DNA from: an uncultured Thermoleophilia bacterium
GTDB taxonomy: Bacteria; Actinomycetota; Thermoleophilia; UBA2241
Reading direction: 5' to 3'
Assembly: GCA_963715985.1 (NCBI GenBank)
Contig: CAVQSP010000013.1
Span: 192,001 to 256,000 of the forward strand
Length of the DNA stretch: 64,000 bases
The position numbers and the translations under genes were made by a program. The number at the start of each line of letters is the position of its first letter. The first letter of the stretch is position 1. Positions 1 to 64,000 of this stretch are shown piece by piece. The notes beneath the pieces are model-generated. The model ran no database searches. It was given only the letters and a program-made list of their open reading frames with translations, and was not told where the DNA came from.

Positions 1-121
1 CGTCGTCGCACTGGTTCCGTGATCTCTGCGCCGGAGAGATGACCGTTTTGCCCGGGCCGTGCGGTGGGACCATGCAGTAACTGAGTCACCGCGTGAGTGG
101 TGTCGCGGGGAGGAGGTCCAC

Positions 122-1010
122 GTGAGCACTCGTGTCCTCGTGACCGGCGCCTCCGGGCGGGCCGGCAAGGAGATGGTGAGGGAACTCGCGGCCGCGGGGG
201 TCAAGGTGCGGGCCGCTCTGCACTACCCCGATCACGACGCCGAGTCGAGGGCGTCGGCGGTGGACTACGTCGAGGTGGACTTCGAACGTCCGGAGACGCT
301 GGAGACGGCCTTCCGCGACGTGGACAGGGCCGTGCTCATCACGCCCGAGGAGACCACGATGGTCGCCATGACGGCGTCGCTCGTGGGCGCCGCCGAGCGG
401 GCAGGCGTGCGGCGCCTGGTACGCGTGTCGTTTCTGCACGCCGGCGAGGGGGCGGGCGGGCGGCTGCTGGCGTGGCACCGCGAGGCGGAGCAGCATCGTG
501 ACGGCCTCGTCCATCCCGTCCACCATCCTGCGGCCCAACTCGTACATGCAGAACTTCATCACCATGTACGCGCCCAGCATCCTCGTGCGCGGCGCCTTCT
601 TCACGCCCATGGGCGCCGGGCGCATCAGCTACATCGACGCCCGCGACGTGGCCGATGCGGCCGTCAGAGTGCTGCTCGACGAGGGTCACGACGGCGCCGC
701 TTACGAGCTCACCGGTCCCGAGTCGCTCTCCCACGAGGAGATCGCCGCAGTGCTGAGCCGCGAGAGCGGCCACGACATCAAGTACGTCGACATCGGCCAG
801 GACGATGCCTGCGCCGCCCTGCACCGGCGCGGCGCCTCCGAGGAGCTCATCGAGGCGCTGTGCGAGCTGTGGCTGGCCATGCGGCATGGGGAGTTCGCGG
901 CCGCCGAGCCGGGCCTGGAAGGCCTGCTCGGGCGGCCGCCGCGGCGCTTCACCGACTTCGTGCGCGAGCACGCCGCGGAGGTGAAGGTGTCGCCGACGGC
1001 GAGAATCTGA
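122..1010 (+). CDS. NmrA-like NAD(P)H-binding SDR oxidoreductase (frameshift near 495)
   Basis: VLVTGASGRAG Rossmann motif in ORF 59..1126 continues as TILRPNSYMQN...IDARDVA...YELTGPE in ORF 498..1010. Confidence 0.85.
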
Positions 1011-1094
1011 AGGGTCCTGCCCGGCGCGAGCGACTGTGCCGCCGGGCCTCCCACCGCCGAGCCGCCTCGTCCGGCGCGCCGTCCTCGGCCTGTC

Positions 1095-2532
1095 TCAGGG
1101 CAGTGTCGAGACGGCGCGCTCGATGAGGTGGAGCAGCGGCGCCGGGTACACGCCGAACACGATGAGGAAGGCCGTGAGCGCGGCGAGCACGGCGCCGCAG
1201 GCGCCGCCCACCGCCGCGCGCACGCTGTGGTCGTCGGGCTCGCGCACCCACATCGCGACGATGATCCGCGTGTAGTAGTACAGGCTCACGGTGCTCGTCA
1301 GCACCAGCACGACGATCAACGTCCACAGCGAGGCGCCGGCGCCGGCCGTGACCAGGTAGAACTTGCCGATGAAGCCCATCGTGAGCGGCATCCCGGCCAG
1401 CGAGAACAGGGCCACGGTGAAGGCCGCCGCCGTCCAGCGCCGCGTCCGCGCGAGACCGCGGTAGTCGGCGATCCACTCCGCCTCGCGGCCCGGGATCGAG
1501 AGCGCCGCGACCACGCCGAAGGCCACCAGCGTGGTGGCGAAGTAGGCGACGAGGTAGAAGGTCACGGCGATGGCGGCGCGCTCTCCTGTGGCGAGGAACG
1601 CCACCAGCAGGTAGCCGAGGTGGGCGATGGAGGAGTAGGCGAGCACGCGTTTGACGTTGTCCTGCCGCAGGGCCAGCAGGTTGCCGGCCACCATCGAGGC
1701 GATGGCCACGGCGGCGAAGACGAGGAACAGCGTCGAGCCCGTGTCCAGGCTCACCGGCCGGAAGTAGCGCAGCAGCAGGGCGAACATCGCCCCCTTGGAG
1801 ACCGTGGCCACGTAGGCCGTCACAGGAGCGGGCGCGCCCTGGTACACGTCCGGGGTCCACATGTGGAAGGGCACTACGGCGAGCTTGAAGCCCACGCCGC
1901 CGAGCAGCATCACGATGCCCAGCACCACCACGGCGTCGCCGCCGCTGAGGCCGCCGGTGAGGATCGGGCGCCAGCCCGCTCACCGTCATCGTGCCGGTCT
2001 CGGCGTAGACGAGCGCCATGCCGAACACGAGGAAGGCGGAGGTGGCGCCGGCCAGCACCAGGTACTTGACCGCGGCCTCCACCACGCGCTCCCGGTACAC
2101 CGGGTACACGATGAGCGCGTAGAGCGAGACGCTGAGGATCTCGAGGCCGAGGAAGAAGCTGGCGAAGTGCGTGCTCGCCACCAGCGTGGCGCCGCCCAGT
2201 GTGGCCGTGAGCAGCAGCACGTAGTACTCCTCCGGGTGCACGCCGCGGCGCTGCAGGTAGCCCCAGGAGATGACGGCCACGGCCGCCGTGGCGGCGGCCA
2301 GCAGGCCGATGTAGAAGAGCGTGTAGGTGTCGAAGGAGAGCAGCGGCGTGACCTGGCGCTGCGGCTGGGCGGCGGCCACGAACAGCGTGCCGACCGCGGC
2401 CGCCAGACCGGCGAGCGTGAGGCCCAGGGCCAGACCGTGAGAGCGGTAGAAGACGGCCGCGAGCATGACGACCACGGGCGCCAGCGTGAGCGCGATGAGC
2501 GGGAGCAGGGTGAGGACGTCGGCGGCCGTCAC
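1095..2532 (-). CDS. nuoN: NADH-quinone oxidoreductase subunit N (frameshift near 1965)
   Basis: LEILSVSLYAL, EAAVKYLVL, FKLAVVPFHMWTPDVYQGAP, KRVLAYSSIAHLGY; last gene of the nuo operon. Confidence 0.95.
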
Positions 2533-4129
2533 GGGAGCTCGACTCCGGTGGTGTCGGCGGCCACGGCGGCCGGGGCGGCTGCGCGCCGCCGGCTGCCTCG
2601 CCGGCGTCGAGCCCGCTGCCGGCGGTGAGCTGTTGCACGGAGGCCACCGTCTGGCGCGCCGTGGTGATCAGCGGCTGCGGGTAGAAGCCCAGCACCACGA
2701 GGGCCGCGATCATGGCCGCGAACATCGCCGTCTCGCGCGGGACCAGGTCCTGGAAGCCCCAGCCGTGGGTCTCCTTGCCCTGGAAGGCGCGCTGCATCAG
2801 CCACAGCGAGTAGACCGTGGCGAACACCAGGCCCACGGCGCCGAGCACGGCCGCCCACTTGGCCACCTGCCAGGTGCCCACGAGGATGAGGAACTCGGCG
2901 ACGAAGTTGCCGAGCCCGGGCAGCCCGAGCGAGGCGATGGCGAAGAACATCGCCGTGCCGCCCATCTTGGGCGCCACCGCCCACAGGCCGCCCATCCTGC
3001 CCATGTCGCGGGTGTGGATGCGGTCCTGCAGGCCGCCGACCAGGATGAAGAGGGCGCCCGTGGAGAGGGCGTGGCAGACGAGCTGCAGCACCACGCCCTG
3101 CAGCGCCAGCGTGTTCCAGGCGAAGATACCGAGCAGCACGAAGCCCATGTGGCTCACGCTGGTGTAGGCGACGAGCCGCTTCATGTCGCTCTGCGCGTAG
3201 GCCATGATCGCGCCGTAGATGATGCCGATCACGGCGAGCACCATGCCGACGGTACGGAAGTCGTGCACCGCATCCGGGAACAGCGGCACCATGAAGCGGA
3301 TCATGCCGTAGGCGCCGATCTTGATGAGCACGCCGGCCAGGATCACGGAGCCGGCCGTGGGCGCCTCGGTGTGCGCGTCGGGCAGCCAGGTGTGCAGGGG
3401 GAAGGCGGGCAGCTTGACGGCGAAGGCGGCGAAGAAGCCGAGCATCAGCAGGAACGCCGTGCCGGAGGCCATCTTCGTGCCCAGCAGCTGGGTGAAGTCG
3501 AAGGTGTACACGCCGGTCGCGCGGCCGTGGATGAAGTACAGGGCGAGGATGGCGAGCAACATCAGCAGCCCGCTCGCCTGCGTGAAGATGAAGAACTTGA
3601 CGGCTGCGTACACGCGCCGCTCGTGGCCCCAGAGCGCGATGATGAAGTACATCGGGATGAGCATCATCTCGAAGAAGAAGTAGAAGAGGAACAGGTCCAG
3701 CGAGAGGAAGACGCCGGAGAGCGCAGCCACCGTCCACAGCAGCGTGAAGTGGAACAGACCCACGCGCTGTGTGATCCCGCGCCACGAGGCGAGCACGGCG
3801 AGCAGGCCGAGCGCGAAGGTGAGCAGCAGCATGATCACCGTGAGCCCGTCCTCGGCGAGGAAGAAGCTGATGCCGAGCTGCGAGATCCAGGTGGCCTGCA
3901 GGTGCTCGATCCAGGCGCCCTGCACGAGGCCGGCGGCGCCGGGCCCGTGGGCGGCGAAGGCGGCGCGAAGAGTACTCGCCTGCGCCGCCCACTGCCAGGC
4001 CAGCAGAACGAGCGGCGCCGCCGTGCCGGCCACGGCGATCCAGCGCGCCGTGACGTCGGAGCGGCGCGCCACGAGCCAGGCGACGGGCGCCGCCACGGCC
4101 GGGATGAGGATGTAGAGCAGCATGATCAT
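2529..4129 (-). CDS. nuoM: NADH-quinone oxidoreductase subunit M (frameshift near 2580 in the C-terminal tail)
   Basis: FFFEMMLIPMY, VKLPAFPLHTWLPDAHTEAPT, KRLVAYTSVSHMG. Confidence 0.95.
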
Positions 4130-4136
4130 CCCGGCC

Positions 4137-6029
4137 TCACCTCAGCACCACGAAGGCGAGGATGACGACGAGGCCCACGCCGGCCACGCCGATGTACAGG
4201 CGCAGCAGGCCGGTCTGCGAGGCGCTCAGCGCGCGCCAGGCGGCCACGTTGAGCCAGGCGATGCCGGTGATGGCAGGCTCGACGAGGTCGTGGCGCGCCC
4301 AGTGCGCGAACCACTTCACCGGCACCACGAACGCGTACTCGTACACGAAGTCGAAGCCCCAGCCGCCGCGCAGGTACCGCTCGAACGCGCCGTCCAGCGG
4401 CCGCGCCGCGCGCGCCTCCGAGAGGTCGCGCCAGCTCATCCAGAACAGGTAGGAGATGCCGATGCCGGCGAGCACGACGCCGATGGTGATGAGCGCCGCC
4501 CAGGCGGTCTCGGCGAAGGCGCCCTCGACCAGCTCGGTCGCCGGCAGCGCCTCGTCCAGGAACGTCTCCAGCGGGTGGAAGCCGCCCAGCCAGCCGGGCA
4601 TCCAGACGAGCCCGCCGACCACCGAGAGGGCGCCCAGGACGTAGAGGGGCACGAGCTGCCGCGCACGCGGCCGGCGCGTGACCTCGGTGCGCTTCTCCCC
4701 GAAGAACACGACCCACACGAGACGGAACGAATAGAGCGCCGTGAGGAAGGCGCCGACGATGGCCCCGAGGTACAGCCAGACGCTGCCGTCCACCGAGCCC
4801 AGGCTCGTGGCGATGATCAGGTCCTTGCTGTAGAAGCCGTCGGTGACGAAGGGCAGCGCTGCCAGCGCGGCGGCACCGACGACGAAGGTCCAGAACACGG
4901 CCGGCAGCTCCTTGCGCAGGCCGCCCATCCTGAAGATGTCGTGCTCGTCGGCGAGCGCCTCGATGATGACGCCGGCGCCGAGGAAGAGCAGGGCCTTGAA
5001 GAAGGCGTGCGTCATGAAGTGGAAGACCGCCGCCTCCCAGCCGGACACGCCGAGGGCGAGGAACATGTAGCCGATCTGGCTGATGGTCGAGTAGGCGAGG
5101 GCGCGCTTGAGGTCGCGCTGCACGAGGGCGCTGAAGCCTGCCAGCAGCAGGGTGACGGTGCCGACGATGGCCACCGTGAGGCGCGCGTCCGGCGCCAGCG
5201 TGAAGAGCGCGTTGGTGCGCGCGATGAGGTACACGCCGGCCGTGACCATGGTAGCGGCGTGGATCAGCGCGCTCACCGGCGACGGACCGGCCATGGCGTC
5301 GGGCAGCCACGTCTGCAGCGGCACCTGCGCCGACTTGCCAACGGCGCCGCCGAGGACGAGCAGGGCGGCGGCGACGGCCACGGCGGAACCCGGCGCCCAG
5401 GTGTTCACGGCGGCGGCCATCAGCGGCTGGATGTCCAGCGTGTGGAGCTGCGTGAACAGCAGGAAGAGGCCGGCGATCAGGGCTGTGTCACCCACGCGGG
5501 TGACGATGAACGCCTTGCGCCCGCAGTACACGTTCTGCGGGTCCTCCTGCCAGAAGGCGATGAGCAGGTAGCTGCAGAGGCCGACGCCCTCCCAGCCCAG
5601 GTACAACAGCAGCAGGTTGTCCGCCAGCACGAGGATGAGCATCGAGGCCACGAACAGGTTCAAGTACATGAAGAAGCGCGTGAACGCGGCGTCGTGCTCC
5701 ATGTGCTCGGTGGAGTACAGGTGGATGAGGAAGCCGACGAAGGTGATGACCAGCACCCAGATGACGCTCACGGAGTCGAGGTAGAGGCCGATCTTGGGGG
5801 CGAAGCCGGCGACGTCGAACCAGGTCCACAGGACCTGGTGGTAGGCGTCGCCGGCGGGCGGCGACGAGATGAAGCTGCCGCACACCAGCAGCGCGACCAG
5901 CGCCGAGAGACCGACGGAGCCGGCGCCGATCCAGGAGACGGCACGCCGGCTCAGGCGCCCGTTGGTCAGGGTGAGCACGAGGAAGCCGGCGGCGGGCAGG
6001 GCGGGGATGAGCCAGAGCAGCTGCAGCAT
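4137..6029 (-). CDS. nuoL: NADH-quinone oxidoreductase subunit L
   Basis: GWEGVGLCSYLLI, GKSAQVPLQTWLPDAMAGPSPVSALIHAATMV, HAFFKALLF; start MLQLLW at 6029. Confidence 0.96.
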   Translation of the reverse strand: MLQLLWLIPALPAAGFLVLTLTNGRLSRRAVSWIGAGSVGLSALVALLVCGSFISSPPAGDAYHQVLWTWFDVAGFAPKIGLYLDSVSVIWVLVITFVGFLIHLYSTEHMEHDAAFTRFFMYLNLFVASMLILVLADNLLLLYLGWEGVGLCSYLLIAFWQEDPQNVYCGRKAFIVTRVGDTALIAGLFLLFTQLHTLDIQPLMAAAVNTWAPGSAVAVAAALLVLGGAVGKSAQVPLQTWLPDAMAGPSPVSALIHAATMVTAGVYLIARTNALFTLAPDARLTVAIVGTVTLLLAGFSALVQRDLKRALAYSTISQIGYMFLALGVSGWEAAVFHFMTHAFFKALLFLGAGVIIEALADEHDIFRMGGLRKELPAVFWTFVVGAAALAALPFVTDGFYSKDLIIATSLGSVDGSVWLYLGAIVGAFLTALYSFRLVWVVFFGEKRTEVTRRPRARQLVPLYVLGALSVVGGLVWMPGWLGGFHPLETFLDEALPATELVEGAFAETAWAALITIGVVLAGIGISYLFWMSWRDLSEARAARPLDGAFERYLRGGWGFDFVYEYAFVVPVKWFAHWARHDLVEPAITGIAWLNVAAWRALSASQTGLLRLYIGVAGVGLVVILAFVVLR

Positions 6030-6031
6030 CC

Positions 6032-6340
6032 CTACCCCTTCATCTCGTCGGCGTCGTCCACGTCCAGGCGGCCCAGCGACTGGCGGAAGCGGATGGCGAT
6101 GGCGAGCCCCACGGCGACCTCGGCCGCGGCCATGGCCAGGACGAAGATGAACATCACCTGGCCGTCGGCGTGGCCCCAGCGGGCGCCGGCCACGACGAAG
6201 GCCAGGCCGGCGGCGTTGAGCATGATCTCGATGCAGGCGAGCACCACGATGAGGTTGCGCCGCACGAGCAGACCGGCGAAGCCGATGGAGAACAGCACGC
6301 CGGCGAGGATGAGCCCGTGGTTGAGGGTCACGTCGGCCAT
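6032..6340 (-). CDS. nuoK: NADH-quinone oxidoreductase subunit K
   Basis: RRNLI...IEIMLNA...AAAEVAVGLAI, 102 aa. Confidence 0.96.
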   Translation of the reverse strand: MADVTLNHGLILAGVLFSIGFAGLLVRRNLIVVLACIEIMLNAAGLAFVVAGARWGHADGQVMFIFVLAMAAAEVAVGLAIAIRFRQSLGRLDVDDADEMKG

Positions 6341-6924
6341 CAGACCGTGCCCCTCGTGTCGCCGGGCGCGCTGGCCTGCGGCGGCGCGCCCGCCGCCTCC
6401 GCGCCCGCGACCTCGTCAATCGGCGGCACGCACGCGCCGAGCGGCGGCTCGTCCGGCTGCGCCGCGATGTGCCGGGCGCCGACCAGGGCGGCGAGCAGCA
6501 GCATGGAGGCGAGCTCCACGCCGAGCACGTAGGGCCCGAACAGCGACTGGCTCACCTCGGCCGGTCCGACCTCCGCTCCCGAGAGCGCGTGGTTGCTGAG
6601 GCGCACGCCGTACACCACCTCGGCGAGCAGCACGGCGACGAGGACGGCGGGGCCGATCCAGGCGCGCGCCGGCACCCGTACCTGCTCCTCGGCGCGCACG
6701 TTGAGCAGCATCACGGCGAAGATGAACAGCATGATGATGGCGCCGGCGTACACGATGACCTCGAGCGCGGCCACGAACGGCGCCCCCAGGGTGAAGAACA
6801 CCACGGCCACGCCGAACAGCGACACCACGAGGTAGAGGAGCGCGTGCACGAGATTGGTCCGCGTCACGACGAACAGGGTGGCCACGACGGCCACGACGGC
6901 GGCGATGTAGAAGAGCGCGGTCAC
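6340..6924 (-). CDS. nuoJ: NADH-quinone oxidoreductase subunit J
   Basis: [34 protein letters not shown]; GTG start overlaps the nuoI stop. Confidence 0.95.
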
Positions 6925-7580
6925 GGCAGCAGGTCCCGGACGTCGCCGGGCGGGGCCTCGTGCTCGGCCTCGCCCTTGTCCTTGCCGCCGATGGCGAGGC
7001 CGGCGACGCGGTAGAAGTCGTGCGTGTGGCGCTTGCCCGGTCCCGAGATGAGCAGGTCCTCCTTCTCGTACACCATGTTCTGCCGGTCGTACTCGCACAT
7101 CTCCACGTCCGGCGTCAGCTGGATGGCGTAGGTGGGACAGGCGTCCTCGCAGTAGCCGCAGAAGATGCAGCGCGAGAAGTTGATGCGGAAGGTGGCCGGG
7201 TAGCGGCGGCCGTGCTCGTCCTGGGTGGCCTGCAGGGCGATGCAGTCCACGGGGCAGGCCACCGAGCACAGGTAGCAGGCCACGCAGCGCTCCTCGCCCT
7301 GCGGGTCGCGGGTGAGCACGATGCGGCCGCGGTAGCGCGGCGGCAGGTAGACCATCTCGTCGGGGTACTCGATGGTGTCGCGCGGGCGGAAGGCGTGGCC
7401 GATGACCACACCGATGCCCTGCAGCGTGGAGACCACGGTGCGGTAGACGCGCGGCGCCAGCGACTGGCCGCGCCGCGCCAGCCGCCCCGTGACCACCACG
7501 TCGGTCGTCAGTGGCGGGTGCATGTCCACCTCGGCGGCCTCGCGGCCCTGGGGCCGTGTGTGCTGTGGGTGTGTGCTCAC
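6921..7580 (-). CDS. nuoI: NADH-quinone oxidoreductase subunit I
   Basis: Two 4Fe-4S motifs, [12 protein letters not shown] and [12 protein letters not shown]. Confidence 0.96.
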
Positions 7581-7590
7581 GTCGCCGGCC

Positions 7591-8583
7591 TCACTGGAAG
7601 CGCGCCACCACGATGGCGCCGGTCACGAGCAGGTTGACGAGACTGAGCGGCAGCATGGCCTTCCAGCCGAGGGCCATGAGCTGGTCGTAGCGCGGCCGCG
7701 GGAAGGTGGCACGCGCCACGATGAAGCAGCTGATGAAGATCGCCGTCTTGATGAGGAACCACAGCCACCCCGGCAGCCACGGTCCCAACCAGCCGCCGAA
7801 GAACAGCGTGGCGATGAGCGCCGAGATGAGCGTGATGGCCACGTACTCGCCCACCATGAACAGCCCGAACTTCATGCCCGAGTACTCGGTGTGGTAGCCG
7901 GCCACCAGCTCGCTCTCCGCCTCCACGAGGTCGAAGGGGATGCGTCGCGTCTCGGCAAGGCCGGCGATCACGAACACGACGAAGCCGATGAACTGGGGCA
8001 CCACGTACCAGACGCCGTCCTGGCCCTCCACGATGTCCTGCAGATCGAAGCTCCCCGCCATCAGCACGACGCCGACGAGCGAGAGGCCCATGAACACCTC
8101 GTAGCTCACCATCTGGGCGGCGGCGCGCAGGCCGCCGATCAGGGAGTACTTGCTGTGCGACGCCCAGCCCGCGAGCACCACGCTGTACACCGCCAGCGAC
8201 GACATCGCGAGGAAGAAGAGCAGGCCGATGTTGAGGTCGGCCACCACCACGCCCTGCGTGACCGGGATGACCATGAACGAGAGCAGGGCGGTGACGAGCA
8301 CGATGGGCGGGGCGGCGATGAAGAGGGCGCGGTCGGCGAACGGCGGCACCCAGTCCTCCTTGAAGAGGATCTTGAAGGTGTCGGCGAGGACCTGCATCAG
8401 GCCGGCCGGGCCCACGCGGTTGGGGCCGAGCCGGTCCTGCACGAGTCCGAGCAGACGGCGCTCATACCAGATGAGCCCGGCGGCGATGAGCAGCACCACG
8501 AGCAGCACGCCGAGCACGGTGAGGAGCTGCCAGAACCAGGTGGCGCTGCTGGCGACGAGCGGGTGCTGGAGGAGGCCGGGCAT
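7591..8583 (-). CDS. nuoH: NADH-quinone oxidoreductase subunit H
   Basis: [54 protein letters not shown]. Confidence 0.96.
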
Positions 8584-11460
8584 CAGGCGGGGCCTCCGAG
8601 GGCCGGCGCGTCGCGCCGCGAGATGCGGCCGCGGGCCGGCAGGGCCACGTAGGGCATGCGCGGCAGGCCCATGGGCACGCCGGCCACGCCGTCGGGCAAG
8701 GACGGCAGCAGGCGGAAGTGGGTGGCGAAGTCCATCCACGGCAGCCACAGGGTGACCGGGTCGCCGTCGGCGAGCCCGAGCTCCTCCGCGGCCGCGCCGT
8801 TCGCGGCCACGTACGGGCCGGGGCGCGCGGCCGGCGATGCCGGGCTCGTACATGCTCAGGTCGTCAGAGCCGAAGATGTGGTGCACCGGGACGAGGAGGA
8901 ACTCGCCGGGGTGCGGCGTGAAGGCGGGTGGCCCCTGCGGCGACGCGGCGGCCGTATCGCCGGGCGGGGGGGCGGGCTTCCCGGCGGCATGGGGCCCGTC
9001 GAGGAGCCGTGTGCCGGCCGGGCCGCCGCGCAGCGGGCCCTCCACCTCCTCCTGCAGCTTGTGGAGGCCGTTCCACGAGTTCCAGCCGGCCGCCCACACG
9101 CGCGGCAGCAGTGCCGCCGGCGTCTGCGAGGGCTCCAGGCCCTCCAGGGAGTAGGCGAGCGCCGAGTCGGGGTCCTCCGGCGGCGCCGGCTCGCGCACGC
9201 TGACAGCGGCGTCGAGGGCGGTGCGGCCGCTGAAGCGCGCCGGCTGGCGCGCCACCTTGCGGCCGTCCAGGCGCCAGCCCGGCGGCGGTGCGGCGGCGGC
9301 GACGCCGCGGAACTGCGGCAGCTCCATCTCCAGGGCCGCCAGCACGTCGGCGTCGTCGAGCCAGCCGCGCGCCTCCTTGCGGCCCAGGCGCTCCATCAGT
9401 TCGCGCAGCCAGCGCCACGCCTCCTGGGTGTCTCCCTGCGGGGCCATGGCGGCGAACGAGCGCTGGGCGCGGCCCTCGTTGTTCACCCAGGTGCCGGTGG
9501 AGTCGGCGAAGGACGGCACCGGCAGCACCACGTCGGCGTGGCCGGTGATGGTGTCCTCGAGCGGCGCCAGCACCAGCAGGTCCGGGGCGCGGCGCACGAG
9601 GTCGTCCACCAGCAGCGGCGCGGCGCGCCGGTACAGGTCGTTGCCGAGCATCGCGACGACGTCCACCTCGCCGCGGGCGACGGCGGCGATGGCCTGCGAG
9701 AGGCGGCCGCCGCCCATCATGCGCAGGCCCAGGCTGTTCGCCTCCGGCACGGTGAGCACGAGGCGGGCGCCCGACGGCGGTCCCCCGCCGGCCTCACCCG
9801 CGCTGCTCGCCCCGTCGTCCGCGCCCCCCGGTGCTTCGCGCGGCAGCGCTGCGGCCAAACGCGCCGCGCCGCGCAGGAGGGCGGCGGAGCCGGTCGACGT
9901 GCCGCAGATCACCAGCGGGCGGCGGCCGGCGCGCAGGGCGTCCGCCCAACGTGTCACGCGCTCGCGCTCGTCGTCGCTGAGGTCCGGCACCGCCTGCCGC
10001 CGCCGGGTCGAGCTCGTGTGCCAGCGCCAGGGCGAGGCGGGCGATGTCGTCGGGCGCCGCCCGCCAGGCCTCCGCCGCCACCTCGTCGAGCTTGGTGGCG
10101 TACGGCGTCGCCAGCCACAGCGCGCTCGGCTGGCGCCGCTTGGCCCGGCCCACGGCGGCGTCGTTCCAGCTGCGGATGTGCACGCGGTGCTCGTCGGCCG
10201 TCGGCCGCAGCCGCAGCCACGTGCGCACCGTCAGGTCCAGCATCGGCGCCGCGTTGGTGAGGTCCTCGCCGAGCACGATCACGGTGTCGGCGGCCTGCAC
10301 GTCGGCCATGGCCCCGAGTCGCTCCTCGCGTGCCACGTCCAGCACGGCGCCCACCAGCTCGTGGTCGGCGTCCGACATCCCGAGGTAGAAGCCGCGCGGC
10401 GCCCACCAGCGTGCGCAGCGCGTAGTTGGCCTCCAGCGGCTCGCGCGGCGAGCCGATGCCGATGACGCGGCGGTCGCGCAGCAGCGCTCCCGCCGCGTCC
10501 AGGGCCCGCCCGCGCCGCACCTCGACGGGGTCGCCCTCGCCGCCGGCGACCATGGCGGCGGGCCGCCATGCCACGCGCGCGGCGCGCACCCGCTCAGGCG
10601 CGTTGACGTGCGCGTAGCCGAACCGCCCGCGGTCGCAGAGGAACATCTTGTTCACGTCGCGGTTGTAGCGGCTCAGCACGCGGCGCAGGTCCCCGTTGCG
10701 CCCCCCCGGCGTGATGTTGCAGCCGAGGCCGCAGTGCCGGCACACGGCCGGGGCCGTCTGCAGGTCCCACTTGCGCGCGTAGTGGTCCGCCAGCGTCTTG
10801 TCCGTCGAACACGCCCGTCGGGCAGACCTCGATGAGGTTGCCGCTGAACTCGCTCTCCAGGGCGCCGTCCGCGGCGCGGCCGAAGTACACCTGGTTGCGC
10901 AGCCCGAAGGCGCCGAAGTCGTGGCCGCCGGCGTAGTCGTTGTACAGGCGCGTGCAGCGGTAGCAGGTGATGCAGCGGTTGAGCTCGTGGGTGATGAACG
11001 GCCCCAGGTCCTGGTTGCGCCAGGTCCGCTTGAGCCCGTCGTAGCGGCGGTAGCCGTGCCCCGTCATCACCGTCATGTCCTGCAGGTGGCACTCGCCGCC
11101 CTCGTCGCACACCGGGCAGTCGTGCGGGTGGCTGAGCATCATCAGCTCGATCATGCGGCTGCGGAAGCGCGTGGCCTCCTCGTCGGCGATGGAGATGCGC
11201 GTGCCCTCCTGCGCCTCCGTCATGCAGGCCATGGCGATGTCGCTCTTCTCCACGCCGTCCCGCCCCGTCCAGTAGAGGCGCACGGCGCACTGGCGGCAGG
11301 CGCCGATGGAGCCCATCACCGGGTGCCAGCAGAAGAACGGCAGGTCGTAGCCCAGGGAGAGCGCCACGTCCAGCATGTTGCGGCCGCCCTCCACGCGGTG
11401 CTCACGGTCGTCGATGACGACCGTGACCATCTCCGGCGTGCCGGTGCCCGGGGCGCTCAC
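8583..11460 (-). CDS. nuoG: NADH-quinone oxidoreductase subunit G, long E. coli-like form (about 4 frameshifts near 10810, 10395, 9995, 8820)
   Basis: [40 protein letters not shown] and the N7-type CRHCGLGC...CDRGRFGY, spread over consecutive ORFs. Confidence 0.93.
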
Positions 11461-12857
11461 GGGGCCGTCTCCTCGGCGGCGGAGGACTGCGCGCCCCCCG
11501 CGTGGGCGGCCGGCTGCGCCCACACCGAACCCGGCATCACCGGCACGCTGGACCCGCTGCGCGGGTACGGGCACGTGCCGTCGGCGATGTGCTGCGCGAA
11601 GTCGTCGGCGAACACGCGCAGCGCCGACTCCAGCGGCTGCATGGCCCCCGGGGCGAGATCGCAGAACGTCCTGTCCGGGCCCATGTACCAGACGTGCTCG
11701 GCGAGGATGTCGAGGTCCTCCGGCCGGCCGCGCCCCTCCTCGATGCCGCGCAGCAGCTGCACCGTCCACTGCAGGCCCTCGCGACAGGGCGTGCACCAGC
11801 CACACGACTCCTGGGCGAAGAACTGCATCATGTTGAGCGTCATGCCGATGGGGCAGGTCTGGTCGTCGAGGATCACCGGCGTGCCGGTGCCCAGGCGCGA
11901 GCCGATCGTCTCCACGGTGTCGTTGTCGAACGCGACGTCGAGGTCGGCGGCGGGGATGAACGAGGTGGAGGCCCCGCCGGGGACGACGGCGCGCAGGCCG
12001 TAGCCGGGCAGCATGCCGCCGGCGTGCACCTCGATGAGCTCGCGCAGCGAGGTGCCCACCGGCAGCTCCATGCAGCCCGGCTTCGCCACGCGCCCGGAGA
12101 CGCCGAAGACCTTGGTGCCGCCCTCAGCGCTCGCGGAGAGGCTCTTCCACCAGTCCACGCCGTTGCGCACGATGCCCGGCACCGCCGCGTAGCTCTCCAC
12201 GTTGTTCACCACGGTCGGGCGGAAGTAGAGGCCCGCCCCCGTCATGTGCGGCGGGCGGGCCCGCGGGTTGGGCCGCTGGCTCTCGAGGGCGTTGAGCATG
12301 GACGAGGCCTCGCCGCAGATGTAGCGGCCCACGCTCTCGTGCAGGTAGATGTCGAAGCAGAAGTCCGTCCCGAGGATGCGCTCGCCGAGGTAGCCGCGCT
12401 CGCGCGCCTCCGCCAGGGCCCGCTCGAGCGCGTCCCTGGCCGTGTCGTACTGGGCGCGCAGGAAGATGTAGCCGGCGTCGGCCTGCACGGCGTAGCCGGC
12501 GATGACCATGCCCTCGATGAGCAGGTGCGGGTTGCGGCTCATGAGCCAGCGGTCCTTGATGCTGCCGGGCTCCATCTCGTCGCCGTTGCAGGCCACGTAC
12601 TTGGGGCGCGGCGCGTCGGGCCCGAGCGGCATGGTGCTCCACTTGCGGCCGGTCAGGTAGCCGGCGCCGCCGCGGCCGCGCAGGCCGGAGTCCAGCACGG
12701 TCTGCGTGACGGCGGGAGGCTCGAGCTCGCGCAGCGCCCTCTCGAGCCCCTCGTAGCCGCCGGCCGCCAGGTACTCGTCCAGGAAGGCGGGCTGCCCGTC
12801 GTCGCGCATGGCCCGGCTCATGGGCCGGTCCCAGCCGCCGGTGTCGGGCGTGCTCAC
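11457..12857 (-). CDS. nuoF: NADH-quinone oxidoreductase subunit F (FMN/NADH-binding)
   Basis: [38 protein letters not shown]...TFC. Confidence 0.96.
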
Positions 12858-13321
12858 GTGTACCTCTCCAGCACGCCGCGCACGTCGGCCGGCGTGAGCG
12901 GCCCGTGCAGGTCGGCGTCCACCATGATCGCCGGGCCCCTGTCGCAGGCGCCGAGGCACACGATGGGCAGCAGCGTGAAGCGGTCGTCGGGCGTGGTCTC
13001 ACCCATGCCCACGCCGAGCTGCTCCTCGATGGCCGCCCGCAGCTCGGCGTACCCCAGCGACCAGCAGGCGAAGCTGTCGCAGACGAGGATGACGTGCCGT
13101 CCCACCGGGCGCCGGAAGAGCATGTTGCCGAACGTGGCGATGCAGTCGAGCTCCTCCACGCTCATCCCCAGGTAGGCGCCGAGGTCGGCCAGGGCGTCGT
13201 CAGAGAGCCAGCGCCGCCGGGCCTGCACGGCGCGCAGCGCCGTGCCCGCGGCGGCCCGCCGGTCCGGGTAGTGGCCGATGACGGCGTCCAGCTCGCGGCG
13301 TTCCTCGTCGGTGAGGCTCAT
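12854..13321 (-). CDS. nuoE: NADH-quinone oxidoreductase subunit E
   Basis: 2Fe-2S ligands CDSFAC and CLGACD. Confidence 0.95.
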   Translation of the reverse strand: MSLTDEERRELDAVIGHYPDRRAAAGTALRAVQARRRWLSDDALADLGAYLGMSVEELDCIATFGNMLFRRPVGRHVILVCDSFACWSLGYAELRAAIEEQLGVGMGETTPDDRFTLLPIVCLGACDRGPAIMVDADLHGPLTPADVRGVLERYT

Positions 13322-13337
13322 GCGTGCGGCCCCCCGT

Positions 13338-15096
13338 TCACCGGTCCACGTCCCCCATCACGAAGTCGATGCTGCCGAGGATCGTCACGAGGTCGGCGAT
13401 CTCGAAGCCGCGCGTGAGCAGCGGCAGGACCTGCAGGTGCGGGAAGGACGGGGTGCGGATCTTGGTGCGGTACGCGCAGTTCTCCCCGTCGCTGATGGCG
13501 TAGTAGCTGTACTGGCCCTTGGTGCCCTCGGTGTACACGCAGGCCTCACCCGGTGGGACCACCGGGCCCCAGCTCACGCCGAGGAAGTGCGTGATGAGCG
13601 TCTCGATGTCGTGCATCGTGTTGCGGCTCTTTGACCGGCGGCGTGGCCAGCGGGTGGTGCGACTTGTACGGGCCCGGCGGCATGACGTCGAGGCACTGGC
13701 GGATGATGCGCAGGCTTTGGCGGATCTCCTCCACGCGCACGGCCACGCGGTCGTAACTGTCGCCGGTGGTCCCTACAGGCACGTCGAAGTCGAACCACTC
13801 GTAGTGGCTGTACGGACGCTGCTTGCGCCAGTCCCACGGCAGCCCGGCGGCGCGCAGGTTGGGCCCGGTGACGCCCCACTCCACGGCGTCCTCCGCCGAG
13901 ATGCCGCCCACGCCCACGGTGCGCGCCTTCATGATGCGGTTGTCCATCACGAGGCTGTCGTACTCGTCGAGTCGCGGCCCCATGGAGTCCAACCAGTCGC
14001 GCACGGCCTGCTCCCAGCCGTTGGGCAGGTCCTCGGCCACGCCGCCGATGCGGAACCAGTTGGGGTGCATGCGCGCCCCGCAGATGGGCTCGATCACGGC
14101 ATCGAAGAGCCGCTCGCGGTCCTCGAACATGTAGAAGACCGGGGAGAGCGCCCCGATGTCCTGGGCGAAGGTGCCGTAGAACACCAGGTGGCTGGAGATG
14201 CGGAAGCACTCGGCCAGCATCACCCGGATGATCTGCGCGCGGTCCGGAACCTCGATGCCGCAGAGCTGCTCCACGGTGAGCACCCAGGGCAGGTTGTTGC
14301 CGACGCCGCTCAGGTAGTCGATGCGGTCGGTGTACGGGATGAAGGTGTGCCAGGTCTGACGCTCGCTCATCTTCTCGGCGCCGCGGTGGTGGTAGCCGAT
14401 GTCGGGCAGGCAGTGGACGATCTCCTCGTCGCGCAGCCCCACGATGACGCGGAAGGGGCCGTGGGTGGCGCCGTGCTGCGGTCCCACGTTGAGGTACATC
14501 AGCGTCGGGTCGTCCTCTTGGCTGGGCAGGCCCCACTCCTCCGGCTTGAAGCGCAGGTCCTCCATCTGCGTCTCGTACGTTTCGGGCGGCATGCTGAACG
14601 GCCCGAGCTCCGTGCCGCGGGACGGGTGCTCCTTGCGCAGAGGGTGGCCCACCCACCACGGCGGCATGAGGATGCGGCGCAGGTCGGGGTGGCCGCGCAC
14701 ACCGATGCCGAACATGTCCCACACCTCGCGCTCGTACCAGCCGGCGGCCGGCCACAGCGGCGTGATCGTCTCGACGCCGTCCGTCTCGTCCTGCAGCGCC
14801 ACCTTGAGGCGCAGGTCCGCGTTCCGCTCGTAGGAGACGAGGTGGTAGTAGACGCTGAAGCGCGCCTCCGGCAGGCCGGCGCGGTGGGTGCGGAAGCGCT
14901 CGTCCACCGCGCCCAGGTCGTAAAGGTAGCGGAAGGGGCGCTCGGCCTCGTTCTTGAGGTAGCTGAGCGCGTCCAGCACAAGGTCCGGCGGCAGCCAGAC
15001 CGTGGGGATGCCGTCGGCCGTCTGCTGCTCGACGAGCTCCGCGCCGGGGAACCTGCCGCGGAGCTCGCCCAGCATGTCCGTCACCGTGGCGGGCAC
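13338..15096 (-). CDS. nuoCD: Fused NADH-quinone oxidoreductase subunit C/D (frameshift near 13625)
   Basis: NuoC part ([10 protein letters not shown]...GHPLRKEHP) in frame with NuoD part ([26 protein letters not shown]); C-terminus [12 protein letters not shown]. Confidence 0.95.
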
Positions 15097-15128
15097 GTCA
15101 GACCTCGTCCGTGGGCGCCGGCGTCACG

Positions 15129-15782
15129 TCACACCTCGTCCTGCGGCTCGAGCTTGTCCGTGGCCTGGACCATGGGGCGCCGCAGCTCGCGCATGGACAG
15201 CGGCGGCGCGTACGTGACCTTCTCCTGGCCGAGCACCCAGCTCAGCGGGCGGCGCTCGGTCTGCACCTTGGCCTGCAGCAGCAGCAGAGCCTCCATGAGC
15301 GCCGTCGGCGCCGGCGGGCAGCCCTGCACGTACACGTCCACCGGCACGATGGAGTCGACGCCCTGCACCACGCTGTACACGTCGTACATGCCGCCGGAGT
15401 TGGCGCACGAGCCCATTGAGATGACCCAGCGTGGCTCCATCATCTGCCGATGCAGCTGCACCACCGTGGGAGCCATCTTCTTGAACACGGTGCCGGCCAC
15501 GATCATCACGTCCGCCTCGCGCGGCGAGATGCGCAGCACCTCGGCCCCGAAGCGCGCGATATCGTAGCGCGGGGTGAGGCTGGTGGCCATCTCCACGAAG
15601 CAGCAGGAGAGGCCGAAGCCGAACGGCCAGAGGGAGTACTTGCGGCCCCAGGCGACGAGGTGCTGGAGGCTGCCCATCACCACACCCTCACCGGGCCCCG
15701 CGGCCGCAGCGGTCTCGGACTCCAGCAGGGAGTGCAGGGCGATGGCCGTGCGGGACGGGCCCGGGCCGCGTCGCGGCTTCAC
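15129..15782 (-). CDS. nuoB: NADH-quinone oxidoreductase subunit B
   Basis: [26 protein letters not shown]. Confidence 0.96.
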
Positions 15783-16213
15783 CGGCCGTCCCCGTCCTGC
15801 AGGCGGCGCGCGATGCGCGCGCGCCGCCTGCGCCGCCCGGCCGCTCCCCAGTCCAGCCCGCCGGCCTTCCACAGGTACACGAGGCCGGCGAACAGCAACA
15901 CGACGAAGACGACGACCTCGATGTAGCCGGTCCACCCCAGACGCCGCGCGTTCACGGCCCAGGCGAAGATGAACACGGCCTCCAGGTCGAAGATCACGAA
16001 GAAGAGCGCCACCTGGTAGAACTCCACGGAGAGGCGCCGCGGCAACGGCCCGGCGGGCTCGATGCCGGACTCGTAGGGCATGTCCCGCTCCGGGCCCTTG
16101 CGGCGCTCTCCGAGAACGGCGGAGAGCACGACGATGGCCCCTGCCAGGACGAGCACGAGCGCGGCGTACAGTGCCGCCGGCCAGATGGTGATGGCTGCCA
16201 GACCTCCGGTCAC
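15779..16213 (-). CDS. nuoA: NADH-quinone oxidoreductase subunit A
   Basis: [17 protein letters not shown]. Confidence 0.96.
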
Positions 16214-16455
16214 GCTGCCCCCTGCCGCTCGCCTCGTCCGGCCCGTCTCTCCCCGTCGGGCCGGGACCCGAGGCCTCCATCCGTGTCGTCTCTCACTCTA
16301 GACGCGACGTTCCGTGCATGGTAGAGAACAATCACTATCAAGGGCGGCGGCTCCTGTCACGCGTCTGACGTCATTTCGTGGCACGCAAACGGGGAAGTGA
16401 CGCGTAGGGGTGTGGCGCGGGGCCGTTCACCGGGCGACGACCGGGGGGACCGGGT

Positions 16456-17277
16456 GTGAGCCGTTGGCGCGGGCAACATCGGCGATGGTGGCGGGGTTCG
16501 TGGTCGCCCCGCTCGTGGCGACCCCTCCGCGCGACGCCGGTGCCACTTCTCCTCGCCGCCGTGCCGGCGGCCGTCCTGTGCCTCGCGGCGCCGGCCCTCG
16601 CGAGCAGCACGGCGTCGCCCAAGGCGTCGCCGATATCGGCGTCGTCGCCGGTCGCGCCGGCCGGCGACGGGTCCTCCGGCGCCGCCGTGTTCACGCAGAA
16701 CTGCGCCGGCTGTCACGGGGCGCGCGGCGAAGGTGCCTTCGGGCCGCCGCTGGCGCCGGCCGGCTTCGCGAGCCTCGTCGGGCCCATGGTGGAGCAGGGC
16801 GGCATCCAGATGCCCCCCTTCGCCAATGCCCTCGACGAGACGCAGATCAAGGCCGTGGCCGACTACGTGGCCGCCTCCATCGCCGACCCGGCGACGCACG
16901 ACGCCGAGGTGAGCCGCGGCGGCGAGACCTACCGCCTGTACTGCTCCGGGTGCCACAGTGCGACGGGCCGCGGCGGCGCTCTCACGGTCGGGCGCAACGC
17001 CCCGGACATCTCGCAGTACCCTGCCGCCGAGGCGCTCGCCGCCATGATCCTCGGCCGCGGCGACATGCCGGCTTTTGCGGGTAACACGCTCGACGTCACG
17101 CAGCAGACCGCGGTCGGTCTGTACGTGGCCGAGCTCATCCCGCCGGACTCCCCGGGCGGCGCCGGCCTCTGGTACCTCGGCCCGGTGCCGGAAGGGGCGT
17201 TCGGAGCGCTCGGCCTCCTCGTCTTGATCTTCCTCGCCGTCTGGCTGGCGTGGCGATCGCGAAAGGCCGCGCCGTGA
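16456..17277 (+). CDS. qcrC: Di-haem cytochrome c subunit of the cytochrome bcc complex (QcrC-like; start uncertain)
   Basis: Signal peptide, CAGCH and CSGCH, C-terminal GPVPEG plus TM anchor; directly upstream of Rieske and cytochrome b. Confidence 0.85.
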   Translation: MSRWRGQHRRWWRGSWSPRSWRPLRATPVPLLLAAVPAAVLCLAAPALASSTASPKASPISASSPVAPAGDGSSGAAVFTQNCAGCHGARGEGAFGPPLAPAGFASLVGPMVEQGGIQMPPFANALDETQIKAVADYVAASIADPATHDAEVSRGGETYRLYCSGCHSATGRGGALTVGRNAPDISQYPAAEALAAMILGRGDMPAFAGNTLDVTQQTAVGLYVAELIPPDSPGGAGLWYLGPVPEGAFGALGLLVLIFLAVWLAWRSRKAAP

Positions 17278-18203
17278 GCGACGCCGGCACGGTGCCGCCG
17301 GTGCCCGCGCCGGACTCGCCGGCCTGCCCGCTGCCGCCTGAGGGCGCGCACCCGCCGGCGCGGCCGCAGCTGCCGCCGCCCGGCTGGCCCGTCGTGCTCG
17401 GCCTTGTCATCACCATCGCCGGCTCGATCGGCTTCGCCATCTCGTTCGTCCTGGGGGCCGGCAACCTCTGGATCGGCGGCTGCCTGGCCGCCGCCCTGCT
17501 GGGCCTCGGCGGCGCGCTCGCCTTCTGGGGCCGTGACCTGGCGGGTGAGGAGGTCATCGCCGGGCCGTACCCCGTGCCGCACGAGGACCCGGAGGGCCGC
17601 GGCGCCCTGGCCGACCAGCTCGAACAGGACGCCGGTGTGCTCACGCGCCGCCGCTTCCTCTTCCGCCTGCTCATCGTGGGCGGCGGCGTGTTCATTCTCA
17701 GCCAGATCGTCCTGCTGGGCGCGCTCGGCCCGCGGCCCCGCAAGAGCCTCTCCACCACGGCGTGGACCGCCGGCGCCCGTCTCGTGACCATCGAGGGCAG
17801 GCCGGTCACCACGAAGGACCTGGCCGGCGGCGGCTACCTGGTGGCCTTCCCCGAGGGCCACACCGACGCCGCCGACTCCCAGGTGGCCCTGTTCCACTTC
17901 GTCAAGGGCGACTTCAAGCCGCAGCCCGGACGCGAGACGTGGAGCCCGGAGGACTACGTGGCCTATTCGCGCATCTGCACGCACGTGGGCTGCGCCGTGG
18001 CCCAGTACGCCGACGAGGCGCAGGTGCTGGTGTGCCCGTGCCACCAGTCCACCTTCGACCTGCTCGACGGCGCCAAGCCGCTCTTCGGCCCGGCCGGCCG
18101 GCCGCTGCCGCAGCTCCCGCTGGCCATCGACGACCAGGGCGCCCTCTACGCCCAGAGCGACTTCACCGAGCCCGTCGGCCCCGGCTTCTGGAACGCCGGA
18201 TGA
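17274..18203 (+). CDS. qcrA: Rieske iron-sulfur subunit of bcc
   Basis: CTHVGC and CPCHQS; internal Tat motif TRRRFL after two TM helices, as in actinobacterial QcrA. Confidence 0.93.
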   Translation: MSDAGTVPPVPAPDSPACPLPPEGAHPPARPQLPPPGWPVVLGLVITIAGSIGFAISFVLGAGNLWIGGCLAAALLGLGGALAFWGRDLAGEEVIAGPYPVPHEDPEGRGALADQLEQDAGVLTRRRFLFRLLIVGGGVFILSQIVLLGALGPRPRKSLSTTAWTAGARLVTIEGRPVTTKDLAGGGYLVAFPEGHTDAADSQVALFHFVKGDFKPQPGRETWSPEDYVAYSRICTHVGCAVAQYADEAQVLVCPCHQSTFDLLDGAKPLFGPAGRPLPQLPLAIDDQGALYAQSDFTEPVGPGFWNAG

Positions 18204-19619
18204 ACAGCCAACGTAGACGAGCTGACGAGGGGGGCGCCGGAGGCGCACCGCTCCGCGAGCGCCGCCTCATGAAGAGCCTCGGCGCCGCCTTCGGCGTGCG
18301 CCGCTCGCCGCTGCGCCCGGCGGCGCGCTGGGCGGACCGCAACCTCGGCGGCGGCAGCCGGCTGCTCAAGGAGGAGCTCCGCCACATCTTCCCGGACAGC
18401 TGGGCCTTCTTCCTCGGCGAGATCGCCCTGTACTGCTTCATCCTGCTCGTGGTCACCGGCGCCTTCCTGGCCCTGTTCTTCCACGCCTCGCAGGCCGAGG
18501 TGGTGTACCAGGGCGCCTACAAGCCGCTCGCCGGCGTGGCCATGTCGGACGCCTACCGCTCCGTGGTGGACCTGAGCTTCAACGTGCGCGCCGGCCTGCT
18601 CGTGCGGCAGGTGCACCACTGGGCCGCGCTGGTCTTCGTGGCCGCCCTCATGATCCACCTGCTGCGCATGTTCTTCACCGGCGCCTACCGCAAGCCGCGC
18701 ATGATCAACTGGCTCATCGGGCTCACGCTCCTGCTGCTGGTGGCCGGCAACGGCCTGTTCGGCTACTCGCTCCCCGACGACCTGCTCTCGGGCACCGGCC
18801 TGCGCGTGGCGTACTCCATCACGCAGTCCATCCCGTTCCTGGGCCCGTGGCTGGCCTCCATCATGTTCGGCGGCGAGTTCCCCACGAGCGGCATCATCGC
18901 CCGCATCTACCCCGTGCACATCTTCCTGCTGCCCGCGGCCATCGCCGGCTTGCTCGGCGCTGCACCTGGGCATCCTCTGGCTGCAGCGGCACACACAGTT
19001 CCCCGGCCCCGGCCGCAGCGACCGCACCGTGGTGGGCACGCCGATGGTGCCGGCGTACGCGTTACGGACCACCGGCTATCTGCTGCTCCTCTCCGGGGTG
19101 ATGACGGCCTTCGGCGCCTTCCTGCAGATCAACCCGGTGTGGCTGTACGGCCCGTACACCGCCTGGGACTCCACCACGCAGGCGCAGCCCGACTGGTACA
19201 TGGGCTGGATGGAGGGCGCCGTGCGCCTCATGCCGGGCTGGGACATCCAGATCGGCTGGTTCCTGCTGCCGTCCGTCTTCTGGCCGGCGGTCATCCTGCC
19301 GGGGCTCATCTTCACGCCGCTCTTCGTGTGGCCCTGGCTGGACGCCATGGCCACCCGCGACGGCGCCTACCACAACGTGCTCACGCTGCCGAGCGAGCGG
19401 CCCGGCCGCGTGGCCGTGGGCGCCGGCTTCGTCACCTTCCTCACCGTCCTGCTGATCGCGGGCGGCGACGACGTGTTCGCACACGTGTACGGGCTGGACC
19501 TGGTGACCTTCGTCGAGGTCCTGCGCGCACTCTTCTTCGTGGCGCCGCCGCTGGTGGCGCTGCTGACGTACGTCGTCTTCCGCAGGAGGGCCCAGCGGTG
19601 GCTGTCCGTGGCGCGCTAG
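18200..19619 (+). CDS. qcrB: Cytochrome b subunit of bcc (frameshift near 18960)
   Basis: RQVHHWAA...IHLLRMFFTGAYRKPR, GYSLPDDLLSG, QPDWY. Confidence 0.94.
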
Positions 19620-20455
19620 AGCAGGCGGTCGAGCACGGCCGCTGCCACCACGACCGCGAGGTACGGCCCGGAGACCTTGAACAGCGCCCAGGCGCGCCCG
19701 GCCCCGGGGGCCGCGAGCAGGCGCGCCACGAAGACCCACAGCACGGCTGTGGCGGCCACGGAGAGGACGCCGTAGACGGCGCCGAACAGGCCGGTGGTCA
19801 GCGCCGCCGCCACGACCACGGTGAGGGCCGCGACGAAGCCCACGATGAGCAGCTGCGTGGGGCGCTCCCCGTACCGCACCGGCGGCGTGGGGATGCCGGA
19901 GGCACGGTAGTCGCTCTCGCGCGCCAGGCTGAGCGCCCAGAAGTGCGGCGGCGACCACAGGAAGATCACGGCGCACAAGAAGGCGATGTCGGCGCTGAAG
20001 GGCATGCCGGTCGCCGCCCAGCCCACGAGGGCGGGGAAGACGCCGGCGAGGGCCCCGGGCACGGAGCTCAGCGCCGTGTGCGGCTTGAAGAGCAGGGTGT
20101 AGACGATCGCGTAGTACACGGCGCCGGCCAGCGCGAAGGCGGCCGCCGTGAGCCCGGCGACCGCCCACAGGGCCAGCACGCCGGCGGCCACGGCCACCAG
20201 GGCCGCCGCCGTGGCGTGGCCCGGCGACAGGCGACCGCTGGCCGTGGGCCGCTCACGCGTGCGCTCCATGCGCGCGTCGGCCTCGCGCTCGAAGACGTTG
20301 TTGAGGATGGCGGCGCCGGCCACCGTGAGCCCGGTCGCGGCCAGGACAGCGACGCTCACGGCGACCCCCGGGCTCCCGGCCAGCAGCAGCGCCGCCAGCA
20401 CGGTGACCAGGAAGAGCCCCACGATGCGCGGCTGCGCCGCCCTCACGTAGTCCAT
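19616..20455 (-). CDS. ctaB: Protoheme IX farnesyltransferase (haem O synthase)
   Basis: NNVFEREADARMERTRERP, WSPPHFWAL, DYRASGIP. Confidence 0.93.
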   Translation of the reverse strand: MDYVRAAQPRIVGLFLVTVLAALLLAGSPGVAVSVAVLAATGLTVAGAAILNNVFEREADARMERTRERPTASGRLSPGHATAAALVAVAAGVLALWAVAGLTAAAFALAGAVYYAIVYTLLFKPHTALSSVPGALAGVFPALVGWAATGMPFSADIAFLCAVIFLWSPPHFWALSLARESDYRASGIPTPPVRYGERPTQLLIVGFVAALTVVVAAALTTGLFGAVYGVLSVAATAVLWVFVARLLAAPGAGRAWALFKVSGPYLAVVVAAAVLDRLL

Positions 20456-20493
20456 ACGGCTATTCTCCAGCATCGGCGCGCGGACGTGCGAAG

Positions 20494-21567
20494 ATGGACC
20501 GCACCTGCGGGGCGGGGAACGGGGGAGCGGACGTGAGATCCGGGGACGAGCGAGACGCACGGCGCGAGAGGCTGCGCCGCCTGGCGCTGCCCGCGCTCGT
20601 GCTGGTGCTCGTCGTCCTCGCCCTGCTGGCCGCCGGCTGCGCCGGCGGCCAGCCCGACATCTGGCGTCCCAAAGGCTCCGCCGGCCAGGAGATAAAGACG
20701 CTCGGCATCCAGATGTTCGCCATCCTCGCCGGCGTCCTCGTCGTCGTCTGGGCGATCCTCACCTACGTCGTCATCCGCTACCGCAAGCGGCCGGAGTCCG
20801 AGGCCTCCAAGACGCGCGGAAACACGACCATCGAGATCATCTGGACCCTGATCCCGGCCGTCATCGTCACCGTGCTGTTCATCCTCACCGTGCGCACCAC
20901 CCAGCAGATCGCCATGCCCGACCCCGGGGCGCAGTTCACGGCCGTGGGGCACCAGTGGTGGTGGGAGTTCGACTTCCCCGACCAGGACTTCAAGACCGCC
21001 AACGAGGTGTACGTGGCGGTCGGCCGTCCGACCTCCATCGACGTCGAGTCCACCGACGTCATCCACTCGTTCTGGGTGCCGCAGATGGGCGGCAAGGTGG
21101 ACATGATCCCCGGGCGCGTGAACCACATCCACTTCGTGCCGCTCGAGGAGGGCAGGTACCTCGGCGAGTGCTCCGAGTTCTGCGGCAAGCAGCACGGCAA
21201 GATGCGCTTCCTCTTCGTGGTGGTGTCGCCGGAGGAGTACTCGGCGTGGGCACACCACCAGGCCGAGCCGGCGGCGCAGCCCACCGGCACTGAGGCGGTC
21301 GCCGGCGGCAAGCTCATCCAGACCATCGCCTGCGGCGGTTGCCACACGATCCGCGGCACGCCCATGAAGGGCACCTTCGGCCCCGACCTCACGCACTTCG
21401 GCAGCCGCAGCGGCATCGCCGCGTACACGCTGCCCAACACGCCCGAGAACCTCTACAGGTGGCTCAAGGACCCGCAGGCGGTCAAGCCTGAGTGCACGAT
21501 GCCGCTCATTCCCCTGCCGGAGCAGTCGCTGCGGCAGCTCGTCGCCTACCTGGAAGAGCTGAGATGA
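20494..21567 (+). CDS. ctaC: Cytochrome c oxidase subunit II with fused C-terminal cytochrome c (caa3 type), lipoprotein
   Basis: Lipobox LAAGC, IEIIWT, CuA ligands HSFW...CSEFCGKQHGKM, then CGGCH...GPDL...MP. Confidence 0.94.
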   Translation: MDRTCGAGNGGADVRSGDERDARRERLRRLALPALVLVLVVLALLAAGCAGGQPDIWRPKGSAGQEIKTLGIQMFAILAGVLVVVWAILTYVVIRYRKRPESEASKTRGNTTIEIIWTLIPAVIVTVLFILTVRTTQQIAMPDPGAQFTAVGHQWWWEFDFPDQDFKTANEVYVAVGRPTSIDVESTDVIHSFWVPQMGGKVDMIPGRVNHIHFVPLEEGRYLGECSEFCGKQHGKMRFLFVVVSPEEYSAWAHHQAEPAAQPTGTEAVAGGKLIQTIACGGCHTIRGTPMKGTFGPDLTHFGSRSGIAAYTLPNTPENLYRWLKDPQAVKPECTMPLIPLPEQSLRQLVAYLEELR

Positions 21568-23936
21568 CCGAGGCAAGCGGCCGGCACGGGCTCGGGTCGT
21601 GGCTCACCACCACCGACCACAAGCGCATCGGCGTGATGTACATCTGCACGTCGCTGTGCTTCTTCCTCGTGGCCGTGGTGTTCGCGATGCTGATGCGCAC
21701 GCAGCTCATCAGGCCGGAGATGCACTTCCTCTCCCCGGAGGCCTACAACCAGATCTTCTCGATGCACGGCACCATCATGGTGTTCCTCTTCGCCATGCCG
21801 CTGATCATCGGCGTGGCCAACTACCTGGTGCCGCTGCAGATCGGCGCTCGCGACATGGCCTTTCCGCGCGCCAACGCCCTCAGCTACTGGCTGCTGCTCT
21901 TCGGCGGCCTGCTGCTCTTCAGCAGCTTCGCCTTCGGCGGCTCGCTGGACACGGGCTGGTTCAGCTACGCGCCGCTGACGTCCAAGGCGTACTCGCCGCA
22001 CGACGGCGTCACCTTCTGGACCATCTCGCTGGCCCTGCTCGGCGGCTCGTCCATCCTCGGCGCCATCAACTTCATCGTCACCTGCCTGCGCTTCCGTGCC
22101 AAGGGCATGGGGCTCTGGCAGATGCCGATCTTCTCGATCGCGACCTTCATCAACTCGTTCCTGATCCTCTTCGCCTTCCCGAGCCTCTCGGCGGCCATCG
22201 CCCTGCTCTACCTCGACCGCCAGTACGGCACCAGCTTCTTCGACCCGGCCGGCGGCGGCGACCCCATCATCTGGCAGCACCTCTTCTGGTTCTTCGGCCA
22301 CCCCGAGGTGTACATCCTCATCCTGCCGGCCTTCGGCGTGATGAGCGAGGTCGTGCCCGTGTTCTCGCGCAAGCCGCTGTTCGGGCGCGGCTCGATGATC
22401 ATCATGCTCGGCGTCATCGGCCTCCTCGGTTTTCTCGTCTGGGCGCACCACATGTTCGCCACCGGGCTGCCCACGCTGTTCAACGTGGTCATGGCGGGCA
22501 CGAGCATGCTCATCGCCATCCCCACCGGTGTGAAGATCTTCAACTGGCTGGCGACGATGTGGGGCGGGGCGCTGCGGTTCAAGACCCCGCTGCTGTTCGC
22601 CTGCGGGCTCATCGCGCTGTTCACGGTCGGCGGCATCACCGGCGTCACGCTTGCGGTCGTGCCCTTCGACTGGCAGGTGACCGACACGTACTACGTGGTC
22701 GCCCACTTCCACAACGTCCTCTTCGCCGGCACCGTGTTCGCGCTCTTCGCCGGCATCTACTACTGGTACCCCAAGATCTTCGGCCGCAAGATGAGCGACC
22801 GCCTCGGCAAGGCCCACTTCTGGCTCAACTCGATCGGCTTCCTCATCACCTTCATGCCGATGTACATCCTCGGGTTCCTCGGCATGCCGCGCCGCGTGTA
22901 CACCTACGCCCATGGGCTGGGTTGGGACACGCTCAACCTCATCTCGTCCATCGGCGGCTACATCATCGCCGTGGCGCTGCTCATCTTCCTCTTCAACTTC
23001 GTGCGCAGCGCCCGCCACGGCGAGGTCGCCGGCGACGACCCGTGGCGCGGCTGGACGCTGGAGTGGGCGACCACCTCGCCGCCCCCGCACGGCAACTTCG
23101 TCACCCTGCCGGTGGTCCACAGCGAGCGCCCGCTGTACGACCTCGAGCAGGCGCAGCTCGCCGCCGCCGAGGGCGGCCCGGCGCCGGAGGTGTACACGTT
23201 GCCGCCGGAGCCGGAGCAGCATACGGCGGCGCCCTTCTGGCTGGGGCTGGCCATCCTCACGATCGCCGTGGGCCTGCTCAGCACACCGGTCGTCATCGTC
23301 CTGGGCGCGGTCTTCGTGCTCGTCGTGCTGGCGGTGTGGATGAGCGGGGCATGGGTCGAGCCGGAGTTGCCCGACGCCTCCTCTCACCGCTTCAACTTCG
23401 TCGGCGCCGGCATGCTTGCGTTCATCGGCTCCGAGTCGGTGTTCTTCGCCTCGCTCATCGCCGCCGCCGTGCACCTCCGCATCCACGGCCACACGCTGGG
23501 CCAGTCGCAGTTCGACGCGGTCTTCCCGGCCATCAACACCGTGGTCCTCGTGCTGAGCGGCGTGGCCTGCCACTACGCGCAGGTGGCCTACCGGCGCGGC
23601 AGGAACGGCTCGTTCTTCCTGCTGCTCGTGCTCACCATCATCCTGGGCTCTGCCTTCCTCGGCGGCCAGGCGTGGGAGTACACGCACCTGGGGCTCGGGC
23701 TCACGGCCAACCTCGCCGTCTCCACCTTCTACACGCTCACCGGCTTCCACGGGTTCCACGTGGCCTGCGGCATCGCGGTGCTGCTGTACCTGCTGGTGCG
23801 CGCCGGCAGGGAGCGCCGGCGCGGCGCCGGCGCGGTCACGCCGGGCACCACCGCCATGGTCGACGCGGGCACCTACTACTGGCACTTCGTCGACGCCGTG
23901 TGGGTGGCCGTCTTCATCGTCGTCTACCTGCTGTGA
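21564..23936 (+). CDS. ctaD: Cytochrome c oxidase subunit I fused to subunit III (A1 type)
   Basis: TDHKRIG, FWFFGHPEVY, WAHHMF, AHFH, then in frame SESVFF, TGFHGFHV, YWHFVDAVW. Confidence 0.94.
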   Translation: MTEASGRHGLGSWLTTTDHKRIGVMYICTSLCFFLVAVVFAMLMRTQLIRPEMHFLSPEAYNQIFSMHGTIMVFLFAMPLIIGVANYLVPLQIGARDMAFPRANALSYWLLLFGGLLLFSSFAFGGSLDTGWFSYAPLTSKAYSPHDGVTFWTISLALLGGSSILGAINFIVTCLRFRAKGMGLWQMPIFSIATFINSFLILFAFPSLSAAIALLYLDRQYGTSFFDPAGGGDPIIWQHLFWFFGHPEVYILILPAFGVMSEVVPVFSRKPLFGRGSMIIMLGVIGLLGFLVWAHHMFATGLPTLFNVVMAGTSMLIAIPTGVKIFNWLATMWGGALRFKTPLLFACGLIALFTVGGITGVTLAVVPFDWQVTDTYYVVAHFHNVLFAGTVFALFAGIYYWYPKIFGRKMSDRLGKAHFWLNSIGFLITFMPMYILGFLGMPRRVYTYAHGLGWDTLNLISSIGGYIIAVALLIFLFNFVRSARHGEVAGDDPWRGWTLEWATTSPPPHGNFVTLPVVHSERPLYDLEQAQLAAAEGGPAPEVYTLPPEPEQHTAAPFWLGLAILTIAVGLLSTPVVIVLGAVFVLVVLAVWMSGAWVEPELPDASSHRFNFVGAGMLAFIGSESVFFASLIAAAVHLRIHGHTLGQSQFDAVFPAINTVVLVLSGVACHYAQVAYRRGRNGSFFLLLVLTIILGSAFLGGQAWEYTHLGLGLTANLAVSTFYTLTGFHGFHVACGIAVLLYLLVRAGRERRRGAGAVTPGTTAMVDAGTYYWHFVDAVWVAVFIVVYLL

Positions 23937-23937
23937 G

Positions 23938-25602
23938 GTGACTGCGGTGCGCGTCGCCGCGAGAGTGCTTGGCGTTGCGGCGGCCGCTCTGGCGCTGCTG
24001 GCCGCGGCCGCCACATTCACCGCGTCGCCGGCTGCGGCGCACGCCGCCCTCACCGCCTCCGTGCCGGAGGCCGGACTCCTCGGTGGCGCGGTCGCCCGCG
24101 ACCATCGAGCTCACGTTTGCCGAGGACCCGGACCCGAAGTTCTCCAAGGTCGCGGTGCTGGACGCCGTGGGGCAGAAGGTGCCGGGCGTGTCGGCGCCTG
24201 AGGCGGTGCCCGGCAAGCCGCTCGACCTGCGCGTGACGCTGGCGGAGCCGCTCGGTACCGGCGTGTACACGGTGAACTGGCGCACCGTCTCGGCGGTGGA
24301 CGGTCACGTGGAGAGCGGGGCCTTCGCCTTCGGCGTCGGCGCCACGCCGGCTCCCGGCAGCGAGCAGATCGTGAACCTCGGGAGCACGTCGTCCTGGGCC
24401 GAGGGGCTCGGCGTGGCCGGGCGCTGGTTGCTGTACGCCGGGCTGGCGCTCTTCGTGGGGGCGGCGTCCACCTGCCTCTTCGTCTTTCGCGGCAGGCTGC
24501 CGGCCGGCGGCGTCACACTCTCGCGCCTTGCGCTGCTGCTGGCGGCCGTGGGGCTCGCGCTGATGGTGTGGTCGGAGCGCGAGCTCGTGGGGGCGCCGTC
24601 GCTGTTGCCGCTGTTCCAGTCCCCGGCGGGTCAGCTCCTGCTCTCCTTGGGAGTCGCACTCGCCCTGTGTGCGGCCGCCGTCGTGGCGCTGGACCTGTAT
24701 CCCGCCCGCTGGTCGCTCTGGGTCCTCGGCATCACCGGTCTGGCCGCCATTCTCGTCCACGTCGTCGCCGGCCACGCCGCCGCCCCTTCGTCGTGGCGCT
24801 ACCTCAACCTGTGTGTGCAGTGGGTGCACATGTCGGCCATCGGCGTGTGGCTCGGCGGCCTCGCCTGGCTGCTGCTCGGCATCCGCGGGATGGCGCGGCC
24901 GGAGCGCGCCGCCGCCGTGGCCGCGTTCTCCCGCATCGCCACCGGCACGCTCGTGGTCGTACTCGCCACTGGGCTCGTGAGAGGCCTGGTGGAGGTCGGC
25001 TCGCTCGGGGCGCTGTTCGACACGTCGTACGGCGTCACGCTGCTCGTCAAGGTCGGTCTGGTCGTCTTACTGGTGGCCCTGGGCGCCCTGAACCACTTCC
25101 GCTGGGTCCCGACGCTTGGCGCCCGGGACGGAGCCGCCCGCTCCTTCCGCCTCAACTCGAGTGGTGAGCTGGCGCTGGCGGCGGCTGTGCTGCTGGCGAC
25201 GGCCGTGCTCACCGGGTTCGCCCCCGCCTCGTCCGCCGTCGCCTCCGCGCCGCCGCGCCCGCCGGCGTCACGGCGACCGGCAGCGATTACGCCACTACGA
25301 TGCGCGTCACCCTCACCGCCTCGCCGGGCGTGGCCGGCCGCAACGAGTACCTCGTACGCGTGGAGGGCTACGACAGCGGCGATCCCCTGTCCGGTGTCGC
25401 CGCCGTCAAGCTCGAGTTCTCGCTGCCGGACGACCCGTCCCTGGGCACGTCGTCGCTGAAGCTCGGCAGCGTCTCCGACGGCACATGGCGCGGGGCCGGC
25501 ATGCAGCTCTCCGTGGCAGGCCGCTGGCGCGCGAACGTCGTCGTCGAGCAGGCGGCCGGGGGTGCCGCCGTGCCGCTGGACCTGGACGTGCGCGCGCCCT
25601 GA
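23938..25602 (+). CDS. CopC-CopD(-YtkA-like) copper resistance/uptake fusion protein (frameshifts near 24075 and 25260)
   Basis: Signal peptide ending AAA|HAAL, WRTVSAVDGH (CopC), GHAAA...WVHMSAIGVWLGG...YGVTLLVK (CopD), C-terminal Ig-like domain ending GRWRANV. Confidence 0.85.
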
Positions 25603-25665
25603 CGCGGGCCCAACGGCGGGGGCGGTTGTACTCGCAAAGGTGGGCGCGCATACTCAGAATCGTTC

Positions 25666-26787
25666 ATGCGCTTCCTCACCCGTATCCACACCCTCCTCGC
25701 GTCCTCCAGGCGGCGCTGGTTCGTCCTCGCCGCGGTGGCGGTCCTGATCGTCGTCGTGCTGGGCCGCGACGACCTCGCGCATATGGCGCGCTCGGTGCTC
25801 GCCGCAGACTGGCGCTGGGCACTCGTGGCACTCGGCCTCATGCTGCTCTCCCTCTGGATGCGGAGCGTCGCTCTCACGGCCATCGTGCGGGCCGCCGCGA
25901 CGACCGGCGTCCGGGTCAGGGACGCGTTCTCCTCCACCAGCATCGGGCTGCTCGCCAACGCGGTGGTGCCGGTGCGCCTGGGTGCCCTCCTCAACCCCTA
26001 CGTGCTCTATCTCCTGCTGCGCCGCCGCGGCGCCGGGGTGCCGTTCGTCACGGCCTTCGGCATGACGGTGACCGAGCAGCTCTTCTCGGCGCTGACGTTC
26101 GTGGTGCTCGGGCTGGTCTTCGTCTCGACGCTGTCGGCTCCGGCGTGGGCGACACCGGCGCTCATCGTCTGTGGCGTGCTCCTCGGCCTGGGCCTGGCCG
26201 GCGCGACCGCCATGCAGTTCCACCGCGTGCGGCGTCGTGCCACCGGCTACCTCGCGGACTGCGTGGGGGCGGCCGAGGACGGCGCGAAGCCGGGCTGGCG
26301 CGGCAGGCTGCACTCGGTCCTGCCGCACTTCGTGGACAGCCAGCGCGTGCTCGCGCGGCCGTCCCGCGCGCTGCTGGTCGGCGGGGTACAGGCCTCGGCC
26401 TGGCTGGTACAGCTCGCCGCCGCGGTCGCCGTCCTCCACGCGTTCCATCTGGGCGGCGCCGGCTGGCATGCCGCCGCCCTCGTCCTCATCCTCACCAACC
26501 TGATCGGCATCCTGCCGCTCACGCCGGGCAACCTGGGCACGTTCCAGGTGGCGGCGACGGCTGCGCTCGCCGCCTCCGGCGTGGCGCCCGGCCCCGCGCT
26601 GGCTTTCGCCCTCGGCCTCCAGGCCATGCAGCTGCTCGTGGGCGTCACCGCCGGCCTCGTGTCGCTGAGCGTGCAGGGGATGAGCCTCGGGGACCTGGCC
26701 GGCAAGGGGCGACACGCCGCCGAGCTCCTGCGGCAGCATCGCCCGGCTCCTGCACCGGCCCCTGCCGACCCGTCCGCAAGCGCCTGA
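25666..26787 (+). CDS. Lysylphosphatidylglycerol synthase TM-region / flippase-like membrane protein
   Basis: GLLANAVVPVRLG and PLTPGNLGTFQ motifs, multiple TM helices. Confidence 0.8.
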   Translation: MRFLTRIHTLLASSRRRWFVLAAVAVLIVVVLGRDDLAHMARSVLAADWRWALVALGLMLLSLWMRSVALTAIVRAAATTGVRVRDAFSSTSIGLLANAVVPVRLGALLNPYVLYLLLRRRGAGVPFVTAFGMTVTEQLFSALTFVVLGLVFVSTLSAPAWATPALIVCGVLLGLGLAGATAMQFHRVRRRATGYLADCVGAAEDGAKPGWRGRLHSVLPHFVDSQRVLARPSRALLVGGVQASAWLVQLAAAVAVLHAFHLGGAGWHAAALVLILTNLIGILPLTPGNLGTFQVAATAALAASGVAPGPALAFALGLQAMQLLVGVTAGLVSLSVQGMSLGDLAGKGRHAAELLRQHRPAPAPAPADPSASA

Positions 26788-26932
26788 CGCAGCGATCGCG
26801 CCGGTCTTCCGGCCACGCCGGCCAGAAGTTGTCCCGCCGGTCGACCGGGGCGGTTTGGCGCCGCTCTCCGACGGGGCACCTTGTTCTCGCCGCGCGGGGT
26901 GCGCGGGGAGGAAGCGCTCAGGAGGCGTGATC

Positions 26933-27577
26933 GTGGACCATCGTGCCGTCGTGGCCGTTCTGGCCGCACTCGCTCTCGCCGTGGCCTTGCTGGCAGCGCC
27001 GGCCCTCGCTCACGAGACGAACGAGGTCGGCGACCTCTCCCTGGAGATCGGGTGGGGCACCGAACCGGCCTACGTGGGGCAGCTCAACAGCGTCCAGGTC
27101 ATCGTGACGCACAAGGCGGACGGCGACCCGATCGAGGACCCGGGCGCCAGCCTCGCGGCCGCGGTGTCGTACGGCGACAAGAAGACCAGCGTGGACCTGG
27201 CACCGAACTTCGAGAGCATCCCCGGCGAGTACCGGGCGCTGCTGATCCCCACTGCTCCCGGCGACTACACGTTCCACATCACCGGCAAGGTCGAGGGCCT
27301 CGACGTGGACGTGGAGGTCACCAGCTCGCCGCAAGACGTTCTCGCCGGTGGAGGACGCATCCGCCGTCCAGTTCCCGGTCAAGACGCCGTCCAATGCCGA
27401 GCTCGCCCAACGCCTCGACGCCGAGCTGGGCCGGTTGTCGCGGCGGGCGAGGCGTCCGCGCAGCTGCCGACGGAGAGCGACGTGACCAGCGCCCGCGTGC
27501 TGGGCATCGCCGGCATCGTGGTCGGCGCGATCGGCGTCGTCCTCGCGGCCGTGGCGCTGCTGCGCCGGCGCGCCTGA
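26933..27577 (+). CDS. Hypothetical exported, membrane-anchored protein with predicted N-terminal His (compensating frameshifts near 27330 and 27430)
   Basis: AGGAGG RBS, signal peptide PALA|HETNEVG, GWGTEPAY, PTAPGDYTFH, C-terminal TM followed by RRRA. Confidence 0.75.
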   Translation: MDHRAVVAVLAALALAVALLAAPALAHETNEVGDLSLEIGWGTEPAYVGQLNSVQVIVTHKADGDPIEDPGASLAAAVSYGDKKTSVDLAPNFESIPGEYRALLIPTAPGDYTFHITGKVEGLDVDVEVTSSPQDVLAGGGRIRRPVPGQDAVQCRARPTPRRRAGPVVAAGEASAQLPTESDVTSARVLGIAGIVVGAIGVVLAAVALLRRRA

Positions 27578-27578
27578 G

Positions 27579-29459
27579 TCAGGCCGTGGGCTCGGGCGGC
27601 TCAGGTGGCCCGAGCTGCTCGCCGGGTCCGGGCTCCACCGCCGCCGCCCCCTCGGGCTCGTCCACATCGCCGTAGTCGTCGACCCAGTGCATCGGGTCCT
27701 CGCCGACGTCCAGGACGTACTCCGCGACGGCCTGGTCCACGGTGTAGTAGAAGTTCTCCTCGCCGATGTCCCAGTACACGCCGTAGCGCCGCAGCCGGTC
27801 GCCGACGGGCCCCTTGACCTCTGCGAAGGCCACGGTGATGCCGGCGGCGGCGAGGTCGTCGAGGAGGTCGCGCAGTGACTCCACGCCCGTGGTGTCGATG
27901 TCGGTGATGGGTTCGGCGGCGATCACGACCCTCCGCACCGGCTCACCGCGCTCGGCCACGTGCTGCTTGACGCAGCGCGCGAAGTGCTCGGCGTTGGCGA
28001 AGAAGATCGGCGCGTCGAAGCGGTAGATCACCAGGCCGGGGACCTGCTCGGCTTCGGGATGACGGGCGATGTCGTGGTAGCCGTGGCGGCCCCGAACGCG
28101 ACCCAGGGTCGCGTCGTACGGCCGCCACAGCTGCCACAGAAACGTCAGGATCGAGAGCACGACGGCGATCACGATGCCTTGCAGCACACCGACCACGGCC
28201 ACGCCGAACAGCGCCGCGAGACACAGGGCGAGCTCGGTGCGGCGTACCTTCCACAGCCAGCGCATCGTCGTGAGGTCGAACAGGGACGTGCCGGCGACGA
28301 TGACGATGGCGGCGAGCGAGGCCTGCGGCAGGTAGGTGGTCAGGCCGCCGGCGACGAGCAGGAGGACGACGATGGCGGCCGCGCCCACCACGCCGACCAG
28401 CTGGCTGCGGCCGCCGGCCGCCTCGGCCACGGCCGTGCGCGAGCTGCTGGCGCTCACCGGGAAGCCCTGGAAGAACCCCGCGGCCATGTTGGCGGTGCCG
28501 AGGGCCACGATCTCCTGGTTGGGGTCCACGTCGCGGTCGTACTTGAGCGCGAACGTGCGTGAGAGGGCCGACGTGTCGGCGAGCGTGATGAAGGCCATGC
28601 CGAACGCGGCGAGGGCGAGCTGCCAGATGTCGTCGAGAGGGATCGAGGGCAACGCCGGCGTGGGGAAGCCGCCGGGCACCGGTCCGACCACGGGGACCCC
28701 GTCGGCCGCGAGACCCAGCACCGCCACCACGAGCGTGGCGCCGACGAAGGCGACCAGGACACCGGGGAACTTGGGCAGCCAGTGTCTGAAGGCGAACAGC
28801 AGCGCGAGGCAGCAGACGCCGATGGCCAGCGCGTACCAGTTGGTGAGACCGTCGGCCACGCCGGCGAGGAACTCCCAGAAGCGTGCGGGCGTCGCGTCGG
28901 CCTCCACGCTGAAGCCGAAGAGCTTGGGCAGCTGACTCACCACGACCACGACGGCGATGCCGTTGATGTACCCGACGCGCAGCGGCTTGGAGAGCAGTTC
29001 GGTGATGACGCCGAGGCGGGCGAACCCCGCGACCACGCAGATGAGCCCCATCAGGATCGCCAGCGCGGAGGCGAGCGCCACGGCCTTGGCCGGGTCGCCG
29101 TCGGCGCCGATGAGCGGCAGGATGGCGGCCAGGATCATCGGGGCCAGGGCGGAGTCGGGCCCGAGCACGAGGATCGGCGAGGGTCCGAACACCGCGTAGG
29201 CGAGCAGGGCGAGGATGGTGGTGTAGAGGCCGGTGACCGCAGGCAGCCCGGCCAGCTCCGCGTATGCCATGCCCTGCGGCACCAGGAGCGCGGTGACGGC
29301 GAGCCCGGCGACGAGGTCGCCTCTCAGCCCGCCGCGCTTGTAGTGGCGCAGCGTGACGAGCCCCGGCAGCCACCGCGCCGCTCCGTGCGGCGGGCGCGGC
29401 TCAAGCCGTGTGGTGAAAGAAGAGGGCGGCGGACCCTCCGTGCCAGGCTGCGCGCTCAT
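27579..29459 (-). CDS. SulP family inorganic anion transporter with STAS domain
   Basis: DLVAGL...VPQGMAYAELAG, SASSSRT, RFDAPIFFANA, DIDTTG. Confidence 0.95.
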   Translation of the reverse strand: MSAQPGTEGPPPSSFTTRLEPRPPHGAARWLPGLVTLRHYKRGGLRGDLVAGLAVTALLVPQGMAYAELAGLPAVTGLYTTILALLAYAVFGPSPILVLGPDSALAPMILAAILPLIGADGDPAKAVALASALAILMGLICVVAGFARLGVITELLSKPLRVGYINGIAVVVVVSQLPKLFGFSVEADATPARFWEFLAGVADGLTNWYALAIGVCCLALLFAFRHWLPKFPGVLVAFVGATLVVAVLGLAADGVPVVGPVPGGFPTPALPSIPLDDIWQLALAAFGMAFITLADTSALSRTFALKYDRDVDPNQEIVALGTANMAAGFFQGFPVSASSSRTAVAEAAGGRSQLVGVVGAAAIVVLLLVAGGLTTYLPQASLAAIVIVAGTSLFDLTTMRWLWKVRRTELALCLAALFGVAVVGVLQGIVIAVVLSILTFLWQLWRPYDATLGRVRGRHGYHDIARHPEAEQVPGLVIYRFDAPIFFANAEHFARCVKQHVAERGEPVRRVVIAAEPITDIDTTGVESLRDLLDDLAAAGITVAFAEVKGPVGDRLRRYGVYWDIGEENFYYTVDQAVAEYVLDVGEDPMHWVDDYGDVDEPEGAAAVEPGPGEQLGPPEPPEPTA

Positions 29460-29542
29460 GATGAGCGCATCCTATCCCGACCCGGGCGGGGCGGGAGACG
29501 GTCTCCTCGTGCGTGTGGCGCTGCCGTGGCATGGTGGGCGGC

Positions 29543-29818
29543 ATGGACGAGCGGGAGCTGCAGCGCGAGGCCGCCCAGATCATCGGGACCGGCGAGGAGA
29601 TCCTCGCCGCCGCCATCTTCGGCCTGCAGGACGACTACGCGAAGATCCTCGTCGCCGGCGTCGCCACCGGGACCGCCGCTGCGGTAGCGGGCCTCGACGA
29701 GCCGCTCGCCGACGACGCCGCACGCCAGCGAATCGGGCTCACCGGCTCGACCGCGTTCTTCAGCCCCGAGGCCGCGGGTGACAAGCTCGTGCTGCACCTG
29801 CTCTCCGCTTCGTCCTGA
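29543..29818 (+). CDS. Small hypothetical protein, possibly a truncated remnant
   Basis: Coding-like codon usage, MDERELQREAAQIIG...; no family recognised. Confidence 0.45.
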   Translation: MDERELQREAAQIIGTGEEILAAAIFGLQDDYAKILVAGVATGTAAAVAGLDEPLADDAARQRIGLTGSTAFFSPEAAGDKLVLHLLSASS

Positions 29819-29861
29819 CCCGCACCTTGTCGGCGGGCAGCCGCGCGGACCGTAGCGGCAG

Positions 29862-30470
29862 TCAGAAGAGCTCGAGCAGGTCGCCGGGCGCGTACGCCAT
29901 GTGGTCGGGCGCCACCCGGGCGAGGCGCTCCGGACCGTGCCAACCCCAGGCGGCGCCGACCGTGCGCACACCGGCTTCGCGGGCCTCCAGGATGTCGCCC
30001 ACGGTGTCGCCCACGTACCACGCCGGCCGCGCATGCCCGAAGCGCTCACGCGCCGAGCGGATGCGGCGCGTCTTGCTCGCCTCCTGGTCGCCGCCGATGA
30101 CCTCGGCGACGCCCTTCACGCCGTGCTCTTCGAGGATGCGCTTCACGTCATCGGTGCGGGCCGAGGTGATGACCAGCACCGTGTGGGTCGCGGCGAGGCG
30201 TTCCACCACCGTGGCCATACCTGGGAACAGCGCGGGGCTCGGCAGGTCGCGGAACGAGTCCTCGAGCTGAGCGGCGACTTCGACCGGCACGCCGGCCGCG
30301 TCGAGCGCGGCGAACCAGTTCGTCTCCAGGAAGTCGAGGAAGTGCGAGGGTGTGGCGAGGTGGTCGAGCCCCTCGCCGCTCAGCGTCCGCACGAACGCGT
30401 CGCTCTGGTCGTCCAGCGAGTCGGCGATGACGCCGTCGAAGTCGAGCATGATCAGCTGCTGCTGCGCCAC
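29862..30470 (-). CDS. HAD family hydrolase (phosphoglycolate phosphatase-like)
   Basis: DFDGVIADS, ITS, K, YVGDTVGD, GAAWGWH. Confidence 0.92.
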   Translation of the reverse strand: MAQQQLIMLDFDGVIADSLDDQSDAFVRTLSGEGLDHLATPSHFLDFLETNWFAALDAAGVPVEVAAQLEDSFRDLPSPALFPGMATVVERLAATHTVLVITSARTDDVKRILEEHGVKGVAEVIGGDQEASKTRRIRSARERFGHARPAWYVGDTVGDILEAREAGVRTVGAAWGWHGPERLARVAPDHMAYAPGDLLELF

Positions 30471-30585
30471 GGCGTCTCCGGGGTCGCGGGCGGGGGAGAG
30501 CGCCGCACGAGCGCGTCTCGACTGTCAGTCGCTGGAGCCTATCCGCCCTGGGAGATGCCGCGGCAAACCGCCGCTGCGCGAGATG

Positions 30586-30873
30586 TCAGGCGTCGGTGTC
30601 CATCACGTGTTCGAGCACTTCGAACCTCGGCATCGACACGTTGCCGGTGGCCCACTTGATCGCTTCGTGCAGCTCGAGCCCCTCAGCGTGACGGCGGGCC
30701 TGCTCGACGGTGTCGAACTCGAGGACCACGCGGATGTCGTTCGCGTCGTCTGCCATCCTGTACACCCTGGCGCTCCTCGATCCGAGACGCCGCCGGCGCT
30801 CCTCGTCGTCCAGGAAGACCGACTTGAAGGTCTCGAAGTCCCCCACGATGTGGTTGATGATCAGCAGCGCCAT
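30586..30873 (-). CDS. Small dimeric alpha/beta-barrel (ABM/cyclase-like) protein
   Basis: H-x-V-x-DF-x-x-FK...RRRLG...DDANDI-x-VVLEFD; paralogue of 31332..31619. Confidence 0.7.
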   Translation of the reverse strand: MALLIINHIVGDFETFKSVFLDDEERRRRLGSRSARVYRMADDANDIRVVLEFDTVEQARRHAEGLELHEAIKWATGNVSMPRFEVLEHVMDTDA

Positions 30874-31037
30874 GTCCTCTCCTGCCCTCGCGGTCCCGGT
30901 GCGACGATTCTATACGTGAGGCAGAATGCGGCGAGAGGCGCGGCAGTCCTCCATCCGACATCCGGTGGCGCCCCTGTCCGCACGCAGCGCGGGGTGGTAT
31001 CAATCAGATGTGACCTGTCGGGGAGCGAGGAGGGGCG

Positions 31038-31226
31038 ATGGCTGAGAGCAAAGGGAATGCAGGCGGAGCGGTCGGCGGCGCTGTCTACGGCCTCGGCTTC
31101 ATCGGCGCGCTCGTCTACTTCATCCAGAGCGCGACGTCGTTCTGGGACGGCGTCTGGGGCGTGCTCCAGTCGATCGTCTGGCCGGCGTTCCTGGTGTGGG
31201 GCGTCTTCGACTTTCTGAAGATGTGA
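31038..31226 (+). CDS. Small conserved hypothetical membrane protein (62 aa)
   Basis: GAGGAGG RBS; YGLGFIGALVYFIQ...FW...IVWPAFLV. Confidence 0.8.
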   Translation: MAESKGNAGGAVGGAVYGLGFIGALVYFIQSATSFWDGVWGVLQSIVWPAFLVWGVFDFLKM

Positions 31227-31253
31227 GAGACGGGACTCCATCCGGGCGGAGCA

Positions 31254-31285
31254 GCGAGAGGCCCGGCGACCGCCGGGCCTCTCGC
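31254..31285. terminator. GC-rich hairpin between convergent genes
   Basis: GCGAGAGGCCCGGCG-AC-CGCCGGGCCTCTCGC perfect inverted repeat. Confidence 0.65.
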
Positions 31286-31331
31286 GCACCTCGATCCATC
31301 CGTCGGACGGCCTGCGCCGCCCGTACTCTGG

Positions 31332-31619
31332 TCAGTGCGGTGACTCCAGCACCTCTTCGAAGACCGTGACCCGGGTCGTCGGGGACTTGGCGCTCGACCA
31401 GTGCATCGCCTGCTCCAGCTCGAAGGACCCGGCGAACTCGCGCGCATGCTCGACGGTGTCCCATTCCAGCACGACGCTCACGTTGTTGGGGTCGTCGGCG
31501 GCGCGCCAGATGTGGCCGCGCCGGCAGCCAAGGCGCCGGCGCCGCTCGGCGTCGTCCATGTAGACTCGCTTGAGCATCTCGAAGTCGGAGATCTCGTGCT
31601 CTATGAGTACGTACGCCAT
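31332..31619 (-). CDS. Small dimeric alpha/beta-barrel (ABM/cyclase-like) protein
   Basis: Aligns end to end with 30586..30873. Confidence 0.7.
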   Translation of the reverse strand: MAYVLIEHEISDFEMLKRVYMDDAERRRRLGCRRGHIWRAADDPNNVSVVLEWDTVEHAREFAGSFELEQAMHWSSAKSPTTRVTVFEEVLESPH

Positions 31620-31751
31620 GACTGCGGCCCCTCTCTGCTCAGGGCGCGATCGTCGTCCGTCTGCGGATCGCGCCGGCCTTCACAGTCAGTCTACCCGGGC
31701 CCACGGTCGACGCTTGCCCACGTGGCCCGGCGCCGACGGCCGGGCGAACCG

Positions 31752-32415
31752 CTAGGTCAGCTCGTCGAGGTGGCACTCGCCGCCGGGTCCGGCGATCACG
31801 AGGAGCATGTCTCCCTCCGCGATCTTCAGGCCAGGGCCCGGCATGACGATCTCGCTGCCGCGAAGCACGGCGGCCGGATGGCAGCTCGGAGGCATCCGCA
31901 GCTCCTCGAACGTTCTTCCCGCCAGGCTTCCGCCCTCGGTCGCCGTGATGGACGTGATGGTGACCTCCCCCTCCTTGAGGTCGAGAAGCTTGACCAGGTC
32001 GGTCAGGGTGGCCTCTTCCTCGATCAGCCGGGCGACGATCTGCGCGGAATCGAGGGCCACGTCAACGCCCCAGCTGCGGTTGTACAGCCAGCGGTTGCGG
32101 GGATTGCGGACGGCGGCGATGACCTTCTTCACCTTGTACTCGTTCTTGGCCAGCAGGCAGGCGACGAGGTTGTCCTCGTCGTCCCCCGTGGCGGCGACGA
32201 ACACGTCGGCGCGGTCCGTGCCCGCCTCGAGCAGCACGCTGGGCTCGTCGGCGTCCCCCTGCAACACGGTGACTTCCGCCCAGCCGATGAACTCCTCGAC
32301 CATGGCCTTGCAGCGCTGCGGCGTCCTGCTCGATGAGCGTCACGGTGTGCTCTTTGCTCACGTAGCGCGTGACGCGCCGGCCGAGCCTGCCGGCGCCGGC
32401 AACGACGACTCTCAT
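31752..32415 (-). CDS. TrkA/KtrA family RCK-domain protein (frameshift near 32312)
   Basis: VVVAGAGRLG, GDA, AATGDDEDNL, RCK_C domain; TGATG coupling to the upstream gene. Confidence 0.9.
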
Positions 32416-33065
32416 CACTTCCACCCCATCATCTTCTGGAACGTGTCCACAGCGGATGTGTGCACCAGCACGTGCACCTGGTCGTCCTTCTCGAACGTGG
32501 TTCCGGAGACCGGCAGGAACCCCCGGCCCATGCGCACGATGAGCGCGACGCGGATCTCACCGGGCACGCGGAGGTCGTTGACCGGCTTCCCGATGAAGTG
32601 CTCCGGGACCCACGCGGCGAGCATCTGGATCTCGCCGTTGCCGAACGTGTGCTCGCGTTCCAGGTCGGCGCTGGTGATGAGCTCGATGATCTTGCTCGCG
32701 CTCCAGGCCGTCGGCGCGAACGTCTGCACGCCGTACCGTCGGTAGATCTCGGCGCGCTGCGGGTCGTAGATGCGGCTGATCACATCCGGCACCCGGTAGA
32801 CCTCCTTGGCGACACGCGCGGTCACGGCATTGGTGTTGTCGCCGGAGGTGGCCGCCACGAGCGCGTCCGCCTCGGCGATGCCGGCATCCTCCAGGACGGA
32901 GCGCTCGAAGGCGTAGCCCTCAAGGGTGCGTCCACTGAAGCCGTGGGGCAGCAGGCGGAACGCCATGGGGTCCTTGTCGATGACCACGATGTCGTGGCCC
33001 TCGCGGGCGAGCGCGGCCGCGGTGTACGCCCCGACCCTGCCGCACCCGACGATGATGACCTTCAT
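32415..33065 (-). CDS. TrkA/KtrA family RCK-domain protein
   Basis: IIVGCGRVG, AATSGDNTN, RIYDPQRAEIY; TGATG overlap with the ATPase stop. Confidence 0.93.
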   Translation of the reverse strand: MKVIIVGCGRVGAYTAAALAREGHDIVVIDKDPMAFRLLPHGFSGRTLEGYAFERSVLEDAGIAEADALVAATSGDNTNAVTARVAKEVYRVPDVISRIYDPQRAEIYRRYGVQTFAPTAWSASKIIELITSADLEREHTFGNGEIQMLAAWVPEHFIGKPVNDLRVPGEIRVALIVRMGRGFLPVSGTTFEKDDQVHVLVHTSAVDTFQKMMGWK

Positions 33066-36000
33066 CAGGCTGACTTCCTTTCGGTCGCGGTGAGGGCGGC
33101 AGGTGACGGAACCTTCCGGTGCCGCAGGAACCATTTTCTCGCCTCTTCGGCGAAGAACAAGACGACGGCCGAGATCACCAGGAAGATCCAATCGGCGAGC
33201 GTGAGCGGGCCGGTCTTGAAGATGTCGGCGATGAACGGCACGTAGGAGATGGCGAGGATGATGCCGATGCCGACGAGCTCGCCGATCACGAGGAAGCGGT
33301 TGGTGAAGAGGCCGACCTTGAAGAGCGACTCACGCTCGGTGCGGCAGCCGAAGCCGTTGGCCACCTGGCCGAACACGATGGCCGCCTGGGTCATGGTGAG
33401 GGCCTCCCGATAGACGGCGTAGTGGATGCTGGACGGGTCCATCCAGCTGGCGTCGCCCCAGGTCCAGCCGTGCGAAAGCAGCACGTACAGGAAGCCGGTG
33501 ATGGCGAAGACGGACTGGATCGCCCCGATGAATGCGACGCGGCGCAAGGTGGCTCCGCTGAGGAGGCGCTCGCTCCGCGCCCGTGGCGGCTGGTCCATGA
33601 CCCCCGGCTCCGGATGCTCGGTGCCCAGGGCGAGGCCGGGGAGGACGTCTGAGCCCAGGTCGATGGCCAGCACCTGCAGGGCGCCGAGAGGCACCAGGCC
33701 TACACCCCCGAGGGCGCAGAAGACGAAGGGGAAGAGTTCGGCCATGTTGTGCGAGAAGATGTAGGTGACCATCTTCTTGACGTTGGCGTACACCCCGCGC
33801 CCCTGCTCCACGGCCTTGATGATGCTGGCGAAGCTGTCGTCCAGCAGGATCATGGTGGCGGCCTCGCGCGAGACGTCTGTGCCCGTGAGACCCATGGCGA
33901 CGCCGATGTCGGCCTTCTTGAGGGCAGGGGCGTCGTTCACGCCGTCGCCGGTGACGGCGACGATCTGCCCCATATCCTTGAGAGCGGTCACGACCTGCAT
34001 CTTGTGCTCCGGCGCGACCCTCGCGAAGATCACGTCCTGCGGCTTCTGCAGCTCGGCCTTGAGGTCATTCTCGGTCATTGCTTCGAGGTCGACGCCGGTG
34101 ACGACGCGCACGTTCCTGTCCCCGCGGACGATGCCGATGCGGCGGGCGATGGCCTCGGCAGTCAACCCGTAGTCGCCCGTCACCATGATGATGCGGATGC
34201 CGGCCGTGAGGGCGTGCTCCACGGCCTCGCTCACCTCCGGCCGCGGCGGGTCGATCATGCCGACGAGACCGAGGAAGGTGAGGTCGGTCTCGACCGCGTC
34301 GGGAGCGTAGTCGGTGAGCTCGTTCGGCAGGTCGCGCTCGCACACCGCCAGCACGCGCAACGCCTGCCGCGACATCTCGTCGTTCTGCGCCACGATGCGC
34401 TCGCGCAGCTCGTCGGTCATGGCGACGACGTCGCCGTCCAGGCGCATGCGCGTGCAGCGCGACAGGGTCTCAGAGGGCGCGCCTTTGACGTAGGCCTTCT
34501 GGCCGTCGCCCTCCACGTGCACCACGGACATGCGCTTGCGCACCGACTCGAACGGCAGCTCGTAGATCTTGGGCCGTTCGATGAGCTCCGTCTGCAGGTC
34601 GAAGTCGGCCTTCTGTGCGGCGACGAGCAGGCAGCCCTCGGTGGGGTCACCGATCACGCGCCAGCCCTGGTCGTCCGACGGCGCCAGCACCTTGGCGTCG
34701 TTACAGAACGTCATGGCGCGCATCATCGGTTCGAGCTGCCGCCTGGCCTCCGTGCGGTCGAGCTCGGCGCCGTCCACGACGAACCCGCCGACAGGCTCGT
34801 AGCCGGCGCCGGTCACCTCGACGTCGCGCCCACCGACGGAGAGCGCCTTCACGGTCATCTCGGCCTTGGTGAGCGTGCCCGTCTTGTCGGTACAGATGAC
34901 GTTGGTGCACCCCAGCGTCTCCACGCTGGCGAGCTTCTTGATGAGCGCCTGGACCTTGGCCATGCGCTGCACGCCGATGGAGAGGGCCACGGACAGCGTC
35001 GCCGGCAGGCCCTCCGGCACCAGCGCCACCATCACACCGAGGGCGAACAGCAGCGCCGGGACGGCGCCGAAGTGGAAGACCAGGAGGGCCAGGACGAACA
35101 GCAGCACGCCGCAGAAGACGGCGATCATGGACACCGTCCGCGCCATGCGGTCGATCTCCTTGAGCAGCGGAGACCTCTCGTCGGAGACGCCGGCTGTGAG
35201 CGTGAAGATGCGCCCGAACTCGGTCTTGAGGCCGGTGTTGAACACGACCGCCCGCCCGGTGCCCGAGGCCACGCTCGTGCCCATGAAGACGAGGTTGGGC
35301 ATGTTGATGACGGCCAGCTCCTCTTCGAGGATGGGGTCGTCCGTCTTGCGCACCGCGTCCGACTCCCCCGTGAGGGCGATGTTGTTGGTCGAGAGCTCGT
35401 ACTGGCGCACGACGCGGGCGTCGGCGCTGATGCTGTCGCCCTCCTCCAGGACCAGCAGGTCGCCGGGGACCAGATCCTTGGCGGCGACCATGGTCACCTC
35501 GCCGTCACGCACCACTTTGGCGTTCGCAGGCACCAGCTTCTGCAACGCTTCGGTCGCCTTCTCGGCCCGGTACTCCTGGAAGAAGCCGATGATGCCGTTG
35601 AGGAGCACGACGCCGATGATGGCGACGGTGACGTTGATGTTGTCCTGGCGAGCCGAGCCGGTGGACAGCATGGCGGCGACGAAGACGAGGACCGCCGCCA
35701 CCTCGAGCATGATCGCGAAGAGCGACGTGAACTGGTCGAGGAACTTGTAGATGATCGGGCGGCTGACCTTGGCGGGCAGCACGTTGTGCCCGTACTGCTG
35801 CAGCCGCTTGAAGGCCTCGTCCTCAGTCAATCCCGCGGACGACGAGCCGAGGCGCTCGTAGACCTGGTCGTCGGGGAGCTGCCAGAGCTCGGCCGCCGGC
35901 GCGGGACCGGCCGGCCGGTCAGGCGCCGAGCCGGCCGGCCCGCTGCCGTTGCCGCCCGTCCGGTGGACGAGCGCCGGCGAAGCCGGGTCATCCTCGTCGG

Positions 36001-36067
36001 GCAGCATTGCCTGGACCCGTGAAGGGCGGATCTCCGCCCGTGTCGAGATGTGGTCATGCGGCGTCAA
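33065..36067 (-). CDS. Cation-transporting P-type ATPase, Na+/K+-ATPase-like (P2C-like)
   Basis: TGES, VPEGLPAT, DKTGTLT, KGAP, GDGVND, M6 IDLGSD; GGAGG RBS before TTG at 36067 (alternative ATG near 36007). Confidence 0.9.
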   Translation of the reverse strand: MTPHDHISTRAEIRPSRVQAMLPDEDDPASPALVHRTGGNGSGPAGSAPDRPAGPAPAAELWQLPDDQVYERLGSSSAGLTEDEAFKRLQQYGHNVLPAKVSRPIIYKFLDQFTSLFAIMLEVAAVLVFVAAMLSTGSARQDNINVTVAIIGVVLLNGIIGFFQEYRAEKATEALQKLVPANAKVVRDGEVTMVAAKDLVPGDLLVLEEGDSISADARVVRQYELSTNNIALTGESDAVRKTDDPILEEELAVINMPNLVFMGTSVASGTGRAVVFNTGLKTEFGRIFTLTAGVSDERSPLLKEIDRMARTVSMIAVFCGVLLFVLALLVFHFGAVPALLFALGVMVALVPEGLPATLSVALSIGVQRMAKVQALIKKLASVETLGCTNVICTDKTGTLTKAEMTVKALSVGGRDVEVTGAGYEPVGGFVVDGAELDRTEARRQLEPMMRAMTFCNDAKVLAPSDDQGWRVIGDPTEGCLLVAAQKADFDLQTELIERPKIYELPFESVRKRMSVVHVEGDGQKAYVKGAPSETLSRCTRMRLDGDVVAMTDELRERIVAQNDEMSRQALRVLAVCERDLPNELTDYAPDAVETDLTFLGLVGMIDPPRPEVSEAVEHALTAGIRIIMVTGDYGLTAEAIARRIGIVRGDRNVRVVTGVDLEAMTENDLKAELQKPQDVIFARVAPEHKMQVVTALKDMGQIVAVTGDGVNDAPALKKADIGVAMGLTGTDVSREAATMILLDDSFASIIKAVEQGRGVYANVKKMVTYIFSHNMAELFPFVFCALGGVGLVPLGALQVLAIDLGSDVLPGLALGTEHPEPGVMDQPPRARSERLLSGATLRRVAFIGAIQSVFAITGFLYVLLSHGWTWGDASWMDPSSIHYAVYREALTMTQAAIVFGQVANGFGCRTERESLFKVGLFTNRFLVIGELVGIGIILAISYVPFIADIFKTGPLTLADWIFLVISAVVLFFAEEARKWFLRHRKVPSPAALTATERKSA

Positions 36068-36127
36068 GCGTCGCCTCCATCTGCTGCCGCCTGATAGCGC
36101 AGGCGGAAACGGCACATACGACATCAG

Positions 36128-36192
36128 AGGGTAGCGAGCAGCCCGTGAACCCGGCGTGAAGCAGGGGCCCCGGACCCTCAAGAAGCCGTTAA
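36128..36192 (-). promoter_or_regulatory. Putative KdpE-activated promoter (four half-sites plus -10 TACCCT) for the P-type ATPase-trkA-trkA unit
   Basis: Plus-strand boxes GTGAA 36145, GTGAA 36156, CTCAA 36177, GTTAA 36188; same geometry as three other sites. Confidence 0.7.
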
Positions 36193-37339
36193 GGCTCCGG
36201 CGCGCCTTGCTCGGATCTGCCACGATGAGGATGTCGACGTGCTCCATGTCCCGCATGAGCCGCATCACGAGCGGCGAGCCGCGCAGCACTTCGTTGGCGC
36301 GGCTCCGCTTTGACTGGCCGAGCACGATGAAGGTGGCGCGCTTCTGGCGTGCGAACTTCAGGATCTCCTCGGCGATCGAATCGCCGCTGAGCTCCACGGC
36401 ATGCCCGCCGAGCTCGTGGGTCAGATCGAACAGGCGCTTGAGCTCCTTCGTGTGGCCGGGCGACTGCGGCCCCTTGTGCACGTACACGACCCAGAAGGGG
36501 CCCCGGAAGCGGTGCGCCAGACGGTGACCACGGCGCACCAGCTTCGCCGCGACCTGGCCCGGCCGCAGGCAGACCACCACCCGCTCCTCCGTCGTCAACG
36601 GGCGCTCGGTCTCGCGGCCGGAGATGTAGCGCTCCAGGCTCTCGTCGACCTCCTCCGCGGCCTTGCGCAGCGCCAGCTCGCGGAGGGCGACCAGGTTCTC
36701 CTGCTTGAAGAAGTTGGCCAAGGCACCGGGCACCGTGCCGAGGTCGTAGATCACACCGCGCCGGAGCCTGTTGAGGAGGGCATTGGTGGTGAGGTCCACG
36801 AGGACGATCTCGTCGGCGCGGTCGAGCACGAAGTCCGGCACGGTCTCCTGGACACGCACACCCGTGATCTGGAGCACGGTGTCGCTGAGGCTCTCCACGT
36901 GCTGGATGTTGACGGTGGTCAGTACGTCGATGTCGGCGGCGAGGATCTCCTCCACGCTCTGCCAGCGCTTCTTGTGGGCGGTCCCGGGGATGTTGGTGTG
37001 CGCGAGCTCGTCAACGAGAGCCAGCGACGGCGCACGAGCGATGACCGCCGCGGTATCGAGCTCATCGAACGCTTTGCCGCGATACTCGAGGCGCTTGAGC
37101 GGCACCTGCTCCAGGCCCTCCGCCGCCTCTGCGGTCTCCTTGCGCCCGTGCGTCTCCACGAAACCGATGACCACGTCCTCGCCACGCGAGCATCGCCGCT
37201 GGGCTTCGGCCAGCATCATGTAGGTCTTGCCGACGCCCGGGGCGTAGCCAAGGAAGACCTTCAGGTGACCGCGCTTGCGGAGCGTGCGCAGCGACAGCAC
37301 CTCCGCCACATCGTTCGCGGCTGCCCGATCGTTCGCCAT
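36189..37339 (-). CDS. kdpD: Stand-alone KdpD N-terminal sensor + USP domain protein (stop probably shifted out of frame by an indel near 36200)
   Basis: LKVFLGYAPGVGKTY, ETHGRKET, LVDELAHTN, NIQHVESL, USP domain ...IVLGQS...DILIV. Confidence 0.9.
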
Positions 37340-37929
37340 CAGCGTCGGGCGACGATACCGCCGCCTGCCTGGTCCAGAGCCAGGTTCAGCGCCAGGACGT
37401 TGACGCGGGGCTCACCCAGGAATCCGAACTGCCGGCCGGTCGTGTGCGCCTCGATCAGCGCGAGCACCCGCGACACCTGCAGGTCTCGCGCTGCCGCGAC
37501 ACGTGGAGCCTGGGCGCGAGCGTTGGCGATGGTGATGTCCGGGTCGAGTCCGCTCGCCGACGTCGTCACCATGTCGATGGGCACCTGCCCGATCTTGAGT
37601 CCGGGGTTCGCCGTGGTCGCGGCAATCACATCTGCTCGTACCCTGTCACGCAAGACCCTGCTCGTCGGGCCGAGGTTGGAGGACGACGAGCTCATCGCGT
37701 CGTAGCCCGCGCCTGCGGCCGAGGGGCGCGGGTGGAAGTAGCCGGCGGCGCTGAACTCCTGGCCGATGAGCGACGAACCGATCGCCCTGCCGTTCACCTT
37801 CACGATGCTCCCGTTCGCCTTGCCCGGGAACAGGATCTGGGCCGCGCCCGTCATCGCGAAGGGATAGATGAGGCCGAGGACGACCGCCGTGACGATCAGC
37901 ATACGGAGCGCGATGAAGGTGGTGCGCAC
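37339..37929 (-). CDS. kdpC: K+-transporting ATPase subunit C
   Basis: SLIGQ, YFHPRPSA, VTTSASGLDPDI, GEPRVNVLALN. Confidence 0.96.
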   Translation of the reverse strand: MRTTFIALRMLIVTAVVLGLIYPFAMTGAAQILFPGKANGSIVKVNGRAIGSSLIGQEFSAAGYFHPRPSAAGAGYDAMSSSSSNLGPTSRVLRDRVRADVIAATTANPGLKIGQVPIDMVTTSASGLDPDITIANARAQAPRVAAARDLQVSRVLALIEAHTTGRQFGFLGEPRVNVLALNLALDQAGGGIVARR

Positions 37930-37939
37930 GACTCCCCTC

Positions 37940-40036
37940 CTATCCCGCGAGACCGAGGGCGACGAGGACGAGGTCTATGGCCTTGATGCCCACGAACGGT
38001 GCGATCACGCCTCCGAGGCCGTACACGAGCAGGTTGTAGCGAAGCAGTGCGGCGGCGCCGATGGGCCTGAACTTGACTCCGCGCAGGGCGAGCGGGATCA
38101 GGAGCACGATGATGATGGCGTTGAAGATCACCGCCGAGAGCACAGCACTGTGCGCCGAGTGCAGGCGCATCAGGTTGAGGGTCTCGAGCTGGGGGAACGC
38201 GACCATGAACATCGCCGGGATGATGGCGAAGTACTTGGCTACGTCGTTGGCGATGCTGAACGTGGTCAGAGCGCCGCGCGTTATGAGCAGCTGCTTGCCG
38301 ATCTCCACGATCTCGATGAGCTTGGTGGGATTGGAGTCGAGATCGACCATGTTGCCGGCCTCTTTGGCGGCCACGGTGCCGGAGTTCATGGCGACGCCCA
38401 CATCGGCCTGAGCCAGGGCCGGGGCGTCGTTGGTGCCGTCCCCCGTCATCGCCACGAGCTTGCCGTTCTGTTGCTCCCGCTTGATGAGCTCCATCTTGGT
38501 CTCCGGCGTCGCCTCGGCGAGGAAGTCGTCTACGCCCGCCTCCTCTGCGATGACCGCGGCCGTGAGGGGGTTGTCCCCGGTGATCATGACGGTGCGGATG
38601 CCCATGGCGCGGAGCTGGTCGAACCGCTCGCGGATGCCGCCCTTGACGATGTCCTTCAGCTGGACGACGCCGAGCGCTTTGTCGTCGCGCGCCACGGCCA
38701 GCGGGGTGCCGCCTTCGTTCGAGACGCCCCTCATGGCCGCCTCGAGCTCGGGGGGCACCTCGCCGCCACGACTGCGGACCCAGCTGACGACCGCGTCACC
38801 GGCGCCCTTGCGGATCGCGTGGCCGTCGATGTCGATCCCGCTCATGCGCGTCTGCGCCGTGAACTCGACGAAGACGGCGTGTTCGGGATCGATGTGGCGA
38901 GCCCTGATCCCATACTGCTTGGCGAGCACCACCACCGAACGGCCCTCGGGCGTCTCGTCGGCGAGTGACGCCAGTTGGGCCGCGTCCGCCAGCTCCTGCT
39001 CCGTGACGCCGGGCACGGGGAGAAAGGCCACCGCCTGGCGATTGCCGAGCGTGATCGTGCCCGTCTTGTCGAGCAGGAGCACATCCACGTCGCCGGCCGC
39101 CTCCACCGCGCGGCCGGACATCGCCAGCACGTTGTGCCGCACGAGGCGGTCCATGCCGGCGATGCCGATGGCGGACAGCAGGCCGCCGATGGTGGTCGGG
39201 ATGAGGCACACGAGGAGGGCGATGAGCACGGTGGGCGAGACCGGCGCGCCGCTGTACACGGCGTAGGGCTGCAGCGTGACGACGACGATGATGAAGATGA
39301 TCGTGAGCCCGGCGAGCAGGATGTTGAGGGCGATCTCGTTGGGCGTCTTCTGGCGCTCCGCGCCTTCGACGAGCGCGATCATGCGGTCGAGGAACGTCTC
39401 GCCCGGGTCCGAGGTGATCTCCACCACGATGCGGTCAGACAGCACGCGGGTGCCGCCGGTGACGGCGCTGCGGTCGCCGCCGCTCTCGCGGATGACCGGC
39501 GCCGATTCGCCCGTGATCGCCGACTCGTCCACCGAGGCGATGCCTTCGATGACCTCGCCGTCGCCGGGGATGATCTCGCCCGCCGTGACGACGACGACGT
39601 CGCCACGACGCAGCTGTGCGCTCGGCACCTGGGTGATCGTGCCGTCCACCCGAAGGTTGGCCAGCGTCTCGGTGCGCGTGCGGCGCAACGCCTCGGCCTG
39701 CGCCTTGCCGCGCCCTTCGGCCATGGCGGTGGCGAAGTTGGCGAACAGCACGGTGAACCAGAGCCAGGCGGAGACGGAGCCCACGAAGAAGAGGGGTCCG
39801 CCGCGGAACAGCTCGTCGAGAAACGCGATGGTGGTGATGACGCTCCCCACCTCCACCACGAACATGACGGGGTTGCGAGCCACGTCGCGGGGGTCGAGCT
39901 TGACGAACGAGCGGCCGATGGCGGGCCAGATCAGCTCCCGCATGGACGCCCGCTGCGGCTTGGGCGTCGAGCCACTCGGCACGATGTCCTGCTGCGTCCC
40001 CGCCTGCTCCGTCGGCTGCTCCATCCTGGTCGCCAT
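37940..40036 (-). CDS. kdpB: K+-transporting ATPase subunit B
   Basis: [33 protein letters not shown]. Confidence 0.97.
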
Positions 40037-40046
40037 GCCCGCGCCT

Positions 40047-41771
40047 CTAGAAGACCTTGCCCGCGTGCATCAGGAGCTGCTCCAGGATCGGCCCCAGCGC
40101 GAGTGCGGGAAGGAAGGTGAGGGCGCCGACGATCAGGATCACACCCACGAGCAGCACGACGAAGATGCCCCCGGTCGTGGGGAACGTGCCGCTGGACTCG
40201 GGCACGTGCTTCTTGGCCGCCAGTGAGCTCGCCAGTGCCAGACACGGGATGATGAAGAAGAAGCGCCCCCAGAGCATGGCGAGGCCACCGAGCGTGGACC
40301 AGAACTTGCCGCTCACGGTCAGACCGGCGAACGCACTGCCGTTGTTGCCCGTCTGTGAGAAGGCCGCATACAGGATCTCCGACAGCCCGTGCGGCCCCTG
40401 GTTGAGGATCGCGTCCCTGCCTGCGGGGACCACGCTCGCCAGCGCAGAGAGGCCCAGCGCCGCGACGCTGAAGTAGAGCACGGCGAGCACGGCCAGCTTC
40501 ATCTCCCGGGCCTCGATCTTCTTGCCGAGGTACTCCGGCGTTCGGCCCACCATGAGGCCCGCGATGAAGACCGCGAGGATCGCCATGACCAGGAGGCCCA
40601 TCAGACCGACACCGACTCCCCCGAAGACCACCTCGCCGAGCGCGATGTTGAGCATCGCCATGCCTCCGGCGAGCGGGGTGAGACTGTCGTGCGAGGTGTT
40701 CACGGCGCCGGTGGACGTGTCCGTGGTGATGTTCGCCCAGAGGGCGGAGTTGGCGATGCCGAAACGCACCTCCTTGCCCTCCTGGTTGCCGCCGGACTGG
40801 GTCGACGTCAACGCCTGGTTCGCGCCCTGTGCGGTGAGGATGGGATTGCCCGCCTGCTCGCTCCAGTACATGACCGCGACGCCCATGACGAGGAGCGCGC
40901 CGGCGGCGGCGAACAGCGCCCATCCCTGCCGCTGGTTGCCGGCGAACCGTCCGAACGTGTACGTGAGCGCGGCCGGGATGGCGAGGATCGCCAGCATCTC
41001 GATGAGGTTCGTGAGCGGCGTCGGATTCTCGTACGGGTGCGCCGAGTTGGCGTTGTAGGAACCGCCGCCGTTCGTCCCCAGCTCCTTGATGATCTCCTGC
41101 GAGGCGAACGGGCCCTGCGCGATCGTCTGCGTCACGCCCTGGACGGTGAGGGCTTTGGTGGGCGCGTTCAGGTTCTGCACGACGCCCTGCGAGACCAGCA
41201 CCAGCCCGCCGACGATGGAGATGGGCAGCAGGATCCAGACGATGCTGCGCGTGAGGTCGACCCAGAAGTTGCCCAGCTCCTTCGTGGTGTGCCGCGTCAG
41301 CCCGCGGATGAAGGCGACGGCGACGGCCATCCCGATCGCGGCCGAGACGAAGTTCTCGCGGGCGAGGCCGAGCATCTGCGTCAGGTAGCTGACCGACGTC
41401 TCCGGGACGTAGACCTGCCAGTTCGTATTGGTCGAGAAACTCACGGCCGTGTTGAACGCGACCCAGGGATCCATGCCGGGGACGTGCGCCGGGTTCAGGG
41501 GCAGGTGGCCCTGGAGGCGGAGCAGGACGTAGAGGAAGAGGAGGATGACGAGGTTGAACACGAGAACGGCGACGACGTACCCCCCAACGCCCATCTCGCG
41601 CTTCTCGTCCACACCGGCAAGTCGGTAGATGAGGCGCTCGACCGGGCGGGCGACGGGGTCGAGGAACGTCCGCTCGCCGCGGTAGACGTGCGCCATGTAG
41701 ACGCCGAGTGGCTTGGTGACCAGCACCACCAGCACGAGCAGGATGACGATCTGGAGGATCTCCCAGGCCAT
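40047..41771 (-). CDS. kdpA: K+-transporting ATPase subunit A
   Basis: Filter motifs NTNWQ, TNGGG, STGAVN, NNGSAF; [11 protein letters not shown]. Confidence 0.97.
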
Positions 41772-41777
41772 GGCGTC

Positions 41778-41867
41778 TCAGAACTTCTCCGGCCGCAACA
41801 GGGCGTAGAAGACATAGGCCGCGAGGCACGCCGCGACGATCAGGAGGACGATGTTGATGGCGCTCAT
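41778..41867 (-). CDS. kdpF: K+-transporting ATPase subunit F (29 aa)
   Basis: MSAINIVLLIVAACLAAYVFYALLRPEKF, with the KdpF C-terminal signature. Confidence 0.9.
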   Translation of the reverse strand: MSAINIVLLIVAACLAAYVFYALLRPEKF

Positions 41868-41875
41868 CGGGACCC

Positions 41876-41959
41876 TCAGAGCCGCGGCGCCACACGGGCG
41901 TACGCCGCCGCGGCCAGGAAGAAGACGAGCACGAGCGCGATGAAGGCGAGGTCTCCCAT
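41876..41959 (-). CDS. 27-aa hydrophobic peptide upstream of kdpF
   Basis: MGDLAFIALVLVFFLAAAAYARVAPRL, read by hand; absent from the ORF track. Confidence 0.7.
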   Translation of the reverse strand: MGDLAFIALVLVFFLAAAAYARVAPRL

Positions 41960-41983
41960 AGCATGCTGCGGTCCGGAGGCGGG

Positions 41984-42227
41984 TCAGACGTGCTTCTCGC
42001 GCAGCGCGCTTGCCTTCTCGCGCGCGACGCGAGCTGTCTGCGGACTGCGCCGCTGTGGTCGCGGTGAGATGACGAGGACCGATACCGGCGTCTCGATCGC
42101 GCCGCTGCCGGCGCAGGTGGACCTGCTCACGCACGCCGGCCTGGATCGCCCACGCCAGAATGCCGACGGCCAGCATCACGGCAGCGATCATGACGATCTC
42201 GATGAGGATCTCTCCAACCAGCATCAT
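41984..42227 (-). CDS. Small single-TM protein, first gene of the kdpFABC unit (3' end inferred, needs an indel)
   Basis: AGGAGG RBS; MMLVGEILIEIVMIAAVMLAVGILAWAIQAGVREQ. Confidence 0.6.
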
Positions 42228-42275
42228 GTCGGCCTCCTGGGTGGTCCACTGGCGTGGCGTGACTGCTACACAGGG

Positions 42276-42340
42276 ACCGTACCCGGGGCTGCCTTAAGGA
42301 GCCGTGAACGAGCCTCCGACCCTCATTAAGACTCCGTGTA
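42276..42340 (-). promoter_or_regulatory. Putative KdpE-activated kdpFABC promoter (four half-sites plus -10 TACGGT)
   Basis: Plus-strand boxes CTTAA 42293, GTGAA 42304, ATTAA 42325, GTGTA 42336. Confidence 0.75.
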
Positions 42341-42422
42341 GGCTTGCGGCGGTCAAGCCAGCCGGGCTGGAGAGCTAAGCCGCGGCGTCAGCTTCGACAC
42401 GCGGCGCAGGGTGGTGGAGCGT

Positions 42423-42641
42423 CTAGGGACGCGACAGCCAGTGGGGAAGAAGCAGCGCAACGCGCCGGCCGAGAGGCGACGGCGTCGAGGCTACCGCGCG
42501 TGGGGACTTCCGCCTTCTGCCGGGCCGCGTCCTGGGCGACGTCTCGACAAGAGTCACGCGCAACAGGTACACAATGAAGACGACCGCGGCGACGACAGCG
42601 GCGATCACCACGATTCCGCTCACGATCGAGTACAGTTCCAT
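42423..42641 (-). CDS. Small single-TM hypothetical protein
   Basis: MELYSIVSGIVVIAAVVAAVVFIVYLLRVTLVET followed by a basic tail. Confidence 0.6.
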   Translation of the reverse strand: MELYSIVSGIVVIAAVVAAVVFIVYLLRVTLVETSPRTRPGRRRKSPRAVASTPSPLGRRVALLLPHWLSRP

Positions 42642-42687
42642 GACAACGACCCCCTGGGGAGCGCCTGAACAGCATGCCTATGCTCCG

Positions 42688-42752
42688 ACGGTAGTCGTCG
42701 TGCCGTGAACGTGCCGTGTAGGCGGGGGGGTGCGGCATCAAGAACCTGTGAA
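42688..42752 (-). promoter_or_regulatory. Putative KdpE-activated promoter (four half-sites plus -10 TACCGT)
   Basis: Plus-strand boxes GTGAA 42705, GTGTA 42716, ATCAA 42737, GTGAA 42748. Confidence 0.7.
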
Positions 42753-42811
42753 GGCGGAAGCCGGTGGAGAGCGGCCGATCCCGGCTCGCGTGGCGCCGGC
42801 GCTCCGGCGCC

Positions 42812-43516
42812 TCAGCCGTCGGACGGTGGCGTGAGGCGGAACCCCACCCCGGGCTCCGTGACGATGTGTCTGGGGCCGCCGGGCGTCTCGATCTTCTTGC
42901 GCAGGTGGCTCACGTGCACGCGCAGCGTCTGCGCGTCCTCCACCCATTCCGGTCCCCAGACCTGCTCCAGGATCATCTTCTGGGTGACCACCAGCCCCGC
43001 GTTGCGGGCCAGGAAGGCGAGGATGTCGAACTCGGTGGGGGTGAGGGAGACGTCGCGCCCGCCCAGTGTGACGTGGCGGCGCGCTATGTCCACGGTCAGG
43101 TCGCCGACGGTGATCTGCGGCGGCGGCGAGGTCAGCGCAGCGGCCCGCCGCAGCAACGCCCGGATGCGCGCCAGCAGCTCGCCCGCCGAGAACGGTTTTG
43201 TGAGGTAGTCGTCGGCGCCCTCGTCGAGCGCCCGGATCTTGTCCGCCTCCGCGGAGTGGACCGACAGGATGAGGATGGGGGCGCTGCACCAGGTGCGCAG
43301 CTCCCGGCAGACCTCGATGCCGCTCATGTCGGGCAACGCCAGGTCGAGGACGACGAGGTCAGGCGGCGTGTCGATGGCGTGCAACAGCGCCTCCTGCCCG
43401 GTCGCGACCAGATCCAGTGCGTAGCCGCGCGTCCTCAGGATCGACGTGAGCGCACGCCGGATCTGCTCCTCGTCGTCCACCACGAGGACGTGCACCGGGC
43501 GTTCCGGGATGCTCAC
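42812..43516 (-). CDS. kdpE: OmpR-family response regulator KdpE
   Basis: VLVVDDE, LDLALPD, GADDYLTKPF, LTPTEF, LRVHVSHLRKKIE, TEPGVGFR; located in the kdp locus. Confidence 0.9.
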   Translation of the reverse strand: MSIPERPVHVLVVDDEEQIRRALTSILRTRGYALDLVATGQEALLHAIDTPPDLVVLDLALPDMSGIEVCRELRTWCSAPILILSVHSAEADKIRALDEGADDYLTKPFSAGELLARIRALLRRAAALTSPPPQITVGDLTVDIARRHVTLGGRDVSLTPTEFDILAFLARNAGLVVTQKMILEQVWGPEWVEDAQTLRVHVSHLRKKIETPGGPRHIVTEPGVGFRLTPPSDG

Positions 43517-45024
43517 GTGGGCTCCTCTCGCGTCCCGTCTGTCGGCAGCGTGATCACGAATCGAGCCCCGTGCGGGACCACATCCTCCACGTGCACCGTG
43601 CCGCCGTGCGCGCGGACGATCTCCCGCGTGATGGCGAGCCCGAGGCCGGTGCCTGAGGGAGCTGCGGCACCGGCTCCGCGGCCGCGGTAGAACTTCTCGA
43701 ACACGGCCTCGTATTCGGCGGCGGCGACGCCCGGTCCTTCGTCCTCTACCCACACTCTCAGGGCGCGATGCGACTCTCGCGCGCCCACCGTGACCGTGGT
43801 GCCGGCTCCGCCGTACAGCATCGCGTTCTCGAGCAGGTTCTGCACGACACGCACCCACTGGCTGTAGTCGACGAGCACCGGATCCAGGTCGTCGGGGATG
43901 TCCAGCTTGACCTTGTCGCGCTGATGGGCGGGGAGGGTGTCGACGCCGGCTGCGACGATGTCACTCAGGTCGTACATCTCGCGCCGTGGCTCCCACGTGT
44001 GCGCCTCGAGCCTCGACAGGTCGAGCAGGGCGCTGATGCTGCTGTTCAGCCGGGTGATATCGCCCACGATCGAGCGCAGCTCGTCGCGCACGCTCTCCTC
44101 GTCCCACTGTACGTCGCTCTCGAGCAGGTTGCTCACTGTGGCCGTGAGCGCCGCCAGCGGCGTCTTGAGCTCGTGCGACACGGAAGAGAGCAGGCTCGAC
44201 TTGAGGCGGTCCGCTTCGCGGCCCGCCTCGGCCCGCGTCGCCTTGGCCTGCAGTTCCTGGCGCTCCAGGAACGCGGAGACGAGGTTGGCCAGGGAGGTCG
44301 CCAGACGCAGGTCGGCCGCCGTGAAGGCGCGGCCACCGGCGGCCGCGCTCACGCTGAGGACGCCGAAGGTCGTCGAGGAGCTCTGGAGCGGGAGGGCGAG
44401 GTCGGGCTCGGCCATGCCTTTGTACGACCCCTGAGGCCCGCCGCCGGCGTACACGCGCTCGGCCTGCTCGACCGTCTTGGCCGGCGGAACGACGTGCGCC
44501 GGCCAAGAGCAGTACGCCCTGAGTTCCCCCTGGTCCGGGAGGAACAGCGTGGCCGACGCCACGCCGAGCTGCTCGACCACCTCGCGGGCCACGGCCTGCG
44601 CCATGGCGGCGGTGGACGTCTGGGACACAAGCTCTGCGCTCACGCGGTTGAGCGTCATCGCTTCGTCCTCCCGCGAGATAGCTCTCGCCTCCCGTTCGCG
44701 CATCCGGCCCGCCATGATGCCGACGATGACGCCGACGATGAGAAAGGCGACGAGCGACAACCAGTCCTTGGGATCCTGGATGGAGAGGGTGTGATACGGC
44801 GGCAGGAAGAAGAAGTTCCAGGAGAAGAAGGCGAGCACGGCCGCCACGACGGCCGGTCCGGCGCCTGCGGCGCTTGCCACCAGCAGGATCACGAGCAGGT
44901 ACAGGAGCGCCCACTGCTCTTTGGCGAACATCTCTCGCCCGGGGAGGAAGATGAGAGTGGAGACAACGACAGCGAGGACCCCGACGATGTAACCGCGACT
45001 GGCGAGGCGCCTGACCCGGTTCAT
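43513..45024 (-). CDS. kdpD: KdpD C-terminal half: DUF4118 TM + GAF + histidine kinase
   Basis: WNFFFLPPYHTL, SVSHELKTPL, NLLENA, DEGPG, GTGLGL; lacks the N-terminal sensor domain. Confidence 0.9.
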   Translation of the reverse strand: MNRVRRLASRGYIVGVLAVVVSTLIFLPGREMFAKEQWALLYLLVILLVASAAGAGPAVVAAVLAFFSWNFFFLPPYHTLSIQDPKDWLSLVAFLIVGVIVGIMAGRMREREARAISREDEAMTLNRVSAELVSQTSTAAMAQAVAREVVEQLGVASATLFLPDQGELRAYCSWPAHVVPPAKTVEQAERVYAGGGPQGSYKGMAEPDLALPLQSSSTTFGVLSVSAAAGGRAFTAADLRLATSLANLVSAFLERQELQAKATRAEAGREADRLKSSLLSSVSHELKTPLAALTATVSNLLESDVQWDEESVRDELRSIVGDITRLNSSISALLDLSRLEAHTWEPRREMYDLSDIVAAGVDTLPAHQRDKVKLDIPDDLDPVLVDYSQWVRVVQNLLENAMLYGGAGTTVTVGARESHRALRVWVEDEGPGVAAAEYEAVFEKFYRGRGAGAAAPSGTGLGLAITREIVRAHGGTVHVEDVVPHGARFVITLPTDGTREEPT

Positions 45025-45204
45025 CGTCGACTCCTCCTGGCGGGGTTTCCGTCGCCGCGGGAGGCATCAGTCCTCACGGGCGCGGTAGTCTGTTCGCAAC
45101 AGACAGTAGCACTGCCCGGTGGGAATCGTCGTCATCATGAGGGCGAGCGCGCAGCCGAACCGGGCGCGACTCGTGGTACGCCATCGGTCCCGTCGGTCGT
45201 GGTG

Positions 45205-45456
45205 TCAGGGGTGGTGCTGGAGCGAGTGAGAGGGAGCCGCGGCCGGCGCCGGAGTGCGCATGATCATCGCGTGCGCCGGTTCGGGGACAGAGGCGCGCCG
45301 CGCGGCACGCTCACGACGATAGTCGTCCAGGAACGCCAGTTCTTCGCGGTGCTCCCACCAGACCAGGGCTATGAAGTAGGCGATCAAGGCCACCCCGCCC
45401 ACACCGGCGATGATGGCCGCGAGCTCGATCACGACCTCTGCGATTCCTGCGACCAT
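45205..45456 (-). CDS. Small single-TM hypothetical protein
   Basis: GGAG RBS; MVAGIAEVVIELAAIIAGVGGVALIAYFIALVWWEHREE. Confidence 0.65.
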   Translation of the reverse strand: MVAGIAEVVIELAAIIAGVGGVALIAYFIALVWWEHREELAFLDDYRRERAARRASVPEPAHAMIMRTPAPAAAPSHSLQHHP

Positions 45457-45507
45457 CGTCTGCTCCCGAGTCCTCCGGCATGGCCCGCGGCACGCGGAGC
45501 CTGACCA

Positions 45508-45573
45508 AGACGTACCCGGGCGGTCATAAAGGACGTGTGAACTGTGCCTACTGCCGTCTAAAGATTCCATAAA
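45508..45573 (-). promoter_or_regulatory. Putative KdpE-activated promoter (four half-sites)
   Basis: Plus-strand boxes ATAAA 45526, GTGAA 45537, CTAAA 45558, ATAAA 45569. Confidence 0.7.
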
Positions 45574-45678
45574 GAGGTCGCTGTCCGACGCGCGGCAGGC
45601 GAAGCCGGGCCCGTGACGCGCAGGCACGGTCTGGATGAGAAGGACACAGGGCAGATGGCCGTCGGAAGGAGGAGAAGG

Positions 45679-45754
45679 TGGTGCCCCCAACGGAATTCGA
45701 ATCCGTGCCGCCGGCTTGAAAGGCCGGTGTCCTAGGCCGCTAGACGATGGGGGC
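45679..45754 (-). tRNA. tRNA-Glu (TTC)
   Basis: GCCCCCA...anticodon arm CCGGC-CTTTCAA-GCCGG...TTCGAAT...GGGGGCACCA, 76 nt with encoded CCA; upstream -10 TATACT. Confidence 0.97.
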
Positions 45755-45865
45755 ACGATGACGCGCCTCGGGGAGTATACCCGACGACCGCGGCGCGACG
45801 TTCGCGCGAGGCCGCGCGTCCGGTAGGCTTGCGGGCGAGGTCGCAGCAGCCGGCGGGAGGTGGGC

Positions 45866-47174
45866 ATGGAGTATCCGTTCGTCATCGACGGTGCGGCCGG
45901 GAGGGACGTCGTGCTCCCGGCCATGCACGAAGTGCGCCAGCAGTTCGACGTCCTGCCGGAGGTCGACGCCAGGGCGGAACTGGCGGAGGAGTGGCCGCGC
46001 GCGGCGGAGCAGCTGGCGCGGCTCAGGCCCGGGGCGAGCATCGCCGTCGCCGTGGGCAGCCGCGGGATCACCGGGATCGCGGACATCGTGCGCGACGTCG
46101 TCGCCCGCCTCCGCGCCGCAGGCTGCGAGCCCTTCATCGTCCCCGCCATGGGCTCGCACGGCGGCGCCACCGCCGAAGGCCAGACCGGGGTGCTCGCCAG
46201 CCTGGGTGTCACCGAGGAGGTCGTGGGCGCGCCCGTGCACGCCACCATGGAGGTCGTCTCGCTGGGCGAGGCCGACGGCATCCCGCTGTACCTCGACCGC
46301 TTCGCCTGGGAGGCCGACGGTATCGTCCTCATCAATCGTGTGAAGCCGCACACCGACTTCCACGGTCATGTCGAGAGCGGCCTCATGAAGATGATCGTCA
46401 TCGGCCTTGGCAAGCAGGCCGGCGCCGAACACTACCATCGCCTCAGCGTGGTGCGCGGCCTCGCCGACACCGTGCCCGTGGCCGCGCGGGCGCTGCTCGA
46501 GCGCGCCAACGTGGTGTTCGGCGTCGCGCTCGTCGAGAACGAGGAGCATCGCACGGCCGCAGTGCGCGTCGTGCCGCCGGAGGAGATCGAGGAAGCGGAG
46601 AGCGTCCTGCTCGATCTGGCGCGGTGGCACCTGCCCGACCTGCCCGTCGACGACATCGACCTGCTGATCCTCGACGAGATGGGCAAGGAGATCAGCGGCA
46701 ACGGCCTGGACCCGAACGTGACCGGCCGCAACGTCACACCGTGGGCCGCGCACCCGCCGCGCCCGCGCGTCTCGCGCATCTTCGTGCGCCAGCTCACCGA
46801 GGCCTCGCACGGCAACGCCTGCGGCCTCGCCTGCGTGGACGCCGTCCCGGCGCGCTTTCTGGAACGCTTCGACTACCGGGCGACGCTGATGAACGGCTTC
46901 ACGTCGGCGGCGCCGGAGGACGGCAAGATGCCGATGGTCTTCGCCGCCGACCGCGACGCCGTCACCACCCTGCTCACGGTGATCCGCCCCACCACGCCCG
47001 AGGACGTGCGCGTGGTGTACGCGCGCAACACGCTGGAGGTGGCGCGCCTCTGGGTGTCGGCCGGCTGCCTGCCGGTGCTGCGGGAGCAGCCGGCCTGCAC
47101 GGTGGACGACGCGCCGCGGGCGCTGCAGTTCGACGCGGCCGGCGGCCTTGATCTCGCCCTTCGTGAGCGCCTGA
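45866..47174 (+). CDS. Lactate-racemase-domain (DUF2088/DUF362-like) protein; 3' end approximate
   Basis: AVGSRGI, PAMGSHGGATAEGQ, NRVKPHTDF, ESGLMKM, GKEISGNGLD, HGNACG. Confidence 0.8.
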
Positions 47175-47214
47175 CGACGCCGCGCGGGGGAGCTGCGCGG
47201 AAGCGTACGCGTAG

Positions 47215-47248
47215 CGGCGGGCGGAAGCCCTGTGGCTTCCGCCCGCCG
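47215..47248. terminator. Strong hairpin between convergent genes
   Basis: CGGCGGGCGGAAGCC-CTGT-GGCTTCCGCCCGCCG, 15-bp perfect stem. Confidence 0.7.
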
Positions 47249-47282
47249 TGCACGGCTCGTGGTCCGTTCGGCTATCCGCGGC

Positions 47283-47552
47283 TCACACGACGGGGCGACC
47301 GAAGCTTGCGGCCGCCCGGTCCGGGGCCGTCCCACGCGGTGTGGAGACGGCGTCACCGAGACCGCGCACCACTTCCATCACACCGAACCACGGGGCGTGG
47401 TCGTTGGCTGCCTTGCGCATCGTGATCACCGCTCTTCCGTTCGTCGCCGGCGGCTCGGACGCGCCTCGCGCACGAGGCGAGCACGATCCGCGGTCCGCTG
47501 CAGCTCCGTCGATCTGCTGCTTGACCAGATCCCAGGCCATGAACCCGTACAT
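47283..47552 (-). CDS. Small hypothetical protein divergent from the CGNR gene
   Basis: GGAAGGAAG RBS and near-consensus promoter; MYGFMAWDLVKQQIDG; 3' end uncertain. Confidence 0.5.
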   Translation of the reverse strand: MYGFMAWDLVKQQIDGAAADRGSCSPRARGASEPPATNGRAVITMRKAANDHAPWFGVMEVVRGLGDAVSTPRGTAPDRAAASFGRPVV

Positions 47553-47601
47553 CTGCGCTCACTTCCTTCCAGCCCGGCCTGCCTCTCTCGGCACCGTTGC
47601 G

Positions 47602-47668
47602 AAACCTGTGAAACTTATTATACCGGTTATCAGGTAACTAGTCAAACAGGTTTGCCGGTTGGTATAGT
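47602..47668. promoter_or_regulatory. Divergent promoters with inverted repeat
   Basis: Minus strand TTGACT(47645-40)-N17-TATAAT(47622-17); plus strand TGG-TATAGT at 47663-68; AAACCTGT(47602)/ACAGGTTT(47646). Confidence 0.75.
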
Positions 47669-47695
47669 GAGGTGAGTCGACGAGGAAGGCCACCG

Positions 47696-48266
47696 ATGCC
47701 GGCACAGTCAAAGGAAGCACCAGGGGATCTGGCTGCTCGTGCGCGGGTTCGTGAACACCCTGGACATCGATCTGGGGAAGGAGACGCTCGACACGCCGGA
47801 GAATCTGGCCGCGTGGCTGCGGCAGGCCGGGCTGCTGGCGAGAGAAGGATCGACGGGCGCCGAGGCTCTGGAGCGCTCGCTTGCGCTCCGCGAAGCTCTG
47901 CGCGAGCTGTTGCTCAGCAACAACGACGGCCATCCGCCCGAGCCGTCCGCCGCGGTGGCCCTCGACGAGGTCGCCGCTCGTGCCGGCCTGCGGCTGCGCG
48001 CGGGCGCGGACGGCCACACGTGGCTGGAGGCGCAGGCGCCGGGAGTGGACGGCGCTCTGGGACGCCTGATGGTGATCGTCCACGAATCCATGGCGGCCGG
48101 TACGTGGGCGCGGCTCAAGGCCTGCCGCAACGACACGTGCCGGTGGGCATTCTACGACCACTCCAAGAACCACTCCGGACACTGGTGCACGATGTCGGTG
48201 TGCGGCAACCGGCAGAAGGTCCGCGGGTACCGCGAACGGAACAGGGCCGGCGCGTCGCGGGCTTGA
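47696..48266 (+). CDS. CGNR zinc-finger/ABATE domain protein (frameshift near 47735)
   Basis: FVNT...LREALR...RLKAC...CRWAFYDHSKN...WCTMSVCGNR. Confidence 0.93.
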
Positions 48267-48295
48267 GACGCGCGGCCGGCCGCGGCAAGGTCGGG

Positions 48296-48371
48296 TGGTG
48301 GGCCGCACAGGGATCGAACCTGTGACCTTGGGATTAAAAGTCCCCTGCTCTACCAACTGAGCTAGCGGCCC
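48296..48371 (-). tRNA. tRNA-Lys (TTT)
   Basis: GGGCCGCTAGCTCAGTTGGTAGAGC...CTTTTAA...GGTTCGATCCC...GGCCCACCA; upstream TGGTACAAT. Confidence 0.97.
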
Positions 48372-48599
48372 GGGAGCGCGATTGTACCACCGCCGGCACG
48401 GGGGTCGTGACCGCACGAGCCAGGCCCTGGGGCGGCCCTCCGCCCGACCCTCATGGTGCGTCGCACGGTGAGGTCGAGGCCGGACCGGCCGCCGCCGATC
48501 CCGCCCTTCGAGCGCACATCCCTGACCTTGAAGGAGAGCCTGAAGAAAGCCGGCCGCCAAACCCCTTGCATTGCCGGATCGGGGGCGTAGAATGCGCCT

Positions 48600-48693
48600 A
48601 CCCTAAGTCGTGAAGGTTCGCTGGATCGGCAACGGGGCGTTCGGGTGAGAGGCCCGAAAGAGCCGCCGGCCGCGAGGTCTGGCGGCTCTTTTG
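48600..48693 (+). ncRNA. Candidate small RNA of unknown family
   Basis: TTGCAT(48566)-N16-TAGAAT(48588)-GCGC promoter, about 95 nt with no convincing ORF, ends in an intrinsic terminator. Confidence 0.45.
48657..48693. terminator. Intrinsic, probably bidirectional terminator
   Basis: AAAGAGCCGCCGGCC-GCGA-GGTCTGGCGGCTCTTTT. Confidence 0.85.
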
Positions 48694-48747
48694 TTGCGCA
48701 GCCTGCCCTTCCGCGAGGGCACGGCGGCGCCGCCTTCTCGTCGCCCT

Positions 48748-49915
48748 TCAGCCCTCCCACTCGCTGCGAAGCAGCGCGAACTGCACCTGGTCGTCGCGCG
48801 CCGGAGCCTCCACGCCCGGGGCCGGCTCGAAGCGGCCCTCGCGGCCCTTGCCGGGCTCCGCCTCGAGGAATCCGCGGAGCAAGCCCTCGCGGCGAAAGCC
48901 GAGCTTCTCGGCGAGGGCCTGGGAGGCGAAGTTGCCCGGGTACGTGAGGATCTCGAGGCGCTCTACGCCCTGCTCCTCGAAGGCCCAGCGCACGACGAGG
49001 CGCAGCGCCGCCTCCGCGATGCCCCGGCGCCTCGCCTCCTTCTTGACCCAGTAACCGATCTCGGCGGCCTCGCGCTCGGGGAACAGGTCGAGGCTGATGC
49101 TGCCGAGGAGCTCGTCGGTCTGGGCGGCGGCGATGGCCAGGCGCGCACGCTCGCCGGCGGTGAGACGGCGCCAGGAGTCGGCGATGAACCCCTCGGCGTC
49201 GGCCCGCGAGTACTCCAGGGGCACGTGGTAGATCCAGTGCGTGATGTCCGCGTCCGAGCAGGCGGCCCGGACGGCCCCCGCGTCGTCGGCCGTGAACGGC
49301 CGGACGACGATGCGGCCGTCCTCCAGGCGCGGCTCCCCCAGCGGTCCAAACCGGTTCTCGCGGATCTGTCGCGACCATGCCGAAGAGCACGTCGTCCGTG
49401 CGGCGGTCGCGCGCCGTGAGGTAGCCGCGCATCACGCCTTCGCGGCGAAAGCCGGCCGCTTGCGCCACGCGCTGGGAGCCGATGTTGTCGACGTCCGTGG
49501 TCAGCTCGAGACGCTCCAGCTCGAGCACGTCGAAGGCCCAGTCGCGCACCAGACGCACGGCGGCGCTCATCACGCCGCGCCCGCGCGCCCACGGCGCGCA
49601 CCAGTAGCCGATCTCGGCGGCCTGGCGTACGGCCACCACTTCAAGGGAGATCATCGCCAGCAGGGCGTCGTCCTCGGCTCTCACCACAGCCCAGCTGGCG
49701 ACGAGCTCGCGCTCCCAGTAGTGCTCGTTGTACGCGAGGAACTCCATGAAGTCGCTCTCGTCGTACGGGAAGGGCACGCGGTAGCAGAAGCGCGCCACGA
49801 GGCCGTCGTTGCAGGCCTTGACCACAGAAGCCTTGTCCGCCGCCTTGAGGCGGCGCAGGCGGATGAGGCCGTCGCTCAGCTCCGGCGGGTGGGAGATGTC
49901 GCCGAGGTCCTTCAC
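48748..49915 (-). CDS. Tandem RimJ/RimL-type GNAT acetyltransferase, two domains (frameshift near 49340)
   Basis: Two copies of AEIGYW...RG-x-G...N-x-x-SQ...GFRREG. Confidence 0.85.
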
Positions 49916-49943
49916 GCCGCCCCCAGACGACTGCAGGCCGCCG

Positions 49944-51491
49944 TCAGTGCAGGAAGTGGCGGCGGCCCGTGAACACCATGGCCGCGCCGCGCTCGTCGCA
50001 GGCGGCCACGGCCGTCTCGTCGCCCTTGGAGCCGCCCGGTTGCATGAAGGCGGTGACTCCGTTGTCGATGGCCAGCTCCACGGCATCCGGGAACGGGAAG
50101 AACGCGTCCGAGCCCACCACGGCGCCCTGGAGATCGGTGCGCGCCTTCTCGACGGCGATGCGGGTGGCGTCCACGCGGCTCATCTGGCCGGCGCCGACGC
50201 CCACGGTCGCGAGGTTGCGGGCCAGCACGATGGCGTTGCTCTTGACGTGCTTGGCGACGCGGAAGGCGAAGATGAGGTCGCCCCACTCCTGCTCGGTGGG
50301 GTGCCGCTTGGTGGCGACCTCCATCTCGTCCCGCTCCTCCTGGTCGCTGTCCTTGTCCTGCACCAGGATGCCGCCGATGACGCGCTTGTAGTCGAACTCG
50401 CCGGGATTCAGCTGCCGGCGCTCCTCGTTGCGGAGGATGCGGATGTCCTGCTTCTTGCGGAGGATCTCGAGCGCCTCCTCCTCGTACCCGGGCGCGAAGA
50501 GCACCTCGACGAAGAGCTCGCTGAGCCGCTCCGCAAGCGGTACGTCCACAGCACGGTTCACGGCGATGACCGATCCGAAGGCGCTCACCGGATCGCAGGC
50601 GAAGGCCTTGTCGTAGGCGGCGGCAAGGTTCTCGGCCAGGGCACAGCCGCACGGGTTGTTGTGCTTGATGATGGTGACGCAGGGCAGCGTGAACTCCTCG
50701 CAGATGTTGCGCGCCGCGTTGAGGTCGTACAGATTGTTGAAGCCGAGCTGCTTGCCGTGCAGCTGCTCCACCTGCGAGAGCAGGTGCTGGCGCATGCCCA
50801 CCTCGGCGTAGTAGGCGGCGCGCTGGTGCGGGTTCTCGCCGTACTTGAGCTCGAGGATCTTCTCGTAGTCGCGCATCACGTACTCGGGGAAGTCGCCGTC
50901 GGCCTCGCTGAACCAGTTGGCGATGACGAAGTCGTAGTGGGCGGTGCGGTGGAAGGCCTTGGTGGCGAGGTCGCGAAGCGTCTCGTAGGCGAGCTCGCCG
51001 CCGTTGTCCCTGAGCTCCTTGAGCAGCCTGTCGTAGTCCTTGTGGCTGGTGACCACGGCCACGCCGGCGTGGTTCTTGGCGGCGGCGCGGATCATGCTGG
51101 GGCCGCCGATGTCGATGTTCTCGATGACGACCTCGTCCTCCACGCCGCGCCGGTTCGCGACCTCCTCGAAGGGATAGAGGCTGCAGACCACCATGTCGAT
51201 GGGCTCGATGCCGTGCGCCTTGATGGTCTCCATGTGCTCGGGCACGTCGCGGCGCGCGAGGATGCCGCCCATGAGCTTGGGGTGCATGGTCTTGACGCGG
51301 CCGTCGAGCATCTCGGGGAAGCCGGTGACCTCCTCGACGAGTGTGACGGGGATGCCTGAATCCTTGAGCAGCTTGGCCGTGCCGCCGGTGGAGATGAGCT
51401 GTACGCCCATGTCCGAGAGGCCCTTGGCGAACGACTCGAGACCGCTCTTGTTGAACACGGAGATGAGGGCTCGCTGGACTTTCACGGACAC
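49944..51491 (-). CDS. purH: Bifunctional AICAR transformylase/IMP cyclohydrolase
   Basis: ALISVFNK, STGGT, GRVKTMHP, IDIGGP, YGENPHQ, KHNNPCG, KSNAI, GQMSR, GRRHFLH. Confidence 0.98.
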   Translation of the reverse strand: MSVKVQRALISVFNKSGLESFAKGLSDMGVQLISTGGTAKLLKDSGIPVTLVEEVTGFPEMLDGRVKTMHPKLMGGILARRDVPEHMETIKAHGIEPIDMVVCSLYPFEEVANRRGVEDEVVIENIDIGGPSMIRAAAKNHAGVAVVTSHKDYDRLLKELRDNGGELAYETLRDLATKAFHRTAHYDFVIANWFSEADGDFPEYVMRDYEKILELKYGENPHQRAAYYAEVGMRQHLLSQVEQLHGKQLGFNNLYDLNAARNICEEFTLPCVTIIKHNNPCGCALAENLAAAYDKAFACDPVSAFGSVIAVNRAVDVPLAERLSELFVEVLFAPGYEEEALEILRKKQDIRILRNEERRQLNPGEFDYKRVIGGILVQDKDSDQEERDEMEVATKRHPTEQEWGDLIFAFRVAKHVKSNAIVLARNLATVGVGAGQMSRVDATRIAVEKARTDLQGAVVGSDAFFPFPDAVELAIDNGVTAFMQPGGSKGDETAVAACDERGAAMVFTGRRHFLH

Positions 51492-51676
51492 GCTCCTTCG
51501 GACGGAGTACCCCTGGGTGCCGGCCCACCCTGCCGGCCGCGGCCCGTGTACGCGGGCTCCCTCGCCGCAAGCCTACAAGAAAGGCGACACACGAGGAATA
51601 GGCCGCGGCGTCGGCCCCCCCGGCCCGTGCCCGGAGGAGACCGGCGTAGTCTTGGCGCTCGCCGCGTGCCGACGAC

Positions 51677-52308
51677 TCAGCGCAGACTCGCGGCCGCGTC
51701 GCGCTGCTCGCGCTCGACCGCGTCGCGCACGCAGCAGCCGTCGGCGTGGTCGTTGACGATGCCGGCTGCCTGCATCAGGGAGTAGGCGGTCGTCGGGCCG
51801 ACGAAGCGGAAGCCGCGCCTCTTGAGCTCCTTGGCGAGCGCCGTGGACTCGGGGCTCGCGGCGACGAAGTCGTCCCGCGAGCGCGGCGCCCTCTGCGCCT
51901 CCGGCCGGAACCGCCAGAAGAACGCCGCCAGAGAGCCGTGCTCCTCGATCACCGGCAGGGCGGCGCGGGCGTTGGCGATGGCCGCCTCGATCTTGAGGCG
52001 GTTGCGCACGATGCCGGCGTCGCGCCATGCAGCCGGGCGAAGTCGGTCTCGCCGAAGGCGGCCACGGCAGGGATGCTGAAGTCCGCGAAGGCCTCGCGGA
52101 AGGCCGGCCGCTTGCGCAGGATCGTGAGCCACGAGAGGCCGGACTGGAAGGCCTCGAGGGTCAACCGCTCGAAGAGCAGGTCGTCCTCCAGCACCGGCCG
52201 CCCCCACTCGTCGTCGTGGTAGGCGACGTACTCGGGCGCTCCGCCGACGGCCCAGAAGCAGCGCGGCCGGCCGTCCGGGCCGGCCGCGAGCGCGTCGTTC
52301 TCGATCAT
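51677..52308 (-). CDS. tag: DNA-3-methyladenine glycosylase I (frameshift near 52030)
   Basis: RCFW...YHDDEWG, EAFQSGLSW, IVRNRLKI, FVGPTT, VNDH...C. Confidence 0.95.
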
Positions 52309-52312
52309 CGCG

Positions 52313-52624
52313 TCAGGAGAGCTTCTCCCTGGCCTTGGCGATGAGCTCGTTGGCCTCTTTCTGAGCCCTCTCCAGCAGGTCGGCGGCCTCCTTCTTGGCC
52401 CGCTCCAGGAGCTCGGCGGCCTCGGCCTTGGCCTTCTCGATGATCTCGGCCGCCTCGGCCTTGGCCTTGTCGGTGGTGGGCTTGGCCTTCTCGCTCCAGT
52501 CGCCGGCCTTGGCCTTGGCCTTCTCGCCGAGGTCGACGGCCGTGGCCTTTGCCTTGTCGAGAGCCGGTCCCGACTTCTCCTTGGCGTCCGCTGCGGCCTG
52601 CTTGGCCTTGTCTGTGATCCCCAT
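52313..52624 (-). CDS. Lys/Ala/Glu-rich LEA-like repeat protein
   Basis: GGAGG RBS; MGITDKAKQ followed by 11-residue KAKAEAAE(I/L)(I/L)E-type repeats. Confidence 0.75.
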   Translation of the reverse strand: MGITDKAKQAAADAKEKSGPALDKAKATAVDLGEKAKAKAGDWSEKAKPTTDKAKAEAAEIIEKAKAEAAELLERAKKEAADLLERAQKEANELIAKAREKLS

Positions 52625-52731
52625 GAGGTCCTCCAGTCTTCGGTGCGTGGTGGTCTGGTTCTCACTGTACCCGGCTCGAGGCATCGCCAAGTGGGGACGA
52701 GGGCGGCCGGCCGTCGCGGGGCTGCTCGCGG

Positions 52732-53505
52732 TCACTTCACGAAGTAGACGACGGCGATGACGACTCCCAGGACGACGACCACGGTGCGGAGCGTGCTCGC
52801 CGGCACCCTGCCGGCGAATCGTCCCCCCAGCGAGCCGCCGATGAGGGCGCCGACCGCCATGACGGCGACGGCGCTCCAAACAACGCCGCCGGCCGAGGCG
52901 AACAGCACGGCCGCGGCGGCGTTGGCGAAGAACGAGATCGCCTGCTTGAGCGCGTTCACGCGGGTAAGCGAGTCGGGCAGCGCCAGCGAGAAGAGCGACA
53001 GCAGGATGATGCCGAGACCGGCGCCGAAGTAGCCTCCGTACACGGCGCCGGCGAACGCGGCCGCGACGCCGGCGACGCCCGCGCGGCCCGCCGCGTCGTG
53101 CTCGCGGAGCCGCCTGACGGCCGTCTTCTTGAGCCACGGCTCGGCCGCCAGCAGCGCCGTGGCCAGCAGGACGAGCCACGGCACGAGCTGGCCGAAGAGC
53201 TTCTCGCCGGTGAGCAGCAGCAGGGCGCCGCCGATCAGGCCGCCGGCCACGGCCGGCACGAGCATGACCCACACGCGCCGCCGCTGGCCGCTCAGGTCGT
53301 GGCGCTGGCCCAGCGTGCCGCCGAGGTAGCCCGGCACGAGGGCCACCGTGTTCGTCGTGTTTGCGTTCAGCGCGGGCACGCCCACGGCGATGAGTGCCGG
53401 GAAGGTGATCAGGGTCCCACCGCCGGCGAGGGCGTTCACGGCTCCGCCGCCGACTGCCGCCAGGCCGAGCAAGCCGAGGTCGAGCGCCGTGATGGTCACG
53501 GGCAC
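52732..53505 (-). CDS. TauE/SafE family (sulfite exporter) membrane protein
   Basis: NALAGGGTLITFP, YGGYFGAGLG, NALK. Confidence 0.93.
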   Translation of the reverse strand: MPVTITALDLGLLGLAAVGGGAVNALAGGGTLITFPALIAVGVPALNANTTNTVALVPGYLGGTLGQRHDLSGQRRRVWVMLVPAVAGGLIGGALLLLTGEKLFGQLVPWLVLLATALLAAEPWLKKTAVRRLREHDAAGRAGVAGVAAAFAGAVYGGYFGAGLGIILLSLFSLALPDSLTRVNALKQAISFFANAAAAVLFASAGGVVWSAVAVMAVGALIGGSLGGRFAGRVPASTLRTVVVVLGVVIAVVYFVK

Positions 53506-53535
53506 ACGCAGACGTACGGCGGGCGCGGGCCGGGT

Positions 53536-53805
53536 CTACTTCTTCAGCGCGTCGCTGGCCTTCTGCGCCAGGTCCGAGGCCTCCTGCTTGGCCTGCTCGA
53601 GGTGGGGCTTCGCCTTCTCCGCGAGCCCGGCCGCGTCGGTCTTGGCCTGTTCCATCATCGGCTTGGCTTTCTCGCCGTACTCGGCCGCCTTCTCCTTGGC
53701 CTTCTCCAGGGTCGGTGCGGCCTTCTCCTGCAGGTCGTCCGCGGCGGCCTTGGCCGCCGCCGCGGCCTCCTCGGCCATCTGCTTGGCCTTGTCGAAGAAT
53801 CCCAT
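53536..53805 (-). CDS. Lys/Ala/Glu-rich LEA-like repeat protein
   Basis: GGGAG RBS; MGFFDKAKQ followed by 18-residue repeats (KAxPxxE + xAKxxAxxxxE). Confidence 0.8.
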   Translation of the reverse strand: MGFFDKAKQMAEEAAAAAKAAADDLQEKAAPTLEKAKEKAAEYGEKAKPMMEQAKTDAAGLAEKAKPHLEQAKQEASDLAQKASDALKK

Positions 53806-53883
53806 GCTCCCTCCCGGTGGTCGGCTCTGCGCCTGTGCAGACCTTGTACCCTGCGCCGCTTGCGACGCATCTCCTGCATATGC

Positions 53884-53912
53884 TTGACTGAGCTATATCA
53901 AGTAGATATAGT
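53884..53912 (+). promoter_or_regulatory. Sigma-70 promoter with overlapping palindromic operator (likely PadR site)
   Basis: TTGACT-N17-TATAGT; CTATATC-N5-GATATAG at 53893-53911. Confidence 0.8.
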
Positions 53913-53946
53913 AAGTTTCGTCATAGCAAGCGACAACGGAGGAACG

Positions 53947-54555
53947 ATGCCCCGGGAGAACAAGACGAAGTACGCGGTGCTCGGCCTGCTCACCTACGGC
54001 CCTCTCTCCGGGTACGACATCAAGCGCATCTACGCGCAGAGTCTCGGCAACTTCTGGAGCGAGAGCTACGGCGCCATCTACCCCATCCTGAAGCGGCTCG
54101 AGGAAGAGGGCCTGGCCACCTCCGAGGTGCAGCGCCAGGCCGGCAGGCCCGACCGCAACGTGTACACCATCACCGACCTGGGCCGCGATGAGCTGCACCG
54201 CTGGCTGGCGCAGCCCCCCGAGCCGGTCAAGGAGCGTGTCGAGCTGCTGCTCAAGCTGTTCCACGGCTGGGAGATCGGGCCCGCTGCCATGATCGAGCAC
54301 GTCAAGCAGACCCGCGCCCAGCACGTCGCGCTCCTCGAGCGGTACGCGCACTACGACGAGGTGATGACGCGCGACAACGAGCCGCCTTCGCCGTACTGGC
54401 TCATGACCGTGAGCTGCGGCCGGCACAACAGCACGGCGTACATCGACTGGTGTGACGAGACCATCGCCAAGCTGGAGCGACTCCCCGCGGAGCCGCGCGC
54501 CGGCGCCGAGAACTGGACCCCGACGGACCATCAGGACCTGGAGGCGAACGAATGA
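53947..54555 (+). CDS. PadR family transcriptional regulator
   Basis: AVLGLL...SGYDIK...FWSESYGAIYP-x-LKRL...YTITDLGR. Confidence 0.95.
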   Translation: MPRENKTKYAVLGLLTYGPLSGYDIKRIYAQSLGNFWSESYGAIYPILKRLEEEGLATSEVQRQAGRPDRNVYTITDLGRDELHRWLAQPPEPVKERVELLLKLFHGWEIGPAAMIEHVKQTRAQHVALLERYAHYDEVMTRDNEPPSPYWLMTVSCGRHNSTAYIDWCDETIAKLERLPAEPRAGAENWTPTDHQDLEANE

Positions 54556-55193
54556 CCACCGAACCGACCCGCACGGCCCTGCTCCTGGACGGGCGCCGCG
54601 ACGACGAGCCGACCCTCGCGCTGGCGCACGACGCGCTGGTCGGCGGCCTGGCCGCAGGCGGCTGGGCCGTCGACGACTGGCGCCTGCGCGACGACAAGAT
54701 CGCCTGGTGCGCCGGCTGCTTCAAGTGCTGGACGCAGACGCCCGGCGTGTGCGCCCACCGCGACGACGGGCGCACCGTCGCCGAGCGCTGGGTCCACAGC
54801 GATCTCGTCGTCTTCCTCACGCCGGTGACGTTCGGCGGCTACTCGTCCGAGCTCAAGAAGGCGCTCGACCACGTGATCCCGATCCTGCAGCCGTTCATGC
54901 AGAAGCGGCGCGGCGAGACGCGCCACCCGCAGCGCTACGTGCGGCGGCGCGACCTGCTCGTGGTCGGCACCGTCCCTGCCGGCGAGGCCGGCGGCCCCGA
55001 GGCGACGACGTTCCGCCGGCTGGTGGAGCGCAACACCCTGAACATGCAGCCGCCGCGCTGGACGGCCGGCGTGCTCGAAGAGGGCGCCGGCGAGTGGGAG
55101 GTCCGCGTGGCGGTCGCCGCTCTGCTCGCCGAGGTGGGCGTCGAGGGCGAGCGCGCCGCACATGGCGCCGGCCGGGAGAAGGTGGTCGCATGA
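54552..55193 (+). CDS. Flavodoxin-like (iron-sulfur flavoprotein-type) protein
   Basis: CAGCFKCW...C-x-x-x-DD, TPVTFGGYSSELKKALD. Confidence 0.85.
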   Translation: MTTEPTRTALLLDGRRDDEPTLALAHDALVGGLAAGGWAVDDWRLRDDKIAWCAGCFKCWTQTPGVCAHRDDGRTVAERWVHSDLVVFLTPVTFGGYSSELKKALDHVIPILQPFMQKRRGETRHPQRYVRRRDLLVVGTVPAGEAGGPEATTFRRLVERNTLNMQPPRWTAGVLEEGAGEWEVRVAVAALLAEVGVEGERAAHGAGREKVVA

Positions 55194-55882
55194 ACGCTCC
55201 AAAGCAGGCGCTGCTGCTGGTCGGCAGCCCCAAGCCGGGCGAGAGCACCTCGGAGTCGCTCGGCGCCTATCTGCTCGACGATCTCGAGAAGCGCGGTGTG
55301 AGGACGCAGACCCTGCACGTCACCAAGGCGGTGCGCACGGAGGAGTCGATTGCGGAGTTGCACGCGGCCGTCGCCGCGGCCGACCTGGTCGTCCTCTCGT
55401 TCCCGCTGTACGTGGACAGCCTGCCTGCGCCGGCGATCCGCGCGCTCGAGCTCATCGCGGCGGAGCGCGCGGGCGAGGCCGGCGCCCGTGCGGCAGGCCC
55501 GGACGGCCAGGCGTTCGTCACCATCTGCCAGTCGGGCTTCCCGGAGGTGGACCACAGCGAGGTCGCCGTCGAGATCTGCCGGCACTTCGCGCAGGACGCC
55601 GGGTTCGAGTGGGCCGGCGGGCTGATCCTGCCCGCCGGCGGCATGCTCGACGGCCAGCCGCTGGCCAAGATGAAGGGCATGATGCGCACGGCGGTCGACG
55701 CGCTCGACCTCAGCGCCGAGGAGCTGGCGGCCGGACGGCCGGTGCCCGACGAGGCGGTCCGGCTCATGGCCAAGCTGCCGATCCCCGCGTTCGGCTACCG
55801 CTTCATGGCCAACCGGGGCTGGCACTCGCAGTTCAAGAAGCGCGGCGAAGGCGAGTCGTTGAAGGCGCAGCCGTTCGCCTGA
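55190..55882 (+). CDS. NAD(P)H-dependent FMN-binding oxidoreductase (flavodoxin fold)
   Basis: LLVGSPK...S, FPLYVDSLP, SGFPE. Confidence 0.85.
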   Translation: MNAPKQALLLVGSPKPGESTSESLGAYLLDDLEKRGVRTQTLHVTKAVRTEESIAELHAAVAAADLVVLSFPLYVDSLPAPAIRALELIAAERAGEAGARAAGPDGQAFVTICQSGFPEVDHSEVAVEICRHFAQDAGFEWAGGLILPAGGMLDGQPLAKMKGMMRTAVDALDLSAEELAAGRPVPDEAVRLMAKLPIPAFGYRFMANRGWHSQFKKRGEGESLKAQPFA

Positions 55883-55908
55883 GGCCGCGGACGCGTTCCT
55901 CCCAGACC

Positions 55909-56975
55909 CTACACTGCTTGGGGGTCTTGGGCCGGCATGGGCTGCGCCGCACGCGCCTGCTCCTCGCGGATGAGCAGGCGGATGGTCACGAAGGTGACGA
56001 GCACGATGGCGAGGCCGAACACGGCCGTCAGCTGCTGCCGGTAGAAGGCGAAGAACTCGTTGATGAAGAGCGTCACGAGCACGGCGCGCTCGAACCAGCG
56101 GTACGCCGTGAGCCTCGAGTGTCGCCAGCGCAGGATCCCGATGACGACGAGCACCCCGGCCGCCAGGGCGGACGCCACCTGTCCCTTCTGGGCGAAGTCC
56201 ATCGCCGCGACGCTCGAGGCGGCGACGAACGGGTAGGCCAGCGACACCAGCGCGAGGGCCACGTACCAGCCGACGACGACGATCCTGAACCAGCGGTTCG
56301 CGCTGATCCGGGCGATCCAGCTGCCCAGGCGCGCCTTGAGCCGCAGGAGCGCAGGCGGCGCGGACGCGGGGACGTCTGTCATGCCTTCCACCATCGTCCT
56401 GAGCTGCCCGACGATCGGGTCGGTCTGGTCGCAGCGCGCCAGCATCGCCAAGGCGTCGGCGCGCTCGGCCTGGTCCATGTCGCGGATGACAGCCTCTTTG
56501 GCCAGGTCGAAGGCGTTGACGAGCGCCGACTGTGGCGACACGGCCAGGCGATGCGGATGATCGCCCGGGCGACGAGGAACAGCACCACGAAGACCAGGTA
56601 GATGATGGCGATGGCGGGCTTGAAGAAGTAGTCGTTGTCGGACGTGATGAACTTGCCGAGCTCGTCGATGAAGAGGCCGAAGCCGATGCCGGCGGCGAAC
56701 GTCGCCAGGACCTTCCAGAGGCGGCCCTGCATGGCCATGAAGAGGACGAGGGCGATGAGCATCCCGAGGCCGCCCCACAGCAGGTGGGCGAAGTGGATCT
56801 TGCCGCCGCCGAGCTGCGGCCACCGGTCGCCGCGAGGGCGGCGCGCACGATGAGGATGGTGGCGAAGGCCGTGACCAGGAAGAGCTCGAGGTCACGGCCC
56901 GCGTAGATGCTGCGCACGAAGAAGGATCGCTTCGGGGCGGCGCAGCGACACTGGCCTGCGCCTCGACCCTGCCAT
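55909..56975 (-). CDS. Conserved hypothetical membrane protein (several frameshifts)
   Basis: PQLGGGKIHFAHLLWGG, GFGLFIDELGKFITSDNDYF across consecutive frames. Confidence 0.7.
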
Positions 56976-57015
56976 CGGCGATCCCTGTGATTCCAGTCGG
57001 CCACTCTGGACTCCT

Positions 57016-58526
57016 TCAGAGCAGTCGTGAGAACAGCCGGTAGATGGAGTTCCGGAACTTCGCTGCGCGCTGAAGCGATTGCACCCACTCGAGCGTGACC
57101 TCGCAGCACTCAGCGATGTCCTTCTCGTACTGCGTGGCGTAGTTCCGTCGCGATGGTATCGTCGTAGAAGATGGACACCACCTCGTCGTGCAGGATGAAG
57201 CTGCGGATGTCCCAGTTGCAGGTGCCGATGAGCGAGAACTGGTCGTCGACGGTCACGGTCTTCGCGTGCAGAAAGCCTGCCTTGTACTGGTAGACCTTCA
57301 CGCCGGCGCGCAGCAGCTGCGGGTAGTAGGCGTGCGCGGCGTAGAACGGGATCTTCTTGTCCGGCACGCCGGTCATCATGAAGCGCACGTCCACTCCCGC
57401 CGCGGCGCCTGCGCACATCGCCGTGATCAGCGGTTCGTCCGGCACGAAGTACGGCGACTGGATCCAGATGCGCCGGCGCGCGTTGGTGAGGGCGATGATG
57501 AACACGTCGCGGATCGTCTTGAAGTCGGTGGCCACGCTCGAGTGCAGCACCTGTACCGGCGTGCCTTCGCCGGGCGCGTGCGTCCGTCGGCTCGGCCGCG
57601 TACCCCGTGACCAGGTCTTCCTTGCGCCCGTTGAGCAGCCACGTGGCCGCGAACAGCATGAGGTAGGGCGTCACGACGGGGCCGGTCAGGCGGAACGACG
57701 TGTCGCGCCAGACGGCGAAGCGCGGCCCGCCGTCGATGTACTCCTGGCCCATGTTCATGCCGCCGCTGTACACGCTCTTGCCGTCGATGATCACCATCTT
57801 CATGTGGTTGCGGTAGTTGATGTGCGAGAGGTGCTTGAAGCACGGGACGACCACGGCGCCGGCCGGCGGCGAGCTGCTTGAGCTCGTCCTTCTTGTAGGT
57901 GATGCAGCTCAGCCAGTCGTAGATGATGTGGACCTGCACGCCGGCCTTGAGGCGGTCGAGCAGCACCTCTGTGACCTTGGCCGTGAGCTCGTCCTGCTCC
58001 CAGATGAGGTACATGAGGTGGATGTACCTGCTCGCGCCGTCGCCATCTCCTCGAGCAGGCGCCGGGAACTTCTGCGAGCCGGCCGTGTAGATCTCGACGG
58101 TGTCGGCCGGCAGCGGCACGATGCCGTCCTCGTGACGGCCTGTGGACTCGACCCGCGCCGCCCGGTGTGCCCTCCATGCTCGCCGATCGCGGCCTCAGAG
58201 AAGCTCCGCGTTGGCGGCCAGCGTCGGCGCCAGCGAGCGTTCGGCGAGCCGGGTCCATCTGCGCCGAGCACTCTCGGTGCGCCTCCTGGACGCGCGCCGG
58301 TAGTTCCGCCCGATGAAGAAGTAGGCGACGATGCCGATGACCGGCACCAGCATGATCACGAACAGCCAGGCGAGCACGGTGCTCGGGTCGCGGTCGTCGG
58401 TGGCGAGCGCGATCACCACGCCCGCCAGCGCGAGCAGGATGATGATCTCGAAGACCCAGCCGGCGACGCTCTGCGCGGTGACGGCGGTGAGCAGCGTGCG
58501 CGGCCGGGCAGCGCCAGGGCGGTCAT
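57016..58526 (-). CDS. cls: Cardiolipin synthase (many frameshifts)
   Basis: N-terminal DPSTVLAWL...YFFIG; two HKD motifs, NYRNHMKMVIIDG and LHAKTVTVDD; SPYFVPD. Confidence 0.88.
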
Positions 58527-59188
58527 GCCGCCCTCCGCGCCGCACGCCGCGCGTGCTCGGCCCGCCAGATCGGGTCGATCAGCACGAGCAGCGAGATGGC
58601 CAGGTACACGACGACGGCGGCGACCGGCAGGATGAGCCCGAGCAGCGTCGCCGCGGCCTGGATGATCACGGCCACGCGCCGCTGCCGGTCGAAAGCCTTG
58701 AGCTCGGCGTCGGCCGCGTCGTCGGCCGCGACGCCCGGGGTGCGGCTCGCATAGCCGAACATCACGTTCACCATCAGCGAGGCCAGCGTGAGGTTGATGC
58801 CGAAGATCACGACCGCGATGTGGGCGGCGCTGTCGTCGAGGTGATTGGCCAGCAGGCTCGTCGTGAAGGGGAGGAAGGAGACGAAGAGCAGGAGGACCAG
58901 GTTGAGGCCCATCATCACCTGGTCCGCCGCCTTGGTGAACCGCGTCAGGTTGCTGTGCGCCATCCAGACGCCGCCGATGAAGGCGAAGCTGACGAAGTAG
59001 CCCGAGGTAGCTCGGCCACTCAGCGCCCAGCTCGTGCAGCAGGGCCTCGCGGGTCGAGTGGGACGTGCAGCTCGAGGACCAGCAGCGTGATCGCGATGGC
59101 GAACACGCCGTCCGAGAACGCCTCGAGACGTGTGGTCGGCAGGAGGCGGCTCTCGATGCCTCCGCCTTGTGTTCCCGTCGTCAGGCAT
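58523..59188 (-). CDS. TMEM175 (DUF1211) family potassium-channel-like protein (frameshifts)
   Basis: SRLEAFSDGVFAIAITLLVL, YFVSFAFIG..W..H, SFLPF. Confidence 0.88.
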   Translation of the reverse strand: MPDDGNTRRRHREPPPADHTSRGVLGRRVRHRDHAAGPRAARPTRPARPCCTSWALSGRATSGYFVSFAFIGGVWMAHSNLTRFTKAADQVMMGLNLVLLLFVSFLPFTTSLLANHLDDSAAHIAVVIFGINLTLASLMVNVMFGYASRTPGVAADDAADAELKAFDRQRRVAVIIQAAATLLGLILPVAAVVVYLAISLLVLIDPIWRAEHARRAARRAA

Positions 59189-59218
59189 CGTGCTCCTCTT
59201 GTCAGGGTTGTGCGATGT

Positions 59219-59990
59219 TCAGTCGAGTTCCTGCGTGCCGCCGCCGCTGACGGTGAGCACCTGACCGCTCACCCACGAGGACATCGGGGAGACGAGGAAC
59301 AGCACGGCGTTCGCCATGTCCTCGGGGTCACCCAGGCGGCCCAGCGGCGTGTGCTTCAGCATCTGCTTCTCGATCTCCGGGGTGAGCACCGTCGCAAGCG
59401 CGTGGGTGCGGGTGGCTCCCGGGGCGATGGCGTTCACGCGGATGCCCTTCGGGCCGAGGTCGAACGCCATGTTGCGCGTGAGGTGGTCCACGGCGGCCTT
59501 GGACGCGGCGTAGGACGTCATGTTGCCGTCCTTGTTCTCGCCGGCCATGGAGCTGACGTTGACGATGGCGCCGTGGCCGGCGGCCTCCATGTGCGGCGCG
59601 CAGAGCTGGCAGAAGCGGAAGCCGGCGAAGACGTTGAGCTCGAAGGCCCACTCGAACTGGTCCAGCGGCATGTCGAAGGGCTTGCGGTCCGCCGCCGCCG
59701 GCGTTGTTGACGAGGATGGTCACGCCGCCGAACGCGTCCACCGCCGCCTTCACGACGGCCTCGCGCTGGTCCTCGCTCGGTCACGTCGCAGGCGAGCGCG
59801 GCGGCTCTGCCGCCGGCCGCGCCGATCGCCGTCGGCGACCTCCTGCGCGGTCGCGGCGTCGAGGTCGCTGACGAGCGACCGCGGCGCCGGCTTCGGCGAG
59901 CCGCTCGGCGATGGCGCGGCCGATGCCGGCGCCGGCGCCGGTGACGACGGCGACCTCGCCGGAGAGGTCGAGCAGTGAGTCGAGCGGCAT
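59219..59990 (-). CDS. hdhA: 7-alpha-hydroxysteroid dehydrogenase-like SDR (frameshifts)
   Basis: TGAGAGIG, NNAGGGG, NMTSYAASKAA, NMAFDLG, WVSGQVLTVSGGGTQELD, very like E. coli HdhA from recall. Confidence 0.8.
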
Positions 59991-60008
59991 GGGAGTCTCC
60001 TCTCAGTC

Positions 60009-60745
60009 TCAGTTCCGGCGCCACGGAAGTGGCAGACGTACCGGCACGTGTCCCCGCCGAACGACCTGTGACTCGCCGGGAGCGACGGCTTGCCGCCGAT
60101 GCGGTGGCAGTACAGACAGGTGGCGAAGGCGCCCGAGACGGGGTGCGTGACCTTGGGCGCCGGCAGCGCCGCCACACCTGCGGCGGGCGGCTGCTGGGTC
60201 TGGTCCGGGTTCCCGACGTGGCAGAACGAGCAGCGCTGCACCCGGAAGGACAGGTGGTCCGCCGGCATGCCGAGCTTCTGCGCCGGGTCGCCGTGGCAGA
60301 GCACGCAGCGCTCCTCCAGGTCCGGCCGTGGCGTGCGGCACGACGGTCGCCGGCTCCGTCTCGTGGCAGGCCTCGCAACTCGAGGTGGGGAAGTTGCGGT
60401 GCGTCACCGGCAGCGTGTGCGCCGCGACGGAGTGGCAGGTGCCACAGGCGGCGGTCTGCCGGTCGACGGGGTGCGGGATGCCGACCATGCCGGCCTGGCC
60501 GTGACACGAGCGGCAGTCGCCCACGGTGAAGCCGGCGTGCGAGGCCGGGAGCTTCGCGATCTCGTGGCACTTCACGCAGTCGGCCTTGTCGCCGGTGACG
60601 CCGTGCGGGATGGCCGGTGCGGCGGCCGGCGACCCCGCGGTGAGTGGGGACCTTGGCCGAGACTGCCCAGGCGAACGCGCAGGCGGCGGCGATCAGCACG
60701 ACGAGGACCATGACGACGACCGCGGAGACGATCTCTGTGCGTCAT
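60009..60745 (-). CDS. Membrane-anchored multihaem cytochrome c, about 8 haems (frameshifts; ends approximate)
   Basis: N-terminal TM; CVKCH, CRSCH, CGTCH, CEACH, CVLCH, CSFCH, CLYCH, CRYVCH. Confidence 0.85.
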
Positions 60746-60754
60746 CTCATCACC

Positions 60755-62096
60755 TCAGACCATGTCGAAGCGTTCGGTGTGCACGCGGTCGCGCGGGACG
60801 CCGATCTGCGGCAGCGCCTTCTCCATCGCGTCCATGAGCGCGTTCGGCCCGCAGATGAAGTACTGGAAGCGCGTGAAGAGGCGCTCCGGCAGGTGCCGCT
60901 TCAGGATGTCCGTGTCGATGAAGCCGCGCTCGCCGGTCCAGTCTTCGCCGGGCCTGGCGAGCACGCGCACGACGGTGAGGTTGTCCATGCGCCGGTCCAG
61001 CTCGGCGAGCTCCTCGTCGTAGGTCAGGTCGGCCTCGTCGTTGGCGCCGTAGAACAGCACGATGGGGCGCACGTCCCCCCGCTCCTCCATGGCCAGGACC
61101 ATCGCGCGCAGCGGCGTGATGCCGACCCCGCCGCCGATGAGCCCGTACCCGGCGCCCTCCTCGCGGTCGATGGTGAACACGCCGTGCGGACCGTCGACCC
61201 ACGCCTTGGCGCCGGGCTTCACCTGCGGGACCACCTTGCCCGACCAGTCGCCGAGCGCCTTGATCGTGAACGAGACCTCGTCGCCGGGCTGTTCCGCGTC
61301 GTTGGCCGAGGAGATGCAGATCGGGTGCTGCGTCATGGCGAAGGGCGTGCGGCCGAAGCCGATCCAGGCGAACTGCCCCGGCTCCGCCGTGAACCCCTTG
61401 TGACCCCTGGGCTTCACGACCACGGTGCGGGCGTTGCCGTGCTCGGGCCGGTTCTCGACGACCTCCCACGGCCGGCTCCAGAGCCGCAGCGGCTTGAAGA
61501 GCCGGTAGCGGAGGAACAGCCCGATGAACACGACCAGGTACACGGCCCAGAGGGCCTGCATGACGGGCATCGCCGCGAAGCGGCCGACCGCCACGATGTG
61601 GATGCACGGCCGTGGCGACGAGCGCCATGGCGAGCACGCCGTGCGTGGCCTGCCACAGCTCGTAGGGGGTGTGCAGCCGCTTGCGGAGCAGCGAGAGACC
61701 CACGACGAGCAGGACGGCGATGAAGGCGACCGTGCCCATCCACACCGGCCAGGCCATCCCTCCCCCCGGCCAGAGGATCGCGGCCGGGTAGGCGTGCGAG
61801 AGGATGAGCAGCGCCGGATGCGCCAGCACGAGCAGGAACGCGGCGATGCCGATCTGGCGGTGGAACTGCAGCAGCGCGTCCTCGCCGAAGGCGCCCGCGG
61901 CGCCCTTGGTGCGCGTGACCAGCGCCAGCTCGAACGCCATCAGCGCGAGCCCCAGGTAGCCGAGGGCGTCGGCAAGCGCGACGCCGAAGTCGGCGGCGTC
62001 GGCCGAGCTGATGAAGACGGCGCCGACGACGAGCGGCAGGAAGACGATGAAGGCGTACAGCCCGAGCCAGAAGGCGCCCTTGACGATCAGCCTCAT
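60755..62096 (-). CDS. Ferric-reductase-like TM domain + FAD/NAD(P)H-binding domain (NOX-like flavocytochrome; frameshift near 61605)
   Basis: His pairs FHRQIG...LAHP and THG...HI; QHPICISS; DGPHG; GGGVGITP; ICGP; ERF. Confidence 0.9.
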
Positions 62097-62168
62097 GGAG
62101 TCTCCGGCTGGGCGGACGGGGCGGGCCGTGTGACAGACGCCGTAGCCTGAAGCCCGGAACTCGGAAGT

Positions 62169-62294
62169 GACACAAGTGCCTCCCGTGTGACCAGATGACA
62201 AGTGGCAGTGTCAATTGGCAGTGCCACTTGACATCGTCTGACTGAGCCGCGATAGTGCACCACGAATGCACTACGTGTCAAGTGGAAACTTGGC
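62169..62294. promoter_or_regulatory. Palindromic operator-like array between divergent genes
   Basis: 42-bp imperfect palindrome at 62194-62235 and CAAGTG copies at 62173, 62199, 62225 (reverse) and 62279. Confidence 0.6.
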
Positions 62295-62321
62295 TCTCGC
62301 TTGTGAGAAGGTGAAAGGGGA

Positions 62322-63596
62322 TTGACCGTGGACTCTCCGGACCAGGTCCGGCCTGCCGACAGCACCGAGGAACGTTCCGCCGGCGGAGGCCGCCGACCGT
62401 CAGGCAGGTCGTGATCACGACCGGTACCATCTGGCGGGCGGTCGCGATCGTCCTCGTTACCCTGGCCGCGCTCTGGGGGCTCAACCAGATGCGCAGCCTC
62501 GTCATGATGCTGGTCGTCTCGCTGTTCTTCGCGCTCGCCCTGACACCAGGGGTCAACTACCTGCATGCCAAACGGGGCTGGCGCCGCGGCGCTGGCCGTC
62601 GGCGGTGATCTACGTGGTCGGCATCGTGGCCGTCGTCGTGATGCTCGTGCTGATCGTGCCGGCGATCGCCAAGGTCGGCGGGCACATCAGCCAGAACGGA
62701 ACGCAGTGGATGACCAGTCTGGACGGCTGGACGTCCTCGAAGCTCGGCTTCCACATCGTCGACAAGCAGGCGTACAAGGACGGTGCGGTCACCGTCGGCG
62801 AGTTTCTCAAGCAGTGGGCCGGCAAGCTGCTGCCGGCGGCGGGCAAGCTCGTGTCGACCGGCGCGGGCCTGGTCTTCGAGGTCGCCACGATCGGTCTGTT
62901 CACCTTCTACCTGACGGCCGACTTCCCGCGGCTGCAGCGGGCCTTCCTCTCGTGGTTCAAGCCCGGCGCAGCAGGAGCGCCTGGGCTGGACGGTGGACCA
63001 GTCGATCAAGCAGGTCGGCGGCTACCTGTACTCGCGCCTGCTGCTGACCGTCATCAACGGCCTCGGGTTCCTGGCCGTGATGGTCGCGGTCGGCGTCCCG
63101 ACCGGGCTGGCCATCCCGCTGGCCGTGTTCGGCGGCTTCGTCTCCGAGTTCATCCCGAGCGTGGGGACGTACATCGGAGGCGCGGTCCCGGTCGTGCTCA
63201 CGCTCGCGCTCGCGGGCCTGGTCCCGGCGCTCATCGTCGTCGCCTACATCGTGGTCTACCAGCAGATCGAGAACTACTGGCTGAGCCCCAGGATCAGCGC
63301 GAAGACGATGGAGCTCAACGGCGGTCTGGCGTTCGGCGCGGCCATCGCCGGCGGCGCCTTGTTCGGCCCCATGGGGGCCTTCATGGCGCTGCCCGTGGCC
63401 GCGCTCATCGTGGCGGTGCTGCACAACTACCGCCACGCGTACCCGGTCTTCTATCAGTCTCAGTACGCCGACGCGGCGGACAAGGCCGCGGCGGCAGCGG
63501 CCGCGGCGGACGACGAACCGGGTGGGACGAGCCGGCAGGTCGAGTACGATCGTCCCGGATCCGGGACGAGGAGGAGCGCAGTGCAGCAGAAGGTAG
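62322..63596 (+). CDS. AI-2E family transporter (frameshifts; ends approximate)
   Basis: ALALTP, FTFYLTAD, FIPSVGTYIG, YQQIENYWLSPRI, GAFMALP. Confidence 0.85.
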
Positions 63597-64000
63597 ACTG
63601 GGAGGAGCGCAGGGCGGAGCTCGCGGAGGCCGTGTGGCGCACCATCGCGCACCGGGGCCTCGAGAACACCTCGATCCGCAACATCGCCGAGGAGACCCAC
63701 TGGACGCGCGGCGTGCTGCAACGCTACTTCCGTGACAAGGACGAGCTCATGCTGTTCGCGTACGAGCTCGCGAGCGACCACGCCGTCTCCGTCAATGTGC
63801 GGGCCGTCGGCGATGCAAGGAGGCTCGAAGCCCTGCGCCGTCGCCTGATCGCCTACGCTCGTCCCGACGCCGAGCAGCGCCAGGTGATGGAAGTCCTCAG
63901 CGCCTTCGCGGTGCATGCCAGGACCCAGCCCGAGCTCACCGCGGCCATCCGCCACAGGTACGGCGAGTGGGTTGGCGTTACGCAGGCCATCTTCCGCGAC
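63581..64000 (+). CDS. TetR/BetI-like transcriptional regulator (runs off the window)
   Basis: GAGGAGGAG RBS, GTG start; ERRAELAEAVWRTIAHRGLENTSIRNIAEE...LQRYFRDKDEL. Confidence 0.9.
   Translation, partial: MQQKVDWEERRAELAEAVWRTIAHRGLENTSIRNIAEETHWTRGVLQRYFRDKDELMLFAYELASDHAVSVNVRAVGDARRLEALRRRLIAYARPDAEQRQVMEVLSAFAVHARTQPELTAAIRHRYGEWVGVTQAIFRD

Follow-up and report, generated by a model that had tools for sequence, protein, structure and literature searches.

A candidate K+-importing P2-type ATPase joined to two RCK genes in a Thermoleophilia Kdp cluster

Regulators of the RCK/TrkA kind normally control potassium channels, which raises the question of what two of them are doing directly behind a P-type ATPase. 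We considered this question for a stretch of 64,000 nucleotides (the window) from an uncultured Thermoleophilia bacterium (GCA_963715985.1, contig CAVQSP010000013.1, positions 192,001 to 256,000). Here a P2-type cation ATPase gene (33065..36067, the pump) is followed by trkA1 (32415..33065) and trkA2 (31752..32415), all on the minus strand, and in this metagenome-derived genome kdpFABC and a split kdpD lie upstream of the unit.

The surrounding Kdp genes are also on the minus strand. The kinase half of the split KdpD (45024-43513), with DUF4118, GAF, HisKA and HATPase domains and no KdpD-N domain, precedes kdpE (43510-42812), kdpF (41867-41778), kdpA (41771-40047), kdpB (40036-37940) and kdpC (37929-37339). 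The N-terminal sensor half of KdpD, with KdpD and Usp domains (KdpD-N, 36200..37339; NF038185, 395 bits), has a start that overlaps the kdpC stop. A composite KdpE-type site (36144..36193, minus strand) immediately precedes the pump and consists of two box pairs (36193-36176 and 36161-36144) that lie 32 bp apart; each has one mismatch to CTTNAYGNNNNCTTNAYG, and the half sites recur every 11 bp as a direct repeat. Similar composite sites on the same strand precede kdpF (42753-42704 and 42341-42292, each with a small single-TM ORF behind it) and the kdpD kinase gene (45525..45574). The window holds 13 matches to CTTNAYGNNNNCTTNAYG where 5.25 are expected, a number reached in none of 100 shuffles, and eight of the 13 form four pairs spaced at exactly 32 bp on the gene strand. 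The 4.35 Mb genome holds no composite sites beyond these four, all of them within the Kdp cluster, and the preliminary description was right to assign the pump a KdpE-type promoter of its own. The two half sites, likewise spaced at 11 bp, appear in the reverse complement of the footprinted 22-bp KdpE site of M. smegmatis, as given in the accessible part of its source.

Between the boxes and the pump we predict from the sequence a -10-like TACCCT (36133-36128), a 5' leader hairpin (CCGCCTG-6-CAGGCGG, 36106-36087) and a Shine-Dalgarno GGAGG (36078-36074), all on the minus strand; the leader is conserved in one other locus of the genus (L030). Boxes upstream of the pump were found at 6/6 loci in the genus versus 0/23 outside it, and support for K+-starvation control is therefore confined to the genus. 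At two genus loci (L026 and L030) kdpDE is followed directly by pump-trkA-trkA and kdpABC is absent. At locus L155 kdpABC and kdpD-N are divergent from the pump.

The pump carries five P-type ATPase Pfam domains (Cation_ATPase_N, E1-E2_ATPase, Cation_ATPase, Hydrolase and Cation_ATPase_C) and the motifs DKTGT, TGES, PEGL and GDGVNDAP, and it aligns with Na,K-ATPase. Its product has 1000 amino acids if translation begins at TTG 36067 and 980 if it begins at ATG 36007. The TTG, with the Shine-Dalgarno sequence ahead of it, is the likely start, and an independently called homologue (P0003) begins at the equivalent codon. An upstream edge of 36192 had been given before, which is not a gene start, as the reading frame is open from 37339. 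The overlaps joining the three genes had been correctly described: the pump TGA (33067-33065) overlaps the trkA1 ATG (33065-33063), and the trkA1 TGA (32417-32415) overlaps the trkA2 ATG (32415-32413). Both small genes encode TrkA_N and TrkA_C domains (Pfam). The 216-aa TrkA1 has a GxGxxG motif and an acidic residue ending beta2, with G7, G9, G12 and D30 invariant among 30 orthologues, and trkA2 is its paralogue (at locus L022 the two proteins share 26% identity). A c-di-AMP signature, taken literally as it stands in the accessible text of PMC10117811, occurred in 0/29 TrkA1 and 0/27 TrkA2 sequences.

To which ATPases is the pump closest? The translation contains the four helix strings singled out in the preliminary description, which in an alignment with Na,K-ATPase fall on its ion-site helices M4, M5, M6 and M8. 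The ion-site signature, numbered from Met 36007, is E332, Y749, S752, H753, N754, E757, D783, S786, D787, Q881 and N884, and these residues are invariant in 12 homologues. Six of eight ion-site residues match Na,K-ATPase (the M4 PEGL Glu, the M5 Asn and Glu, both M6 Asp and the M8 Gln), the differences being His for the Ser of K+ site I and Asn for Asp926; with two of eight differing, selectivity is not readable from the residues. The roles at K+ site I are assigned to Ser, Asn, Glu and Asp, and also to Lys791, in the part of PMC8481561 available. Among solved structures the best match was Na,K-ATPase (503 bits), then H,K-ATPase (482 bits) and SERCA (461 bits). A tree built from 104 P2 ATPases, a phylogeny having been suggested earlier as a check, puts the pump in a clade with Asp in M6; the split between this clade and the Asn-type one, which is Ca2+-pump-like, has support 99. 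The curated whole-sequence models place it in no subfamily: the Na,K/H,K model TIGR01106 gave 579 bits against a cut-off of 946, the PMR1-type Ca2+ model gave 622, also below its cut-off, and the PMR1-type model scored higher in 5/8 relatives and the Na,K-type in 3/8. The proposed likeness to Na,K-ATPase therefore stands for the clade and the ion-site residues but not for the whole-sequence models, which do not favour the Na,K-type over the PMR1-type.

We hold with moderate confidence, on sequence comparison, that the pump imports K+, is of a Na,K/H,K-like type, serves as an accessory module of the Kdp regulon and is controlled by an RCK hetero-oligomer. The strongest competitor, which we nevertheless consider unlikely, is that the pump is mainly an extruder of Na+ (or H+) when K+ is scarce or Na+ high, with K+ as counter-ion or not carried, and the RCK pair still regulating it. 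The Kdp system of M. smegmatis responds also to high Na+ and NH4+ (PMC5401905, accessible part), the Tyr, Ser/Thr and Gln of the Na+-only site of Na,K-ATPase are retained, and one homologue bears the automatic name 'potassium/sodium efflux P-type ATPase'. However, Asp926 of that same site is replaced by Asn in the clade of the window and in the commonest other signature, and by Thr, Val, Gln or Ser in other TrkA-linked rows; the fungal Na+/K+-efflux model scores much lower on the pump (410 bits); and uptake better fits a place behind kdpFABC and, in other lineages, near Trk genes.

If the pump imports K+ under RCK control, are the two RCK proteins its own partners? Since RCK proteins have antiporters and other carriers among their targets, their presence beside the pump is no proof of K+. 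It is improbable, in our estimation, that the pair serves a membrane protein whose gene lies elsewhere, be it TrkH/KtrB, a channel or an antiporter, and is merely co-transcribed with the pump, both belonging to K+ homeostasis. TrkH/KtrB and antiporters of the KhtU/CpeB type are known RCK partners (PMC10117811, accessible text), a TrkH family gene is present in 39/61 pump-bearing Actinomycetota genomes, and orphan TrkA pairs exist, a second one lying in the window genome itself (C20:257512-258285). Against this, the TrkA pair immediately follows the pump in 10/10 loci of the genus, 28/29 top Actinomycetota loci and 19/20 wide loci, which span many families, with the pump and trkA genes often overlapping. 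The arrangement, whose conservation had been proposed as a check, recurs in two other phyla (Erysipelotrichaceae and Anaerolinea). In a mixed sample the pair was found at 4/17 Asp-clade loci with enough flank versus 0/45 Asn-clade loci. Moreover, 22 of the 61 pump carriers have no TrkH/KtrB (PF02386) match, and 11 of these 22 have a verified pump-trkA-trkA locus. The window, as noted before, contains no TrkH/KtrB gene; the sole PF02386 match of its genome (C13:45950-47257) lies about 145 kb away and has its own RCK genes adjoining. Matches to PF02705 (Kup) numbered zero in this genome, which is 88.8% complete. As for other K+ genes near the pump, TrkH-like genes with extra RCK genes occurred at 4/24 wide loci. 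The earlier proposal of a K+-starvation-induced, RCK-controlled pump thus gains from the KdpE-type promoter, the synteny and the TrkH-less carriers, although no KdpE-type boxes were found at the 23 loci outside the genus.

Two features of the window escaped the preliminary description, a KdpD-N/pump junction without a stop codon and a broken trkA2. KdpD-N and the pump form a single 1424-aa ORF (37339 to 33065) that begins with the KdpD-N and Usp domains. From about 36190 to about 36030 GC3 is 0.55-0.75, down from about 0.9, and this stretch therefore looks non-coding. In relatives KdpD-N ends 5-30 codons past VADPSK. In trkA2 one extra base near 32322 causes a +1 frameshift, leaving the first ~35 codons in one frame and the remaining 183 in another; the spacing of the two parts is 112 nt in the window and 111 nt in 8/8 relatives' loci with both parts matched. 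Near-identical environmental contigs have the normal stop or an intact trkA2: one has an additional base at 36202 that creates a TAA stop (36191-36189) and the normal ...SKASPEP end, and three, from two runs, lack the extra trkA2 base. Neither feature therefore belongs to the family; both are peculiarities of assembly or strain, outside the design, and because of the frameshift the RCK pair may not be intact in the window strain. That the long frame is real, a strain-specific covalent fusion of a cytoplasmic KdpD-N/Usp sensor to the pump's cytoplasmic N-terminus through which K+ or nucleotide sensing acts directly on the pump, strikes us as improbable. The frame is unbroken, the joined ends are both cytoplasmic, and run X2, which may be the source sample of the genome, lacks the extra base at 36202 (depth 8.8). 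Yet the linker, non-coding in composition, is made up of promoter boxes, leader hairpin and ribosome site; a kdpD-N stop is present in all eight relatives' loci that have kdpD-N; none of 120 homologues listed of 210 matches is fused, including a 964-aa protein at 96% identity; the base in the near-identical contig restores the stop; and by base composition we estimate that an open in-frame linker of 60 codons would arise by chance in ~1/10 of cases.

Least credible is an ordinary bacterial Ca2+ (or Mn2+/Mg2+) P2A pump with incidental Na,K-like residues, since, although the PMR1-type model gives the top NCBIfam score and homologues are automatically named Ca2+ or Mg2+ ATPases, every curated Ca2+ and Mg2+ model falls below its cut-off, the M6 residue is Asp where the sample's other clade has Asn throughout, M8 has Gln as in Na,K-ATPase, the two clades are well split, and the gene sits in a Kdp regulon with RCK neighbours.

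Returning to a K+ importer under RCK control, we infer the ion, the direction and stoichiometry of transport and the direct RCK-pump contact from sequence, and the following scheme is conditional on them. When K+ is scarce, transcription of the pump would start at its own KdpE-dependent promoter, with a probable contribution of read-through from kdpFABC. Like its animal relatives, the pump would bind external K+ in the E2-P state and deliver it to the cell interior, with H+ or Na+ moving the other way. At the site I Ser position this subclade has His, where the gastric proton pump has Lys791; this suggests that one K+ is carried per cycle and that the built-in charge can be protonated. The RCK pair, whose genes are translationally coupled, may form a nucleotide-binding hetero-oligomer that switches the pump after translation, for example by halting uptake in response to a change in the K+ or energy status of the cell.

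How does such a unit compare with known systems? The alpha subunits of Na,K- and H,K-ATPases (P2C) share with the pump a juxtamembrane C-terminal E-x-R-K...R-R motif. They differ in the family score and the two substituted residues given above, in that no gene for a beta or FXYD subunit was observed for the pump, and in its presumed RCK partners and KdpDE control; we know of no P2C pump with either. Na,K- and H,K-ATPases import K+ as a counter-ion (PMC10654040 and PMC8481561, in the portions available). Na,K-ATPase-like P2 genes are known from the genomes of methanogenic archaea; they conserve Na+/K+ site residues, and the accessible part of PMC10654040 treats the role of these as an open question. 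A Methanobacterium gene (L033) falls inside the pump's Asp-type clade, but the sampled archaeal locus has no TrkA neighbour within 2.3 kb, and in the archaeal genes every Na+ site residue is retained (same source) whereas the pump family has Asn at Asp926. As in Trk/Ktr systems, both small genes encode RCK_N and RCK_C with a GxGxxG nucleotide site and stand side by side as paralogues. At about 220 aa the proteins are half a full-length TrkA, each matching about half of the 446-458-position TrkA models and scoring far under the equivalog cut-offs (125 versus 293), and the adjoining membrane protein is a P-type ATPase instead of a channel-like TrkH/KtrB subunit. With KdpFABC and KdpD/KdpE the pump shares an operon, the promoter architecture of kdpF and kdpD, membership of the P-type ATPases and an expected production at low K+. 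Unlike KdpB, which works through the KdpA channel subunit, it is a P2 ATPase of ten helices that has an ion site of its own, and the KdpB model scores just 117 bits on it. KhtTU and CpeAB offer a one-operon precedent for RCK proteins controlling a non-channel carrier (PMC10117811, accessible text), but their carriers are secondary antiporters regulated via c-di-AMP on RCK_C. No description of a pump-RCK pairing was found in the literature covered, which excludes Palmgren 2023, BBA, on the archaeal genes. The pairing appears never to have been studied, and it is one that many bacteria have kept.

The conserved core of this system appears, from comparison of loci, to be a P2-type ATPase (the pump) together with two RCK genes, trkA1 and trkA2, which in the window's genus would have been recruited into the KdpDE regulon. 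The window (C13:192001-256000) comes from a metagenome genome of 4.35 Mb in 22 contigs (88.8% complete, 7.3% contamination, ∼70% G+C), and close homologues of the pump carry Thermoleophilia names in the source databases. The cluster, all on the reverse strand, is headed by the kinase half of a split KdpD (membrane, GAF and kinase regions, 45024-43513), which adjoins kdpE (43510-42812). There follow two small single-TM ORFs (42641-42423 and 42227-41778), kdpF, kdpA, kdpB and kdpC (41867-37339), the N-terminal/Usp half of KdpD (KdpD-N, 37339 to ∼36200) directly after kdpC, the pump (33065-36067), trkA1 (33065-32415) and trkA2 (32415-31752). The ATGA/TGATG overlaps previously noted between the pump and trkA1 and between trkA1 and trkA2 were both confirmed on the sequence. 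The preliminary description overlooked that the pump frame is open without a stop back to 37339, giving a 1424-aa ORF that starts with KdpD-N and Usp, and that trkA2 is split across two reading frames. All 8 genus loci in which kdpD-N is present retain the division of KdpD, with a kinase half beside kdpE and a separate KdpD-N/Usp gene after kdpC. In the window the KdpD-N/Usp half matches Pfam KdpD (302 bits) and Usp (27 bits), and scored 395 bits against NF038185, a KdpD-like non-kinase K+ sensor model with a cut-off of 550.

The two small ORFs upstream of kdpF each encode a peptide with a basic tail and a single predicted membrane helix, and each is preceded by a composite KdpE-type site (two box pairs 32 bp apart); the second is stop-less and runs in frame into kdpF. 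Comparable ORFs were observed in homologous locus L022, where they separate kdpD-N from the pump, and in loci L026 and L030, where they separate kdpE from the pump. Such ORFs might encode leader peptides or small subunits of the pump. A second KdpF-like hydrophobic peptide of 27 aa is encoded just upstream of kdpF (41959-41876, reverse strand) and is also found in L030.

The pump belongs to type 2, the ten-helix cation pumps, of the P-type ATPase superfamily: its translation contains the DKTGT, TGES, GDGVND and M4 PEGL motifs, and five Pfam domains, including Cation_ATPase_N and Cation_ATPase_C, scored above cut-off. Assignment within type 2 was less straightforward. On NCBIfam models the pump scored 579.3 bits against TIGR01106 (P2C/IIC, Na,K-/H,K-ATPase alpha; cut-off 946.1), 557.6 against TIGR01116 (SERCA-type Ca2+; cut-off 703.4) and 621.8, the highest of the three, against TIGR01522 (PMR1-type Ca2+; cut-off 798.3). 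Eight relatives scored 494-666 bits on TIGR01106, three of them preferring the IIC model and five the PMR1-type model. Since these scores are below cut-off and divided, we place the family in no curated subfamily. Against solved structures, phmmer ranked Na,K-ATPase first (503 bits), followed by H,K-ATPase (482), SPCA (477), a Listeria Ca2+-ATPase (470) and SERCA (461).

We then compared ion sites using the HMMER alignment of the pump to Na,K-ATPase. The four helix motifs quoted from the first inspection are all present in the translation. The aligned stretches are VALVPEGLP in M4 (VANVPEGLL in Na,K-ATPase), YIFSHNMAELFPF in M5 (against YTLTSNIPEITPF), IDLGSD in M6 (against IDLGTD) and GQVANGFGCRTERES in M8 (against VQWADLVICKTRRNS). 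Taking the Na,K-ATPase ion-site set to be E327, S775, N776, E779, D804, D808, Q923 and D926 (pig numbering), six of the eight residues are identical in the pump, S775 being replaced by His and D926 by Asn; none of these positions, including the two substitutions, varied among 12 close homologues. In M6 the first ion-site residue, N796 in SERCA, is Asp783 in the pump (numbered from Met 36007), in contrast to the Asn of P2A Ca2+ pumps. The earlier characterization of the pump as Na,K-/H,K-like rather than SERCA-like finds partial support: six ion-site residues agree with Na,K-ATPase and two differ, TIGR01106 remains below cut-off and the PMR1-type model scores higher. The serine position of K+ site I corresponds in the gastric pump to Lys791, which is described as closing site I (PMC8481561); the pump differs from the gastric H,K pump in having His here. 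Judging by names alone, no beta-subunit-like gene was evident among the named neighbours of the window cluster and the genus loci. We lean towards reading the pump as a K+ importer that would exchange H+/K+ or Na+/K+ under the control of an RCK hetero-oligomer. A pump that serves in Na+ extrusion seems unlikely, if worth keeping in view.

For identification of KdpE-type sites we searched with the box pattern CTTNAYGNNNNCTTNAYG, allowing up to 2 mismatches, which returned 13 matches in the window where 5.25 were expected. Eight of the 13 fell into four pairs, each with a spacing of exactly 32 bp in the direction of the genes, located before the kinase gene (one), before kdpF (two) and before the pump (one), and a scan of the whole genome recovered these four composite sites only, against a chance expectation that we estimate at ∼0.015. 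In M. smegmatis, the 22-bp sequence footprinted for KdpE shows both of these half sites, likewise with an 11-bp spacing, when its opposite strand is read (PMC5401905). The direct-repeat site upstream of the pump resembles the kdpF sites of the same genome, in agreement with the earlier proposal that the pump has its own KdpE-type promoter. Such boxes were found upstream of the pump in all six genus loci examined and in none of 23 loci outside the genus, where other lineages may use a different motif. Two genus loci have pump-trkA-trkA immediately after kdpDE. These promoter sites suggest that the pump belongs to the KdpDE regulon in this genus. A search of sequencing runs for the stretch listed no RNA run. 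Consensus scans of 31300-36400 for Sigma-70 promoters and intrinsic terminators each returned zero hits, which is uninformative at 70% G+C. In the closest relative, L030 (G011:C15, ∼7085-7881), kdpDE and the small ORFs are followed by the first ∼15 codons of kdpF, joined directly to the kdpD-N tail and the pump promoter; this kdpF remnant suggests that kdpA-kdpB-kdpC-kdpD-N was deleted and the pump left under KdpE control.

The open frame between KdpD-N and the pump required careful analysis. GC3 falls from ∼0.9 to 0.55-0.75 between ∼36190 and ∼36030, and the low-GC3 stretch consists of putative regulatory sequence, namely the four box half sites, a hexamer resembling a -10 element, the hairpin of the leader and a GGAGG six bases before TTG 36067. 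An independently called homologue, P0003 (1002 aa), begins at the codon equivalent to this TTG, and a homologue at 96% identity is an unfused protein of 964 aa. The kdpD-N stop lies 5-30 codons past a conserved VADPSK in all eight relatives' loci with kdpD-N, and among the 120 listed of 210 homologue matches there was no KdpD-N::pump fusion, the longest being 1016 aa and none containing PF02702. A near-identical environmental contig from sequencing run X4 has one extra base at 36202, with which KdpD-N ends ...SKASPEP at TAA 36191-36189, inside the first box; run X2 covers 36202 at a depth of 8.8 without the extra base. A functional KdpD-N::pump fusion in the window strain is possible but unsupported, and we give it little credence. 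The leader hairpin (36106-36087, reverse strand; 7-bp stem, 6-nt loop), just before the ribosome-binding site, is conserved in L030 and could be a regulatory or stabilising element.

As for trkA2, three contigs from runs X3 and X4 are shorter by one base at 32322, which puts the gene in one frame (...IEQDPQRCKAM...), like all relatives, while at this position runs X1 and X2 agree with the window at a depth of 2. X3 and X4 contigs carry intact alleles for both frame anomalies. X1 and X2, the best holders of the window stretch, may be the source sample, so they cannot separate assembly error from a real strain allele, and the trkA2 frameshift and the open KdpD-N junction may be either. Whichever their origin, neither the fusion nor the trkA2 break is a family feature. 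In several sister genomes (L023, L027, L030 and L031) the frames of kdpA, kdpB, kdpC and the pump are broken at many places, suggesting indel-prone assemblies, and pseudogene calls in this group need caution.

Both RCK genes encode TrkA_N and TrkA_C domains with a GxGxxG nucleotide site, and their products are paralogues that are 26% identical. The GxGxxG glycines and the acidic residue after beta2 were kept in all aligned orthologues (30 of TrkA1 and 27 of TrkA2), making it likely that both proteins bind nucleotide. The literal c-di-AMP signature of RCK_C, as given in PMC10117811, matched 0 of 29 TrkA1 and 0 of 27 TrkA2 sequences, which is a weak test. A complex prediction for pump residues 40-780 with TrkA1 scored 0.00 in a run made without controls and says nothing on binding.

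Association of the RCK pair with the pump was consistent across taxa, bearing out the ATPase-trkA-trkA synteny under survey. Each of the ten genus loci has a TrkA1-like and a TrkA2-like gene after the pump. Pump homologues (E ≤ 1e-200) were identified in 61 of 400 other Actinomycetota genomes and in 44 of 248 genera (counted with the window genome), and among the 29 best Actinomycetota loci 28 have the TrkA pair immediately downstream, the 29th being a tandem pump with the pair after its second copy (L141). Among wide-flank loci the pair was present downstream in 19 of 20, the exception being the most distant at 42% identity. The same order was found in one Erysipelotrichaceae and one Anaerolinea genome, the latter with a KdpE-like regulator 7 kb upstream. 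Two family pumps in tandem or flanking one RCK pair were observed in L141 (genome G042), L143 (G101), L144 (G058) and L158 (G318); in G042 the first pump has a His-type signature (L112) and the second a Ser-type (L141), one pump copy having been typed in each of the other three. In one wide locus kdpABC-kdpD-N is divergent from the module.

The RCK proteins share their domains and GxGxxG motif with Trk/Ktr RCK subunits. Those subunits work with a TrkH/KtrB membrane partner, whose gene usually lies close by or at least somewhere in the genome. Neither the window nor the ten genus loci contain TrkH, as first noted for the window; the genome's only TrkH sits at a distance of 145 kb, next to RCK genes of its own. 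Of the 61 genomes with a pump, 22 gave no match to PF02386 (TrkH/KtrB), by counts read by hand from two tables of the same 400-genome draw. Completeness is 89% or higher in twenty of these 22; the 22 include a complete genome of 9.2 Mb, and 11 have a verified pump-trkA-trkA locus, with one more partial. Given a TrkH with RCK genes of its own and the near-constant adjacency to the pump, it seems distinctly improbable that the RCK proteins serve another partner. A further adjacent pair of TrkA_N-containing genes is located at G000:C20:257512-258285 in the window genome, whose TrkH match is on C13. Four of 24 wide loci (L147, L153, L154 and L156) are "K+ islands" with a TrkH-like gene and 3-5 extra RCK genes beside the module.

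We also placed the pump in a FastTree phylogeny of 104 P2 pumps, comprising 34 family rows (11 of them database proteins labelled by family, with neighbours unchecked) and 70 background rows. The latter were intact ORFs from a mixed sample of 79 loci, 9 having been dropped for stops, gaps or length; this sample was retrieved with generic P-type motifs and served as P2-pump background, not as orthologues. The tree divides with a support of 99 into two clades, an Asp-type one of 53 rows, which includes the pump, and an Asn-type one of 51 rows. Asn occupies the first M6 ion-site column in 50 of the 51 Asn-type rows, the exception (L074) having Asp. Three signatures occur in the Asp-type clade: SHN...DSD (the window), [AT]SN...DTD (nearly Na,K-identical) and AHL...DTE. 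In the mixed sample, 17 Asp-clade loci had flanks of 1.5 kb or more and 4 of these showed the TrkA pair, against 0 of 45 Asn-clade loci. The pump is thus set apart from the Asn-type clade, in a tree that holds no named eukaryotic or SERCA sequence. With the PMR1-type score on one side and this placement on the other, we regard a Ca2+-type pump as highly improbable.

Genome sequences have already revealed Na,K-ATPase-like genes in prokaryotes, with a role that has been called an open question (PMC10654040). Actinobacterial type 2 pumps, "Family 23" of the P-type ATPase superfamily survey of Chan et al. 2010, are mentioned in PMC3924187. Our literature search found no published P2 pump with TrkA partners or KdpE control, in keeping with the initial view of the system as undescribed, within the scope searched; an earlier mention in Chan et al. 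2010 or in Palmgren 2023 (Evolution of the sodium pump) is possible.

What stands out is a pump with a Na,K-like ion site and an RCK pair whose synteny extends across many Actinomycetota families and two further phyla, joined in one genus to a K+-starvation regulon. P-type pumps and RCK rings are each textbook machines, and we know of no case in which they work together. More tentatively than the K+-importer reading itself, we suggest that an RCK hetero-ring on the cytoplasmic headpiece of the pump might gate ATP-driven K+ uptake, and that the family would be a close prokaryotic relative of the animal Na,K/H,K pumps, with K+ scavenging as its own original role. If true, this would be the first primary ion pump under RCK-ring control and a third kind of ATP-driven or RCK-controlled bacterial K+ uptake system. 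It would supply a partner for the "orphan" TrkA pairs of TrkH-less Actinomycetota, and so explain TrkA pairs in genomes without TrkH, and would offer a simple beta-subunit-free model of how pumps of the Na,K/H,K lineage counter-transport K+. The purpose of prokaryotic P2C-like pumps would also receive a concrete explanation, making their role testable by a standard complementation assay.
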